A stretch of DNA of 58,029 nt from the NCBI GenBank assembly GCA_022729755.1, contig DZAZ01000004.1:1-58029 (forward strand). The letters run 5' to 3'. Below are positions 1 through 58,029 of this stretch, piece by piece. The notes under the pieces are model-generated. The model had not been told where the DNA came from. It saw only the letters and a program-made list of their open reading frames with translations, and did not search any database. The stretch is from Helicobacter cetorum. GTDB taxonomy: Bacteria > Campylobacterota > Campylobacteria > Campylobacterales > BB28. Position numbers and translations under genes: made by a program. Numbering within the stretch: the first letter of the stretch is position 1; each line of letters starts with the position of its first letter.

Positions 1-558
1 ATCTGAAGTAATTACAAGTTTTGCTTGTGCATCAATTATTCTATCTCTAAGCGATTCGGCTGAAAATCCACCAAATACAACAGAGTGAATAGCCCCAATT
101 CTAGCACAAGCAAGCATCATAAATGCCGTTTCTGGAATCATTGGCATATAAATTACAACTCTATCACCTTTTTTAATATTAAATTTATTTTTAAGTAAAT
201 TTGCAGTTTTGTTTACTTCATAATAAAGTTCTCTATATGTAATAACTTTTTTATCTCCAAGTTCACCCTCAAAAATAATTGCAGCTTTATTTTTTCTACT
301 ATTGAGATGCCTATCGATACATTGAGCAGAAACATTTAATTTGCCACCTAAAAACCATTTGTAAAATGGAGCATTACTTTCATCTAATACTTTTGAATAC
401 TTTTCAATCCACTCTATTTTTTCATCAGCAAATTTTGCCCAAAAACCCTGTAAATCCTCTTTTGCAAACTCCATTAATTCATTATATTCACAAATATTTT
501 TTACTCTTGCATTTTTTGCAAGCTCTTTATTTGGCTTAAAAATGGTTTTAATTTCCAT
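1..558 (-). CDS. acs: Acetyl-CoA synthetase, 5' part (runs off window start)
   Basis: Manual translation from ATG at 558 (RBS AAGGAG): [21 protein letters not shown]...[20 protein letters not shown]...[13 protein letters not shown]...[26 protein letters not shown], typical Acs motifs. Not in the ORF track. Confidence 0.95.
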
Positions 559-789
559 TATTTTCTCCTTTTTCAATTTTAAAAATATTTTAACCTATCA
601 AAGTTCTATTTTTTATAAAATTAAAAAAAATTTCAATCATAAACACTTCATTAACATAAAATTAACAATTTTTTGTAAAAATTTTAATACCACCTCCTAA
701 ATTGATTTTTAGAATTTTTCTAAATTTCTTGATAGTAATTTAAAAATATGTTAGAATAGAGAAGATTTTTATTAAAAAAAGGGTTGATT

Positions 790-1197
790 ATGAAGTATTT
801 AATGCTATTTTTATTAAGTTTAAATTTTCTATATTCGGCAGAAATTACAAAAGTTAAGACATATAAAGAAGCAATTGAACTTGCAAACGAAAAAAATAAA
901 AAAGCTATGGTTATGCTGACAACGGCAGTTTGTCCGTGGTGTCATAAAATGAAAACCGCTACATTAAAAGATGATGCTGTTGTTAAATATGTGAGTGAGC
1001 ATTTTATTTTTGTAGAAGTTGATAGAGATGAAGATAAGGGCGAGTATCCAGAAGATTTATACTCAAGAATGGTACCGAGTTTTTCAATTGTTAATCCTAG
1101 CGATGAAGAGTTACTTTATCAAGTTATAGGTTATAAAACACCAGCTAAATTTTTAAAAGAGATAAATTTAAATTCTACAGAAGATGATAATTTATAA
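790..1197 (+). CDS. Exported thioredoxin-fold protein (SoxW/thioredoxin-like)
   Basis: Signal peptide and CPWC redox motif; ATG at 790 preferred to TTG at 784. Confidence 0.8.
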   Translation: MKYLMLFLLSLNFLYSAEITKVKTYKEAIELANEKNKKAMVMLTTAVCPWCHKMKTATLKDDAVVKYVSEHFIFVEVDRDEDKGEYPEDLYSRMVPSFSIVNPSDEELLYQVIGYKTPAKFLKEINLNSTEDDNL

Positions 1198-1310
1198 TTT
1201 TTATCTTAATTATTAATACAACTTTGAAAGCCTACATTTTAAGCTTTTTATCATAAATATGAAATTATAATTTTACCGACTAGTATTCTAAAGTCACTAG
1301 GAGGTAAAAT

Positions 1311-2780
1311 ATGCAAGCAGGTGGTGCTGCTATGGAATACGATTATAGGGTAGCTAAATGTTTTTCATTTGCTGCTATTCTATTTGGTATTATCGGAATG
1401 GGTATAGGTGTGTTTATTGCCTTTCAAATGGCATTTCCAGAACTTAACTATTTGTTTGGAGAATATGGTTCATTTTCTAGACTTAGACCTCTTCATACAA
1501 GTGGTGTAATTTTTGGGTTTACACTAAGTGGTATCTTTGCTACATGGTATTATATAGGGCAAAGAGTATTAAAGGTGTCTTTGAATGAACATCCATTTTT
1601 AGCTAATGTTGCTAGAGTTCACTTTTGGCTTTATATGCTTTTAATGGTAATAGCAGTTGTTACTTTATTTGCTGGTGTTACTACTTCAAAAGAGTATGCA
1701 GAGCTTGAGTGGCCAATAGATATTTTAGTTGTTGTTGTATGGGTTTCTTGGGGAATAAGTATATTTGGAACAATTTCTGTTAGAAGAGAAAAAACAATGT
1801 ATATCTCTATTTGGTATTTCATTGCAAGTTTCTTAGCTGTTTCAATGTTATTTATTACAAATAATCTTGAAATTCCAACAAGATTAGTTTCGGGTTATGG
1901 TGATTGGTATCATTCTGTTTCACTCTATGCAGGTACAAATGATGCATTAGTACAGTGGTGGTGGGGACACAATGCTGTTGCATTCGTTCTAACAGTTCCG
2001 ATTATTGCTATGATTTATTACTTTTTACCAAAAGAATCAGGTCAAGCAGTTTATTCATATAAACTTTCAATTTTGGCATTTTGGGGATTAATGTTTGTGT
2101 ATATTTGGGCTGGTGGTCACCACTTAATATATTCAACAGTACCTGATTGGATGCAAACAATGGGTTCAGTGTTTTCAGTAATATTAATTCTACCTTCTTG
2201 GGGTTCAGCAATTAATATGCTTTTAACTATGAAGGGACAATGGCATCAATTAAAAGAATCTCCATTAATTAAATTTATGGTTTTAGCTTCTACATTTTAT
2301 ATGCTTTCAACTCTTGAAGGTCCAATTCAAGCAATTAAATCAGTTAATGCATTAGCTCACTTTACAGATTGGATTCCAGGACATGTTCATGATGGAACAC
2401 TTGGATGGGTTGGATTTATGATTATGGCAGCAATTTTCCATATGGCTCCAAGATTTTATAAAAAAGAGTTATATTCTAAATCTTTAATGGAAAAACAATT
2501 CTGGCTACAAACAATAGGTATTGTACTGTATTTTAGTTCTATGTGGATAGCAGGTATTACTCAAGGTATGATGTGGAGAGCATCTGATGAATTTGGTAGT
2601 TTAGCTTATTCATTTATTGATACTGTTACAGTACTTCACCCATATTATACAATGAGAGCAGTTGGTGGTTTATTATACTTAGTAGGTTTCTTTATGTTTG
2701 CATATAATATATATATGACAATCACTAAATCAAAATCAATTGATAAAGAACCTGCTAATGCATCGCCAATGGCAGCTTAA
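1311..2780 (+). CDS. ccoN: cbb3-type cytochrome c oxidase subunit I
   Basis: RLRPLHT, WWWGHNAV, WAGGHHL and GHVH motifs; strong RBS GGAGGT. Confidence 0.98.
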   Translation: MQAGGAAMEYDYRVAKCFSFAAILFGIIGMGIGVFIAFQMAFPELNYLFGEYGSFSRLRPLHTSGVIFGFTLSGIFATWYYIGQRVLKVSLNEHPFLANVARVHFWLYMLLMVIAVVTLFAGVTTSKEYAELEWPIDILVVVVWVSWGISIFGTISVRREKTMYISIWYFIASFLAVSMLFITNNLEIPTRLVSGYGDWYHSVSLYAGTNDALVQWWWGHNAVAFVLTVPIIAMIYYFLPKESGQAVYSYKLSILAFWGLMFVYIWAGGHHLIYSTVPDWMQTMGSVFSVILILPSWGSAINMLLTMKGQWHQLKESPLIKFMVLASTFYMLSTLEGPIQAIKSVNALAHFTDWIPGHVHDGTLGWVGFMIMAAIFHMAPRFYKKELYSKSLMEKQFWLQTIGIVLYFSSMWIAGITQGMMWRASDEFGSLAYSFIDTVTVLHPYYTMRAVGGLLYLVGFFMFAYNIYMTITKSKSIDKEPANASPMAA

Positions 2781-2791
2781 AAGGAGTTAGA

Positions 2792-3475
2792 ATGTTTCAT
2801 TGGTTAGAAAGAAATCCATTTTTCTTTGCAGTAGGGGTTTTTATTGTTATAGCATTTGCAGGTTTAATAGAAATTTTACCTGATTTTGCTCAACAATCAA
2901 GACCAGTTGTAGGCACAAAACCATATTCAGTATTAGAACTTGCTGGAAGACATGTGTATATAAAAGATAGTTGTAATGCTTGTCACTCTCAATTAATTCG
3001 TCCATTTAAATCTGAAACAGATAGATATGGAATGTATTCTTTAAGTGGTGAATATGCTTATGATAGACCATTTTTATGGGGTTCAAAAAGAACAGGTCCA
3101 GATTTAATGAGAGTTGGTAACTACAGAACCACAGATTGGCACGAAAATCATATGTGGCAACCAACTTCAGTGGTTCCTGGTTCAATTATGCCAGCTTATA
3201 AACATGTGTTTAATCACGATGTAGATTTAGAAACAGTTTATGCCGAAGCTTATACTGTAAAAACAATTTTCAATACTCCATATGATAAAGATTTAGATGG
3301 AGATGGTCAAATTGATGTAAAACTAGGAACTTTTGAAGAAGCTAAAGCATTAGCTATGGAAGAAGCAAAAGTAATAGTTGCTGATATGAAAAACCAAGAT
3401 GTAAAAGATGCATTAGAAAAAGGCGAAATTAAAGAAATCGTTGCATTAATTGCATATTTAAACTCTCTAAAATAG
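2792..3475 (+). CDS. ccoO: cbb3 oxidase subunit II (monoheme cytochrome c)
   Basis: CNACHSQLIRP and LWGSKRTGPDL motifs; follows ccoN. Confidence 0.97.
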   Translation: MFHWLERNPFFFAVGVFIVIAFAGLIEILPDFAQQSRPVVGTKPYSVLELAGRHVYIKDSCNACHSQLIRPFKSETDRYGMYSLSGEYAYDRPFLWGSKRTGPDLMRVGNYRTTDWHENHMWQPTSVVPGSIMPAYKHVFNHDVDLETVYAEAYTVKTIFNTPYDKDLDGDGQIDVKLGTFEEAKALAMEEAKVIVADMKNQDVKDALEKGEIKEIVALIAYLNSLK

Positions 3476-3494
3476 AATATTTAAGGAGAAAGTA

Positions 3495-3737
3495 GTGGAC
3501 ATAAGGGAAATACAAGCTTATGCTTACTTTTTCTTTACCGCTTTTTTAGTCGTAATTTTATATGGATATATTTTTCATCTATATAGAAGCGAAAAAAATG
3601 GAACTAGAGATTATGAAAAGTATGGAAAACTTGCGCTTGATGATGAAGTTCAATCCCAAGTATTAGAGGGATATGATAAAAAAGCTGAAAAGAAAGTAGA
3701 TAAAAAGGAGAATGTTGATGAGCTGGTTAGAAGATAG
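3495..3737 (+). CDS. ccoQ: cbb3 oxidase subunit IV
   Basis: Small single-TM protein with DYEKYGKLALDD, between ccoO and ccoP; GTG start with RBS AAGGAG. Confidence 0.92.
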   Translation: MDIREIQAYAYFFFTAFLVVILYGYIFHLYRSEKNGTRDYEKYGKLALDDEVQSQVLEGYDKKAEKKVDKKENVDELVRR

Positions 3738-4566
3738 CGTCAATGCTCTGTCTCTTTTAGGTGCAGTAGTTATATTATTACTTACAGTTTTAATAGCTGG
3801 TAAGTATATTAAGCAGATGAAAGATGACACGGCAACTGGTGAACTTGCTGATGAGAAATGGGATGGAATTGGTGAATATAAAAATGAAGTACCAATAGGC
3901 TGGTCTGTAACTATATTAATTTTAATGGTATGGGGAGTATGGTACTTTTTTGCTGGTTATCCATTATGGTCTTATTCACAACTTGGTGAATGGAATGAAG
4001 ATACAAAAGCTCATAATGATAAATTTGAGAGTAAATGGGCAAATGCTGATAAAGAAACACTTAGTGCAATGGGTGAGTCTATATTTTTAGTTCAATGTGC
4101 ACCTTGTCACGGAACTACAGCTGAAGGAATGAGTGGAAAAGCTCAAAATTTAGTTGAGTGGGGACATGAAGAAGGTCTTGTAAATACAATTGTAAATGGC
4201 TCAAAAGGTCTTAATTATCCAATGGGTGAAATGCCTGGTGGAATGTTAGATACTGAAAGTGCAAAAGCAGTTGCATCTTATGTAATGGCTGAAATTTCAG
4301 AAAAGAAATCTACAAAACACCCTGAACTTGTAGAGACAGGTAAGGCTATGTTTGCTACTTGTGCTGGTTGCCACGGTGAAGATGGCAAAGGTATGGACGG
4401 TATGGCACCTAATTTAACTAAGTATGGAACAAGCGAATTTATTACAGAAGTTTTAGCTAAAGGTAAAAAAGGTCATATTGGTAAAATGCCATCATTTAAA
4501 GAGCCTATTTTAACAGCTATTCAACAAAAAGCTGTTGCAACTTATGTATTATCACTTAATAAGTAG
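3718..4566 (+). CDS. ccoP: cbb3 oxidase subunit III (diheme cytochrome c)
   Basis: WDGIGEYKN motif; CAPCH and CAGCH heme-binding motifs. Confidence 0.97.
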   Translation: MSWLEDSVNALSLLGAVVILLLTVLIAGKYIKQMKDDTATGELADEKWDGIGEYKNEVPIGWSVTILILMVWGVWYFFAGYPLWSYSQLGEWNEDTKAHNDKFESKWANADKETLSAMGESIFLVQCAPCHGTTAEGMSGKAQNLVEWGHEEGLVNTIVNGSKGLNYPMGEMPGGMLDTESAKAVASYVMAEISEKKSTKHPELVETGKAMFATCAGCHGEDGKGMDGMAPNLTKYGTSEFITEVLAKGKKGHIGKMPSFKEPILTAIQQKAVATYVLSLNK

Positions 4567-4575
4567 GAGGAATAG

Positions 4576-4782
4576 ATGGCACAATACTTTAGACTACACG
4601 GTTTAGCTGGGATGTTAGTAGCAGTTGTTTTACTTTTATCAATAATTGCATTTTTAGGCACAAAAGCTGTAGCTGTTCAACAAAGTGAAGCTACAAATTT
4701 TTATAAAATAGAAAAACCATTTGAACTTAAAAAATTTGATAGAGCCAACGAAGCACAGTTAGTCATCGTTGGTAGTAAATAA
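4576..4782 (+). CDS. Small membrane protein of the cco operon (DUF4006-like)
   Basis: LHGLAGMLVAVVLLLSI TM segment; position after ccoP matches Campylobacterota cco operons. Confidence 0.8.
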   Translation: MAQYFRLHGLAGMLVAVVLLLSIIAFLGTKAVAVQQSEATNFYKIEKPFELKKFDRANEAQLVIVGSK

Positions 4783-4794
4783 GGAGAAATAGCT

Positions 4795-4896
4795 ATGGCT
4801 AATAAATTAGATGTAATTATTGGTTGGGGTTTAGTTGTGATGGCTTTCATTACTTTATGGGCAGTTACAACAGAAAATCACTTATATGTTGGTTAA
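4795..4896 (+). CDS. 33-aa single-TM microprotein of the cco operon
   Basis: Manual: RBS AAGGAG then MANKLDVIIGWGLVVMAFITLWAVTTENHLYVG*; below the ORF-track size cutoff. Confidence 0.8.
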   Translation: MANKLDVIIGWGLVVMAFITLWAVTTENHLYVG

Positions 4897-5464
4897 TTTT
4901 ATAAGAGGGGTGTTCATCATCTCTCTTAGTTTTTCTTCAATTTATGCCTCTTTTATACTTGAAAATGATAACGATTTACTACCCCAAAAATCTATCGATA
5001 AAATGAATGAGATGGCAAGTGAACTAAAAGATAAAACAGGTATTTCAGCATTTGTTTTAGTAAAAAAAACTTTAAATGAAAAAAGTATTAAAGATTATGA
5101 AAAAGAGTACTCAAAAAATTTTACAACACCTTATGTATTATTTACATTTGCAGAAAGTGAACAAAAAATAGATATTATAAATTCACCTGAATTAAGTGAT
5201 AAATTTGATAAAAATGAAGTGTTAGATGATTATGTAATTCCGATTTTAATCGCAAAAGATAAAACTAATTTAAAATATGTAGCTGCTGTATTTAATGGTT
5301 ATGCTGAATTGATTGACCAAATAGCAAAATCTTATAATATAACATTAAATTCAAGTATAGGAAGTACTGGAAAAACAACATACAATATCGTAAATTATCT
5401 ATTTTGGGCAATGATGTTTAGTTTTGTACTAATATTTTTTTATGTTTTAAAAAGGAAAAAATAA
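4886..5464 (+). CDS. TPM-domain-like membrane protein (cco accessory)
   Basis: Signal peptide, ELKDKTGIS and FNGYAELIDQIA segments, C-terminal TM; operon position. Confidence 0.75.
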   Translation: MLVNFIRGVFIISLSFSSIYASFILENDNDLLPQKSIDKMNEMASELKDKTGISAFVLVKKTLNEKSIKDYEKEYSKNFTTPYVLFTFAESEQKIDIINSPELSDKFDKNEVLDDYVIPILIAKDKTNLKYVAAVFNGYAELIDQIAKSYNITLNSSIGSTGKTTYNIVNYLFWAMMFSFVLIFFYVLKRKK

Positions 5465-5994
5465 TGGATTTCATAAAAAGAGTTATAAAAGAAAAAAATT
5501 ATTGGCCTCATACCATCGTTGGAATGATTATTGGTATTGTTATAGCCATATTTTTTACTATTAAGATAGCTATTAATAATCCTGTCCAAGAAGAAAATAT
5601 TTTTATGGATACATATCAAAATGTAAATGAAAATATAAATAATATTTTATTATCACAAAGTGAATTTATGAAAAAGTATGAAGTGGAAATTATTAATGAG
5701 TATTTAAAATTTGGTGAAAATAGTATCAATATAAAAGTATTAGATAAAACTACAAAATCTTTAATTGAAAATGCTGATATAAAACTTCTTGTAACAAGAC
5801 CAGAAACTAGAGAATATGACCAAAAATTAGAAAATTTAAAGTATGAAAATGGAGTTTATATTGCAACTCCTATTAATATAGTTAAAGAGGGTAGATGGTT
5901 TATTATGCCTCAAATCAAAGTTGAGCAATTAACATTTTTTCAAAAATTAGAATATAATGGAACTAAAATTAAGAACTTCACAAGAATAAATTAA
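5464..5994 (+). CDS. ccoH: FixH/CcoH family cbb3 assembly protein
   Basis: YWP followed by TM, LLVTRP and GRW (YtkA/FixH-like Ig fold); last gene of the cco cluster. Confidence 0.7.
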   Translation: MDFIKRVIKEKNYWPHTIVGMIIGIVIAIFFTIKIAINNPVQEENIFMDTYQNVNENINNILLSQSEFMKKYEVEIINEYLKFGENSINIKVLDKTTKSLIENADIKLLVTRPETREYDQKLENLKYENGVYIATPINIVKEGRWFIMPQIKVEQLTFFQKLEYNGTKIKNFTRIN

Positions 5995-6045
5995 TTTTAA
6001 TTTCTATCCTCATAATTTACAGTTTTTAATCAAAAGGAATTTTTA

Positions 6046-7125
6046 ATGGCATTGAAAGTAAAAATAGAAAAAGCAATGATTGAAGAAATCTCTAAAAGCG
6101 AATTTAAAGTTTTAATTTTAGAAGAGAGTGCTTTTGTTAGAAAAGCTATGAAAACAAATCTTATAAAATTAGGTTTTAAAGAGAAAAATGTTCACGAAAC
6201 AGATAATGGAGAAGATGGATTTGCTTTTTTGATGGAAATCGATGGACTTGATTTTATAATTGTAGATTTAGCAATTCCTAAAATTAGTGGGGTTGATTTT
6301 ATTCAATCGGTTAAAAAAAATTCGGCTTATAAACATGTGCAAATTATTGCAATGGATAAAGAAGATAAAGTCGATGAAAATGCTAGAATTTTAAATAGAT
6401 TTGGAGTTTTTGATATTTTAGCAAAACCATTTACTCAAGATGAGTTTTTAAATATTTTTGTACCAAAGCTTCAAAAAATACTCAAAGTAGAAATAAAAGA
6501 AGAGTTAAAAGAACAAACAAAAGAAGAGTTAAAAGAAGAGAAAGATGATAAATCTGAAATAATTATTCAAAATTTACGAACTAAAGTTGAAAGTTTGGAA
6601 AGTGAAATTATTAAACTACAAAAAGAATTTAAAGTTGATGTGAATACTACGCTACTTTCAAATTACGGTTTAAACGAATCTCTAACTGATTATGAAAGAC
6701 TTTTTGAAAAGTTTAAAGAGAGACAAGATTATATGTTAGTTACCCTAAGAATGGATAAACTTGAAGTGCTTTATTTAAATTTTGGTGAAGCTATGATTGA
6801 TAATCTTGCAAAAACTTATGCTCTGATTTTCAAAAAATATATAAGTGGCGATAATATTTCTGCTTATGTTGGATATGGTAAATTTATGTTAGTTTTATCC
6901 ACTCACGAAGAGAAAGAGATAGAACAAAATTTTGAATTCATAAAAAAATTAAGTGGAACTTTAAAAGCTCAAAAAATAACTCTTAAGGAAAAAACAATTG
7001 CTCTAACTTTTAGTTGTGGTGTGGCACTTAGAAGTAAGTCAGGTAGTTTAAAAAATACTTTAGCAAAAGCTGATGAAAAGCTTCGTATAGCTATTAAAAA
7101 AGGTGGAAATGCAATAGAGTATTAA
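6046..7125 (+). CDS. Response regulator with degenerate GGDEF domain
   Basis: N-terminal REC domain (IIVDLAIP...KPF); C-terminal GGDEF fold (TFSCGVA, ADEKL...KKGGN) with active site GYGKF. Confidence 0.8.
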   Translation: MALKVKIEKAMIEEISKSEFKVLILEESAFVRKAMKTNLIKLGFKEKNVHETDNGEDGFAFLMEIDGLDFIIVDLAIPKISGVDFIQSVKKNSAYKHVQIIAMDKEDKVDENARILNRFGVFDILAKPFTQDEFLNIFVPKLQKILKVEIKEELKEQTKEELKEEKDDKSEIIIQNLRTKVESLESEIIKLQKEFKVDVNTTLLSNYGLNESLTDYERLFEKFKERQDYMLVTLRMDKLEVLYLNFGEAMIDNLAKTYALIFKKYISGDNISAYVGYGKFMLVLSTHEEKEIEQNFEFIKKLSGTLKAQKITLKEKTIALTFSCGVALRSKSGSLKNTLAKADEKLRIAIKKGGNAIEY

Positions 7126-8132
7126 TTCAATAATAAATTTACTATCTCTTTTGCACCATTTGATGAAATTTCACTCTTTAATTTTTGGCTTATTTGACTT
7201 AAATCTTTATCTAATAATTCAAATATAAACTCTTCTTTTAACTCATCTTCAGTTTTTAAAAAACACAATCCTTTATCAGCTAAAAATTTAGCATTGTGAT
7301 ATTGATGATTTTTTGCCGCATAAGGATATGGTACAAATAAAGTTGGAACTTGATTTGCTACTAGTTCCCATAAAGTCGATGCTCCTGCTCTTGAAATTGC
7401 AAAGTCGGCTTCAGCTATTTTTTCTATTAAATTTTTATGAAAATTAAAAACATCAGCAACAATTTCCATTTTTTCATACTCTTTTTGTACTCTTAAAAAA
7501 TCATTGTCTCCCGTTTGATGAATGATTTTTATTCCCATTTTTGCTAAATCAGAAGCGATATAAAGTGCAAAAGAGTTGATGCTTCTAGCACCTTGACTTC
7601 CACCTAAAAAAATAATTGTTTTAATCTTTTTTCGTTCTCTTGCATTTTGAAAAAAATGCTCATCAATTGGATAATCTTTCACCTTTGAATTAAAATAAGA
7701 TGAAATAAACTCTTTTGCAAATGGTTTTAAAAACTTATTTGATTTTCCTATAATTGCATTTTGTTCGTGAATAAAAAGTTCTTTTCGTGAAAAAATACAA
7801 GCAAAACTAGCAGGTGCAGAAGAGTAACCACCAACACTAAAAACTTTTAAAATTTTCTCTTTTTTAAAAATTTTTTTCACATCTTTTGAAGCTTTATAAA
7901 TTTTAATTAAAGATTTTATCTTGCCTAAAAATCCCTGATTTACAACCCCTTTTGTATCAAAAAAATATTTTTGACTAAAACCTTCATCATTTTCAAACCA
8001 AGCCCTATCTTGTCCATAAGTTGAACCTATAAAAATAGGTTTTATTCCTCTTTTATTTAGTTCAGTTTTGATTGATTTTGCAATTTTCAAATGCCCACCA
8101 GTTCCACCGCCAGTAATTACTATATTACTCAT
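7122..8132 (-). CDS. murG: Lipid II GlcNAc transferase MurG
   Basis: TGGGTGGH, GGYSS, HEQN, GGSQGA, SRAGAST and HQYHNA motifs. Confidence 0.97.
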   Translation of the reverse strand: MSNIVITGGGTGGHLKIAKSIKTELNKRGIKPIFIGSTYGQDRAWFENDEGFSQKYFFDTKGVVNQGFLGKIKSLIKIYKASKDVKKIFKKEKILKVFSVGGYSSAPASFACIFSRKELFIHEQNAIIGKSNKFLKPFAKEFISSYFNSKVKDYPIDEHFFQNARERKKIKTIIFLGGSQGARSINSFALYIASDLAKMGIKIIHQTGDNDFLRVQKEYEKMEIVADVFNFHKNLIEKIAEADFAISRAGASTLWELVANQVPTLFVPYPYAAKNHQYHNAKFLADKGLCFLKTEDELKEEFIFELLDKDLSQISQKLKSEISSNGAKEIVNLLLN

Positions 8133-8145
8133 AAAATTCCCTTTT

Positions 8146-11100
8146 TTACCAATCTATTCTTCTTTTTGTAATTGCTGATGGGTCTACATTTTCATTTACT
8201 CCAGTTCCTGTTGGTGAAGAAGCATCTTCTCTAAAAGTCACGCTAAATTGCGGTTCGTTTGGAATGCCATAACTATTAAACCACAAATATTGTGGAGTTG
8301 TCGAAATTTCAAAATTAGCTTTCTCGATTGATGAACTTCCATCTTTTGTAATTGTTATATTAAATATACCATTGCTAATATTTGGGCTTGTATTGCTAAT
8401 GCCTGATGATGTATTTATGTTCGATATATTGCTAATTTCTGTAAAAGTATCTTGTGTATTTAAATACCAATAAACATAAATATCGTTTTCATTACCTCTT
8501 AAATTTGGAACAAAATCATTACAACCTCTACAATAAACTTCAGCTTTTATATCTACTGGTTGACTACTACCTGTCGTTTCATAATCACCTGCCCAAACTC
8601 TGCCGTAGTAAAAAGTTGCATTATTTTCAATTAAAGTTAATGGAGTTGTAGATATAAGACTATTATATGTTGTTTCAGCATTAACCATATCACTATTCAA
8701 AGTAACATTTATTGGTTGCTCTATTTTTAAATTAACAGGATTTAATGGTATTGTTGAGTCTCTTTTAACATTAAATATTATTGTTTTATTTGATTCTCCA
8801 CTATTAAAAATAAAATCATTTACAAAAATATTTGTAAAACTATTTGCATCGCCACTTAAATCATTATTTGCTATTGAATTTAATATAGTGTTATAAATAA
8901 AGTTTGTAGATAAACCTTCTGCTGTAAAAGTTAATGGAATATTTACACTTCTATAAAAAATATCAGTATCAAAATTTTTAACTGTAACTCCTTGCATATT
9001 TTTAGCAGTTACATTAAAGTCAAATTGAATATTTATATTTTCACTTAATTCAGCCATATAAGTCCAATTTTGCTCACTAAATGGATAAATAAAATCACTT
9101 GATATATTAAAATCATAAGGATAAACACTAATATCATCATTCGCACTTGTAATTAAATCAAGCCCACCACAACTATCACTTGTTATATCAATACAAGCAA
9201 AAGGACAACCATCTAAAGTATAGCAATTTTCAACATTACAAGCAGTGCAATTTGTAGGATTATTTTCATAAGCTCCATCTCCATCGGTGATATTTATATC
9301 AAAAGCTCCAACTTCACTTAAATTTGCTTCAACTAATTTTACACCATTTTCAAATTGCAAATTTCCTTTGTTAGCATAATTAAAAATCCCTTTATTTGTT
9401 GTGTTTTCTACATTGTAGTCTATTTTAAATGAAGACGGAAATGTTTCGTTCTCATCATAATTATTTGTTGAAGTTATGTCTGTTAATGCTTTTAAATCCA
9501 TAGTGAAATTTTCACCAGCTCTGATTGTGTCTGGAATTTCTAAACTAAACTTCTCTGGTCTTACTGCAAATGGGTCTGAAAAATCTGTTCCTGTAACATC
9601 GTTTCCATCAATATCTTTTATCGCTGTTGCGCCGTCGAATATTTGCCAATCTATCTTATATTTTAAAAATCTATAAGCTTTATTGATAGATAAATTTTTA
9701 CTAGTTAAGTCTAAATTTCTTACATCTTCATCTAAGCTTATATTTTCCAAATTTAAATCATTTGGAGTTTTGATAACATTTCCATTAAAATCTATAAGCG
9801 ATATATTTAGCTTATAAGTTAAATTTGAGTCAAAAATATGCTCATCTATTGGAGCGATAAAATGTTTCAAAGTTGCAGGTGCTACTTTTGTCGTTAAATT
9901 TGTATCACTTTTTTGAGTATTGTATTTATTTGCATCCTCCCAAACACTAAAGAGTGGATTTTTATTGTAAAACTTTAATTTATCATTTACCAACTCTATA
10001 ATCTCAAAATTTTCAAATTGAAAATCACCATAAATCGTAGAAATTGTAAAATCAACTTTTACATTAGATATAACGGGCTCTTCAGTTGTAAAAGATGATT
10101 TAGTTGTTAATTTGTATGTAAAGTCTTGGTTAGGATTTATGTTTGATAAAAATTTGCTTTTAGCTATATCAATATCAAATGATGAAGCCACATCAAAAGT
10201 GATATTTATATCTTTACTCACATCAGATAATATATCTATCTCGATATTTACCTCATCGTTTATGGAAACATATTTTTTATCTTCATTCTCTTTTGAATTA
10301 CCAATTATATTTGCATAATATGCAAGTGGAACAACAACCCTCGTCTGAAGTGCAACCAAACTTAAATAGTAGTCATTATCAACTTCTTTGTAAGTCATAC
10401 TATTATTAGTTATAGTAGTTTTACTTCCTAAATAATCACTAGAACTAGGAATACGATTTAACAAACTATTTTTAAAAGTTGTATTTGTCTTATTCCCATC
10501 TGTTGCAAACTCATAAAGTGTTGAATTTCCATCATAAGTTGTAAGTCCTCCATAATTAAAGTTAATATTTGTGTCCTTACTTGAATTTACCTCTTTAAAT
10601 CCCTCATTTATCTCAATCGCATTCATATAATTTAAACTATCTTTTTTATAAACAACAAAAAGCGACCAATAACTCTTATCAGCTTCCATAACACTTGGAA
10701 TATTTGAAATACTCAAACTTCCATTTGCTAAAGTCGTGACATTTACATTTATTTGATAATTTAAATCATATCCACCGTTAGCATTTTCAACTTGAGAATA
10801 ACTTAAATTACAATCACCATTTCCACTAAAATTACAATTAAAATTAGTTGAATTGATAGTTAGTTTTTCAATACTTCTTATAGCTTTTGTATCTGCATCT
10901 CTTATAAAACCATTATAAATAAAAGTAGCATATGCAATTCCATTTCCAGTTTGAAAACTTCCACTTGAAACTTGGTCAAAACTTCCACTTATAAAATCAC
11001 TCTCACCCTCTATTATGATAGTTGTGTTTTTCTCAAAGTTTTTATCATCTCTTTGTGAAAATGGATTTTTTACTGTGAGTATTTGTGTGTTATTATCGCT

Positions 11101-14100
11101 ACTGTCGTAATCTTTTACATCTGAAGATACAAAAACACTTGAATTAAAGTTTTTAAAATCGTACGGAGTTGTAAATTTAAACTCTAAAGTTTCAGTAATA
11201 TTCATTTTTTCAACATCAGCCAATTTACAAACCAATTGAGATGAGGTGATATCACAATCACTAATATCTAAACCTAAACTATTTGCTGAAATACTCAAAG
11301 TTGAAATATCAAAATTACTTTCTAAATTCAAAGTCAAAATCGTATTTTTTGCAATATCTGGTCCATTGTTTTTAAAATTAAGACTAAAAATAATCTCTTT
11401 TTCAAAATCTGATACAACAAAACCACTTGAAATAGTTTTAGTATAATTTTTATGGTCAGTTGCAGTTACTTTAAAATCACTAATTTCTAAATCAGCCATA
11501 TCATCGATATTAATCTTAAAATTTTTGCTATTATCGTTTGGATTTTCATCAACATTTTCACTTTTTATAACTATATTTTCATTGATAATCGGAGTTGAAT
11601 TTGTCGGAGTTATCACTTCAAAACTAAGATTATGCTCACCAATTGCTAAATCTCCACTATAACTACACTCAACAATTCCACTATTTGGAGTGTTCCAATC
11701 ACAACTCCAACCACTACTTACATTTGTAAAACCAGTAAAATTAGAGTCAAGCGGAATTGTAACTTTTGGATTTTTTGCGGGAGAATAACCACTATTGTTA
11801 AAATCTATCGCAAACTTAATGGTTTTACCAATATTATCTTTTATCTCTAACTCATTTGGAGCGACTACACTAGTAGTATTATTCATATCAGTTAATCTAA
11901 TCTGAACTAATTTCAAATCAGCAAAACCAACTTTTATAGTTTGATTAGTTTCGCTAACTGGGTCTGAATTTGAAGCATCTCCAACCAAACTTATATTATA
12001 TTCAGCCGAAGTATCTGGAGCTTTCAATTTTATACTCACATTTCGCTCACTATTAGCCGATAAATTGCCATCTTTACAATTTAGAGTGTTATTATATTTT
12101 GCACAACTCCAATTTATGCCATCGTCAGCAATAAAGTTATAATTAAATCCGTCCAAAAACTTATCTAAATCACTACTGATAGTAATATTAACTTCAAGAT
12201 TTTTTGCTTCTGCTGAAGAATTGTTTTTGATTGTTACATTGTAATCAAAAGGTTTGTTTAAATCCACATACTTTGGAAATGATGAGTTTATGTCTAAAGT
12301 TGAAGTTCCACCGCCTATATTTATAGTGTCTTTTTCGTCCACTTTTTCGGCATTATTAGCACTTACATTTATATCTATTCCAACATCTCCACTTTGGTTT
12401 GGAGCTGTTAAAGGAATTTCTAAGCTTTTTGTATTGCCTGAATTTAAATCGCCATCACTACAATTTAATGAATTATTTGCATAAGTACAACTCCAATCGC
12501 CTAAAGTGTGTGGATTTCCATCGCCTAAACTACCAAGCATTGAAACATCATCTATTGTTAAATTAAGTTCAAGATTTTCTGCATTTGCATTACCATTATT
12601 TTTTATTGAAATAGTATAATTAAAATTATCACCTATACTTATAGTTGATGGATTTGTGGAAGTTGTAATATCTAATACTGCAATGTCTTTGACGATAATT
12701 CTTTGAGGTTGACCTTTTCCCAATGTTTGGGTATCTAATTCACTTTTTGCAACAACTACACTATTAAAATCTTCATCGCTGTTTGGCGAAGTAACAATAA
12801 CTTTTAATGTTGAATAGTTTCCATCTTTATTAATATTTCCACTTAAGGTACAAGTTAGATAATCTGTAATATTTGTTGTTGGCGAACAAGTCCAACTATT
12901 ACTAGAAGTCACACTTTTAAACTTAAATCCATTTACAAAATTTATAGCAATTTTTGGATTTGTTTCATTAAAATTAGACATATTTGTAAGATTTATATCA
13001 AAAATTACATCATTAGCATAACCAACTCTTACAACTTCATCACTACTTTTTGGAGTTACAATCGTGTCAATTTTAAATTTTGATACAAAAATTGTTGGAT
13101 GAGTTATTCCCGTATCAAGACACTTCGGTACGATATTATTAAAATTCATTTTCAAAGTATCACTCACATAATTTACAATGTAAGTATTATTAATTTCTCC
13201 ATTTACTGGATAAGCTATAATGTCAGAATTATATAAATAAGCATCTTGTTGATTTACTAAAATTTGCCCACCATTATTTGCATTAGCACCAGTTCCTACT
13301 CTAACTTTTAATGTATAAAGACTGTCTATATAATCAACCTCATCATCGCCACTTCCATTTGTTTTTTGTTGATTATTTATATAAGTTCCAAAAGCTTTAT
13401 TATAAGCAAGTGGGGCATCAAAACTTTTTTCTATTTGTACTTTTTGTGCAGGTTCAGTTCCGATATTTGATACATTTACTTCAAAAACTAATCTATCACC
13501 CAAAAATACACTAGTATTTTCATCTATAATTGCACCATTTTTATACACATTTTCAAGATAACAAACTTTTGGAGAATAAAGCTCTGTTGCGAATGCAACC
13601 ATTCCAGGATAATATTGGTCACCAGAAGTTTCAAGTCTGATTGTTGTTGATGTTTGAGAATTTGTAATAATACTATTTCCAACATCAAAAACATCAATAT
13701 CAATACCCATATTGTTACTTAAAGTTGGATTTCGCAGGGAACTATTTCTAATTGAAGAATCAAAAACATTATCAATATTTGTAGAATCTACATTTTGAAA
13801 ATCACCATTTTTATCAGTAAGCTGGAATTTATCATCTTTATATGGTAAATCTCCCTCACCTGCAAATATAAAAAGTTGTGAATTAACATTCCCACTTGCT
13901 GGAGTTAAAAAGCCTGAAATATCTATATCAACTCTTCGATAATTATTACTGTCCTGAATATTTTTATAACCCACAAATACAGATGTATTTTTAAAACTAT
14001 CTTGTAAATCTTCATATACAACAGTTAATGCCCAAGCACCGTAATAATTTTTTGTATCATTATCTACAAATAAATCTGCAATTGTATAAGTTCCACTCCC

Positions 14101-16311
14101 TTGCACTAAATTTGTAATATTTTTATAACATTGATAAGAATTTCCATTATAATTACATCCTCCACCAATTAAAGCATCAATTTCTGTATAACTTGAAGAT
14201 GATGGAGATTTGAATTTTAATTTACTTATATTAACTCTTTCTTCTACACACACACTTTTCCATTTTGTACAAACTCCATTTTTATATTTTGTACACTGTT
14301 GTTCTGTTCTTACACACTCTTTAATATTAGTTGTTCTACCTTGCCAATTTAAAATTGCAAATTTTACTTTTGCATCAGGTCTTAACTCTAAATCTGCATT
14401 ACTTGAATTAAATGTTGAACTATCTCCATCTATATCTACATATTTAGCAAATACATCATTATTTGCTTTTGTAGAACTAGGAACACAATTTCCATTACTA
14501 TCTTTTTCGCATAAAACTGTATTTCCTATTAATTTTATACCCCCATATAAATTTGTTCTATAAGCTAACTCAAAATCTTTATAATTAGTATCTAAACCTG
14601 AACTATCTTGATTTACACTAATATACATAGTGCCACTTATACTTCCGTGTCCATCACTTACACTAAAAGTAAAACTATCATCATCATCATTGCTATAAGT
14701 GTGCATATACTCTAAATTTCCACTGTCAATATCTTCTTGTGTAAAAGTTTGAGCTGATGAGGTAATATCTATTGTGCCATTTAAGATTAAATTCCCCTTT
14801 GTTGGAAGTGAAGTAATACTATAAGTTAATTGACTAGCACTCTGTTCATTATCAGTTACACTTAAATTTAAATCTTGAATAGTTACTCTATCATTTTGAT
14901 TAATAGTCAATTGATTGTAAATTACTTTAGGAAGAGAGTTAATTTTAATGCTTAAATTTGATGAAATAATATTTACACCATCAGTTAAATTAAAATTAAA
15001 ACTACTGATATTGATACTTCCATTATTTTCAAAACTAACTCTTTTGTTATTTATATCATCTTGTGTAAAAGTTGCATTAATTGAGAGATTTACATCATTT
15101 AATTTGACAGAACCATTATTTGCCAAAGATTTTAAAGTGTAAATCAATTGTGCTGGATACTCCTCCACATCATTTGCAGGTAAATTTAAATATATAATAT
15201 CAACTTCAGAGTATTGATTTAAAGAAAGCTCAATTGGAGTTATAGTTGGTGCATCATTAACGGGATTTATTGTTATGTTCATAAAAGTTTCTAATGTATA
15301 CAAACTTCCATCATTGACAGTATATTTAAAACTATCACTTAATGGGCTTTCACTTCCATCGTGTATATAAGTTATTTTAGCGTCGTTTATGTCTTGTTGA
15401 GTAAATGTGTTATTTATTGCCAAAGCTACACCGTTTTTATATAAAACACCATTTGTTGGAATTAACAACAAAACATAACTTATTTCACTTGCACTCTGTT
15501 CATCATCAATTGTATTTAAATGAGTATTTTTAATCGTTGTCGTAGAATTCTCATCAACTGTAATCGAGCTTAATTGAACTGTTGGGGGAGTGTTATTATT
15601 CCAAACTCCTCTACTTGTATTACACGGATTATTGTTAAATGCCGTTAGCCAACAGTTATTAACATCACTACAAGTACTACCATCCTCTACACCATTTATA
15701 TGATTTCCAAAAGAACCATCAGGATATGCACAAAGTCCATTGTTATTTGCTGCATTTTGTTCTACATTTGTAGTGCATTGTGGAATAGTTGTTTTAGACC
15801 AATACCATTTGTCTTCTGTTTGTTCATTATTATTCCAATATCTAAGATAGTGAATTATTGTTGAAGTGCTTTTTATTCTAAGTAAAAATTCTCCGCCAAC
15901 TTGAGCAAATTGTAGATTACTATCTTTTGTTCGATACATTGCTTCAGTTAAAACTAAAAATGTTCTATCTGGCACAACACCATTTGGATACTTGGTTTTT
16001 ACTTGGTCGCCTGATGTTGCTCCAGCATTCACATAAGCCTCTGTTAAATCTATACAAGCAGGAGTTCCATTTGCTGCTGTATCTATATAACATAATTCCC
16101 AATTGTTTACATCCAAATTTCCACCAGAAACATTTAGAAGTTCAATGTAATTATTTGCATAATCATTTCCACTATCTTTCCATAACTGATTTAAATCCAT
16201 TTTAGGATTTTGCTCTGCAGTATTTTCACAAGTTCCAGCATCATTCCCACCAGCAACTCCCAAACTCACAAAAACCATCAACCCCAAAATAACACGAATA
16301 AAATTTTTCAT
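8146..16311 (-). CDS. Giant (2721 aa) secreted adhesin-like protein: lamin-tail-like domain, 3 cadherin/CSPG repeats, DUF3344-like domain, several DUF11-like Ig repeats, MshQ/DUF6701-like C-terminus
   Basis: Sec signal peptide; NYIELLNVSGGNLDVNNWEL; three TFTQxDIxxxxxxY/F repeats; repeated YTISIKNNGxxxAxN and W(S/T)C...C motifs; DPFAVRPEKF and YYGRVW near the C-terminus, ending RRIDW. Domain names from recall, not from a search. Confidence 0.75.
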   Translation of the reverse strand: MKNFIRVILGLMVFVSLGVAGGNDAGTCENTAEQNPKMDLNQLWKDSGNDYANNYIELLNVSGGNLDVNNWELCYIDTAANGTPACIDLTEAYVNAGATSGDQVKTKYPNGVVPDRTFLVLTEAMYRTKDSNLQFAQVGGEFLLRIKSTSTIIHYLRYWNNNEQTEDKWYWSKTTIPQCTTNVEQNAANNNGLCAYPDGSFGNHINGVEDGSTCSDVNNCWLTAFNNNPCNTSRGVWNNNTPPTVQLSSITVDENSTTTIKNTHLNTIDDEQSASEISYVLLLIPTNGVLYKNGVALAINNTFTQQDINDAKITYIHDGSESPLSDSFKYTVNDGSLYTLETFMNITINPVNDAPTITPIELSLNQYSEVDIIYLNLPANDVEEYPAQLIYTLKSLANNGSVKLNDVNLSINATFTQDDINNKRVSFENNGSINISSFNFNLTDGVNIISSNLSIKINSLPKVIYNQLTINQNDRVTIQDLNLSVTDNEQSASQLTYSITSLPTKGNLILNGTIDITSSAQTFTQEDIDSGNLEYMHTYSNDDDDSFTFSVSDGHGSISGTMYISVNQDSSGLDTNYKDFELAYRTNLYGGIKLIGNTVLCEKDSNGNCVPSSTKANNDVFAKYVDIDGDSSTFNSSNADLELRPDAKVKFAILNWQGRTTNIKECVRTEQQCTKYKNGVCTKWKSVCVEERVNISKLKFKSPSSSSYTEIDALIGGGCNYNGNSYQCYKNITNLVQGSGTYTIADLFVDNDTKNYYGAWALTVVYEDLQDSFKNTSVFVGYKNIQDSNNYRRVDIDISGFLTPASGNVNSQLFIFAGEGDLPYKDDKFQLTDKNGDFQNVDSTNIDNVFDSSIRNSSLRNPTLSNNMGIDIDVFDVGNSIITNSQTSTTIRLETSGDQYYPGMVAFATELYSPKVCYLENVYKNGAIIDENTSVFLGDRLVFEVNVSNIGTEPAQKVQIEKSFDAPLAYNKAFGTYINNQQKTNGSGDDEVDYIDSLYTLKVRVGTGANANNGGQILVNQQDAYLYNSDIIAYPVNGEINNTYIVNYVSDTLKMNFNNIVPKCLDTGITHPTIFVSKFKIDTIVTPKSSDEVVRVGYANDVIFDINLTNMSNFNETNPKIAINFVNGFKFKSVTSSNSWTCSPTTNITDYLTCTLSGNINKDGNYSTLKVIVTSPNSDEDFNSVVVAKSELDTQTLGKGQPQRIIVKDIAVLDITTSTNPSTISIGDNFNYTISIKNNGNANAENLELNLTIDDVSMLGSLGDGNPHTLGDWSCTYANNSLNCSDGDLNSGNTKSLEIPLTAPNQSGDVGIDINVSANNAEKVDEKDTINIGGGTSTLDINSSFPKYVDLNKPFDYNVTIKNNSSAEAKNLEVNITISSDLDKFLDGFNYNFIADDGINWSCAKYNNTLNCKDGNLSANSERNVSIKLKAPDTSAEYNISLVGDASNSDPVSETNQTIKVGFADLKLVQIRLTDMNNTTSVVAPNELEIKDNIGKTIKFAIDFNNSGYSPAKNPKVTIPLDSNFTGFTNVSSGWSCDWNTPNSGIVECSYSGDLAIGEHNLSFEVITPTNSTPIINENIVIKSENVDENPNDNSKNFKINIDDMADLEISDFKVTATDHKNYTKTISSGFVVSDFEKEIIFSLNFKNNGPDIAKNTILTLNLESNFDISTLSISANSLGLDISDCDITSSQLVCKLADVEKMNITETLEFKFTTPYDFKNFNSSVFVSSDVKDYDSSDNNTQILTVKNPFSQRDDKNFEKNTTIIIEGESDFISGSFDQVSSGSFQTGNGIAYATFIYNGFIRDADTKAIRSIEKLTINSTNFNCNFSGNGDCNLSYSQVENANGGYDLNYQINVNVTTLANGSLSISNIPSVMEADKSYWSLFVVYKKDSLNYMNAIEINEGFKEVNSSKDTNINFNYGGLTTYDGNSTLYEFATDGNKTNTTFKNSLLNRIPSSSDYLGSKTTITNNSMTYKEVDNDYYLSLVALQTRVVVPLAYYANIIGNSKENEDKKYVSINDEVNIEIDILSDVSKDINITFDVASSFDIDIAKSKFLSNINPNQDFTYKLTTKSSFTTEEPVISNVKVDFTISTIYGDFQFENFEIIELVNDKLKFYNKNPLFSVWEDANKYNTQKSDTNLTTKVAPATLKHFIAPIDEHIFDSNLTYKLNISLIDFNGNVIKTPNDLNLENISLDEDVRNLDLTSKNLSINKAYRFLKYKIDWQIFDGATAIKDIDGNDVTGTDFSDPFAVRPEKFSLEIPDTIRAGENFTMDLKALTDITSTNNYDENETFPSSFKIDYNVENTTNKGIFNYANKGNLQFENGVKLVEANLSEVGAFDINITDGDGAYENNPTNCTACNVENCYTLDGCPFACIDITSDSCGGLDLITSANDDISVYPYDFNISSDFIYPFSEQNWTYMAELSENINIQFDFNVTAKNMQGVTVKNFDTDIFYRSVNIPLTFTAEGLSTNFIYNTILNSIANNDLSGDANSFTNIFVNDFIFNSGESNKTIIFNVKRDSTIPLNPVNLKIEQPINVTLNSDMVNAETTYNSLISTTPLTLIENNATFYYGRVWAGDYETTGSSQPVDIKAEVYCRGCNDFVPNLRGNENDIYVYWYLNTQDTFTEISNISNINTSSGISNTSPNISNGIFNITITKDGSSSIEKANFEISTTPQYLWFNSYGIPNEPQFSVTFREDASSPTGTGVNENVDPSAITKRRIDW

Positions 16312-16322
16312 AACTCATCCTT
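16262..16322 (-). repeat. Junction repeat copy D (RBS/stop plus signal-peptide start of the giant gene)
   Basis: AAGGATGA GTT ATGAAAAATTTTATTCGTGTTATTTTGGGGTTGATGGTTTTTGTGAGTTT. Confidence 0.95.
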
Positions 16323-16800
16323 GATAATTAAAATGATGATTTTTTGCTATATCTCTAACTTTTTCATCAACTTTAGCTAAATCATCTATTATAGAAAACA
16401 CCATATCTAAAGCTTTTTTATCAGCTTTTAGCACTAATTTTTCCTCTACAATTTTTTCAAATTCATCTCTTGAATCTTTTATAACCTTTTTTCTATCATA
16501 AATAGAGTAACCAATTAATCCAAAAATCGCAGCTAAAAGTGCAAACATCAACGATTGCATAAATTCAAATCTTTTATTGACATCATCAAATCTTTTATCC
16601 ATATACTTTTGCATATCTTCAAATCTTTTGTCAGTATGTTTTTGGATATCTTCAAATCGTTTATTTGTAGCTTCTTGATTTGATTTTATCAACTCTATCA
16701 AAACTTTAATATCTGCCTTTGTAGCACCTTTTTCATCTTCTGCAAAGCTTAAACTCACAAACAACATAACCCCAAAAATAACACGAATAAAATTTTTCAT
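16315..16800 (-). CDS. Signal peptide + KRFE-repeat coiled coil + TM protein (DUF1640/CCDC90-like), paralog 2
   Basis: ATKADI motif, KRFEDxQKxxD repeats, TM segment, C-terminal helical tail ending YQG. Confidence 0.75.
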   Translation of the reverse strand: MKNFIRVIFGVMLFVSLSFAEDEKGATKADIKVLIELIKSNQEATNKRFEDIQKHTDKRFEDMQKYMDKRFDDVNKRFEFMQSLMFALLAAIFGLIGYSIYDRKKVIKDSRDEFEKIVEEKLVLKADKKALDMVFSIIDDLAKVDEKVRDIAKNHHFNYQG

Positions 16801-16811
16801 TGTTTAGCCTT
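16751..16811 (-). repeat. Junction repeat copy C
   Basis: AAGGCTAA ACA ATGAAAAATTTTATTCGTGTTATTTTTGGGGTTATGTTGTTTGTGAGTTT. Confidence 0.95.
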
Positions 16812-17283
16812 GATAACTTAAATTATGTTTTTTTAACATCTCTTGAACATCTTTATTATTTTTTGCTAATCGCTCAATAATTTCAATCAATTTTTCAACT
16901 ATTTTCTTATCGGCTTTTTGCTTTAGTGAATTATCAATCCTCTCTACTTCAACTTTTAAATCTTTTGCCATAATATCCACAACTTTTCTATCTTTTATAA
17001 GATATGCTATTGCAGCCAAGATTATTGTAGTTATAAAGCTTAAAAATATGAAAATAGTATCAAATCTTTTATCCATATATTTTTGCATATCTTCAAATCG
17101 CTTATCGACCTGCTCAAACCTTTTGTCCATATTTTTTTGCATATCTTCAAATCGCTTATTCATAGTCTCTTGATTTAGTTTAATTAACTCTACTATCATT
17201 CTAAGCTCACTTTTTTGCTCATCGGCAAACCCTAAACTCACAAACAACATAACCCCCAAAATAACACGAATAAAATTTTTCAT
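16804..17283 (-). CDS. Signal peptide + KRFE-repeat coiled coil + TM protein, paralog 1
   Basis: KRFEDMQKNMDKRFEQVDKRFEDMQKYMDKRFD, TM segment, KADKK...LAK...HNLSYQG tail homologous to 16315..16800. Confidence 0.75.
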   Translation of the reverse strand: MKNFIRVILGVMLFVSLGFADEQKSELRMIVELIKLNQETMNKRFEDMQKNMDKRFEQVDKRFEDMQKYMDKRFDTIFIFLSFITTIILAAIAYLIKDRKVVDIMAKDLKVEVERIDNSLKQKADKKIVEKLIEIIERLAKNNKDVQEMLKKHNLSYQG

Positions 17284-17294
17284 TGGTTAGCCTT
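17234..17294 (-). repeat. Junction repeat copy B
   Basis: AAGGCTAA CCA ATGAAAAATTTTATTCGTGTTATTTTGGGGGTTATGTTGTTTGTGAGTTT. Confidence 0.95.
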
Positions 17295-17520
17295 TTTTTG
17301 AATATAAATATTCTGGGTCAAAATCTGCACCGTTTTCCCACTCTATAGTATTATGAGATATTATAAAATTTTTAAACTTCTCTTTATCTTTCAATGGCTC
17401 AAAAATCTCACCATAAAGCTCATTCTCTAGATTTATGATTTTTTCAACCCCATTATTAAATAATATTTTTAAATTGTAATCACCTATGTGTTGGGCTTTT
17501 ATTATATGTAAAAACATCAT
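17287..17520 (-). CDS. DUF2442 family protein (partner gene of a putative toxin-antitoxin pair)
   Basis: LKILFNNG...GEIFEPLKD...TIEWENGADFDPEYLY pattern; directly follows the DUF4160 gene. Confidence 0.85.
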   Translation of the reverse strand: MMFLHIIKAQHIGDYNLKILFNNGVEKIINLENELYGEIFEPLKDKEKFKNFIISHNTIEWENGADFDPEYLYSKKG

Positions 17521-17787
17521 TTACTCTTTATCAAGAGGTGTAATTTTTTTTAGAGGTTTATGGGCAATGGCTAATTCCCAATTTTCCATCAACTCCTCTT
17601 TATGTCTTTCATACCACTCTAGCACAAGTGCTTTTGCTCTTGGATTCATTTTGCCTTTTATTAAACCAGTTTGTATATCTACACTTATCTCTTCATCCTG
17701 ATATATCGCATGGAAATGAGGCGGATTATGTTCATTTCGATAATTAAATACGATATGAATATTAAAAAATTGACTTATCTCAGGCAT
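17521..17787 (-). CDS. DUF4160 family protein (putative toxin-antitoxin pair)
   Basis: MPEISQFFNI...EHNPPHFHAIY...LVLEW...ELMENW...KKITPL; start reassigned to ATG 17787 behind GGAGGTG. Confidence 0.88.
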   Translation of the reverse strand: MPEISQFFNIHIVFNYRNEHNPPHFHAIYQDEEISVDIQTGLIKGKMNPRAKALVLEWYERHKEELMENWELAIAHKPLKKITPLDKE

Positions 17788-17842
17788 TATACACCTCCAT
17801 CCATAACATAACCCCAAAAATAACTCTAATAATAGTTTTCAT
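17780..17842 (-). other. Vestigial signal-peptide mini-ORF containing junction repeat copy A (17805-17853)
   Basis: AAGGCTAA AAA ATGAAAACTATTATTAGAGTTATTTTTGGGGTTATGTT... translates MKTIIRVIFGVMLWMEVYNA*; its stop overlaps the DUF4160 start (ATGCCTGA). Confidence 0.8.
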
Positions 17843-17845
17843 TTT

Positions 17846-19114
17846 TTAGCCTTCTTTAAATTTATTTGTATATTTCCCTTTTTGCAATATATACTCTTTA
17901 AATTCATCTTCAAATTTTTCTAAAAATCCGCTAATAACATCAGCAACAGCAACTCCAAAGACACAAATAGTTTTTCCATTCATAATAAAAGCGATATCTT
18001 TTAATATTTTTAAATCATCTAAAGTTGCATTACCTTCATAAATTTTATTTACAATTTTACTAGCCCAAGCACTTCCCTCGCGACAAGGTGTGCATTGTCC
18101 ACAAGACTCTTCGTGATAAAATTCAAGTAAATTTTTTAGAGTTTTAACCATACAAGTACTCTCATCTAAAACAATCATTCCACCAGTGCCTAGCGATGAA
18201 CCAGCCTTTTGAAGTGACTCATAATCTAGTGTTAAATTTTCTATCTCATTTGCTTTTAATATTTTCGTTGAAGAGCCTCCAGGTATGATGGCTTTTAATT
18301 TTTTATTTTTCCAGACACCTCCACCAATCTCTTCAATATATCGTTTCATAGCAAATCCAAAAGGTACCTCTTTCACACAAGGATTATTGATGTGTCCACT
18401 TATTGCAAATAGCAAAGTTCCAGCACTCTCATTTGTACCAATGCTTTTATAAGCATTAAAGCCGTTATTAATGATAAATGGTACAGTCGAAATTGTCTCA
18501 ACATTATTAACTATCGCATCTTCACCAAAAAGATAATCAGCTTCAGGCTTTTTTGGCTTAACTCGTGGGTGTCCGCGATTTCCCTCAATTGACTCTAAAA
18601 GTGCCGATTTTTCGCCACAAATATAAGCTCCAGCTCCACGATGAATTACTACATCTAAATCAAAGTTAGAATTTTTGATGTTTTTGCCCAAAAAACCATA
18701 TTGATATGCTTCATCGATTGCATTTTGAAGTGTTTTTGCTTGAGTTGTGTATTCACCTCTTATATAAATATAACTTTTATTTGCACCAATTGCATAAGCT
18801 GAAACTATAACTCCCTCTATTAATAGATGTGGGTCTTTTTCCAAAATTTGCCTATCTTTGCAAGTTCCTGGTTCGCTCTCATCTGAATTGACACAAAGAT
18901 AAACTTTTTTATTTTTATTGAGTAATTTCCACTTTTTACCAGTAAAACCTCCACCTCCACCTTTTCCACGAAGTCCACTTAAATCAATCTCTTGTACAAT
19001 TTCGCTTGGCTCTTTTGAAAAAGCTACTTCAAGGCTAGAATAAGCACCGTTTTGAAGTGCAACTTCGATTTTATAATTATCGTTTATTTCAAAATTTTTA
19101 CTAACTATTTGCAT
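17846..19114 (-). CDS. nuoF: NADH-binding FMN/4Fe-4S subunit NuoF (orphan)
   Basis: SGLRGKGGGG, NSDESEPGTCKDR, YIYIRGEY, GAGAYICGEKSALLESIEG, ESCGQCTPCREG and TIC motifs. Confidence 0.9.
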   Translation of the reverse strand: MQIVSKNFEINDNYKIEVALQNGAYSSLEVAFSKEPSEIVQEIDLSGLRGKGGGGGFTGKKWKLLNKNKKVYLCVNSDESEPGTCKDRQILEKDPHLLIEGVIVSAYAIGANKSYIYIRGEYTTQAKTLQNAIDEAYQYGFLGKNIKNSNFDLDVVIHRGAGAYICGEKSALLESIEGNRGHPRVKPKKPEADYLFGEDAIVNNVETISTVPFIINNGFNAYKSIGTNESAGTLLFAISGHINNPCVKEVPFGFAMKRYIEEIGGGVWKNKKLKAIIPGGSSTKILKANEIENLTLDYESLQKAGSSLGTGGMIVLDESTCMVKTLKNLLEFYHEESCGQCTPCREGSAWASKIVNKIYEGNATLDDLKILKDIAFIMNGKTICVFGVAVADVISGFLEKFEDEFKEYILQKGKYTNKFKEG

Positions 19115-19126
19115 TTTAACTCACTT

Positions 19127-20353
19127 TTAAAGCACAATTGTAAATTTTGCACCCTTTTGTTGATTTGGATATTCGATATTCTGTACATAAATTTCTCCAT
19201 TTAATTTCTCATTTACTATGATTTTACCGATAGCAAGTCCTATTCCCGTACCATTTTTACCTTTAGTTGAAATATAAGGTTCAAATATTTTATCCATAAT
19301 TTCCACTTTTATTCCTCCACCATTGTCGCAAATTTCAATGACTATTTTTTCATTATTTTGATGTACATTTACTTTAATAAAACCATCTTCTATTTTATGC
19401 TCTATTATCGCATCTTTTGCATTGTTTAAAATGTTTAATATCACCTGTTTAAACTCATTTGGATAACTAACTATTTCAATTTCACTCTCAATTAATTCAA
19501 AATTAATATTTCTGTTGTTGAATTGAGAATCGATTATTTTATAACTATTTTTTATTTCATTTATAATATTGAATTTTATTTTTTCTTTATCAGGTTTAAA
19601 AAAATTTCTAAAATCATCAATCGTATGAGACATAAATTCAATTTGTCTTTTAGATTTTTTAACCATTTCATCTATCTCTTGTTCATTTAACATACCTCTT
19701 TTATATCTTATTTGAAGTCCTTGAATAATCAAAGAGAGTGCATTTAATGGTTGTCGCCATTGATGAGCAATTGCCCCAATCATTTCGCCCATTGCAGCCA
19801 TTTTACTTTGTTGGATTAATAATTGTTCTTGTGCTTCTTTTTCTTTTTGGAGTTTTAATCTACTTTGCAACTCTATTTCAACTTGATTTGTTAATTTATC
19901 ATTAAATTCTCTTAAATTTTTTTCAAGCTCTTTTTGTGCAGTTATATCCCTAATTGCTGTTACTCTTAGAGATTGATTATTTTGTTTTACCATTTTTGCA
20001 CTAACTTCCATTGGAAAAACATCCCCATTTTTTTTAACACCATAAACCTCATATCTACCCTCTATACCTTTTGTAATATTATTTAAAACTATATCTCTAT
20101 GTTCATTAACAATTAACTCTAATCCCGATTTATTTATTAATTCACTCTTTTCGTATTCAAAAATTTCACTTGCAGCTTTATTTGTATCTAAGATAATTCC
20201 ATCTTTTGATATAAAAATTCCTTCAAACGAAACATCTGAAAGCATTTTAAATCTATTTTCAGCCTCTTTTCGTCTTTTTATCTCTCTTGATAAAATTCTA
20301 TTCCAATATAAAATTACAAGTATTAAAATAAATAAAATAATTAATGTTTTCAT
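19127..20353 (-). CDS. PAS-domain sensor histidine kinase with one N-terminal TM
   Basis: PAS domain, GEMIGAIAHQWRQPL H-box, NAKDA N-box, DNGGG, GTGIGL; start likely ATG 20353. Confidence 0.9.
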   Translation of the reverse strand: MKTLIILFILILVILYWNRILSREIKRRKEAENRFKMLSDVSFEGIFISKDGIILDTNKAASEIFEYEKSELINKSGLELIVNEHRDIVLNNITKGIEGRYEVYGVKKNGDVFPMEVSAKMVKQNNQSLRVTAIRDITAQKELEKNLREFNDKLTNQVEIELQSRLKLQKEKEAQEQLLIQQSKMAAMGEMIGAIAHQWRQPLNALSLIIQGLQIRYKRGMLNEQEIDEMVKKSKRQIEFMSHTIDDFRNFFKPDKEKIKFNIINEIKNSYKIIDSQFNNRNINFELIESEIEIVSYPNEFKQVILNILNNAKDAIIEHKIEDGFIKVNVHQNNEKIVIEICDNGGGIKVEIMDKIFEPYISTKGKNGTGIGLAIGKIIVNEKLNGEIYVQNIEYPNQQKGAKFTIVL

Positions 20354-20360
20354 ATAAACC

Positions 20361-20927
20361 TTATAATTTTGCAAGTTGAAGTATTTTACAACTATTTTCG
20401 ATAATTGACATTTTTTTCGCTAATTGATTGATATCTCTGTCATAAATATAAATTCCATAACCTTTAATTATCATAACTGAAGTTTTATTCTCTTTGAAAT
20501 ACCTCACAATTTCAATATGAGCTCTCTCATACCAATCATCAAAATTTTTTGGGTCATAAATTTTCAAATTTCCAAAATGTTTGTATCCAAAATAATCTTT
20601 TGGAATTATTTTATTATGAATAAGTGAATAAGCTATCGTAGAAGGCGACATTCCATAAGCTATATACTTTGCTTCGTGGATATTTTTATAAATATTAAAG
20701 TGAATTTCAGCATCAATACTAGCCTCTTTCCAACGATAATCTTTATTAAAATAAAGCTCAATTAAAGAATCGCAATCCATTTCATCAAAAATTGCATTTC
20801 TTTTATTTATGATAAATTTATTATTTTCTATTTTTGCTGAAACTGAACCGTGAAAAATTCCAAAGAAGCCCGTTCTAAACATTGATAAACTTATTTTTTC
20901 TAACTCTTTAACTATAAATTTATCCAT
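20361..20927 (-). CDS. Class II aldolase/adducin-domain protein
   Basis: FFGIFHGSVSAK, YRWKEASIDAEIH and IYDPKNFDDWYERA, a conserved Campylobacterota family. Confidence 0.85.
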   Translation of the reverse strand: MDKFIVKELEKISLSMFRTGFFGIFHGSVSAKIENNKFIINKRNAIFDEMDCDSLIELYFNKDYRWKEASIDAEIHFNIYKNIHEAKYIAYGMSPSTIAYSLIHNKIIPKDYFGYKHFGNLKIYDPKNFDDWYERAHIEIVRYFKENKTSVMIIKGYGIYIYDRDINQLAKKMSIIENSCKILQLAKL

Positions 20928-20994
20928 TTTTATACCTTTTAAAATTTAATGTATTATAGTAAACTTTTACAAATTTAATTTTTAAAGAGTTGTA

Positions 20995-21915
20995 ATGAAA
21001 ATGTTAAAAATCGCACTTTTATTAACTATTTTTTTATTTAGTGGATGTGAAAAAAACGAAGATAAATTAAATTATGAACCAAAATATTCAGATAATCCGC
21101 CATTTAATGAAAAAGTTTATATTTTTGGAATTCATCCTTTACACAATCCAAAAAGATTATTTGAAGTTTATCAACCTTTAGTTGATTATATAAATTCAAA
21201 TTTAAAAGATGCAAAATTAAAACTTGAAGCTTCGAGGAATTATGGAGCTTTTGAAGAAAAACTTTATAATGGACATTTTCATTTTGCACTTCCAAATCCA
21301 TATCAAAGTGTAATTTCTATCAAAAAAGGTTATGAAGTTTTTGGAAAAATGGGAGATGATGAAAATTTTAGAGGAATTATTTTAATTAGAAAAGATTCAA
21401 ATATAAAAGAGATAAGCGATTTAAAAGGTAAAACTCTAAGTTATCCCGCTCCAACGGCATTAGCAGCGACAATGATGCCTCAATGGTATTTACACACTCA
21501 CGGAATTGATGTAAATAAAGATATAACAAATCTTTATGTAGGTTCGCAAGAATCTTCAATTATGAATGTTTATTTAAAAAATAGTGATGCGAGTGCAACT
21601 TGGCCACCTCCGTGGGAAGCTTTCATTAAAGAGCGACCTGAAATTGCAAAAGAAGTTGAAGTTAAATGGCAAACAAAACCGCTACTAAATAATGCTTTAG
21701 TAGTTAGAAGTGATGTTTCAAAAGAGTTAACTCAAAAAATTGCAGATATACTTTTTTCTTTGCATACTCACGATATTGGTAAGAAAATTTTAAAACCGAT
21801 GGAACTTAGCCGTTTTGAAGAGGCTAATAATTCAACTTATGAAGTTGTGAATGATTTTCTTTTGAAGTTTGGCAAAGAGGTGAGAAAAATTACGGAAGTT
21901 TCAAAAAATCATTAA
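20995..21915 (+). CDS. PhnD-family (phosphate/phosphite/phosphonate-type) substrate-binding lipoprotein
   Basis: Lipobox FSGC; FGIHPLHNP, SYPAPTALAATMMP and YVGSQESSI segments. Confidence 0.8.
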   Translation: MKMLKIALLLTIFLFSGCEKNEDKLNYEPKYSDNPPFNEKVYIFGIHPLHNPKRLFEVYQPLVDYINSNLKDAKLKLEASRNYGAFEEKLYNGHFHFALPNPYQSVISIKKGYEVFGKMGDDENFRGIILIRKDSNIKEISDLKGKTLSYPAPTALAATMMPQWYLHTHGIDVNKDITNLYVGSQESSIMNVYLKNSDASATWPPPWEAFIKERPEIAKEVEVKWQTKPLLNNALVVRSDVSKELTQKIADILFSLHTHDIGKKILKPMELSRFEEANNSTYEVVNDFLLKFGKEVRKITEVSKNH

Positions 21916-22666
21916 TATGTTTTGAAAATTCTAGGTGTTTTAACACACTTCCGTGAGTTGTATCTTTTAGTAGAATATGAAAAGGTTTAATTTTCATTTG
22001 CTCTAATAAATTATCAAGATGGATTTTTGGAATAGTTTCATCGTTTTGCACCTCTATAATTGCCACTTTTGCACTCACTTCATTAATATATTTTATCGTT
22101 TCAAATTTATGTTTTAAAAGTAAATCTATCGGAAAATAGAAATATTTGCTTTTTGCAATTGAGCTAATAGAATCATAAGGAGTAATTAAGATTAACTTTT
22201 TAACTTCTCGTTTTGATGCAAGATAGGTTGCAACTCCACTTCCTAAACTTCTACCAATTAAGATAACTTCTTTATTTTTTGCAAAAGTGTCATATATTTT
22301 TAGAGCATCTTCAAATATCGTTTTTTCGCTTGGTTTACCTGTGCTTTTTAAATAACCTCTGTAATTAAAAACTAAAATATTATAATTTTTTAATTCATCG
22401 CCCAAAAGCATAAACTCCTTAGCATCAGTTGCATTTCCACTAAAATAGATTATTAACGGTGCATTTGCATCAAATGATTGATAATACAAGCCATTTAAAC
22501 TAACTTTATCATCAATTTTTAAATTTATCTCTTTTAAATTCGTCGAATTTAGCTCAATCTCTTTTGCTAAATAACTCGGAAAAATTTGTTCATCTTGAGT
22601 AAAATAGATATAAAACATTGCACCAAAATAGATTAATGCGACTAAACTTATTACTTTTTTTATCAT
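21890..22666 (-). CDS. Alpha/beta hydrolase (ABHD13/Bem46-like)
   Basis: YFSGNA, NYRGY, GRSLG nucleophile elbow, LITPYDS; start likely ATG 22666. Confidence 0.88.
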   Translation of the reverse strand: MIKKVISLVALIYFGAMFYIYFTQDEQIFPSYLAKEIELNSTNLKEINLKIDDKVSLNGLYYQSFDANAPLIIYFSGNATDAKEFMLLGDELKNYNILVFNYRGYLKSTGKPSEKTIFEDALKIYDTFAKNKEVILIGRSLGSGVATYLASKREVKKLILITPYDSISSIAKSKYFYFPIDLLLKHKFETIKYINEVSAKVAIIEVQNDETIPKIHLDNLLEQMKIKPFHILLKDTTHGSVLKHLEFSKHINDFLKLP

Positions 22667-22670
22667 AGAT

Positions 22671-23396
22671 TTATCTGAAATTTTTTTTAAATTTAACATA
22701 CTCAAGCCATTTTTTGATACTTTCATTATCTTTATATGAAATTTCTAAAATATCAACTTTTGGATTTAACACTCTTGCATCTTTTTTTACTTTTTCTATA
22801 TTGAAGTTAAAATACTCTTTCAAATCCGTTTTTGTAATCAAAATTAAATCAGCATTTTTAAACATAACGGGATATTTACTAACTTTATCATCACCTTCTG
22901 GAATTGAAAGCAAAACCACATTAAAATGAGTTCCAACATCATAACTAGCTGGACAAACTAAATTCCCAACATTTTCCACAAATACTACACTTAAATTATC
23001 CATATTCAAATGATGAATTGCTTTATGCACCATAAAAGCATCTAAATGACAAGCAGTTCCTGTTGTAATTTGATAAGCCTCAACCCCTTTTGCTTTTAAT
23101 CTATCGGCATCTAAACTTGTCTCAAGGTCACCCTCAATCACTCCAAATTTAAAATCACTAAGCTCTGCACTCTTTTCAAGTAGTGTAGTTTTGCCACTTC
23201 CAGGCGAACTCATTAAATTGATAGCTAAAATATTTTTTGCTTCAAAATGATTTCTATTATTTATAGCCTCTTTATCATTTTTATCTAAAATTTTAGTTAT
23301 AACTTCGATAGTTTTTTTATCGTTTAATTGTGGGTTTGAGTGAATTGTTTCTAATCTCTCATCGTGGTGAATAGTGCAACCGCAATCTTTACACAT
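22671..23396 (-). CDS. hypB: Hydrogenase nickel-incorporation GTPase HypB
   Basis: MCKDCGC, SSPGSGKTTLLE, GTACHLDA, ENVGNLVCPA and EGDDKxxKYP motifs. Confidence 0.96.
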   Translation of the reverse strand: MCKDCGCTIHHDERLETIHSNPQLNDKKTIEVITKILDKNDKEAINNRNHFEAKNILAINLMSSPGSGKTTLLEKSAELSDFKFGVIEGDLETSLDADRLKAKGVEAYQITTGTACHLDAFMVHKAIHHLNMDNLSVVFVENVGNLVCPASYDVGTHFNVVLLSIPEGDDKVSKYPVMFKNADLILITKTDLKEYFNFNIEKVKKDARVLNPKVDILEISYKDNESIKKWLEYVKFKKNFR

Positions 23397-23529
23397 TTTT
23401 TTCTCCTTTTATTTTTATAATAAATTCACGGTGATATTACGATAAGTTGAATTTATAAACAATAAAACAGTAGTATTTTAAATTTTTTTTTGTCTATAAT
23501 TAATAATTTAATTTTAGGAATATTAAAAA

Positions 23530-24321
23530 ATGCAAAAAACAAATCAAGATACGATTAAACAGATGTTAGATAAAGACTGCAAGAGTGTGAAAATAAATAG
23601 CCAACTCATAAATAATATAGACACTACAAAGCTAAATATTTTTGTACCAAATAGAGATTTGTCATTTGCTTTAGCAAAAAAAGATAAGATAGATTTTATC
23701 TACAACACTTCTGCACTAGAGGGGAATGCTATGACTTTTCCTGAAGTGCAAACACTCTTAGAAGGAATAACCGTAGGTGGACATAAACTAAGCGATGAAC
23801 AACAAATACTCAATCAAAATAGAAGTGTAAATTTACTATTTGAGTTAATAGAAAAAAATGAGTTTTATATTGATAAACATACACTTTTAAAACTTCACAA
23901 AAAAGTTGCCGAGTATGAAGCTATAAGTTGGGGAGAGTTTAGAGTTAGTGAGGTAAATATTGGAGGGAGTGATTATATACCACCAAAGGCAAATGAACTT
24001 GATAGCATATTTGAAAATGGAGTAAGTGAAATAAAGAAGATATTTCATCCAATCATCAAGGCTATAACATACTTTTTATTTGGTGCAAAATCTCAATTTT
24101 TTTTTGATGGAAATAAGAGAACATCAAGACTTATGATGAACGGTATACTTTTAGATATTGGTTATCCAATATTAAATATCAAAGCCAAAGATAAATTAGA
24201 GTTTAATAAAGTGATGATTGAATTTTATGATGGTGATGACATTTTAAAAGCTATAAACTACTTACTAAATTACTATATCAAACAAAACACTCATTTGAAA
24301 ACCCTTATTCTCAAATACTAA
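23530..24321 (+). CDS. Fic/Fido domain protein with non-canonical catalytic motif
   Basis: YNTSALEGN inhibitory-helix motif; QFFFDGNKRTSR in place of HPFxDGNGRxxR. Confidence 0.88.
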   Translation: MQKTNQDTIKQMLDKDCKSVKINSQLINNIDTTKLNIFVPNRDLSFALAKKDKIDFIYNTSALEGNAMTFPEVQTLLEGITVGGHKLSDEQQILNQNRSVNLLFELIEKNEFYIDKHTLLKLHKKVAEYEAISWGEFRVSEVNIGGSDYIPPKANELDSIFENGVSEIKKIFHPIIKAITYFLFGAKSQFFFDGNKRTSRLMMNGILLDIGYPILNIKAKDKLEFNKVMIEFYDGDDILKAINYLLNYYIKQNTHLKTLILKY

Positions 24322-24334
24322 GCCAAATATATAT

Positions 24335-24973
24335 TTAACCAAGAAACTTTTTTAAAGCTAATTTTTCTTTATATTGTATCTCATAATAAATTTTTGTTAA
24401 GTAAAAAAGTATATTTTGCGGACTAATTTCAGTCTTTTTCGCATACTCTTTTAGAATATATTGAGGAATTTTAATAGTTCTATTTTTTTGCAAAAACTTT
24501 TTTGCAATTTTTTTAAAAAAAGTAGGATTTGAGTTATAACAAAATTTAGCAAACACAAATGGCAAATGGTATTTTTTATGCCATTCATTCGCCAAATCTA
24601 TCGCTTTTTCACCACTGAAATATCGCTTTAATGCTCTATCTCCAATTAAAACTTCACCTTTAATATTTAGCATTTTGGCCAAATTATTTGAAGTTTCAGA
24701 TTGATAATCGCCTCTACTCTCGCCCTCAAAAACTAAAACACTCAACACTTCTTTATTTGCAATAATTCCTGCATTTGTGCATTTTTTATTTTTTGAGGCA
24801 ATGCTTGAAATAAAAGCTCCATTAACTCTTCTTGCCCTAAAATCTCTATTTATTTTTGATGGATAACTTTTTTTACACTCAATAGATTTTTTTAATTGAG
24901 TGCTTTTTATATATTTTTTCAAAAAAATGTGAAAAGGAAGTAAATTTAAATAATCAATTTTTGCAAGTATCAT
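24335..24973 (-). CDS. mqnA: Chorismate dehydratase (futalosine pathway), MqnA family
   Basis: KIDYLNLLPF, SETSNNLA, LIGDRAL and DLANEW...LPFVFA motifs. Confidence 0.88.
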   Translation of the reverse strand: MILAKIDYLNLLPFHIFLKKYIKSTQLKKSIECKKSYPSKINRDFRARRVNGAFISSIASKNKKCTNAGIIANKEVLSVLVFEGESRGDYQSETSNNLAKMLNIKGEVLIGDRALKRYFSGEKAIDLANEWHKKYHLPFVFAKFCYNSNPTFFKKIAKKFLQKNRTIKIPQYILKEYAKKTEISPQNILFYLTKIYYEIQYKEKLALKKFLG

Positions 24974-25073
24974 CTCTTAATTACTTTCATTGTAAATTTT
25001 ATATTTTTGATTTTCACTATAGTATAAAATTTTAGATACAATTTTGCTTTTAAATTTGAAAATGGAGGCTTTT

Positions 25074-27404
25074 ATGAGAAAAGTTTTTGCTCTTTCTATA
25101 TCAATTGCACTTTCACAAACACTTTTTGCAAATGAATTAAATTTAAAAAGTGGCTGGAATATGATAACTTCGCCAATAAATGGCAAAAAAATTAAAACTG
25201 AAGAATTGAAAGATAGTATTGTTTTTGCATTTGATAGTATTGAAAATAGCTATATCACTCCAACATATATTGATAGTGGAGTTGGTTATTGGGTGAAGGT
25301 TGATGAAAATGTAAATATTAACTTAGAAAATTTACAAGATACAAATAGTGTAACAATTCAAAGTGTAATTGAGAGTAGTATTGCCGATAAATGGAACTTA
25401 ATTGGAACTCCTGTTGATATTACAAAAGCAGAGTTAAATTCACTTGGTGTTTCTTATATGTGGCATTACGATAATGAGAGTAATAGTTGGACAAATGATA
25501 ATATTAAAGCAAACAGTGGTCTTTGGATAAAAAAACAAAATCAAACGGCACCAATTCAAGCAAATGGTAAAAAACTTATAATGCTTTATCTTTTGGGAAG
25601 TGACCTTGAGAGTAATGGAAATGCTGGAACAAATGATTTAAATGAAATTGTTGAAGGTTATAATAAATTAAGTGATGCTCAAAAAGAGAGTTTTGAGATG
25701 ATTATAGCTTTTGGTGGAGCGAAAAAAGAGAATTGGGATGGTATAAAAATAGCAAATATAAAACAAATTATAGAAGATTCTAAAGATGGAATTTATGGAA
25801 ATGCAAGTGAATATTTAGAAAAAGATTCAACTGCAAATATGGGAGAGAGTAAAACTCTTGAGAGATTTTTAAATTATTCTAAAAATATTGCAACTAAAAA
25901 TAAAATTGCCGTTCTTTGGGACCACGGAGCTAGTTATGGTGGATATGGACCTGATGAGAATTATGATAAAGTTATGTCTTTAGCTGAAATTGAGAGTGCA
26001 TTTAATGCCTCTGGAGTTACATTTGATTTAATTGGGTTTGATGCTTGTTTGATGGCAAGTATTGAGAATGCAAAATATGTGAAAAAATATGCAAACTTTC
26101 TCTTAGCTTCTGAAGATTTGGAACCAGGACACGGTTGGAATTGGACACACATTGTTACAAATTTTGTAGAGAAAAATTCTATTGAAGAGTTTGGCAAAAG
26201 TGCAGTTGATAGTTTTGTAGATAATGCTTCTCATCCATATCAAGATGAGGGAAAAACTTTATCTTTAGTTGATTTATCAAAATTAGATATGCTTTTAAGC
26301 ACAATGGATGGAGCAGGAGCAATTCTTTCAAATGGTTTGAATAATTCAAATATCAAAGATAGCATAATAAATACAAACTCTATCGTAAGGGATTATGGTA
26401 AAAAACATTCAGGTGATGGACTTCCAATTTCGATTGATTTGAAACATTATGTAACTTCGCTTTATTCATCTATTGAAGATAAAGATGCAAAAGAGAAAAT
26501 AAATAGTGTAATGAGTGCATTAAATGAATATATAATTTATGCAAAAGAAGATGGTACAAGGCAAAATAGCAACGGTGTAACAATAGCACCACTGTTGAAA
26601 GTTTTGCAAAATGCACAAAATGATATAGTTGTAAGTGATGGATGGACAACACTTTCAAATAGTTTTTCTAGCTTCAAAACTTCTGATACAACTACACCAA
26701 CAGTTGCAAATGAAAATTATAACGATACTATGTTTCAAGAGAGAGCTTTAAGAAGTATGTTTGATGGAATTAGCTCAACAAAAGATGGTATGTCGGCTGA
26801 TTTTAATGATGATAACTTATATGAAGTAAATGTTGTATATGGTTTAGAAGATACACAAGATGGCTCTTTTATACTACTAGGTCAACTTCCAGCTTTACAA
26901 TATGGCAATGGAAAATATTTTGCACCAAAATGGAATAAAAAATGGTTTGCTCTAAAAGATAGCAAAAATAGTGGAAACTACACATTAATGCCACTATTTT
27001 ATGAAGATAGTTTTGATGGTATGATTAGATATAGTGTAGATGTGGCTTACAATGGTAAAGATGCAATTATGGAACTTGTCTATGATGAAAAGAGTGATAA
27101 ATTTGTATCTCATAAAATAGTTACTTATAGCATTACAAAAGATGGTACAGTAATTTACGATAAAGCTTCAAAAGATTTAAAATCTGGTGATAAAATAGAA
27201 TTTTTTTCTCAATCATTTAAAACAGATGAAAACGGCGATGAAGATGTTGGTGAATGGGTAACTTTTGGTTCAATTACATTAGATGGTACACCTGAATTTT
27301 ATACAAAAGAAGAAGATTTAGAAGGTTATAATTATCAATATTTTATGGTAGGTTATGATGTGAATTATAATTATGCAACTACAAGCGCAACTACTATTAA
27401 ATAG
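25074..27404 (+). CDS. Secreted clostripain-family (C11) cysteine peptidase
   Basis: Signal peptide from ATG 25074 (RBS GGAGG); YLLGSDLES, LWDHG, GFDACLM and ASEDLEPGHGW motifs. Confidence 0.88.
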   Translation: MRKVFALSISIALSQTLFANELNLKSGWNMITSPINGKKIKTEELKDSIVFAFDSIENSYITPTYIDSGVGYWVKVDENVNINLENLQDTNSVTIQSVIESSIADKWNLIGTPVDITKAELNSLGVSYMWHYDNESNSWTNDNIKANSGLWIKKQNQTAPIQANGKKLIMLYLLGSDLESNGNAGTNDLNEIVEGYNKLSDAQKESFEMIIAFGGAKKENWDGIKIANIKQIIEDSKDGIYGNASEYLEKDSTANMGESKTLERFLNYSKNIATKNKIAVLWDHGASYGGYGPDENYDKVMSLAEIESAFNASGVTFDLIGFDACLMASIENAKYVKKYANFLLASEDLEPGHGWNWTHIVTNFVEKNSIEEFGKSAVDSFVDNASHPYQDEGKTLSLVDLSKLDMLLSTMDGAGAILSNGLNNSNIKDSIINTNSIVRDYGKKHSGDGLPISIDLKHYVTSLYSSIEDKDAKEKINSVMSALNEYIIYAKEDGTRQNSNGVTIAPLLKVLQNAQNDIVVSDGWTTLSNSFSSFKTSDTTTPTVANENYNDTMFQERALRSMFDGISSTKDGMSADFNDDNLYEVNVVYGLEDTQDGSFILLGQLPALQYGNGKYFAPKWNKKWFALKDSKNSGNYTLMPLFYEDSFDGMIRYSVDVAYNGKDAIMELVYDEKSDKFVSHKIVTYSITKDGTVIYDKASKDLKSGDKIEFFSQSFKTDENGDEDVGEWVTFGSITLDGTPEFYTKEEDLEGYNYQYFMVGYDVNYNYATTSATTIK

Positions 27405-27407
27405 TTC

Positions 27408-27434
27408 AAAAGGGAGTTTTTTAATACTCCTTTT
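27408..27434. terminator. Probable bidirectional intrinsic terminator
   Basis: AAAGGGAGT-loop-ACTCCTTTT hairpin between the convergent peptidase and tamB genes. Confidence 0.65.
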
Positions 27435-30400
27435 TATAAAATAAATCGATTGAATTGCTCTCATTTGAAATAGTACTCTCAACACCTAAATTTTTATTAA
27501 TATTATACTCAATCACGATACTGTTTTTATTTGCTGAATTTTTATAACCTACAGTTATATCATCTGTTAATTTTTTACCAACTTCAACATTGATAGCTGA
27601 ACTTACATCATCTTGTGAAATATCGATTTTATCGAGTTCTAAACCAAGCCCTTTTGCAATATCTTTTGAAATTGAATTAGATAAAAATATTAAAGCTTTT
27701 TGTGAATAATTTGTAGTTTTTGCATTATTATTTAACACATCATCTGAATTTTGTCCAAAAACTAAATATGAAATAATATCTTTTTTTGGCATATCTGGAA
27801 TTGAGCTAAAGTCTAACTTAGGATTTTTTAAATTACCAGTTACACTTATAAAAATTTCTACTTTATTTTCAATATATTTAAGCTTCAAATCAAGCAGTGG
27901 ATTTGAGTATTTTGTGCCGATAAAACGGATATAACTAGGTTCAATTAAAATTTTTTTACCCTCGATATTATATTCACCTTTTAAAATTTCAATATTCCCA
28001 TAAATCCCGAGTTCAGCATCAAACTCTTTTAAAATTTTTAAATAAGCATTAAAAGCAATTTCGCCATTTTCATTTTTATATAAAACTTCACCTTTGTTTA
28101 AAATATCTAAATTTATGTAATAATTTTTTAGTGAATTTTGCTCTTTTTTGACTTCTGTTTTTTTGACAATAATAATATCATCATCACTTGGAGGAGATAT
28201 ATTTTTTGGAATTTGATAAGTTATTTTTAATTTATTTAAAACAATTTCACCTATGATTTTTACTTTTTCACCATAATTTATATTGACATTACTATCAGCA
28301 ATTGCCTTTCCATAACCATATTTTTCAATAAATAATTTATTAGTTTTTAATTTTAAATCAATTTCATTGGCAATTTTTTGTGCATTTATAAAAATATTTT
28401 TGTTTAAAATTATTTCACTTATAGTTATATTTTCATCTTTAATTTTAATCATTACATCTTTTGTCAAATAAAATTCTCTATTTAAATCTTTTTCTACAAA
28501 CTTATCTAATTTAAAATTCACATTTTTTAAGATTAAATTCTCTTTTGTACCATTTAAAGTTAAATTTATATTTTTTATCTCTTTGTCTTCAAAAAGGACT
28601 TTTTTAGAGTTTAATTGCAAATTTATATTTGGATTTGTTAAATTTCCATCGATTTTTGAATTTAAATGGACTTTCCCATCAATTGGCACTTTTTCAAATG
28701 GATAAAGTGAATTTAACTCATCTTGAAGTTCGCTTAAATCACAATTTGAAGATACTCGCAAATCAAACGGATTTAATCCTCCATTTACATCGATTGTTAG
28801 GCTATTGCTTGAGAGTTTTAAATTTAATTTTTCCCTTAATTTAGTTGCATTTAAGTTAATTTTTAATTTATCACTTATTAATTTTAAATTTTCAACTTTT
28901 AAGTCTTCATCTTGAAAATAAATTTTAAACTTATTTGATTTTAACTTTTTTTGATAAATATTAGAATCTAGTAATTTTGCTTCTAAATTAAGTTCATTTA
29001 AATTTAAATTATAATTGCCATTTAAATCCATTTTTACGAATGAATCTTCAAACTCTTTTGGTAAATTTTTAATTATTTTCGCAAAATATAAATTATTTGA
29101 ATTTAATTTAAAAGTTAAAAAATTAAAATCATTTGTATAAATTTGAGAGTTAAAAAGGTGTGAATTTAAATTTGCATTAAAATTTTTTTGATTTCCATTT
29201 AAATTTATCATCAAATTATTTAGTTCACTCAACTCAACTATCTTAAACTCATTCATATTAAACTTCAAATCATAATCATAATTTAGCGAATTTACATCAA
29301 AATTTACGTTTGCATTTAAAAGTTGTATATTAGAAATATTTGTTTCTATATTTGAAGTTGTATTTGTTAAATTTAATTTTGAATTTAAAATATCATATTT
29401 TAAGTCGGAATTAAAATTATTTAAGCTTATCTTATAATTTTTATAAATATCTTTTGCATCTATTTTTACATTTGCTTTAATCTCTTTAAGATTTCCACTG
29501 CTTGAAATATCAACTTTTAACTTTTCTAAATTAAGATTTTCATCTTGGCTAAATTTATATAAATACGAATTTTTCAGAGTTTGAAAATCATCAAGTTTTG
29601 CATTTAAATTAAAAATCGTAGTGTTATTTATGTCATTTAAATTTGTACTCAAATCACTTTTTAATTCAATATTAGAAATATTGGAATTTAAAATCGCATT
29701 TAAATTTAAATTTAAAATAGATTGATTTATATCAAAACTTGAAGTTAAATTGAACTTTTTCGGGCTTAATTTCAACTCTTTATATAAATTTTTCCCACTC
29801 AAATCAAGTTTTGTATCTATTTTTTTAAAATTACCATCAACCAAAAGTTTGATATTTTCGATATTTTGCAAAGTTATATTTTTATCTTCAACCTCTTTAG
29901 CAAAAACAAAATTTTTAGGAATTTTTAAATTTGAACTAAAGTGATATTTATCGATTTGAAAATGACCCTTCAAACTCTCAATATTTAAAATATTTGAATT
30001 CAAATTAAGCATAAATTCGCTAATTAATTCGTTTGTAGCCACATAAAAAAAGTTATTTTTAGAATTTAAATTTAAATTTTCAATTTTATACTTATCATAA
30101 GTGATTTTTTGCGAAGTTAAATTTAACTCATTTACTCTTATTTCTCTAAAATATGGAATTTTAAAATTTATTTCATTTTCACTTGGAGCAAAAATCCAAT
30201 TTATAAACCCTTCTTTAATGGCTAAATCATCAGCTTTTATAGAGTTTATTTGTAAAGTTTTATCGATTAATTTAAAATAATCTAACTTTAAATCTAACTT
30301 CTTTATTTTTATATCATCGTTATAATTAAACTCTAAAACTTTAATTCCACTAAAAACTCCACCTTTTAAACTTAAACTAATATTTAAATCTTTTAATGGC

Positions 30401-30513
30401 TCTTTTAAATAATTATTAAGTAGATGTAAATTTTCCAAATATATAAGCAAAGAGATAGATAAAAATAAAACTATTACAAAAATTGCTTTAAAAAATAGTT
30501 TTAAAAGTTTCAT
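27421..30513 (-). CDS. tamB: Translocation and assembly module TamB
   Basis: N-terminal anchor, long beta-rich body, C-terminal NPLLDL...VTGNLKNPKLDFSSIP...IISYLVFG...VEVGKKL...DLFYKKEY. Confidence 0.85.
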   Translation of the reverse strand: MKLLKLFFKAIFVIVLFLSISLLIYLENLHLLNNYLKEPLKDLNISLSLKGGVFSGIKVLEFNYNDDIKIKKLDLKLDYFKLIDKTLQINSIKADDLAIKEGFINWIFAPSENEINFKIPYFREIRVNELNLTSQKITYDKYKIENLNLNSKNNFFYVATNELISEFMLNLNSNILNIESLKGHFQIDKYHFSSNLKIPKNFVFAKEVEDKNITLQNIENIKLLVDGNFKKIDTKLDLSGKNLYKELKLSPKKFNLTSSFDINQSILNLNLNAILNSNISNIELKSDLSTNLNDINNTTIFNLNAKLDDFQTLKNSYLYKFSQDENLNLEKLKVDISSSGNLKEIKANVKIDAKDIYKNYKISLNNFNSDLKYDILNSKLNLTNTTSNIETNISNIQLLNANVNFDVNSLNYDYDLKFNMNEFKIVELSELNNLMINLNGNQKNFNANLNSHLFNSQIYTNDFNFLTFKLNSNNLYFAKIIKNLPKEFEDSFVKMDLNGNYNLNLNELNLEAKLLDSNIYQKKLKSNKFKIYFQDEDLKVENLKLISDKLKINLNATKLREKLNLKLSSNSLTIDVNGGLNPFDLRVSSNCDLSELQDELNSLYPFEKVPIDGKVHLNSKIDGNLTNPNINLQLNSKKVLFEDKEIKNINLTLNGTKENLILKNVNFKLDKFVEKDLNREFYLTKDVMIKIKDENITISEIILNKNIFINAQKIANEIDLKLKTNKLFIEKYGYGKAIADSNVNINYGEKVKIIGEIVLNKLKITYQIPKNISPPSDDDIIIVKKTEVKKEQNSLKNYYINLDILNKGEVLYKNENGEIAFNAYLKILKEFDAELGIYGNIEILKGEYNIEGKKILIEPSYIRFIGTKYSNPLLDLKLKYIENKVEIFISVTGNLKNPKLDFSSIPDMPKKDIISYLVFGQNSDDVLNNNAKTTNYSQKALIFLSNSISKDIAKGLGLELDKIDISQDDVSSAINVEVGKKLTDDITVGYKNSANKNSIVIEYNINKNLGVESTISNESNSIDLFYKKEY

Positions 30514-30519
30514 TTGAGC

Positions 30520-31830
30520 CTAAATTTCACTTTTTTGCCTCTTCATATACTCACACTTATAATTATTTAGCATTTTATACTCTGCATCTATATCAAACAC
30601 AAATTTAACTGCTTCAATGATTGAGTCGGCAATTGGCTCTTCAGCGATATTTTTTAATTTTACTGTTGGAGAGTGTAAAAATTTATTAAAACTGCTATGA
30701 ACTATTTTTAACACAGCTTCTTTTGCATTTTCATCGATATAACCCTTTTTAATGGCTTTTTCAATAACTTCAATTGAACTATTTTTAGCTTGATTTCTAA
30801 TCTCTTTAATAATTGGCTCAACTGCCAAATTTTGAAGCCACTTAAAAAACTCAACTGAATATCTTCCTATGATTGAATAAGCAATTTTAGCTTGTTCTTC
30901 GCGAAGAGCTAAATTTTTATTTACAATCTCTTGCAAATCATCAACTCTATAAATTTCAATATCAAATCCAACTATATCATCAATATCCATAGGAACGGCT
31001 ATATCAAACCAATATCTTTGAAAACTTTTTGGCTCAATCATATCTTGATAGATGATAGTATGAGGAGCGCCAGTTGCACTAAATAGTAATCTATATCTAT
31101 TAATCAACTCCTTCAGTTTAGAATATGGTTCAGCACTTGCCATATTACCAAGTTCTTTCACTATTTCGTTTGCTTTATTTAAATCTCTATTTATTAAAAT
31201 TACATTGCAACCACTATTTATTAAATGTTTTGCCGTAAGTATACTCATCTCTCCAGCACCTATTACTAAGCCCGTATAACCGCCAAGTTCTCCACCAAAT
31301 ATATCTTTAGCTTTTGCAACTGCTGCACTTGCAACTGAAACAGAATTTTTTGAAATATCAGTTGAATTTCTAACACTAGCTGCACATTTAAACGCATAAT
31401 GCATCGCTCTTGAGAGTTTTTGAGAGCAAAACTTTTTTTCATACGAAAAGTTAAAAGCATCTTTTAATTGCCCAGAAATTTGGGTTTCACCTATAACTAA
31501 GCTATCAAGTGAACTAGCAACTGAAAAGAGATGATGAATTGCTCCATTATCCTCAAAAATATCGGCTCTTCCCTCTAATTCATCTTTTGGAATAGTTGAA
31601 TAATTTGAAAGCTTTTCTAAAATAAATTCAGTTGTATTAATCGCTTCAATCACACTTAATATGAGCTCAACTCTATTGCAAGTTGAGAGTAAAATAACTT
31701 CATTTATGCTAGAGTAAGTGATTAAAGTGTTTAAAAATTCTTCTTTAGCTTCATCATTATTAAAAGCTAACTTTTCTCTTGTTTTAATATCTGTGTTTTT
31801 GTGTGAAAAACTAATTAATAGATAATGCAT
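30520..31830 (-). CDS. hemA: Glutamyl-tRNA reductase
   Basis: LSTCNRVE, SLDSLVIGETQI, GAGEM and DIAVP motifs. Confidence 0.97.
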   Translation of the reverse strand: MHYLLISFSHKNTDIKTREKLAFNNDEAKEEFLNTLITYSSINEVILLSTCNRVELILSVIEAINTTEFILEKLSNYSTIPKDELEGRADIFEDNGAIHHLFSVASSLDSLVIGETQISGQLKDAFNFSYEKKFCSQKLSRAMHYAFKCAASVRNSTDISKNSVSVASAAVAKAKDIFGGELGGYTGLVIGAGEMSILTAKHLINSGCNVILINRDLNKANEIVKELGNMASAEPYSKLKELINRYRLLFSATGAPHTIIYQDMIEPKSFQRYWFDIAVPMDIDDIVGFDIEIYRVDDLQEIVNKNLALREEQAKIAYSIIGRYSVEFFKWLQNLAVEPIIKEIRNQAKNSSIEVIEKAIKKGYIDENAKEAVLKIVHSSFNKFLHSPTVKLKNIAEEPIADSIIEAVKFVFDIDAEYKMLNNYKCEYMKRQKSEI

Positions 31831-32726
31831 TAAAACTCCCTATCTATCATACTTCGCATAATTGCAATTAACTCATTTGCATCTTCATTTTCAAGGGCTT
31901 TTATTCCATCATTTGCCAGTGTAATTGCAATATTTAAACTCTCTTCTTTAATATTAGCAACTGTAAATTTCTCTTTTAGCCAACTCTCTTCATACTCGCT
32001 CAATTCCCTTGCAAACATCGATTTAAGCAACTCTTTATCATCAAAATCTAACTTTTCATACAATAAAATATAAGGAAGTGTACTCTTTCCATCTCTAAAA
32101 TCACTCATTGCAGGTTTGCCCAGTTGTTCGCTAGTTTGAGTAATATCAAGCAAATCATCAACTATTTGAAAAGCAATTCCCAAATTTTTACCATAAAGTC
32201 CAAATTTATTGCTATTTTTACCCGCAAGAATTGCCGAAGCTTTCGCACTTGCTTCAATTAATGCTGAAGTTTTTTTATAAATCATATCAAAATATAAATC
32301 TTTATTTGAATTAAACTTTTGAGCAAGTTCCACATCTAAAAATTCACCAATTGAAAGAAGTGTGACTGCATTTGAGATAACTTGAGCGATATTACTATCA
32401 AATTTCGTAAGCTCAAAAAAAGCTTTTGAGTACAAAATATCACCTAACATAATCGATTTTTTATTTCCAAAAGAGGCATTAATCGAAGGTTTTCCTCGTC
32501 TTATAATTGACTCATCAATTACATCATCGTGAAGTAAACTCGCTAAGTGAATTAACTCTACAATTGCACAAAGTTTTATTGAAATTTCACTCTCTTTTGC
32601 AATTTTTAAAATTAACTTACTTCTTAGCATTTTACCTATTGAAATGTTATTATATATTTGCAATATTTTGCTATTATCTATCTCATTTATGTAAGTTTGC
32701 ATTTGATTTTGAACTTTTATTAGCAT
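31830..32726 (-). CDS. ispB: Polyprenyl diphosphate synthase
   Basis: LHDDVID...RRG and FQIVDDLLD aspartate-rich motifs. Confidence 0.92.
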   Translation of the reverse strand: MLIKVQNQMQTYINEIDNSKILQIYNNISIGKMLRSKLILKIAKESEISIKLCAIVELIHLASLLHDDVIDESIIRRGKPSINASFGNKKSIMLGDILYSKAFFELTKFDSNIAQVISNAVTLLSIGEFLDVELAQKFNSNKDLYFDMIYKKTSALIEASAKASAILAGKNSNKFGLYGKNLGIAFQIVDDLLDITQTSEQLGKPAMSDFRDGKSTLPYILLYEKLDFDDKELLKSMFARELSEYEESWLKEKFTVANIKEESLNIAITLANDGIKALENEDANELIAIMRSMIDREF

Positions 32727-32736
32727 ATTTGCCTCT

Positions 32737-33108
32737 TTATTTTTTTATATATAATTCAAAAGTTGCTATTTTTTTCATAATATCCATATCTTTAAAAACT
32801 AAAAATATGAAACTACCCTCTTTTTCGTAATTTTGTTGTGGTAATAAATTCAATTTAAAGCTATCTAACCCATATTGTTTATATAAAATAAATTGCTTAT
32901 TAAATCCATCATAATTTAAGTGCATAACTAAACCCTCATTCATAAAAAGGGTCCATCTAAAGTATAATTTCTTCTCTCGTACACCATCAGTTATAATTTT
33001 TTCGTAAATTTCATCTTTTTTTAAACTAATTTCCTCTTGTGTATCCCAAATTACAGCAGCAGAAAATAGATTAATACAAAAAAGTGCAATTAATAAAATT
33101 TTACTCAT
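32737..33108 (-). CDS. Conserved Campylobacterota exported protein
   Basis: Signal peptide and FRWTLF motif; lies between the DUF2018 gene and ispB. Confidence 0.7.
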   Translation of the reverse strand: MSKILLIALFCINLFSAAVIWDTQEEISLKKDEIYEKIITDGVREKKLYFRWTLFMNEGLVMHLNYDGFNKQFILYKQYGLDSFKLNLLPQQNYEKEGSFIFLVFKDMDIMKKIATFELYIKK

Positions 33109-33373
33109 TTTGAGACACTATATTCGCCGTTAAGTGGATGAACATATCTTTTTTTGCCAACTCTAACTTTTTTTCATCGTTATATTTTAAAGTTAAAATT
33201 TTTTTATCAACATCTTCTATTTTATTTTGTTCTAACAAAAACTCAAGAAGTGCCAATCTTTCGATTAAATTTTCAATTTCATTTTCTACTAAATTTCTAT
33301 TTGCATTATAAACTATATCAAAAAAGTTATCTCGTGGATTTCCCGCAAAAATATCATCACTTTCTAAAAACAT
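33101..33373 (-). CDS. DUF2018 family protein
   Basis: DIFAGNPRDNFFDIVYNANRNLVE...IVSQNE pattern. Confidence 0.8.
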   Translation of the reverse strand: MFLESDDIFAGNPRDNFFDIVYNANRNLVENEIENLIERLALLEFLLEQNKIEDVDKKILTLKYNDEKKLELAKKDMFIHLTANIVSQNE

Positions 33374-33396
33374 TTTAACTCCAAAAATTAAATTAA

Positions 33397-33422
33397 AAAA
33401 AGTAAGAAAAAACTTACTTTTT
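33397..33422 (-). terminator. Probable intrinsic terminator after the DUF2231-like gene
   Basis: AAAAAGTAAG-AAAAAA-CTTACTTTTT inverted repeat. Confidence 0.55.
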
Positions 33423-33894
33423 ACTCATCTTCACAATATTTATTAAAGACTTCGCTCGGAATACCAGCACCGTACTCATACACTAATTCTCCACCATCTT
33501 TACCCTGTTTTAGCATTAGTGTAATAACTAAAATCACACCAACTAAAAATATAACTTCCAAAATTTGTTTTTGAAACTTTGAAGCTAAAACTTTCACTAT
33601 CGCTAAAACACTCATCGCAATTGCTAAAATAATTCCAAGTTTTGCATGTTCTTTTAACTCTTCTTTACCCTCATCACTCAAAACTCCAGCAATATCGGCA
33701 ATTCCTTGCATAACACCACCACTATACCAAGCACCTATCGTAAAAATAGCTGCAAAAATAGCTAATAAAAATGTAACTTTAGAGTAAGTTTCATTCTTTG
33801 TATATAAAAAAACTCCTTGAAAAACTAGTGTTAAAATCGGCAAAACAATCGCAAAATGAACAATTGCTGGATGAAGTGGAATTGCACTCTCCAT
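33421..33894 (-). CDS. DUF2231-like membrane protein
   Basis: LHPAIVHFAIVLP, conserved His, GGELVYEYGAG. Confidence 0.8.
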   Translation of the reverse strand: MESAIPLHPAIVHFAIVLPILTLVFQGVFLYTKNETYSKVTFLLAIFAAIFTIGAWYSGGVMQGIADIAGVLSDEGKEELKEHAKLGIILAIAMSVLAIVKVLASKFQKQILEVIFLVGVILVITLMLKQGKDGGELVYEYGAGIPSEVFNKYCEDE

Positions 33895-33948
33895 TAGTCA
33901 CTCCTTTTTTTAATTTTAAAAATATTAGATTACATCAATAACTCTTAA

Positions 33949-35241
33949 TTATTCTTTTAATCTTACTTCAATTGAGAGTTTATGAGCTTCAAGCCCTTCA
34001 ATATCAGCAATCAAACTCCCATGAACTCCTATCTCTTTAATTGCATTTTTAGAAAATGAAATAATTGAAGATTTTTTTAAGAAATTCTCAACACTTAATG
34101 GCGAGAAAAATTTCGCAGTTGAGCCTGTTGGGAGAGTGTGATTTGGTCCAGCGATATAATCGCCTATTGCTTCAGGAGTATTTGCACCCAAAAATATCGC
34201 TCCAGCATTTTTAATATAAGGCAACAGTTCAAATGGATTATTTGTGACAACTTCAAGGTGTTCTGGTGCAATTTCATTCATCAATTCAATCGCTTCACTC
34301 ATATTTTTTGCGATAATAATCGAACATCGCTCATTTATTGATTTTTGTGCAATCTCTTTTCGGCTTAAATTTTCAAGCCAAAGCTTAATCTCTTTTTCAA
34401 CATTAAAAGCCAACTCTTTTGAACTTGTAATTAATATTGAACTCGCCATTTCATCGTGTTCAGCTTGACTTAACATATCAATTGCAATGTGACTTGGTTT
34501 TGCACTCTCATCAGCTAAAACCCCAATTTCACTAGGTCCAGCTATCATATCGATATTAACTTCACCATAAACAAGCTTTTTAGCCGTTGCGACAAAAATA
34601 TTACCAGGTCCCGTGATTACATCAACTTTTGGAATTAAATTTGTGCCATAAGCCATCGCTGCAATCGCACTAGCACCGCCAACTTTGAAAACTCTATCCA
34701 CTTTACATAAATGTAGCGAAGCTAAAAGCAACTCATTTATATAATTCTCTGGAGTTGGAGTGCAAACTATTATCTCTTTCACTCTCGCAACAATCGCTGG
34801 AATTGCATTCATAAGTAGTGAGCTTGGATAAACCGCTTTTCCTCCAGGAATATAAAGTCCAGCTTTTTCAATTGGAGTTACTTTTTGACCTAAAATCGTG
34901 CCATTATCTTCGTAATCTAGCCAACTTTTTGGCAATTGTTTTTCGTGATAAGATTTTATTCTCTCATAAGCCACCAAAAGTGAAGTTTTAATTTTTTCAT
35001 CTAAATTTTCATAAGCTAACTTCATATCATCTTTTGAAATTTCTATTTCAGTCGCATTTTTTGGTGTCCATTTATCAAATTTGCTTATATGATTTATTAA
35101 TGCAACATCTTTTTGATTGATAACTTCTTCAATTAAATTTGAAACAATATTTGAAACATTTTTAATATCAAGTTTACCTCTATTTAAAATTTCATTAAAA
35201 TTTTGATTAAAATCACTATCAATTGTTGAAAAAATTTTCAT
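33949..35241 (-). CDS. hisD: Histidinol dehydrogenase
   Basis: GLYIPGG, DMIAGPSE, SQAEHD, APEHLE and GPNHTLPT motifs. Confidence 0.98.
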   Translation of the reverse strand: MKIFSTIDSDFNQNFNEILNRGKLDIKNVSNIVSNLIEEVINQKDVALINHISKFDKWTPKNATEIEISKDDMKLAYENLDEKIKTSLLVAYERIKSYHEKQLPKSWLDYEDNGTILGQKVTPIEKAGLYIPGGKAVYPSSLLMNAIPAIVARVKEIIVCTPTPENYINELLLASLHLCKVDRVFKVGGASAIAAMAYGTNLIPKVDVITGPGNIFVATAKKLVYGEVNIDMIAGPSEIGVLADESAKPSHIAIDMLSQAEHDEMASSILITSSKELAFNVEKEIKLWLENLSRKEIAQKSINERCSIIIAKNMSEAIELMNEIAPEHLEVVTNNPFELLPYIKNAGAIFLGANTPEAIGDYIAGPNHTLPTGSTAKFFSPLSVENFLKKSSIISFSKNAIKEIGVHGSLIADIEGLEAHKLSIEVRLKE

Positions 35242-35347
35242 TTAAATCCTTTTAATAAAATTGCAAAAGGTTACCAAAATAGGAATTTTAAAACACTTAA
35301 GGATAAATATGATATATTTTAAGTAAAAATCGATAAATTAGGTTTAT

Positions 35348-37534
35348 ATGGATAGAATTTTTACACTTTTAGCTTCTCTTTCGATTGTTAGTAAAATTGT
35401 TATCTTATATCTTTTTTCTATTTTTGTGATTGCTTTATCGTTTTATTATTATGCTACAAATATCACATATCCCGCTATTTTGAAAATTGAACATCAAAAA
35501 ATAAAAACAATTACAAGTTTAATAAAAGAAGATGTCGAAATTATGCTTCAATTTGACTTGGATGAAAGTTATCAAGAGATAGAAAAAATTTTAAAAAGAG
35601 ATGGGCAAATCATTGGGATTTATGTAAATAATGAACAAAATACTTCTACAGGAATTTCTAATTTAAGCTTCAAAAAAAGCGAAAATATAGAGTTTTATGA
35701 AAATAAAGAGTACTTTTCATATTATGTTAAATTAAAAAATAAAGGTTTTTTTGTTCTATTTTTTTCAGCAAAAAGTTATCTGCAAAATTTAGAAAATTAT
35801 AATATTTTTACAAAAAATATTTTTATTGAAATTTTAGTTTTATTAATATTATTTATTTTTATTTTAAAATATTTAATGAGTCCACTCTCAAAATTAGCCG
35901 ATAGTTTGCGAAATATTAATTTAGAAAAAGAGATAAATTTAAATTTACCAAAAATTAAATCTAACGATGAAAGAAGAGAATTAATTATCGCAGTTGAATT
36001 GATGAGTAAAAAAATAAATAGATATATAAGAGAACTTTCACTATTTAATAAATCCCTAGAAAATAAAGTAAACGAGAGAACAAGAGAGTTATTTTTAGCA
36101 AAAGAGGAAGCTGAAAGAGCAAATAGAGCTAAGAGTGAATTTTTAGCAAATATTTCGCACGAAATTAGAACTCCACTTAATTCTGTTATTGGTTTTACGG
36201 ATTTACTTGAAACATCAATCACAAGCAAAAAAGAGAAAAATTATCTTCAATCAATTAAAAGTGGAGGTAAAAATTTATTAATTTTGATTAATGATATTTT
36301 AGATTTATCTAAAATCGAAGCTGGAAAGATGAATTTAGAATATTGTAATGTAAATATTTATGAATTAATTGATGAAATTAAGAAAATATTTAGCTTAAAA
36401 CTTGAAGAGAAAAAATTAAACTTTGATGTAAATATAGCAAAAGATATAAATAATTATTTATATTTAGATGAAGTTAGAATAAGACAAGTACTCGTAAATA
36501 TCGTAGGAAATGCGATTAAATTTACAGATAGTGGAACTATTAGTTTAAATATTATTTTTACTCAAAAGAGTGAGGATTTGATAGATTTAAAAATTTTAGT
36601 TTCAGATAGTGGAATTGGAATACCAAAAAGTGAACAAGAGAATATTTTTAAACCTTTTGTACAACAAGATGGACAAAGCACAAGAAAGTATGGAGGCACG
36701 GGTTTAGGGCTTTCGATTAGTAAAAAATTGGTTGAAATGATGAATGGAGAAATTAATGTTGATAGTGAAGTAAATGTTGGAAGTATATTTTTTATAAATT
36801 TATATGATGTAAAAATTTTAGAACCTATTAATAGAACCGAAAATAAGCTAATTTCACAAAAAAATGAAGAAGAGGTAATTTTTGAAAATTCTAAAATATT
36901 AATTGTAGATGATATTAAAGATAATATAGAGTTATTAAAAGCTTATTTAAATAATACAAATATAGAAATAATCGAAGCAACCAATGGATATATGGCGATT
37001 GCTAAAGCGAAGGAGTATGAGCCAAATTTGATTTTAATGGATATTTCAATGCCAATAATGGATGGATATGAAGCAAATAATAAAATTAAAGAGATTGAAA
37101 AGTTAAAGAATATTCCCGTTATTGCTTATACGGCTTCTGTTACCAAAAAAGAGCAAGAAAAAATTATGAGTTTAGGATTTGCTGATTTTTTAGGAAAACC
37201 AATATTAAAAGAAGAGTTAATAAATTGTGCAAAAAAATTTTTAAAACATAAAAAAAATATGAAAAACAGAGATAAATTGCAAATAAATTTAAATGAAAAT
37301 ATTTTAAAAATATTAAAAGAGTATGTAAAAAAATTGAGTGAACTTTATGAATTAGGAGATTCGGCTTTGATAAAAGAGCATATAATAAAATTTGAAGGGT
37401 TTATTAATGAAAATTCAATTTTAGAATTAAAAGAAAATTTAAATATACTTTTAAATTCTATTGATAATTTTGATATAGATGGTTTTTATAAAGAGCTTTT
37501 ATCTTTAAAATCTTTTTTTAATATAAGTGAGTAA
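35348..37534 (+). CDS. Membrane hybrid sensor kinase (HAMP-HisKA-HATPase-REC)
   Basis: Two TMs, [35 protein letters not shown]. Confidence 0.93.
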
Positions 37535-37537
37535 AAA

Positions 37538-38674
37538 ATGTTAAAAAATGCTCCACGAGTTTTAATTGTCGATGACAATCCTAAAAATATCCAGATTGTT
37601 GCAAATATTTTAAAAAGTGAAGATTATTTAATTTCATTTACAAATAATGGTAAAAAAGCTTTTGAGCTTTGTCAAAAAAATCAATTTGATTTAATTTTAC
37701 TTGATGTAATGATGCCTGAAATTGATGGCTTTGAAGCTTGTAAATTAATTAAAAATATAGATTTATATATCGATGTGCCTGTGATTTTTTTGACTGCTAA
37801 AACTGAAATGGATAATATTTTAAAAGGTTTTGAAGTTGGTGGAGTTGATTATATAATTAAACCTTTTAATGCTCAAGAGTTACTTCAAAGAGTAAAAACT
37901 CAATTAAAAGTAAGAGAATTAACTTATAAATTAATTGAAACTGAAAAAATGGTTGCAATTGGAGAATTGGTAGCTGGAGTTGCCCACGAAATCAATACTC
38001 CAATAGGAGTTGCTGTTACTGCTACTTCTAAAATGGAAAGTAAAACAAAAATACTTATCGAATCTTTTAATAAATCTGAATTAACAAAAGATGAATTAAA
38101 TGAGTATTTAGAGATTATTCAAAGAGGTTTAACTATAAGTTTAAAAAATTTAGAGAGAGCAAATGAGTTAATTCAATCTTTTAAACAAGTTGCCGTAGAC
38201 CAATCTAGCGAAGATAAAAGAAAGTTTAATGTATGTAAATATTTTTGTGAAATTTTAATGACACTTGAGCCAAAATTTAAAAATAGTGATTATAAAATTA
38301 ATTTAAATTGTAATATTGATTTAGAGTTATACTCATTTGCAGGAGCTTATTCTCAAATTTTAACAAATTTAATTATGAACTCTTTTATCCACGGTTTTAA
38401 AAATTTAAAAAGTGGAGAAATTAATATTTATCTATCGATAAAAGATGAAAAACTAGTTATAATTTATATGGATAATGGAGTTGGAATAGTAAAAGAAAAT
38501 ATAAAAAGGGTGTTTGAACCTTTTTTTACAACAAATAGAGAAAACGGTGGAAGTGGACTTGGAATGGCAGTAGTTTACAATTTAATTACTCAAAGATTAA
38601 ATGGAAAAATAGAAATTGAGAGTGAAAGTGAAAAAGGTATAAAATTTTTTATCGAAATACCTCTAAAGGATTAA
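37538..38674 (+). CDS. REC-histidine kinase hybrid
   Basis: LLDVMMP, GVAHEINTPIG and GGSGLG motifs. Confidence 0.92.
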   Translation: MLKNAPRVLIVDDNPKNIQIVANILKSEDYLISFTNNGKKAFELCQKNQFDLILLDVMMPEIDGFEACKLIKNIDLYIDVPVIFLTAKTEMDNILKGFEVGGVDYIIKPFNAQELLQRVKTQLKVRELTYKLIETEKMVAIGELVAGVAHEINTPIGVAVTATSKMESKTKILIESFNKSELTKDELNEYLEIIQRGLTISLKNLERANELIQSFKQVAVDQSSEDKRKFNVCKYFCEILMTLEPKFKNSDYKINLNCNIDLELYSFAGAYSQILTNLIMNSFIHGFKNLKSGEINIYLSIKDEKLVIIYMDNGVGIVKENIKRVFEPFFTTNRENGGSGLGMAVVYNLITQRLNGKIEIESESEKGIKFFIEIPLKD

Positions 38675-38675
38675 A

Positions 38676-39862
38676 ATGAGTGAAAAATTAATATTTGCAG
38701 AAAATAAAAAAAACACACAAGAAATAAGTAATGAGTTTTGGAAAATTTTAATTGTAGATGATGAAGAAGATATTCATATTGTGACTAAATTTGCATTGGA
38801 AGATTATATTTTTGAAAATAAAAAATTAAAATTTATAAATGCTTATAGTGCAAAAGATGCAAAAAATATTTTAAAAAATGAGAATGATATCTCAATAATT
38901 CTTTTAGATGTTGTAATGGAAGAGAATGATGCTGGATTAAAACTTATAAAATATATTAGAGAAGAGTTAAAAAATAAATTTTTAAGAATAATTTTAAGAA
39001 CAGGGCAACCTTGGGTTGTACCTGAAAATGAAGTAGTTTTAAAATATGACATAAATGCTTATAAAGCTAAGACAGAATTAACCGACAAAAAACTTTTTAC
39101 AGTTGTTACGACTGCACTTCGTTCATATAGAGATTTAATAAAAATAGTAGAACAAGAACAAATCTTAAGCAAACAAGCTAAATTTGTAGCAATGGGCGAA
39201 ATGATAGATGCAATCGCACATCAATGGAAACAACCATTAAGTGTTATAAGCCTTTATGCTTCGATTATTCCACTAAAACATATGGATAATGAGTGTACGG
39301 ATGAGGAAGCACAAAGAGTTAGTGATGATATTTTATTTCAAATTAGACATTTAAGCGAAACATTAGAAGAGTTTAGAGGTTTTTTTAGACCAAATAAAAA
39401 TAAAATAAAATAAAATTTAAAATACTAGATGTTATAAATTCTGTTTTAATTTTATTAAAAAATGACATTATTTCAAATAAGATAGAAATAGAAATTCAAG
39501 ATAGCGAAATATCAACTTATGGTTATCCAAATGAGTTAAAACATGTCATTTTAAATATTATAAATAATTCTAAAGATAATTTTAATGAACGAAATATAAA
39601 AAATAGAAAAATAAATTTTGAAATTGAAGAAGATAACGAATATACAACTATTTTTATTTGGGATAATGGTGGTGGAATTGATGAGGATATATTACCTAAA
39701 ATATTTAACTTAAATTTCACAACAAAAGAGGAAAATAGGGGAAGTGGGCTTGGGCTTTATATCTCTAAATTAATTGTTGAAAATAGTATGCAAGGCTCTA
39801 TTTTAACTAAAAATTTTAAATTAGGTGTAAAATTTATTACAAAGTTACCAAAAATTTATTAA
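38676..39862 (+). pseudogene. REC-histidine kinase interrupted by a +5 nt frameshift in a TAAAA repeat
   Basis: ORF stops at 39413 after the H-box (IAHQWKQPL). The HATPase (YPNELKHVILN, DNGGG, GSGLGL) continues in another frame to TAA at 39862. Confidence 0.88.
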
Positions 39863-39888
39863 AATAATGAAAAATTCAAGGAGAATTA

Positions 39889-40443
39889 ATGATAAAAGTT
39901 TTAATACCTTTAGCGAATGGTTTTGAAGAGATAGAAGCAGTAAATATTATTGATGTTTTAAGAAGAGCAGGAATTGAAGTTATAATTGCAGGAGTGGATG
40001 GGGATTTGATTGAGGGGGCAAATAAAATTTTAATTAAAAGTGAATGTTCGATTAATGAAATAAATTCAATTGATGATATTGATATGGTGGTTTTACCTGG
40101 AGGTTGGGGTGGAACAAATACTTTAGCACAAAATCAAAAAGTTCAAACTCTACTAAAAGAGATGAATGAAAAAGGCAAAAAAATTGGTGCAATTTGTGCA
40201 GCTGTATTTGCACTAGAAAAAGCTGGAGTTTTAAAAGATGGTTTTACTTGTTATCCATCAGTTGAAGACCAAATAAAAACAAAGGGTTACACTTCAACTC
40301 AAAAAGTTGTAACAACACAAAATATTATGACAAGTAGAGGTCCAGCAACGGCAATTTGTTTTGGATTGGCAATTGTAAAAAAATTGGTTGGTGAAGAGAG
40401 TTATCAACAGTTAAAAAGTGGCTTATTAGCCGATTATTGTTAG
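39889..40443 (+). CDS. DJ-1/YajL (ThiJ/PfpI) family protein
   Basis: GFEEIEA, LPGG, AICAA and TSRGPATA motifs. Confidence 0.93.
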   Translation: MIKVLIPLANGFEEIEAVNIIDVLRRAGIEVIIAGVDGDLIEGANKILIKSECSINEINSIDDIDMVVLPGGWGGTNTLAQNQKVQTLLKEMNEKGKKIGAICAAVFALEKAGVLKDGFTCYPSVEDQIKTKGYTSTQKVVTTQNIMTSRGPATAICFGLAIVKKLVGEESYQQLKSGLLADYC

Positions 40444-40459
40444 AAGGAGTTTAGTAAAG

Positions 40460-40831
40460 ATGTATTTGACAAATGAGAATGAACACGAATATAGATTTGG
40501 TGATAATGGACCAAAATACTTAGCAAAAGGTCCATTTATCGATATGGGAGTTGTAATTATTCAAGGTGGACAAGAGTTTGAAACTCATAAACACGTAAAA
40601 CAAGAAGAGTCATTTTTTGCACTTGAGGGTGAATGCGATGTTTATGTAGATGGAAAATTAGTAAAAATTAAAAAGGGTGATTATTTAAGATGTGACCCAA
40701 ATGAAGCTCACTACTTTAAAAACATAAGTGATAAGCCATTTAAAGCTGTATTTATAAAAGCTATTCATTCTCAAGAAAAAGATAGTGTTTATATCGATTG
40801 GAAACCAGATAAAGAGTTCATAAAAGAGTAA
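40460..40831 (+). CDS. Cupin domain protein
   Basis: HKH...EE.F..LEG and GD...CDPNEAHYFKN cupin motifs. Confidence 0.85.
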   Translation: MYLTNENEHEYRFGDNGPKYLAKGPFIDMGVVIIQGGQEFETHKHVKQEESFFALEGECDVYVDGKLVKIKKGDYLRCDPNEAHYFKNISDKPFKAVFIKAIHSQEKDSVYIDWKPDKEFIKE

Positions 40832-40860
40832 ATTTAAGAAAAAATTTACAAAAACTTAGA

Positions 40861-40979
40861 TACAATCACCCCCTTAAACTGAATGAAGAATTTTTGTAAA
40901 AGTTGGGAGCTTTTTCAAGGGTTGGTTTAATTCAGTCTCATTAAACCTGTTAGTTTAGTTAATTCCCATAGGAGAAAAT
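40861..40979 (+). promoter_or_regulatory. -10 box (TACAAT) and structured 5' leader of the alpha operon
   Basis: TACAAT at 40861; ~110-nt leader with a perfect GGTTTAAT/ATTAAACC stem and other complementary segments. Confidence 0.5.
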
Positions 40980-41093
40980 ATGAAAGTTAGGCCATCGGTT
41001 AAAAAGATGTGTGATAATTGTAAAATTATCAAAAGAAAAGGTGTTGTAAGAATAATTTGCACAAATCCAAAACATAAGCAAAGACAAGGATAA
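40980..41093 (+). CDS. rpmJ: 50S ribosomal protein L36
   Basis: Manual: [37 protein letters not shown]; zinc-ribbon form; not in the ORF track. Confidence 0.98.
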
Positions 41094-41096
41094 GAA

Positions 41097-41459
41097 ATGG
41101 CAAGAATTGCTGGTGTTGATTTACCTAAGAAAAAGAGAATTGAATACGGACTTACTTACATATATGGAGTTGGTTTAACAACTTCTAGAAAAATTTTAGA
41201 TGCTGTTGGCATTTCATACAATAAAAGAGTTCACGAATTAAGCGAAGATGAAGCCGCAACTATTAGAAATTTCATTCAAGATAATGTTACTGTTGAGGGT
41301 GATTTAAGAAGAAAAGTTGCAATGGATATTAAAGCTTTAATAGAAATCGGGACTTATAGAGGTTTAAGACATAGAAAAAGTCTTCCAGTTAGAGGTCAAA
41401 AAACTAAAACGAATGCTAGAACTAGAAAAGGCAAGAAAAAAACTGTAGGTAGTGCATAA
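41097..41459 (+). CDS. rpsM: 30S ribosomal protein S13
   Basis: [10 protein letters not shown]...[15 protein letters not shown]. Confidence 0.99.
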
Positions 41460-41471
41460 AAGGAATAGTGT

Positions 41472-41861
41472 ATGGCAAAAAGAAAAGTTAGAAAAAAAGT
41501 TGTAAAGAAAAATATTGCAAGAGGTGTAGTGCATATTGCGGCTACATTTAATAATACTCTTGTTAGTGTAACTGATGAGATGGGTAATGCCATAGCTTGG
41601 AGTTCTGCAGGAAGTCTTGGCTTTAAAGGTAGCAAAAAATCTACTCCATTTGCGGCACAACAAGCAGCTGAAGATGCCATGAATAAAGCAAAAGAGCAAG
41701 GCATTAAAGAGGTAGGTATTAAAGTTCAAGGTCCAGGAAGTGGAAGAGATACTGCAGTTAAAAGTGTTGGTTCAATGGAAGGAATTAGAGTAATTTGGTT
41801 TAAAGATGTTACACCACTTCCACATAATGGTTGTAGACCACCTAAGAGAAGAAGAGTATAG
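41472..41861 (+). CDS. rpsK: 30S ribosomal protein S11
   Basis: ATFNNT...KKSTPFAAQ...[18 protein letters not shown]. Confidence 0.99.
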
Positions 41862-41869
41862 GAGATTAG

Positions 41870-42496
41870 ATGGCTAGATATAGAGGACCTGTTGAAAAAA
41901 TAGAAAGAAGATTAGGTGTTAGTTTAGAGCTTAAAGGTGAGCGAAGGTTAGCTGGTAAATCTGCACTTGAGAAAAGACCTTATCCACCAGGGCAACACGG
42001 ACAAAGAAGAACAAAAGTAAGTGAGTATGGGCTTCAATTAAAAGAAAAACAAAAAGCTAAATTTATGTATGGTATTCCTGAAAAACAATTTGGAAATCTC
42101 TTTCAAGAGGCAAATAGAAAAGATGGTAATACTGGAGAAAATCTAATTGCTTTACTTGAGCAAAGATTAGATAATGTAGTTTATAGAATGGGATTTGCTT
42201 CAACTAGAGCATTTGCTAGACAATTTGTAACTCACGGTCATATTTTAGTAGATGGAAAAAGAGTTAATATTCCTTCTTTTAGAGTAAGAGCTGGTCAAAA
42301 AGTTGAAGTTAAAGAATCAAGTAAAAATAATCTTCAAGTAAGAAGAGCATTAGAGCTTACTAATCAAACTGGAATGGTAAGTTGGGTTGATGTTGACAAA
42401 GAGAAGGTTTTTGGAATATTCACAAGAATTCCTGAGCGAAGCGAAGTTCAAATTCCAATAGAAGAAAGATTAATTGTAGAGTTATACTCTAAATAA
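41870..42496 (+). CDS. rpsD: 30S ribosomal protein S4
   Basis: MARYRGP...[14 protein letters not shown]...LIVELYSK. Confidence 0.99.
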
Positions 42497-42522
42497 AAAT
42501 TAAAATAAATGGGTGAATACTT

Positions 42523-43536
42523 ATGAATAATATTAAAACATCACCATATAAACCTACAAATATAGATATTAATATGATAGGCGACAATAAAGCACAAATT
42601 GTTGCTTATCCATTTGAAAGTGGTTATGGAATAACATTAGCACATCCTATTAGAAGACTTCTTTTAAGCTCTTCTGTGGGTTTTGCTCCAATTGCTATAA
42701 AAATCGATGGTGCAACACACGAATTTGATAGCGTTAGAGGAATGAGTGAAGATGTAGCTATTTTCATTATAAACTTAAAAAATATTAGATTTAAACTGAA
42801 AGATGGTGTAGAAAAAGCAATAGTGGAATATTCCTTTAAAGGTTCTAAAGAGATTAATGGAAGTGACCTTGAAACTGATGAAGTTGAAATTGTTACCAAA
42901 GATACTTATTTAGCAACAATTAATGAAGATGCTGCTTTGAAATTTTCTTTAATTATCGAAAAAGGAATAGGATATGTTCCTAGTGAAGAGATTAGAGATT
43001 TAGTAAAAAAAGAGGATAGTGGTTATATTGCTTTAGATGCTTTTTTTACACCTATCAAAAATGTGGTTTATGATATAGAAAATATTTTAATAGAAGATAA
43101 CCCAAATTATGAAAAAGTAATCTTTACAATTGTAACAGATGGTCAAATTGACCCCATTAATGCATTTAAAAATGCTTTAAGTGTTATGTATGAGCAAATG
43201 GAAGTTTTTAAAAAAGAGCTTGAAATAAATTCAGCAGATAAGTTTGAGATACAAGAAGATTTAGTTGAATTAAAAGTTTTGACTCAAAAAATTGAAGATT
43301 TAAATTTAAGTGCTAGAAGTTTCAATTGTTTAGATAGAGGTGAAATTAAATATCTTGGCGAACTTGCTTTAATGAATGAAACTGAACTTAAAGAAATTAA
43401 AAATTTAGGTAAAAAATCACTTGATGAAATTAAAGCTAAGTTAGATGAAGTTGGTTTTCCTGTGGAAAAAAGTTTAAATGAAGAGCTAAAAACAGCTTTA
43501 AGCAAAAAAATAAAAAAGTTAAAGTCAATAATTTAA
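42523..43536 (+). CDS. rpoA: RNA polymerase alpha subunit
   Basis: [19 protein letters not shown]; [12 protein letters not shown]...[10 protein letters not shown]. Confidence 0.99.
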
Positions 43537-43548
43537 AAGGAAGAGATA

Positions 43549-43899
43549 ATGAGACATAGACACGGATATAAAACATTAAGTAGAGATGCATCTCATAGAA
43601 AAGCACTACTTAAAAATCTTTCTATCTCATTAATAAATTATGGTAAAATTGAGACTACTCTAGCTAAAGCTAAAGCACTTAGAAGTGTTGTTGAAAAATT
43701 AATTACAAAAGCTAGAAATGCTGATTTCAATACTCATAGAGCAGTTTTCAAAGAGCTTCAAAATAAAGAAGCTACCAAAAAATTAATTAATGAAGTAGGA
43801 CCAAAATATACTGAAAGAAATGGTGGATACACAAGAATTATAAAAACTAGACAAAGAAGGGGCGATGCTTCTCCAATGGCTTACATTGAGTTAGTATAA
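43549..43899 (+). CDS. rplQ: 50S ribosomal protein L17
   Basis: MRHRHG...IETTLAKAK...GGYTRI...RRGDA. Confidence 0.99.
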
Positions 43900-43917
43900 C
43901 TTCCTCTTTTTTTCTTT

Positions 43918-44502
43918 TTAACTTGTTGAATGAATAATATTTGCCTCTTGTTGAATTTTATTTTCAATACTGCTTCGTTCAAGTAATTTTGCATATTTTT
44001 GCTCTAATACATTCATAAGTTTAGTGAATATTTTTTCATTTGGTTGATTTTTGCAAACTCTTGCATCATACTCCTCTATTATACTTTTATACACTTCTAT
44101 AAAATCCATAACCATTCTAAGTACTAAATTTGATAACGTTGTATTTTTAATATCAATATCTCTTACAATTTGAAATACAAATATAAATATCGCCTTTTTT
44201 CTTTGGTCTAAATCATCACTTTTTATATATGCTCCCTCACCTCGCTCAACATAAATCATTCTATAAAGTGATGCTAAAATAGCATAATAAACTTCCTCTT
44301 TTTTTCTAGATTTTGTAGTCTTATCCGCTCTTTCAATCTCATTTATCATATCAGTAACAGTCACTCCCGTTGACCAATGTCTTACAATTTTATGTACTGG
44401 ATTAAAAATATCTGGATGTTCAGCTTTTATCCAATTATCTGGTGCTTTAATGCTACTAACAACTGTTTCAGTAGTTTCCTCTTTTTCTTTAAAAAAAGCC
44501 AT
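43918..44502 (-). CDS. Hypothetical protein (predicted helical, cytoplasmic)
   Basis: 194-aa ORF with RBS GGAGGG; no family recognised. Confidence 0.7.
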   Translation of the reverse strand: MAFFKEKEETTETVVSSIKAPDNWIKAEHPDIFNPVHKIVRHWSTGVTVTDMINEIERADKTTKSRKKEEVYYAILASLYRMIYVERGEGAYIKSDDLDQRKKAIFIFVFQIVRDIDIKNTTLSNLVLRMVMDFIEVYKSIIEEYDARVCKNQPNEKIFTKLMNVLEQKYAKLLERSSIENKIQQEANIIHSTS

Positions 44503-44628
44503 TCATCCCTCCATTTATAAACTTACATCTACTTGAATTATTTAAAATAATATCACACTAATTATAAGATGTAAATGATATTATCATTAGTATTTTTTTA
44601 TTTAATTGATAAGATATATTAATTATTG

Positions 44629-44634
44629 TATAAT
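44629..44634 (+). promoter_or_regulatory. Putative sigma70 -10 box of guaB
   Basis: Perfect TATAAT 22 nt upstream of the start codon. Confidence 0.5.
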
Positions 44635-44641
44635 CGCCTAA

Positions 44642-46102
<1,461 letters not shown>

Positions 46103-46105
46103 ATT

Positions 46106-46127
46106 AAAAGTAGTTAATCTACTTTTT
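46106..46127 (+). terminator. Probable intrinsic terminator after guaB
   Basis: AAAAGTAG-TTAAT-CTACTTTTT. Confidence 0.6.
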
Positions 46128-46254
46128 AAATTTTTCTACTATAACTAAAGCAAAAACTCCAATTAAAACTATTCAAATAAGGCTAAATTATATCAAAAAT
46201 ATGAAACTAAAAGTTTAAAGTTGTTAAAATGCAAAAAAACTTAAGGAGGCTTCA

Positions 46255-47202
46255 ATGAAAAAAACAAAGCAACTTGTACAAAATTTAAAATCAACGGTTG
46301 AAGAGTTAAAAGGTAAAAAATTAGATGAACAAATACAACAAACTCTTGCAAACTCTTTAGATGAAATTGAAGAGAGAATGAGTACTCTACACTCTAAAGA
46401 GGGACTTAAACAAATTTTACAAGCTAGAAAAATTAGTGCTGATAAGATAAAAAAACTTGTAGCATATGAAGAGGAGCTTGAAAAACTTCAAGTTGAACTC
46501 ATTAAACTTCAAAATTGGGGATTAGATAACAATAAAAGAATAGCCGTTATTTTTGAAGGAAGAGATACAGCTGGAAAAGGTGGTGCAATAAAGCGATTTA
46601 CTGAACACTTAAACCCTAGACACTATCGAGTAGTAGCACTTCCAAAGCCTAGCGATGTTGAAAAAGGGCAATTTTATTTCCAAAGATATATGAAAGAATT
46701 ACCAAATCCAGGTGAAATAGTATTTTTTGATAGAAGTTGGCACAATCGTGCCGTAGTTGAACCTGTTATGGGATTTTGCACTGATGTTCAATATCAAAGA
46801 TTTATGAGAGAAGCACCTGAATTTGAACATATGTTAATTGAAGATGGAATAATTTTGATTAAATTTTGGTTTTCTATCTCAAAAGAGGAACAACAACGAA
46901 GATTTGAGGGGAGAACTACAAATCCACTAAAGAATTGGAAACTCTCACCTGTTGATAAAAAAGCCCAAAATATGTGGGATAAATACACTCATTATAAAGA
47001 AGAAATGTTTGCAAAAACTCACACAAGTTACTCTCCGTGGATAATTATTAAAGCTGATGATAAGAAAAAAGCTAGACTTGAGTCTATTAGATATTTATTA
47101 TCTATGATAAATTATGAGGGTAAAAAAGATGCAAATGTATCGTTAAATCCTGACCCTGAAACTGTAAGTAGATACCATAGAGCAAATTTGCAATTAGATT
47201 AA
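46255..47202 (+). CDS. ppk2: Polyphosphate kinase 2
   Basis: FEGRDTAGKGG Walker A, FDRSW Walker B, WKLSPVD. Confidence 0.95.
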   Translation: MKKTKQLVQNLKSTVEELKGKKLDEQIQQTLANSLDEIEERMSTLHSKEGLKQILQARKISADKIKKLVAYEEELEKLQVELIKLQNWGLDNNKRIAVIFEGRDTAGKGGAIKRFTEHLNPRHYRVVALPKPSDVEKGQFYFQRYMKELPNPGEIVFFDRSWHNRAVVEPVMGFCTDVQYQRFMREAPEFEHMLIEDGIILIKFWFSISKEEQQRRFEGRTTNPLKNWKLSPVDKKAQNMWDKYTHYKEEMFAKTHTSYSPWIIIKADDKKKARLESIRYLLSMINYEGKKDANVSLNPDPETVSRYHRANLQLD

Positions 47203-47358
47203 TTTTAAATTAAAAAAAGTGTGAATTTATGTAAACTTTAATAAAATTGAATGTTTTGAATTGATTATTTTATCTATTATTAAATAAGCTTATTATATGC
47301 TTAGCCGTTATTAATTAAAATATTATTGCATATAAGCAATTTCTAGGAGGAAAGTTGA

Positions 47359-47997
47359 ATGAAACTTGGCTTTTTAGTTGATTTAAGCCTCTGTATGGGG
47401 TGTAAAGGTTGTGAAGTAGCCTGTAAGGTTGAAAACGATGTCCCAATTTCTAGTTGGAGACTTAGAGTGAAATATGTTGATGTTGGGGTTTTCCCTGATG
47501 TAAAAAGAACTTTTACTCCTCTTAGATGTAATCACTGCGAAAATGCTCCGTGTGTGAGAATTTGTCCAGTAAATGCACTTCATTATTTAGAAAATAAAAT
47601 TGTAAATATTGATAAAGAGAGATGTATTGGTTGTGCGGGTTGTGTTATGGCTTGTCCGTATGGTGCGATTTATATCGACCCTGAAACTAATACAGCTGAT
47701 AAATGTACATTTTGTGGGCATAGAGTTGCTACTGGCTTAATGCCATCTTGTGTTGTAACTTGTCCTGTTGGGGCTAATATTTTTGGTGATTTAGATGACC
47801 CAACAAGTTCTATTAGTAAATATGTAATGCAACATCAAGGCAATGTTGATGTTAGAAAACCAGAAAAAAATACTCATCCAAAACATTACTATGTTGAGGC
47901 TGGTCAAATTCATTTAAATCCGTTAGCTTCAAGAAGAGAAGAAGGATATGATTTATTTAATAATATTACTCACTTAAAACATGTTGGAGGTCACTAA
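47359..47997 (+). CDS. 4Fe-4S electron-transfer subunit (PsrB/TtrB/NrfC-like)
   Basis: Four Cys clusters: CMGCKGC..C, CNHCENAPC..C, CIGCAGC..C, KCTFC...C..C. Confidence 0.92.
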   Translation: MKLGFLVDLSLCMGCKGCEVACKVENDVPISSWRLRVKYVDVGVFPDVKRTFTPLRCNHCENAPCVRICPVNALHYLENKIVNIDKERCIGCAGCVMACPYGAIYIDPETNTADKCTFCGHRVATGLMPSCVVTCPVGANIFGDLDDPTSSISKYVMQHQGNVDVRKPEKNTHPKHYYVEAGQIHLNPLASRREEGYDLFNNITHLKHVGGH

Positions 47998-48899
47998 TGG
48001 TTGATGCAATTAGCGCAACAAATGCTCATGTAACACTTGATGTTGCACTACCTGGTGTTGTATGGGGTTGGATTATTACTATGAATATGTGGGCAAAATC
48101 AATTGCCACTGGAGTTGTATTTATTGGTGCATATATGATTGCAAAATATCCAAATAATACTAAAAGTTTTAAAATTTCAATGCCTATTATTTCATTGATT
48201 TTTATCCATATTACACTGCTTTTTACAGTGCTTGATTTACACCAAATGTTTAGGTTTTGGCATATATTTGTACATCCAAACTTCACTTCAGCAATTACAG
48301 TTGGAGCTTGGGCAGTAACTGGTTTTGTTGGATTTTTATTTTTAATGTTATATGCGCTTTTAATTAAAAAAGATGAAATGCTTTTTAAAGTTTTTATGTG
48401 GATAACATTTATTTTAGCAATTCCTTCAACACTTTATACAGCCGCAATTATGGGTGAATCTAATGCTAGAGAGCTTTGGCAAACTCCAACAGAGTTAATC
48501 TTAATGATGCTTTCAGCAACACTAGCAGGAAGTGCTACAATGCTTATCATTTCAGTATTAGCTAAAGTTGATGGAAAAATTCAAAAAGAGTTAGCAGGAA
48601 TTTTAGCACTTAGTGCAGCTTTATCATTTATGATTTATATGGGTGAGTACATTTTTGGACATATGAAAGCTGAAGATGTAGCAGTTACACTTCAAGCTAT
48701 TAAATCTGGTGGTGAGTATTCATCTATGTTTTGGATAGCTCAAAGTTTAGCATTTATTGTGCCTTTTATTTTAGTTTTCCTAGCTTACAAAAAGAAAGTA
48801 ACTTCACTTTTAGTTTTAGCTTCAGTTCTCTCTTTAATTGGACTTTGGATAACTAAACATGTTTGGTTAATTATTCCACAATTAATACCTATGAGTTAA
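47997..48899 (+). CDS. NrfD/PsrC-family membrane anchor
   Basis: Polytopic protein with DLHQMFRFWH and ARELW segments; lies between the Fe-S and Mo subunits. Confidence 0.88.
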   Translation: MVDAISATNAHVTLDVALPGVVWGWIITMNMWAKSIATGVVFIGAYMIAKYPNNTKSFKISMPIISLIFIHITLLFTVLDLHQMFRFWHIFVHPNFTSAITVGAWAVTGFVGFLFLMLYALLIKKDEMLFKVFMWITFILAIPSTLYTAAIMGESNARELWQTPTELILMMLSATLAGSATMLIISVLAKVDGKIQKELAGILALSAALSFMIYMGEYIFGHMKAEDVAVTLQAIKSGGEYSSMFWIAQSLAFIVPFILVFLAYKKKVTSLLVLASVLSLIGLWITKHVWLIIPQLIPMS

Positions 48900-48911
48900 G
48901 GAGTTTTCGGT

Positions 48912-51900
48912 ATGTTTATAGAAAGTAGAAGAAATTTTTTAAAAGCAACAACAGCTACAGTTGCTGGTGCTACTCTTGCAAAAGGTATATTTTCAACAAT
49001 ATTAGAAAGTGAAGCTATCGCTGATAGTAGCTTTACTAATGTACCATCAAGTTTAAATTTTTACCCACCACTAGAGCAATGGGATGATTTTAATGAGCTT
49101 GATGGAGATGATTGGAAAAGAGGTGGAATAGAGCGACACGGTATTGCAAGTGAGCAAAATCCTGATGGAATTAAAGTAAATAATTTTATGATAGTTCCAA
49201 CTGCTTGTAACAATTGTGAGGCAAGTTGTGGGCTTACAGCTTGGATTGATAAAAAAACTTTAACTGTTAAAAAATATATGGGTAATCCACTTCACGCAAG
49301 TAGAGGTAGAAATTGTGCAAAAGGTTATGCAGCAAAATCTCAAATGTATGACCCAGATAGAATTCCATTCCCACTAAAAAGAGCAGCTGGAAGTAAAAGA
49401 GGCGAGGGTAGATGGGTTAGAACTACTTGGGAAGAAGCACTAAAAACAATTGGTGCAAAAATGAGAGAAACTCTAAGTAAAGGTGATGAATTATCTAAAA
49501 AAATGGTAATGTATCATGTTGGAAGACCAAATGAAAATAACTTTACCGCCAGAGTTTGGCACTCACTTGGTTGTGATGCTTATGATTCGCACACAAATAT
49601 TTGTAGTGCAAATGGAAGAACTGGTACTATTTGGTGGACAAATGATGATAGAAACTCGCCAGATTGGGCAAATGCGAAATTGATTCTTTTAATCTCTTCT
49701 CATGCAGCTGATGCTGGTCATTACTTTCAACAATCAGCAGGTTTTATCGCTGATGCTAGAAAAAATGGTGCAAAAATGGCTGTACTTGACCCTAGAATGA
49801 GTAATTCAGCTGGAATGGCAGATTTATGGTTAGCACCGTGGCCAGGAACTGAATCGGCTCTATTTTTGGCACTTTCTAGTAGATTATTACAAGATAATAA
49901 TATAAATAGAGAATTTGTTAGAAGATGGGTAAATTGGGAAGTATTTATGAAAGATGATAAATACTTAAACTTTTTACTTAAAAATAAATATATAACTCAT
50001 CTTCCAAGTGGTAAAGGTTTTGATGATTTTGTTGGAACTTTGAAAGATTTATATAAAGATTTTACATTTGAATATGCTTCACAAGAGACACATATTCCAA
50101 TTGATAGAATTGAAAAACTTTATCAAATGATTGTAAATGCTGGTAATCAAATCTCTATGTATTTTTGGAGAGCAACAGCAGCTGGAAACAGAGGTGGTTG
50201 GATGAGTTCTGGTGGAACTGGATTTTTACTACTTTCACTCACTGGTTCAATTATGAACAAAGGTGGTGTTGGACTTCACCATTGGCATACTATTAGTGTT
50301 GGAGATAAGGGTGGTAAATCTACTATGGCTGAAACTCCTCCAAAAGTTGATGTATGGAATGAGTTAACATATCCACCAGAGTGGCCTTTATCAAGTTATG
50401 AAATGAGTTTTTTACTTCCGCATCTTTTAAGTGATACCCAGTGGCAAAATAAATGGAGAGCAAAAGGACTTAATATTCCTGAAAAATTAGCAGTTTATAT
50501 TCCACGAATGTACAACGGTGTTTGGATTAATCCAGATGGATTTAGATGGATTGAAGTTTTAAAAGATGAAAAGAAAATGGAACTTACAATGAATTTAAGT
50601 CCAACTTGGTCTGAAACGAATTGGTATTGTGATTATATTTTACCTGTGGGATTAGCGGGAGAGCGACACGACCAACACTCTGAACCTACAAAACCAAGCC
50701 GTTGGACATCATTCCGTCAACCAGTTTTAAGAGTTGCACTTGAAAAAATGGGTTGGAAACCAAAAGACCCAAGTAGAGGAACACTTGAAGCACATATGAA
50801 AGCTGGTCTTGGCGAAATTTGGGAAGAGAATGAGTGGTGGATTAATTTAGCATTTTATATTGACCCTGATAATTCACTAGGAATTAGACAATATTGGGAG
50901 TCAAAAAGAAATCCAGGATTTCCTGTTACAATTCACGAATATTACGATGCAGCATTTTCAAATTTACCAAATCTCGTAAAAACAGCAAAAGCACTCTATC
51001 CACGAAGTGAATTCCCTGTTTATGAATTTATGAGAGATAGAGGAACTTGGGAAGAGGAATCTAATATTTTTGATGCTCAAGAGAGAGTTGTAAAATATGA
51101 CGAAGCAAAAGATGTGTTTATCTCTCACGGACACGAATTTCCAGCACACGAAGCTCAAAAAGATGAAGATGGTGTACTTTATGTTGAACATAATGGCAAA
51201 AAAGAGACTTTTGGAGTTGAAGTTGATGGGGTTAAATATGAGGGATTTGCAACTCCTGATAAAAAATTAAACTTTTATAGAAATTGGGCAGTTGATTGGA
51301 AATGGCCTGAATATGCAATTCCATTCTATCCTAGAAATGACAAAGAAAAAGAGAAAATGATACATATCGTAAGTCATGTACACCATAAATATATGAGTGA
51401 ACCAAACTCTTTTGCACTAAATACAATTTTTAGACTTCCATATAATATTCATACAAGAAGTGTAAACTCTAAACATTTAATGGAAATTTCGCAAAATCAC
51501 AATCCTATATGGATAAATCCACTCGATGCAAAAAGACTTGGCTTTAAAAAAGGTGATGCGATTAAAGTTAGAATAGTTGATACTGTAAGTGGACTTGAAA
51601 GTGGATATTTTGTTGCAATGGCAATTCCAACAGAGGGAATGCTACCTGGAACTTTAGCTTGTTCACACCACGCTGGAAGATGGAAACTTAAAAATTCAGT
51701 AAAAGTTGAAGGCTTTGATAAAGAGCTTGGAGTAATGGGAATGGGTGCTCCTTTATCTGAAATTAAAACTGATGGAAGTATTGGAGAACTTAAATACATT
51801 GAAGGTGTAAAACCAATGAAACCGTGGCAATTTGCTGAATATAATAAAGACCTTGATAATATTTGGTGGGATGGTTTAAGTGGAAGTTGGCAAAATTCTG

Positions 51901-52160
51901 TAGCACCTGCTCATCCTGACCCAATTAGTGGAATGCACTGTTGGCATCAAAAAGTATTATTAGAGCCAGTTAGCGCTGGTGAAAAAATTGGTGATGTTTA
52001 TGTAAATTATGAAAATAATTTCAAAACTTATCAAGCTTGGAGAGACAAGTTAGCTAGACCACTTAATGAAAATGATACAAAAAGAAGACCTCGATGGATT
52101 AGAAGACCGTGGGTTCCACTTTCAGATAGAGCTTATGAGTTTAAAATTACAAAAAGTTAA
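48912..52160 (+). CDS. Tat-exported bis-MGD molybdoenzyme catalytic subunit (polysulfide/tetrathionate reductase-like)
   Basis: SRRNFLK Tat motif, CNNCEASC...NCAKG FS0 cluster, HTNICS, DYILP...ER, C-terminal IWINPLDAKRLG domain. Confidence 0.85.
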   Translation: MFIESRRNFLKATTATVAGATLAKGIFSTILESEAIADSSFTNVPSSLNFYPPLEQWDDFNELDGDDWKRGGIERHGIASEQNPDGIKVNNFMIVPTACNNCEASCGLTAWIDKKTLTVKKYMGNPLHASRGRNCAKGYAAKSQMYDPDRIPFPLKRAAGSKRGEGRWVRTTWEEALKTIGAKMRETLSKGDELSKKMVMYHVGRPNENNFTARVWHSLGCDAYDSHTNICSANGRTGTIWWTNDDRNSPDWANAKLILLISSHAADAGHYFQQSAGFIADARKNGAKMAVLDPRMSNSAGMADLWLAPWPGTESALFLALSSRLLQDNNINREFVRRWVNWEVFMKDDKYLNFLLKNKYITHLPSGKGFDDFVGTLKDLYKDFTFEYASQETHIPIDRIEKLYQMIVNAGNQISMYFWRATAAGNRGGWMSSGGTGFLLLSLTGSIMNKGGVGLHHWHTISVGDKGGKSTMAETPPKVDVWNELTYPPEWPLSSYEMSFLLPHLLSDTQWQNKWRAKGLNIPEKLAVYIPRMYNGVWINPDGFRWIEVLKDEKKMELTMNLSPTWSETNWYCDYILPVGLAGERHDQHSEPTKPSRWTSFRQPVLRVALEKMGWKPKDPSRGTLEAHMKAGLGEIWEENEWWINLAFYIDPDNSLGIRQYWESKRNPGFPVTIHEYYDAAFSNLPNLVKTAKALYPRSEFPVYEFMRDRGTWEEESNIFDAQERVVKYDEAKDVFISHGHEFPAHEAQKDEDGVLYVEHNGKKETFGVEVDGVKYEGFATPDKKLNFYRNWAVDWKWPEYAIPFYPRNDKEKEKMIHIVSHVHHKYMSEPNSFALNTIFRLPYNIHTRSVNSKHLMEISQNHNPIWINPLDAKRLGFKKGDAIKVRIVDTVSGLESGYFVAMAIPTEGMLPGTLACSHHAGRWKLKNSVKVEGFDKELGVMGMGAPLSEIKTDGSIGELKYIEGVKPMKPWQFAEYNKDLDNIWWDGLSGSWQNSVAPAHPDPISGMHCWHQKVLLEPVSAGEKIGDVYVNYENNFKTYQAWRDKLARPLNENDTKRRPRWIRRPWVPLSDRAYEFKITKS

Positions 52161-52171
52161 ATCTCATTTTT

Positions 52172-52185
52172 TGGGCTTTTGCCCA
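52172..52185 (+). terminator. Short GC hairpin after the molybdoenzyme operon
   Basis: TGGGC-TTTT-GCCCA with no clean downstream U-tract. Confidence 0.35.
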
Positions 52186-52219
52186 TCTCTTAAATTTCAA
52201 AAATAAAAAAGGAGATAGT

Positions 52220-52813
52220 TTGAACCAAAATATTGAATATATAAAAGAAGAACTCACTGCACAAGAGAAATTTTTAGAGAGTGTAATTAAAATTGAAACT
52301 TTTGCAAAAAAATATAGAAAAATATTAATAGGAATTGGCATTATTATTATAACTGCATTAATCACAGTTGCGATAATGGATTTAATTAAAGAAAATAATT
52401 TACAAGCTTCAAACAGTGCATATTTAACTCTTTTAAATAATCCAAACGATGAAATAGCAAAAACAACTCTTGAAAGTAAAAACCCAAATTTATATAATCT
52501 TTATCTATTTCAAAAAGCTATAAAAGATAAAGATAACACTCTTTTAAGTGAAGTGGCAAACAAAAATATTTTGGTATTTTCTGATTTGGCTAAGTATAAT
52601 TTAGCTTCAACTTCAAAAGATATTAATTTATTATCTAACTATTCAATTTCAAAAGATGCACTATTAAAAGATTTAGCTTTTTTTGAAGAAGCTTATTTAT
52701 TATTAAAAAGTAATAAAATAAATGAAGCAAAATTAAAGCTTTCAATGATAGAATTAACTTCGCCAATGAAAAAAGTTTCAAATCTTTTAGAACACTATAC
52801 AATCCAAAAATAG
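52220..52813 (+). CDS. YfgM/TPR-like membrane-anchored protein
   Basis: IKEELTAQEKFLES..KIETF.KKY plus TM; conserved upstream of the lipoprotein-coaX pair in Campylobacterota. Confidence 0.7.
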   Translation: MNQNIEYIKEELTAQEKFLESVIKIETFAKKYRKILIGIGIIIITALITVAIMDLIKENNLQASNSAYLTLLNNPNDEIAKTTLESKNPNLYNLYLFQKAIKDKDNTLLSEVANKNILVFSDLAKYNLASTSKDINLLSNYSISKDALLKDLAFFEEAYLLLKSNKINEAKLKLSMIELTSPMKKVSNLLEHYTIQK

Positions 52814-52821
52814 GTTAATTT

Positions 52822-53817
52822 ATGAAATTATTATTTCCACTACTAATAACACTTCTTTTTATGGGTTGCACACAAAAAAAGTATTTTGAACCTGAAAACA
52901 TTGCAGGAGATATTTCCTTTGATGGTAATTTACCATCTACAATTCATAAAACTCACAGTGAGGGAGCAACACTATTTAATGGTGAAGTTATAACGAAAAG
53001 TAAAGTTTTTGATATAAAATTGCCAAAAGAGTTTACATTCTTAAATGAAAATGAAAAATTCATATTAGCGACCAATAATTGTGGAGTTGTAAAACTATTT
53101 AATAAGCAAGATTTTAATCTCTCAAAAGAGATAGATTTTAAGGTAAATGTAGCTTCAGCAACTTTAAAAAATTCGCAATTAGCACTAGTTTTAGCAAATA
53201 ATACAATTTTAGTTTATGATTTAAATAGCGATAAAACAATGTTTTCACAAAAAAGTGAAGATGTATATGTATTAAACTCAAAAATTGCAAATCCTTACTT
53301 TTTAGATGAGTTAATTTTATTTCCAACACTTGATGGAAAAGTTGTAATAATCGATAGTGAAAATTATAAATTTATCAGAGATATTGTAGTTTCTAGTGAA
53401 AAATTTTTTAATAATATTATCTATTTAAGTGTTATTGAAAATAGATTGATAGCTTCAACTCCAAATAAAGTAGTTTCGGTAAATCCCAAATTTACAAATA
53501 GCATAGATGCAGGAATAAGGGATGTTTTAGCACTTGAGGATAATGTTTATATATTTACAACGGATGGTAAAATTATTTTGACCAACTTAGATTTAAATAT
53601 TATAAAAGAAAAAAAATATCCATTTGCTCATTTTGTAGGTATTATTAGTGGAAAGTATATTTATGGAGTTGAAAAACAGGGTTATTTAATTGCAGTTGAT
53701 AAAAATTTAATCACTTCAAATATATTTAAACTAAAAGAAAAAATTGAAAAACCACTTTTCACAACAGAAAATAGAATTTATTACGATAAAAATTATTTTG
53801 AACTTAGTAATAAATGA
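52822..53817 (+). CDS. Beta-propeller lipoprotein (BamB/PgbB-like)
   Basis: Lipobox FMGC, YFEP, FPTLDGK and FFNNIIYL segments. Confidence 0.75.
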   Translation: MKLLFPLLITLLFMGCTQKKYFEPENIAGDISFDGNLPSTIHKTHSEGATLFNGEVITKSKVFDIKLPKEFTFLNENEKFILATNNCGVVKLFNKQDFNLSKEIDFKVNVASATLKNSQLALVLANNTILVYDLNSDKTMFSQKSEDVYVLNSKIANPYFLDELILFPTLDGKVVIIDSENYKFIRDIVVSSEKFFNNIIYLSVIENRLIASTPNKVVSVNPKFTNSIDAGIRDVLALEDNVYIFTTDGKIILTNLDLNIIKEKKYPFAHFVGIISGKYIYGVEKQGYLIAVDKNLITSNIFKLKEKIEKPLFTTENRIYYDKNYFELSNK

Positions 53818-54467
53818 TACTTTGTGACATTGGAAATAGCTTTTATCACTTTTGGCAAAATGATAAAAGCTATAAAATTAGTGTAAATGAACCTTCAAAA
53901 CTTCCAAGAAATGAGATAATTAATTTTATTAGTGTAAATGAAAATGCTTCAAAAGAGTTGGAAAAATTTAATAAAGTAATTAACTTAGCTAATTTTGTAA
54001 ATTTCAATACAACTTATCAAGGTTTGGGAATTGATAGGATTTTCGCTTGTTTGAATATTGAAAATGGTGTAGTAATTGATGCTGGAAGTGCAATTACAAT
54101 CGATGTAATGGAAGATACAAAACATTTAGGTGGCATAATTTTGCTAGGTTTAAACTCTCACAAAAGAAATTATAATCAGATATCAAGTAAATTAAATTTT
54201 GATTTAAATAAAGGTGTCGATTTAAATTCACTTCCTCAAAATACACTAGATGCTATAAGTTATGCCACTTTAAAATCGATAATTTTAATTATAAATGAAA
54301 TTGCAAAAGATAAAAAATTGATTTTTACAGGTGGAGATGGAAAATTCTTATCCAAATTTTTTAAAAATTCAACTTATGATAAAGATTTAATTTTTAACTC
54401 AATGGTTACAATAATAATAGAAAATAATTTAAATAATCAAGCTTTAAAATATTTTAAACTAAAATAA
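53814..54467 (+). CDS. coaX: Type III pantothenate kinase
   Basis: CDIGNS, GLGIDR, DAGSAITID and TGGDG motifs. Confidence 0.93.
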   Translation: MILCDIGNSFYHFWQNDKSYKISVNEPSKLPRNEIINFISVNENASKELEKFNKVINLANFVNFNTTYQGLGIDRIFACLNIENGVVIDAGSAITIDVMEDTKHLGGIILLGLNSHKRNYNQISSKLNFDLNKGVDLNSLPQNTLDAISYATLKSIILIINEIAKDKKLIFTGGDGKFLSKFFKNSTYDKDLIFNSMVTIIIENNLNNQALKYFKLK

Positions 54468-54485
54468 GATAAAAAAAGGTGGTTA

Positions 54486-55097
54486 ATGCTTACAGTTGCC
54501 CTTCCAAAAGGTAGAATTGCAGAAGAAACTTTAGAAATTTTTGAAAAGATTTTTAATAAAAAATTTATATTTGAAGATAGGAAATTAATATTGATAGTTG
54601 ATAATTTTAAATTTTTGTTAGTTAGAAATCAAGATGTCCCAACTTATGTTTATCACGGTTCGGCTGATATTGGTGTGGTTGGACTTGATGTATTAGAAGA
54701 GAATGAGTTAGATTTAATAAAACTTTTAGATTTAGAGATAGGTAAATGCAAAGTTTGTATCGGAATAAAAGAAGAAGATGAACTTGATTTTTCTAAACAC
54801 GAAATAAAAGTGGCTACAAAAATGGTAAATATAGCTAAAAAATATTTTTCAAAAAGAGCAATGGCAGTTGATATAATTAAACTCTATGGTTCAATCGAAT
54901 TAGCTCCAATTGTTGGATTGGCTGATGCAATTGTTGATATTGTTGAAACTGGAACTACAATGAAGAAGAATGGATTAAAAGTGGCTGAAACTATTATGAA
55001 TTCTAGTGCTTATTTAATTGTAAATAAAAATAGTTTTTACACTAAAAAACAAGAAATTTTAAATTTATATGAGGAAGTAAAAAAAATAGTTGAATAA
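54486..55097 (+). CDS. hisG: ATP phosphoribosyltransferase (short form)
   Basis: ALPKGR, ADIGVVGLDVL and GSIELAP...DIVETGTT motifs. Confidence 0.97.
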   Translation: MLTVALPKGRIAEETLEIFEKIFNKKFIFEDRKLILIVDNFKFLLVRNQDVPTYVYHGSADIGVVGLDVLEENELDLIKLLDLEIGKCKVCIGIKEEDELDFSKHEIKVATKMVNIAKKYFSKRAMAVDIIKLYGSIELAPIVGLADAIVDIVETGTTMKKNGLKVAETIMNSSAYLIVNKNSFYTKKQEILNLYEEVKKIVE

Positions 55098-55126
55098 TTA
55101 ATAATTTACTAATAAAAGGATTTATT

Positions 55127-56872
55127 ATGGGATTTAGAATAAACACGGATGTTTTTTCAATGGAAAATAGCTTAAATCTTTATAATAATCAAAAGCTTTT
55201 AAATGAGTCGCTAACTCGCCTCTCTTCTGGACTTAGAATAAATAAAGCTGCTGATGATGCTTCTGGATTAATGATAGCTGATAGATTAGAAATTGAAAGC
55301 TCTACATTAGGTCAAATTATAAAAAATGCAAATGATGCAATAGCAATTATGGAAATTGCTGATAAAGCAATGAATGAGCAATCTAAAGTATTAAATACAA
55401 TTAAAGTTAAAGCAACTCAAGCTTCTCAAGATGGACAAACTACTAATACATTAAATGCAATCGAACAAGATATTTTTAAACTTATTGAAAACTTGAATAT
55501 GATAGCTAAAACTACTACATTCAACGGTCAAACTCTACTAGATGGAAGTTATACGAATAAAAAATTTAGCATTGGTGAATATAATCAATCTATAATATTA
55601 TCTATTCAATCTACAACATCTTCAAAATTAACAAATGTAACTTATAAAACAACTTCAATTTCAGCCGAAGGAACACTAGTAAGCACTTTTAACGATGGTT
55701 TAAATAATTTAACTTTAGAAAATGTTGTAATTTCAACTGGAAAAGATACAGGTGTAGGAGTTTTAAGTGATATAATCAATAAAAATTCCGATAAATTAGG
55801 AGGAATAAGAGCTGCTTGGGTAAATAATTTTACTTCTCAAAACCCAATAAAAGGTGGCGATATAATAAGCTTTTCAATCAATGGAGTAAGAATAGGCGAT
55901 ATTTCCGCACTTGAAGTAGGAGACCCAAAAGGAAGAGTTGTTAATATAATAAATAACTACAAAGATTTAACAGGAGTAAAAGCTTTTATAGAAGATGCTG
56001 GACAAATTACCTTTCAAAGTGTCGATGGAAGAGGGATTTTATTAAGTGGTGCTCAACTTAATAATCTTGGATTTTCAAATATAATAACAACTACTCAAAA
56101 TATAGTGCCAACTGGCGATGTAACTGGGCTTAGTATTAACGGTGTATCAATCTTGTCTGTTTCAAATGTTGATGGGACAGATAGTAATGGAAAATTAGCT
56201 GATGCAATCAATCGTGAAAAAGATACAACTGGAGTTGAAGCAACAGTTGATTCGCTTGGTCGTTTAACTTTAGAAAGTCAGGAAGGCGATGAAATTATTG
56301 TAAGAGGAGTAGAAGAGAATTACATAGATTTTTACACAAACAGTGGAACAGAAAGACATAGCATTGAATTTTTTAAAACTGGAAAAGAGAGTAGTTATGG
56401 AAATATAACTCTAACAAGAGTAACTTCTGCTGATTTGGGCCTAAATATAACTACAACTGATAATATAAAATTCACTTCATACTCAAGCAAACTTAATTTA
56501 GATAGTTTAAAAGACCAAAATTTATCTTTCAACGAACTTATGGCTATTGGTGCATATGAAAATTTAAGCAGTTCTACTCTTAAAAGACCAAAACTTTATA
56601 TGGCTTATATGGATGTAGCTGATGGTGCTATAAAACAATTAAATAGTATAAGAGGTGATATTGGCTCAAGTGTTAATCAATTGATTTCTTTGATTAATAA
56701 TATGTCTATTATGAAAGTAAATGTTTTGGCAGCTGCTTCACAAATAAAAGATGTCGATATGTCTGAAGATTTAGCTAATTTTAAAAAGCGAAGTTTACTT
56801 ATTCAAGCTGGAAGTTATGCTATGAGCCAGTCAATTGAGTATCAGAAAAATTTACAAAAATTGTTACTTTAA
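55127..56872 (+). CDS. Flagellin-family protein (divergent)
   Basis: MGFRINT, RLSSGLRINKAADDASG, two Flagellin_IN-like modules, C-terminal AASQIKDVDM. Confidence 0.92.
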   Translation: MGFRINTDVFSMENSLNLYNNQKLLNESLTRLSSGLRINKAADDASGLMIADRLEIESSTLGQIIKNANDAIAIMEIADKAMNEQSKVLNTIKVKATQASQDGQTTNTLNAIEQDIFKLIENLNMIAKTTTFNGQTLLDGSYTNKKFSIGEYNQSIILSIQSTTSSKLTNVTYKTTSISAEGTLVSTFNDGLNNLTLENVVISTGKDTGVGVLSDIINKNSDKLGGIRAAWVNNFTSQNPIKGGDIISFSINGVRIGDISALEVGDPKGRVVNIINNYKDLTGVKAFIEDAGQITFQSVDGRGILLSGAQLNNLGFSNIITTTQNIVPTGDVTGLSINGVSILSVSNVDGTDSNGKLADAINREKDTTGVEATVDSLGRLTLESQEGDEIIVRGVEENYIDFYTNSGTERHSIEFFKTGKESSYGNITLTRVTSADLGLNITTTDNIKFTSYSSKLNLDSLKDQNLSFNELMAIGAYENLSSSTLKRPKLYMAYMDVADGAIKQLNSIRGDIGSSVNQLISLINNMSIMKVNVLAAASQIKDVDMSEDLANFKKRSLLIQAGSYAMSQSIEYQKNLQKLLL

Positions 56873-56905
56873 AAAAGTTTAAAAAAGGAGAAGAAAAACT
56901 AATCC

Positions 56906-57949
56906 TTATTGCAGTTGTGCTGCAACTTCACTTGCAAAGTCACAACCTTTTTTATCAAGTCCTTCGCCAAGCTCAAATCTTACAAATTCGATTGCTTCAA
57001 GTCCAGCATTAGCTAAAACTTTTCCTACACTCTCTTTGTTTTCAGCTTTTACAAACTCTTGACTAAGAAGTGATAATTTTTGGTCAAGTAAAGTATTATC
57101 AGCAATAAATCTTTCGATTTTTCCAGGAATAATTTTATCCCAAATTTTTTCAGGTTTGCCCTCAGCTTTAAGTTCTGCTTTAATATCTTCAGTTACATTA
57201 GCCATAACTTCATCTGTTAGTTGTGCTTTACTTACAAATTGAGGAATATTTTTTAGAGGTTTACTAAGTCTTTTATTCTCTTCATTTTCTTTTTCAATCT
57301 CTTTAATCATTCCCTCAATTTCGCTATTAATCACATTTTGTGGAATTTCATCAGTTGATAAATATTTCGGTGCCATTGCAGCTGCATGCATACAAACATC
57401 TTTTGCAAGGGTTTTATTAGCTTCACTAGTTTCGCCCCTAAATGAAATAACAACACCAACTCTTCCATTTGCGTGAAGATAACCCATTACAAAGCCACCT
57501 TTACTTGCACTTAGAGTTACAAATCTTCTAACAACGATATTTTCGCCAATTTTTGAAATTTTTTCTTTTAAATACTCTTCAAAAACTACACCGTTAATTG
57601 TTGTTGAATTTAACTCTTCTATATTTGAAATTGTGCTTGAGTGAATATGTTTTGTTGTAGATTCACTTAATTCTGTAAATCCTTCGTTTTTAGATACAAA
57701 ATCAGTTTCACAATTAACTTCACTTAAAGTTGCTTTTGAATTATCGCTTGAAAGCTCAAGTGCAACTCTTCCCTCACTTGCTAATCTATCAGATTTTTTA
57801 GCCGCTTTTGCAAGTCCATTTTTTTTAAGATACTCAATAGCAGCTTCCATATCTCCTTTAGTTTCAACTAATGCTTTTTTACAATCCATCATCCCAGCAC
57901 TAGTTTTTTCTCTTAATTCTTTTACTGCTTGTGCACTAATATTACTCAT
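56906..57949 (-). CDS. tsf: Elongation factor Ts
   Basis: [37 protein letters not shown]; start ATG 57949. Confidence 0.98.
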
Positions 57950-58029
57950 TAAAATCCTCCTCACCTAATTCTACCCCAGCCTCTTCTGATGCGGTCATTA
58001 CTGCTTCAAAATCATCAACAGCAATATTA
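57942..58029 (-). CDS. rpsB: 30S ribosomal protein S2, acidic 3' tail (partial)
   Basis: Open acidic frame ...[24 protein letters not shown] overlapping the tsf start; call rests on conserved rpsB-tsf synteny. Confidence 0.7.

Follow-up and report, generated by a model that had tools for sequence, protein, structure and literature searches.

Why four starts, one belonging to a giant gene and three lying upstream of it, should read almost alike was the question raised by this locus. In the window (the whole stretch of DNA analysed, 58,029 nucleotides), minus-strand ATG codons at 17842, 17283, 16800 and 16311 (spacings 559, 483 and 489) open four direct copies, here A to D, of a unit made of a ribosome-binding site and a signal-peptide start, with positions and spacings as originally predicted. 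Copy A (17805..17857, minus strand) holds a ribosome site, the nuoF stop, ATG 17842 and 13 signal-peptide codons; copies B (17233..17294, minus strand) and C (16750..16811, minus strand) are the starts of a first and a second small gene, parB and parC, all three having been delimited by BLAST and junction alignment; copy D (16253..16322, minus strand) is composed of AAGGATGA, 3 nt, ATG 16311 and the codons for the giant protein's signal peptide. This arrangement is read here, with a probability of roughly 0.6, as the overlap of two ordinary processes, namely a native signal peptide shared by neighbouring genes under concerted evolution and the insertion of a toxin–antitoxin (TA) pair with a target duplication of about 50 nt; no new cassette system is revealed.

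The copies were compared by blastn-short against the whole genome. B and C were 96.8% identical over 62 nt (E 9e-25), C and D 90% over 50 nt, A and C 89.8% over 49 nt (E 7e-10) and A and B 85.7% over 49 nt (a repeat of 49–53 nt, 85–86% alike), while B and D were 92% identical over 50 nt, with values of 88–92% over 50–59 nt across comparisons. The single mismatch claimed for B and C in the first 51 coding nt and the first 30 coding nt common to B and D were both recovered. A 26-nt core occurred three times at 0 mismatches (none expected, 100 shuffles) and was absent at ≤3 mismatches from the remainder of the 2,115,555-base assembly; the whole-genome search that had been proposed for the start unit placed it in the array and on no other gene of the genome. 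Within this core copy A has 4 mismatches, and the ORF it opens is only 20 codons long. The likeness of all four units begins at about the same point, near −11, and the sequence ahead of it is unrelated. The stretch has 87 promoter-like and 4 terminator-like sites, about as many as shuffled sequence (88.6 and 3.0).

Since the genome is a metagenome bin of 132 contigs, 88% complete, collapsed repeats or chimeric joins could in principle have produced such a pattern. All four junctions were reproduced with 0 differences in Logan contigs from three runs (two samples), although runs X1 and X2 are possible sources of the assembled DNA, which makes this independence weak. The X1 contig spans 15300–19300 with 0 differences, one Logan contig of 6611 bases covers the whole array stretch, and in X2 and X3 it is covered by two pieces, the break falling inside parB (about 17100) and not at a repeat. 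The units moreover differ from one another and enclose distinct gene bodies, and an assembly artefact is regarded as extremely unlikely. No deletion or amplification variants were found in the Logan contigs, which drop rare variants. The joints listed in these contigs had sides of 21–38 nt and came mostly from high-depth foreign contigs.

The upstream genes end in KEG*, KKG*, YQG* and YQG*, each 3 nt before the next ATG, as had been described; the special design seen in these endings did not stand up to a genome-wide count. The pattern AAGGNT(stop)NNNATG links a pair of ORFs, each of 60 codons or more, at 8 sites genome-wide, the array contributing 3, and 8/43 of all junctions with a 3-nt gap have a Gly-stop ending. 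The 14-mer found at junction A has further copies at C125:30703 and within another DUF4160/DUF2442 pair on contig C45. The Gly-stop-3-nt-ATG junction is a generic arrangement by which this genome couples ribosome site, stop and start.

Copy A follows a gene for a NuoF-like flavoprotein (17846..19114, minus strand, 422 aa; Pfam Complex1_51K, NADH_4Fe-4S and SLBB_2), whose final ~9 codons (…KYTNKFKEG*) are missing from relatives. A NuoG-like gene lies directly after nuoF in the related genome G001 and in 24/37 relatives' loci with room for it; nuoG of the array genome sits on contig C6. The likeness of copy A to the other units ends after +38 and is followed by 17 nt with a GGAGG site and then by a DUF4160 gene, so that the copy opens a stump ORF of 20 codons (17780..17842, minus strand, by translation) consisting of MKTIIRVIFGVML and 7 foreign codons. 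The TGA of the stump sits 4 nt past the ATG of the DUF4160 gene, the stump stop thus overlapping that start. The DUF4160 gene (17521..17787, minus strand, 88 aa; Pfam 7.8e-19, 68.1 bits), a DhiT-like putative toxin gene with its own GGAGG site 5 nt upstream, is joined to a DhiA-like putative antitoxin gene (DUF2442, 17287..17520, minus strand, 77 aa; 3.3e-12, 46.9 bits), the antitoxin ATG abutting the toxin stop (TAA then ATG), and copy B comes right after the DUF2442 stop. Both genes pass the Pfam gathering scores (23 and 23.9), whereas the NCBIfam scores lie under the equivalog cut-offs (toxin_DhiT 2.7e-16, 59.9 bits, cut-off 100; antoxin_DhiA 2.6e-5, 24.7 bits, cut-off 200), and the pair is classed on these scores as a predicted member of the DhiT/DhiA family and not as an equivalog. 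In dhiTA of Dickeya dadantii, according to PMC8198452, the toxin gene also stands first and the DUF4160 toxin and DUF2442 antitoxin genes are likewise tightly joined, there by a 3-nt overlap in place of the abutting codons seen here. The array pair has no promoter region of its own, with only 17 nt between the duplicated target and the toxin start, and the stump ORF ending on the cargo start suggests a route to translation of promoterless cargo.

The scan for duplicated gene starts around TA cargo that had been advised was carried out by self-BLAST and returned at least four further loci of the same design, with YoeB, ParE and ATPase defence cargo between duplications of 38–81 nt of a host-gene start or end. 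At C98 a YoeB pair stands before a DNA methylase gene between repeats identical at 56/56 nt, and the stump there has 20 codons, 17 from the host gene, with a TGA overlapping the cargo ATG; at C109, which has an equivalent stump, a 72-nt repeat (94% identical) encloses GmrSD_N, AAA_15/DUF3696 and Gp49 cargo in front of a gene that we take to be a bactofilin gene. At C132 a 51-nt repeat (94% identical) flanks an AAA_15 ATPase gene and a gene for a 189-aa partner between what are presumably tlyA and ribF, and C94 has a 38-nt repeat with a ParE-like gene and one of 81 nt where an MmeI-like gene begins. The cargo always carries its own start. For C132 the empty site was seen in relatives, ribF lying −31 to +59 nt after tlyA in 8/13 loci, with no ribF in the stretch fetched for the other 5/13. 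An empty site had likewise been expected for the array, and none was found: G001 has nuoF followed by nuoG, without an array, and is not syntenic, no uninterrupted nuoF/parB junction emerged, two metagenome scans, with a degenerate pattern of the unit and with the giant N-terminus, gave 0 confirmed hits, and so insertion at the array locus is argued by analogy with the parallel loci. G001 offered no empty site at the other loci either, its small-gene loci, ribF and bactofilin gene having other neighbours. The degenerate pattern of the unit matched 0 stretches in metagenome contigs, and it would also miss the metagenome protein P0010, whose residue 3 is K. No repeat of at least 18 nt flanks the second DUF4160/DUF2442 pair, on C45. 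As had been noted, no recombinase or transposase is nearby; none of these families was present in the 18 flanking and internal ORFs scanned (sets of 8 and 10, between 3.7 and 25 kb of the window).

By this analogy, A and B would have arisen by target duplication. A promoterless, ORF-tight DhiT/DhiA-type pair would have entered parB at about +38 and duplicated about 50 nt of target; upstream copy A would have become the 20-codon stump ending on the toxin start, from which translation could pass into the toxin gene, and downstream copy B would have rebuilt the host gene parB. No element-encoded recombinase would be needed, and the same process would have left the at least four other addiction or defence insertions. 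The earlier idea, that cargo enters near the beginning of a host gene without a recombinase and doubles that gene's start, is thus supported for the A–B unit, with the first small gene and not the giant gene as host. Recombination between A and B would remove the TA pair, an event that toxin addiction probably disfavours.

Insertion with long target duplication was reportedly described by Nobusato et al. in 2000 (Gene 259:99). The original prediction knew no named system of this design; one is already in print, for restriction–modification genes (PMC2853133). That paper reports such insertions in epsilon-proteobacteria, with gene fusion at the duplicated target, and defines them by repeats >30 bp, an insert <20 kb and no mobility gene, its screen also requiring restriction and modification genes in the cargo. 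The array has direct repeats of 49–53 nt (A/B) and an insert of about 0.5 kb, with no recombinase or transposase in the 18 ORFs; its cargo is DUF4160 and DUF2442, and restriction–modification cargo is a criterion of the screen and not of the mechanism. Like the published cases as described there, the array shows an insert between landing-site repeats without transposase or integrase, an epsilon-proteobacterial lineage, addiction-module cargo, a target copy that rebuilds the host gene and repeats that allow loss or amplification. It differs from them in its TA cargo (ATPase defence at sister loci) and in its target, a 5' coding end leaving a stump ORF that ends on the cargo start codon. A literature search on long target duplication and toxin–antitoxin gave no classical TA cargo by title or abstract. 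On this reading the array offers a clean example, with siblings in one genome, of TA and defence modules entering operons by long target duplication. A wider proposal, put forward as speculative and rather improbable, is that of recombinase-free gene gain in which ORF-tight addiction and defence modules are slotted into gene starts or ends, with 38–81-nt duplications that restore the host gene and a short leader ORF that passes ribosomes to the cargo, and in which the −11..+50 unit before the giant gene would be a preferred, reusable landing and exchange site where small envelope genes and the TA pair were stacked and can be lost or amplified.

The divergence of copy A bears on a different history, in which A once opened a third signal-peptide gene, an older paralog now lost, whose body was replaced by the TA pair. 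A is the most diverged copy, being only 85.7% like B where the parallel loci have 94–100%; it shares T at +27 with C and not with B, a two-step change from CGT to AGA leaves Arg in place, as though selection had once acted on it within a gene, and substitution next to repeats is a recognised class in PMC2853133. Set against this, no small-gene body or 3' remnant lies between A and B beyond AAGGCTAA, a generic junction, the order of stump, cargo and rebuilt start is that of C98 and C109 (copies 94–100% alike), and P0010, which is 96% identical to parB, has F at residue 9 as in A, so that A fits an older state of parB. A lost third gene is accordingly thought unlikely, with insertion into parB preferred.

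The genes headed by B, C and D are parB (16804..17283, minus strand), encoding 159 aa with a signal peptide, a DKRFE-repeat coiled coil, one membrane helix and a helical tail ending in YQG; parC (16315..16800, minus strand, 161 aa), an ancient paralog with 49% amino acid identity; and the gene for the giant surface protein (8146..16311, minus strand, 2721 aa), with cadherin-like, DUF11 and CARDB repeats in Pfam. The original prediction had the TA pair, parB and parC inserted serially at the giant 5' end, each insertion duplicating the ribosome-binding site and signal-peptide start and the cargo gaining expression and export. Of this, the TA pair between A and B remains and the two small genes do not. 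In a tree, parB grouped with its G001 ortholog (G001:C101) at 100/99 support and parC was not its sister, which places the parB/parC duplication before the split of the array genome (G000) from G001 and speaks against recent cargo or duplicates. The signal-peptide type is found on both paralog types in other organisms (P0065, P0003-5 and P0064), the parC relatives P0003–P0005 being 60–67% identical with the same type, so that the peptide appears native to the small-gene family. Two relative pairs lie on equally long contigs (1265 and 5632 bases), which hints, from equal contig sizes only, at small-gene adjacency there.

Serial insertion nevertheless agrees with the common left edge near −11 and unrelated sequence before each unit, with the frequency of long-target-duplication insertions in the genome, with the cargo–target fusion recorded for methylase genes in PMC2853133, with the peptide type on the G001 giant gene, and with the location of parB's G001 ortholog elsewhere, after hydrogenase-like genes. 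That ortholog, sharing 6/16 residues with P0065, resembles a 5'-shortened version. Cargo at other loci brings its own start, and the small genes would have had to arrive startless and in frame; with paralogs older than the G000/G001 split and their peptide present in other organisms, serial insertion is considered improbable. A variant in which a giant-derived peptide replaced an unrelated native parB peptide was dropped, given the peptide type of the small-gene family elsewhere and the identity counts that follow.

Within the array genome the signal peptides agreed at 18 (B/C), 17 (B/D) and 15 (C/D) of 20 residues, compared with 6/20 for B and its own type elsewhere (P0065), 7–8/20 for C and its own type (P0003-5) and 8/20 for D and the G001 giant signal peptide; P0065 and P0003-5 shared 12–14/20. 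Copies in one genome are thus alike at 15–18/20, against 6–8/20 to the same protein type elsewhere, and this clustering by genome rather than by protein indicates concerted evolution. Between parB and P0010 the differences gather at the start, with 5 in the first 19 residues and only 2 in the other 140. Identical residues were written with the same codon at 15/16 positions in the first 20 codons compared with 40/64 in the rest, shared codons including CGT, GGG, TTG and GTG. B and C were 93% identical over the first 60 nt; by 50 nt past +51 their identity had dropped to about 65%. It rose to a second peak of 85–87% in the DKRFE motif, and the contrast between the 93% at the start and the values of up to 87% in that motif is moderate. 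The same type of peptide is present on giant relatives from G001 and from another metagenome, by which the sharing would be old and kept alike within the genome. An ortholog of the giant gene was found among 401 genomes of the order only in G001 (54% identity over the first 500 aa), the giant N-domain being present in 2/401 (G000 and G001); a word-index search with the first 300 residues matched only itself, and alignment of the giant N-terminus to metagenome contigs gave 555 pattern matches with 0 confirmed. The Atlas clusters matching parB were all unnamed.

B, C and D are on this comparison not taken as cargo junctions. The genes parB, parC and the giant gene would form a tightly coupled string, probably one transcript, whose signal peptides were homologous from the outset, the type being native to the small-gene family and also heading giant proteins in other organisms. 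Their first 30–62 coding nt and the ribosome-site junction would then have been re-homogenised within the lineage, with short-patch gene conversion, or template switching, between the direct repeats spaced some 490 bp from one another as the likeliest mechanism, leaving one translation start and export signal common to three genes. No single conversion event was seen in these comparisons, and selection by a genome-specific partner could also cause likeness within a genome. The signal peptide would here be a unit common to unrelated neighbours and kept alike between them, which bears on the spread of export signals.

Selection on the nucleic acid itself, for instance on a regulator or small-RNA site co-controlling translation, might keep the −11..+30 unit without recombination, and would account for identical synonymous sites and shared rare codons as well as for a contig of 4346 bases, from another population in these samples, in which just the −11..+30 part of copy C is matched (38/41, 3 differences) and the flanks stay below 85%. 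The four units have no stable or shared RNA fold (z-scores −0.33, 0.74, −0.05 and −0.10), vary between lineages and occur on no other gene of the genome, and this explanation is considered very unlikely next to homogenisation by conversion. The 41-nt match in the other population's contig is left unexplained by conversion within one genome.

Some likeness of these starts to the extended signal peptide region (ESPR) of type V secreted proteins was considered, and five N-terminal peptides gave no match to the Pfam ESPR model at E up to 10. An integron cassette array, which would share promoterless ORF-tight units in one orientation behind a common upstream gene, was also rejected, there being no integrase family among the scanned ORFs and no attC-type fold 3' of the units, and the repeats being coding 5' ends without a stable fold. 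Concerted evolution of conserved 5' ends is known from Campylobacter fetus sap and Mycoplasma vsp/vlp genes, which resemble the array in being neighbouring envelope genes with near-identical starts, differing bodies and likeness within a genome. The array differs from them in that all copies are direct, each gene has its own start with no single expression site or invertase, and the giant gene is not a paralog of the small genes.

Read along the minus strand, the window contains, in order, genes for a histidine kinase (19127-20374) and a NuoF-like protein (17846-19114), a 20-codon ORF starting at 17842, genes of the DUF4160 (17521-17787) and DUF2442 (17287-17520) families, the small genes parB (159 aa, 16804-17283) and parC (161 aa, 16315-16800), and the giant gene (8146-16311), whose 2721-aa product carries cadherin-like and DUF11 repeats. 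It is followed by a gene with two glycosyltransferase family 28 domains, which we take to be murG. From nuoF to the giant gene, every neighbouring pair is 0-3 nt apart or overlaps. The window is the entire contig C37 of a bin (G000) with 132 contigs and 88% completeness.

The coordinates, spacings and identities originally described for four direct copies (A-D) of a ribosome site with signal-peptide start, with ATGs at 17842, 17283, 16800 and 16311, were all confirmed when the sequence was re-read and compared genome-wide; the four repeats are real. A 26-nt core occurred three times at 0 mismatches and never in shuffled sequences, copy A had 4 mismatches within it, and no further occurrence was found anywhere in the G000 genome. 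The likeness of copy A ends at +38 (relative to the ATG) and is followed by foreign sequence, the resulting ORF consisting of MKTIIRVIFGVML plus 7 codons. One Logan contig from sequencing run X1 crossed 15300-19300 with 0 differences; runs X2 and X3 contained the stretch in two pieces, with the break within parB rather than at a repeat. Since X1 and X2 are possibly the source samples, this agreement excludes a one-assembler error and is not independent support. A 4346-base contig present in runs X1-X3, from another population and at a depth above that of this organism, matched only window positions 16771-16811 (-11 to +30 of copy C, 38/41 nt), and its flanks did not align at 85% likeness; the repeat unit may thus be held or exchanged beyond one genome.

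The upstream genes of the array were correctly described as ending Gly-stop 3 nt before the ATG, but this is a generic design and not a special mark of duplication. The junction AAGGNT(stop)NNNATG linking a pair of ORFs that each have 60 codons or more was found at 8 places in the G000 genome, 3 of them in this array, and Gly-stop endings were seen at 8 of the 43 junctions where the genes are 3 nt apart; the pattern arises because an AAGG ribosome site precedes the start codon by 7-8 nt. The 14-mer found at junction A was also present, unchanged, at C125:30703 and between the two genes of a further DUF4160/DUF2442 pair on contig C45, and members of the small-gene family from other organisms likewise have YQG, YQS or FKG as their last residues. 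Duplication is therefore strongly supported by the coding portion of the repeat and weakly by the portion that precedes the ATG.

The original prediction held that cassettes were inserted serially at the 5' end of the giant gene, each duplicating its ribosome site and signal-peptide start. This reading fits one pair of repeats: copies A and B probably flank an inserted, predicted toxin-antitoxin cargo, and B, C and D are better described as a shared export signal. The DUF4160/DUF2442 pair matched the NCBIfam DhiT and DhiA models, below equivalog cut-offs, and has the toxin-first gene order of dhiTA of Dickeya dadantii, for which toxicity and neutralization have been demonstrated (PMC8198452). 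The DUF4160 ATG comes just 17 nt, including a GGAGG site, after copy A ends, the TGA of the stump ORF lies 4 nt past this ATG, and copy B begins in the last codons of the DUF2442 gene. Alternatively, copy A could have headed a third gene, since lost, and not be a twin of B that has decayed: its identity to B is just 85.7%, and among its changes, CGT to AGA retains Arg. This is opposed by the Phe at residue 9, common to A and P0010 (a metagenome parB), as in an older parB state. More probably, the A/B pair marks a toxin-antitoxin insertion of known kind. As noted earlier, no recombinase or transposase is nearby: these families were absent from the 18 ORFs scanned (window 3.7-25 kb). The C45 pair (C45:3946-4449, L040) has an in-frame stop within its DUF4160 frame; a flanking repeat of at least 18 nt was sought there and not found.

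Relatives of NuoF with 56-61% identity came from Sulfurimonadaceae, Sulfurovum, Sulfurimonas and other Campylobacterales bins. Directly after nuoF comes a NuoG-like gene in the related genome G001; the same holds for 24 of the 37 relatives' loci that leave 400 nt or more of room (10 of the rest lack it and 3 have it 119-2242 nt away; 3 further nuoF loci with no room for a following gene were kept outside the 37). The nuoG of G000 lies at C6:14891-16228, beside a divergent 806-aa gene, and its NuoF, encoded in the window, has a longer C-terminal tail (17846-17880), of which about 9 residues have no match in relatives. Because nuoF-nuoG adjacency is usual and the tail is unmatched, the adjacency of nuoF to the array is derived, and no relative can supply an empty site. 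In one Sulfurimonas bin (L080:4255-6413), nuoF and nuoG are separated by two genes, of 290 and 429 aa, around which no direct repeat of at least 18 nt at >70% identity was found.

The signal peptide is probably native to the small-gene family. Its type, M(x)KN-I-L-R-V-x-F, heads the metagenome proteins P0003, P0004 and P0005 (parC relatives, 60-67% identical), P0006/P0064 (another member) and P0065 (a parB relative, 59%), and is also found on the G001 giant protein and on P0156, a 2299-aa metagenome protein 32% identical to the giant protein, whose signal peptide has 11/20 residues in common with copy D. Within G001 the type is confined to the giant gene, the single match of a degenerate pattern. 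The source contigs of P0003 and P0006 measure 1265 bases and those of P0005 and P0065 5632 bases; the like sizes suggest that the small genes may be adjacent in other organisms too. In a tree of 13 family members, built with the first 20 residues left out, parB joined G001:C101 at 100/99 support and not parC, so the two small genes predate the split of the two species. G001 carries the family as isolated genes in at least five unrelated locations, five of which have the gene wedged among housekeeping genes, and as one decayed copy with several stops (G001:C86:19163-19434; L046, about 7160-7440) between 298-aa and 727-aa genes.

Over the first 20 residues, the peptides cluster by genome rather than by protein. 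Within G000, identity was 18/20 for B/C, 17/20 for B/D and 15/20 for C/D; between organisms, the same protein types shared 6/20 (B and P0065), 7-8 of 20 (C and P0003-5) and 8/20 (D and the G001 giant protein), and the different types P0065 and P0003-5 shared 12-14 of 20. P0010, from another sample and 96% identical to parB, has 5 differences in the first 19 residues and only 2 in the remaining 140. Between parB and parC, DNA identity is 93% over the first 60 nt versus 45-87% elsewhere, and identical residues have the same codon in 15/16 cases within the first 20 codons versus 40/64 in the rest. Such likeness most likely comes from short-patch conversion or from template switching between the direct repeats, which lie 490 bp apart; an identical pattern would result from selection by a genome-specific partner. 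Copies B, C and D look like one export signal, shared within a conserved gene neighbourhood and evolving in concert.

A new cassette-capture system is an unlikely reading, and nothing found requires it. The founding paper on insertion with long target duplication is reportedly that of Nobusato et al. 2000. A later paper describes such insertions in Helicobacter, Campylobacter and further bacteria, most of them competent; it notes that genes can fuse at the duplicated target and that the repeats allow amplification, and gives the mechanism as unknown (PMC2853133).

Self-comparison of the G000 genome showed that the design of A/B, cargo between copies of a host site, recurs at other loci. At C98:4964-5570 (L036), identical 56-nt repeats covering -3 to +53 of a 619-aa DNA methylase gene enclose a 74-aa gene and a YoeB toxin gene; the upstream copy is a 20-codon stump, 17 codons of which are host-derived, and its TGA overlaps the cargo ATG. 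At C109:18602-21797 (L035), 72-nt repeats (94%) from the start of a 155-aa gene, presumably a bactofilin gene, enclose genes for a GmrSD_N protein, an AAA_15/DUF3696 ATPase and a Gp49-like protein, and the upstream copy also encodes, in a different frame, the 3' end of the 301-aa gene before it. At C132:15449-17562 (L034), 51-nt repeats (94%) across the junction of two genes (end of the first, start of the second), which we take to be tlyA and ribF, enclose an AAA_15 ATPase gene and its 189-aa partner; the uninterrupted state, with a ribF-like gene -31 to +59 nt after a tlyA-like gene, was present in 8 of 13 relatives' loci, and the other 5 had no ribF within the stretch fetched. At C94:56-5075 (L037), which includes a run of N at about 255-460, 38-nt copies of the 3' end of a 976-aa MmeI-like gene flank a ParE-like gene that follows it, and 81 nt of the 5' start of the MmeI-like gene, with no cargo recorded, are duplicated 4.9 kb apart, the downstream copy lying near the contig end. 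Further candidates are C90:1685-2281, C106:33692-36132 and C5:251-13416, where small genes, some of them toxin-antitoxin-like, are surrounded by local direct repeats 35-182 nt long with 90-99% identity.
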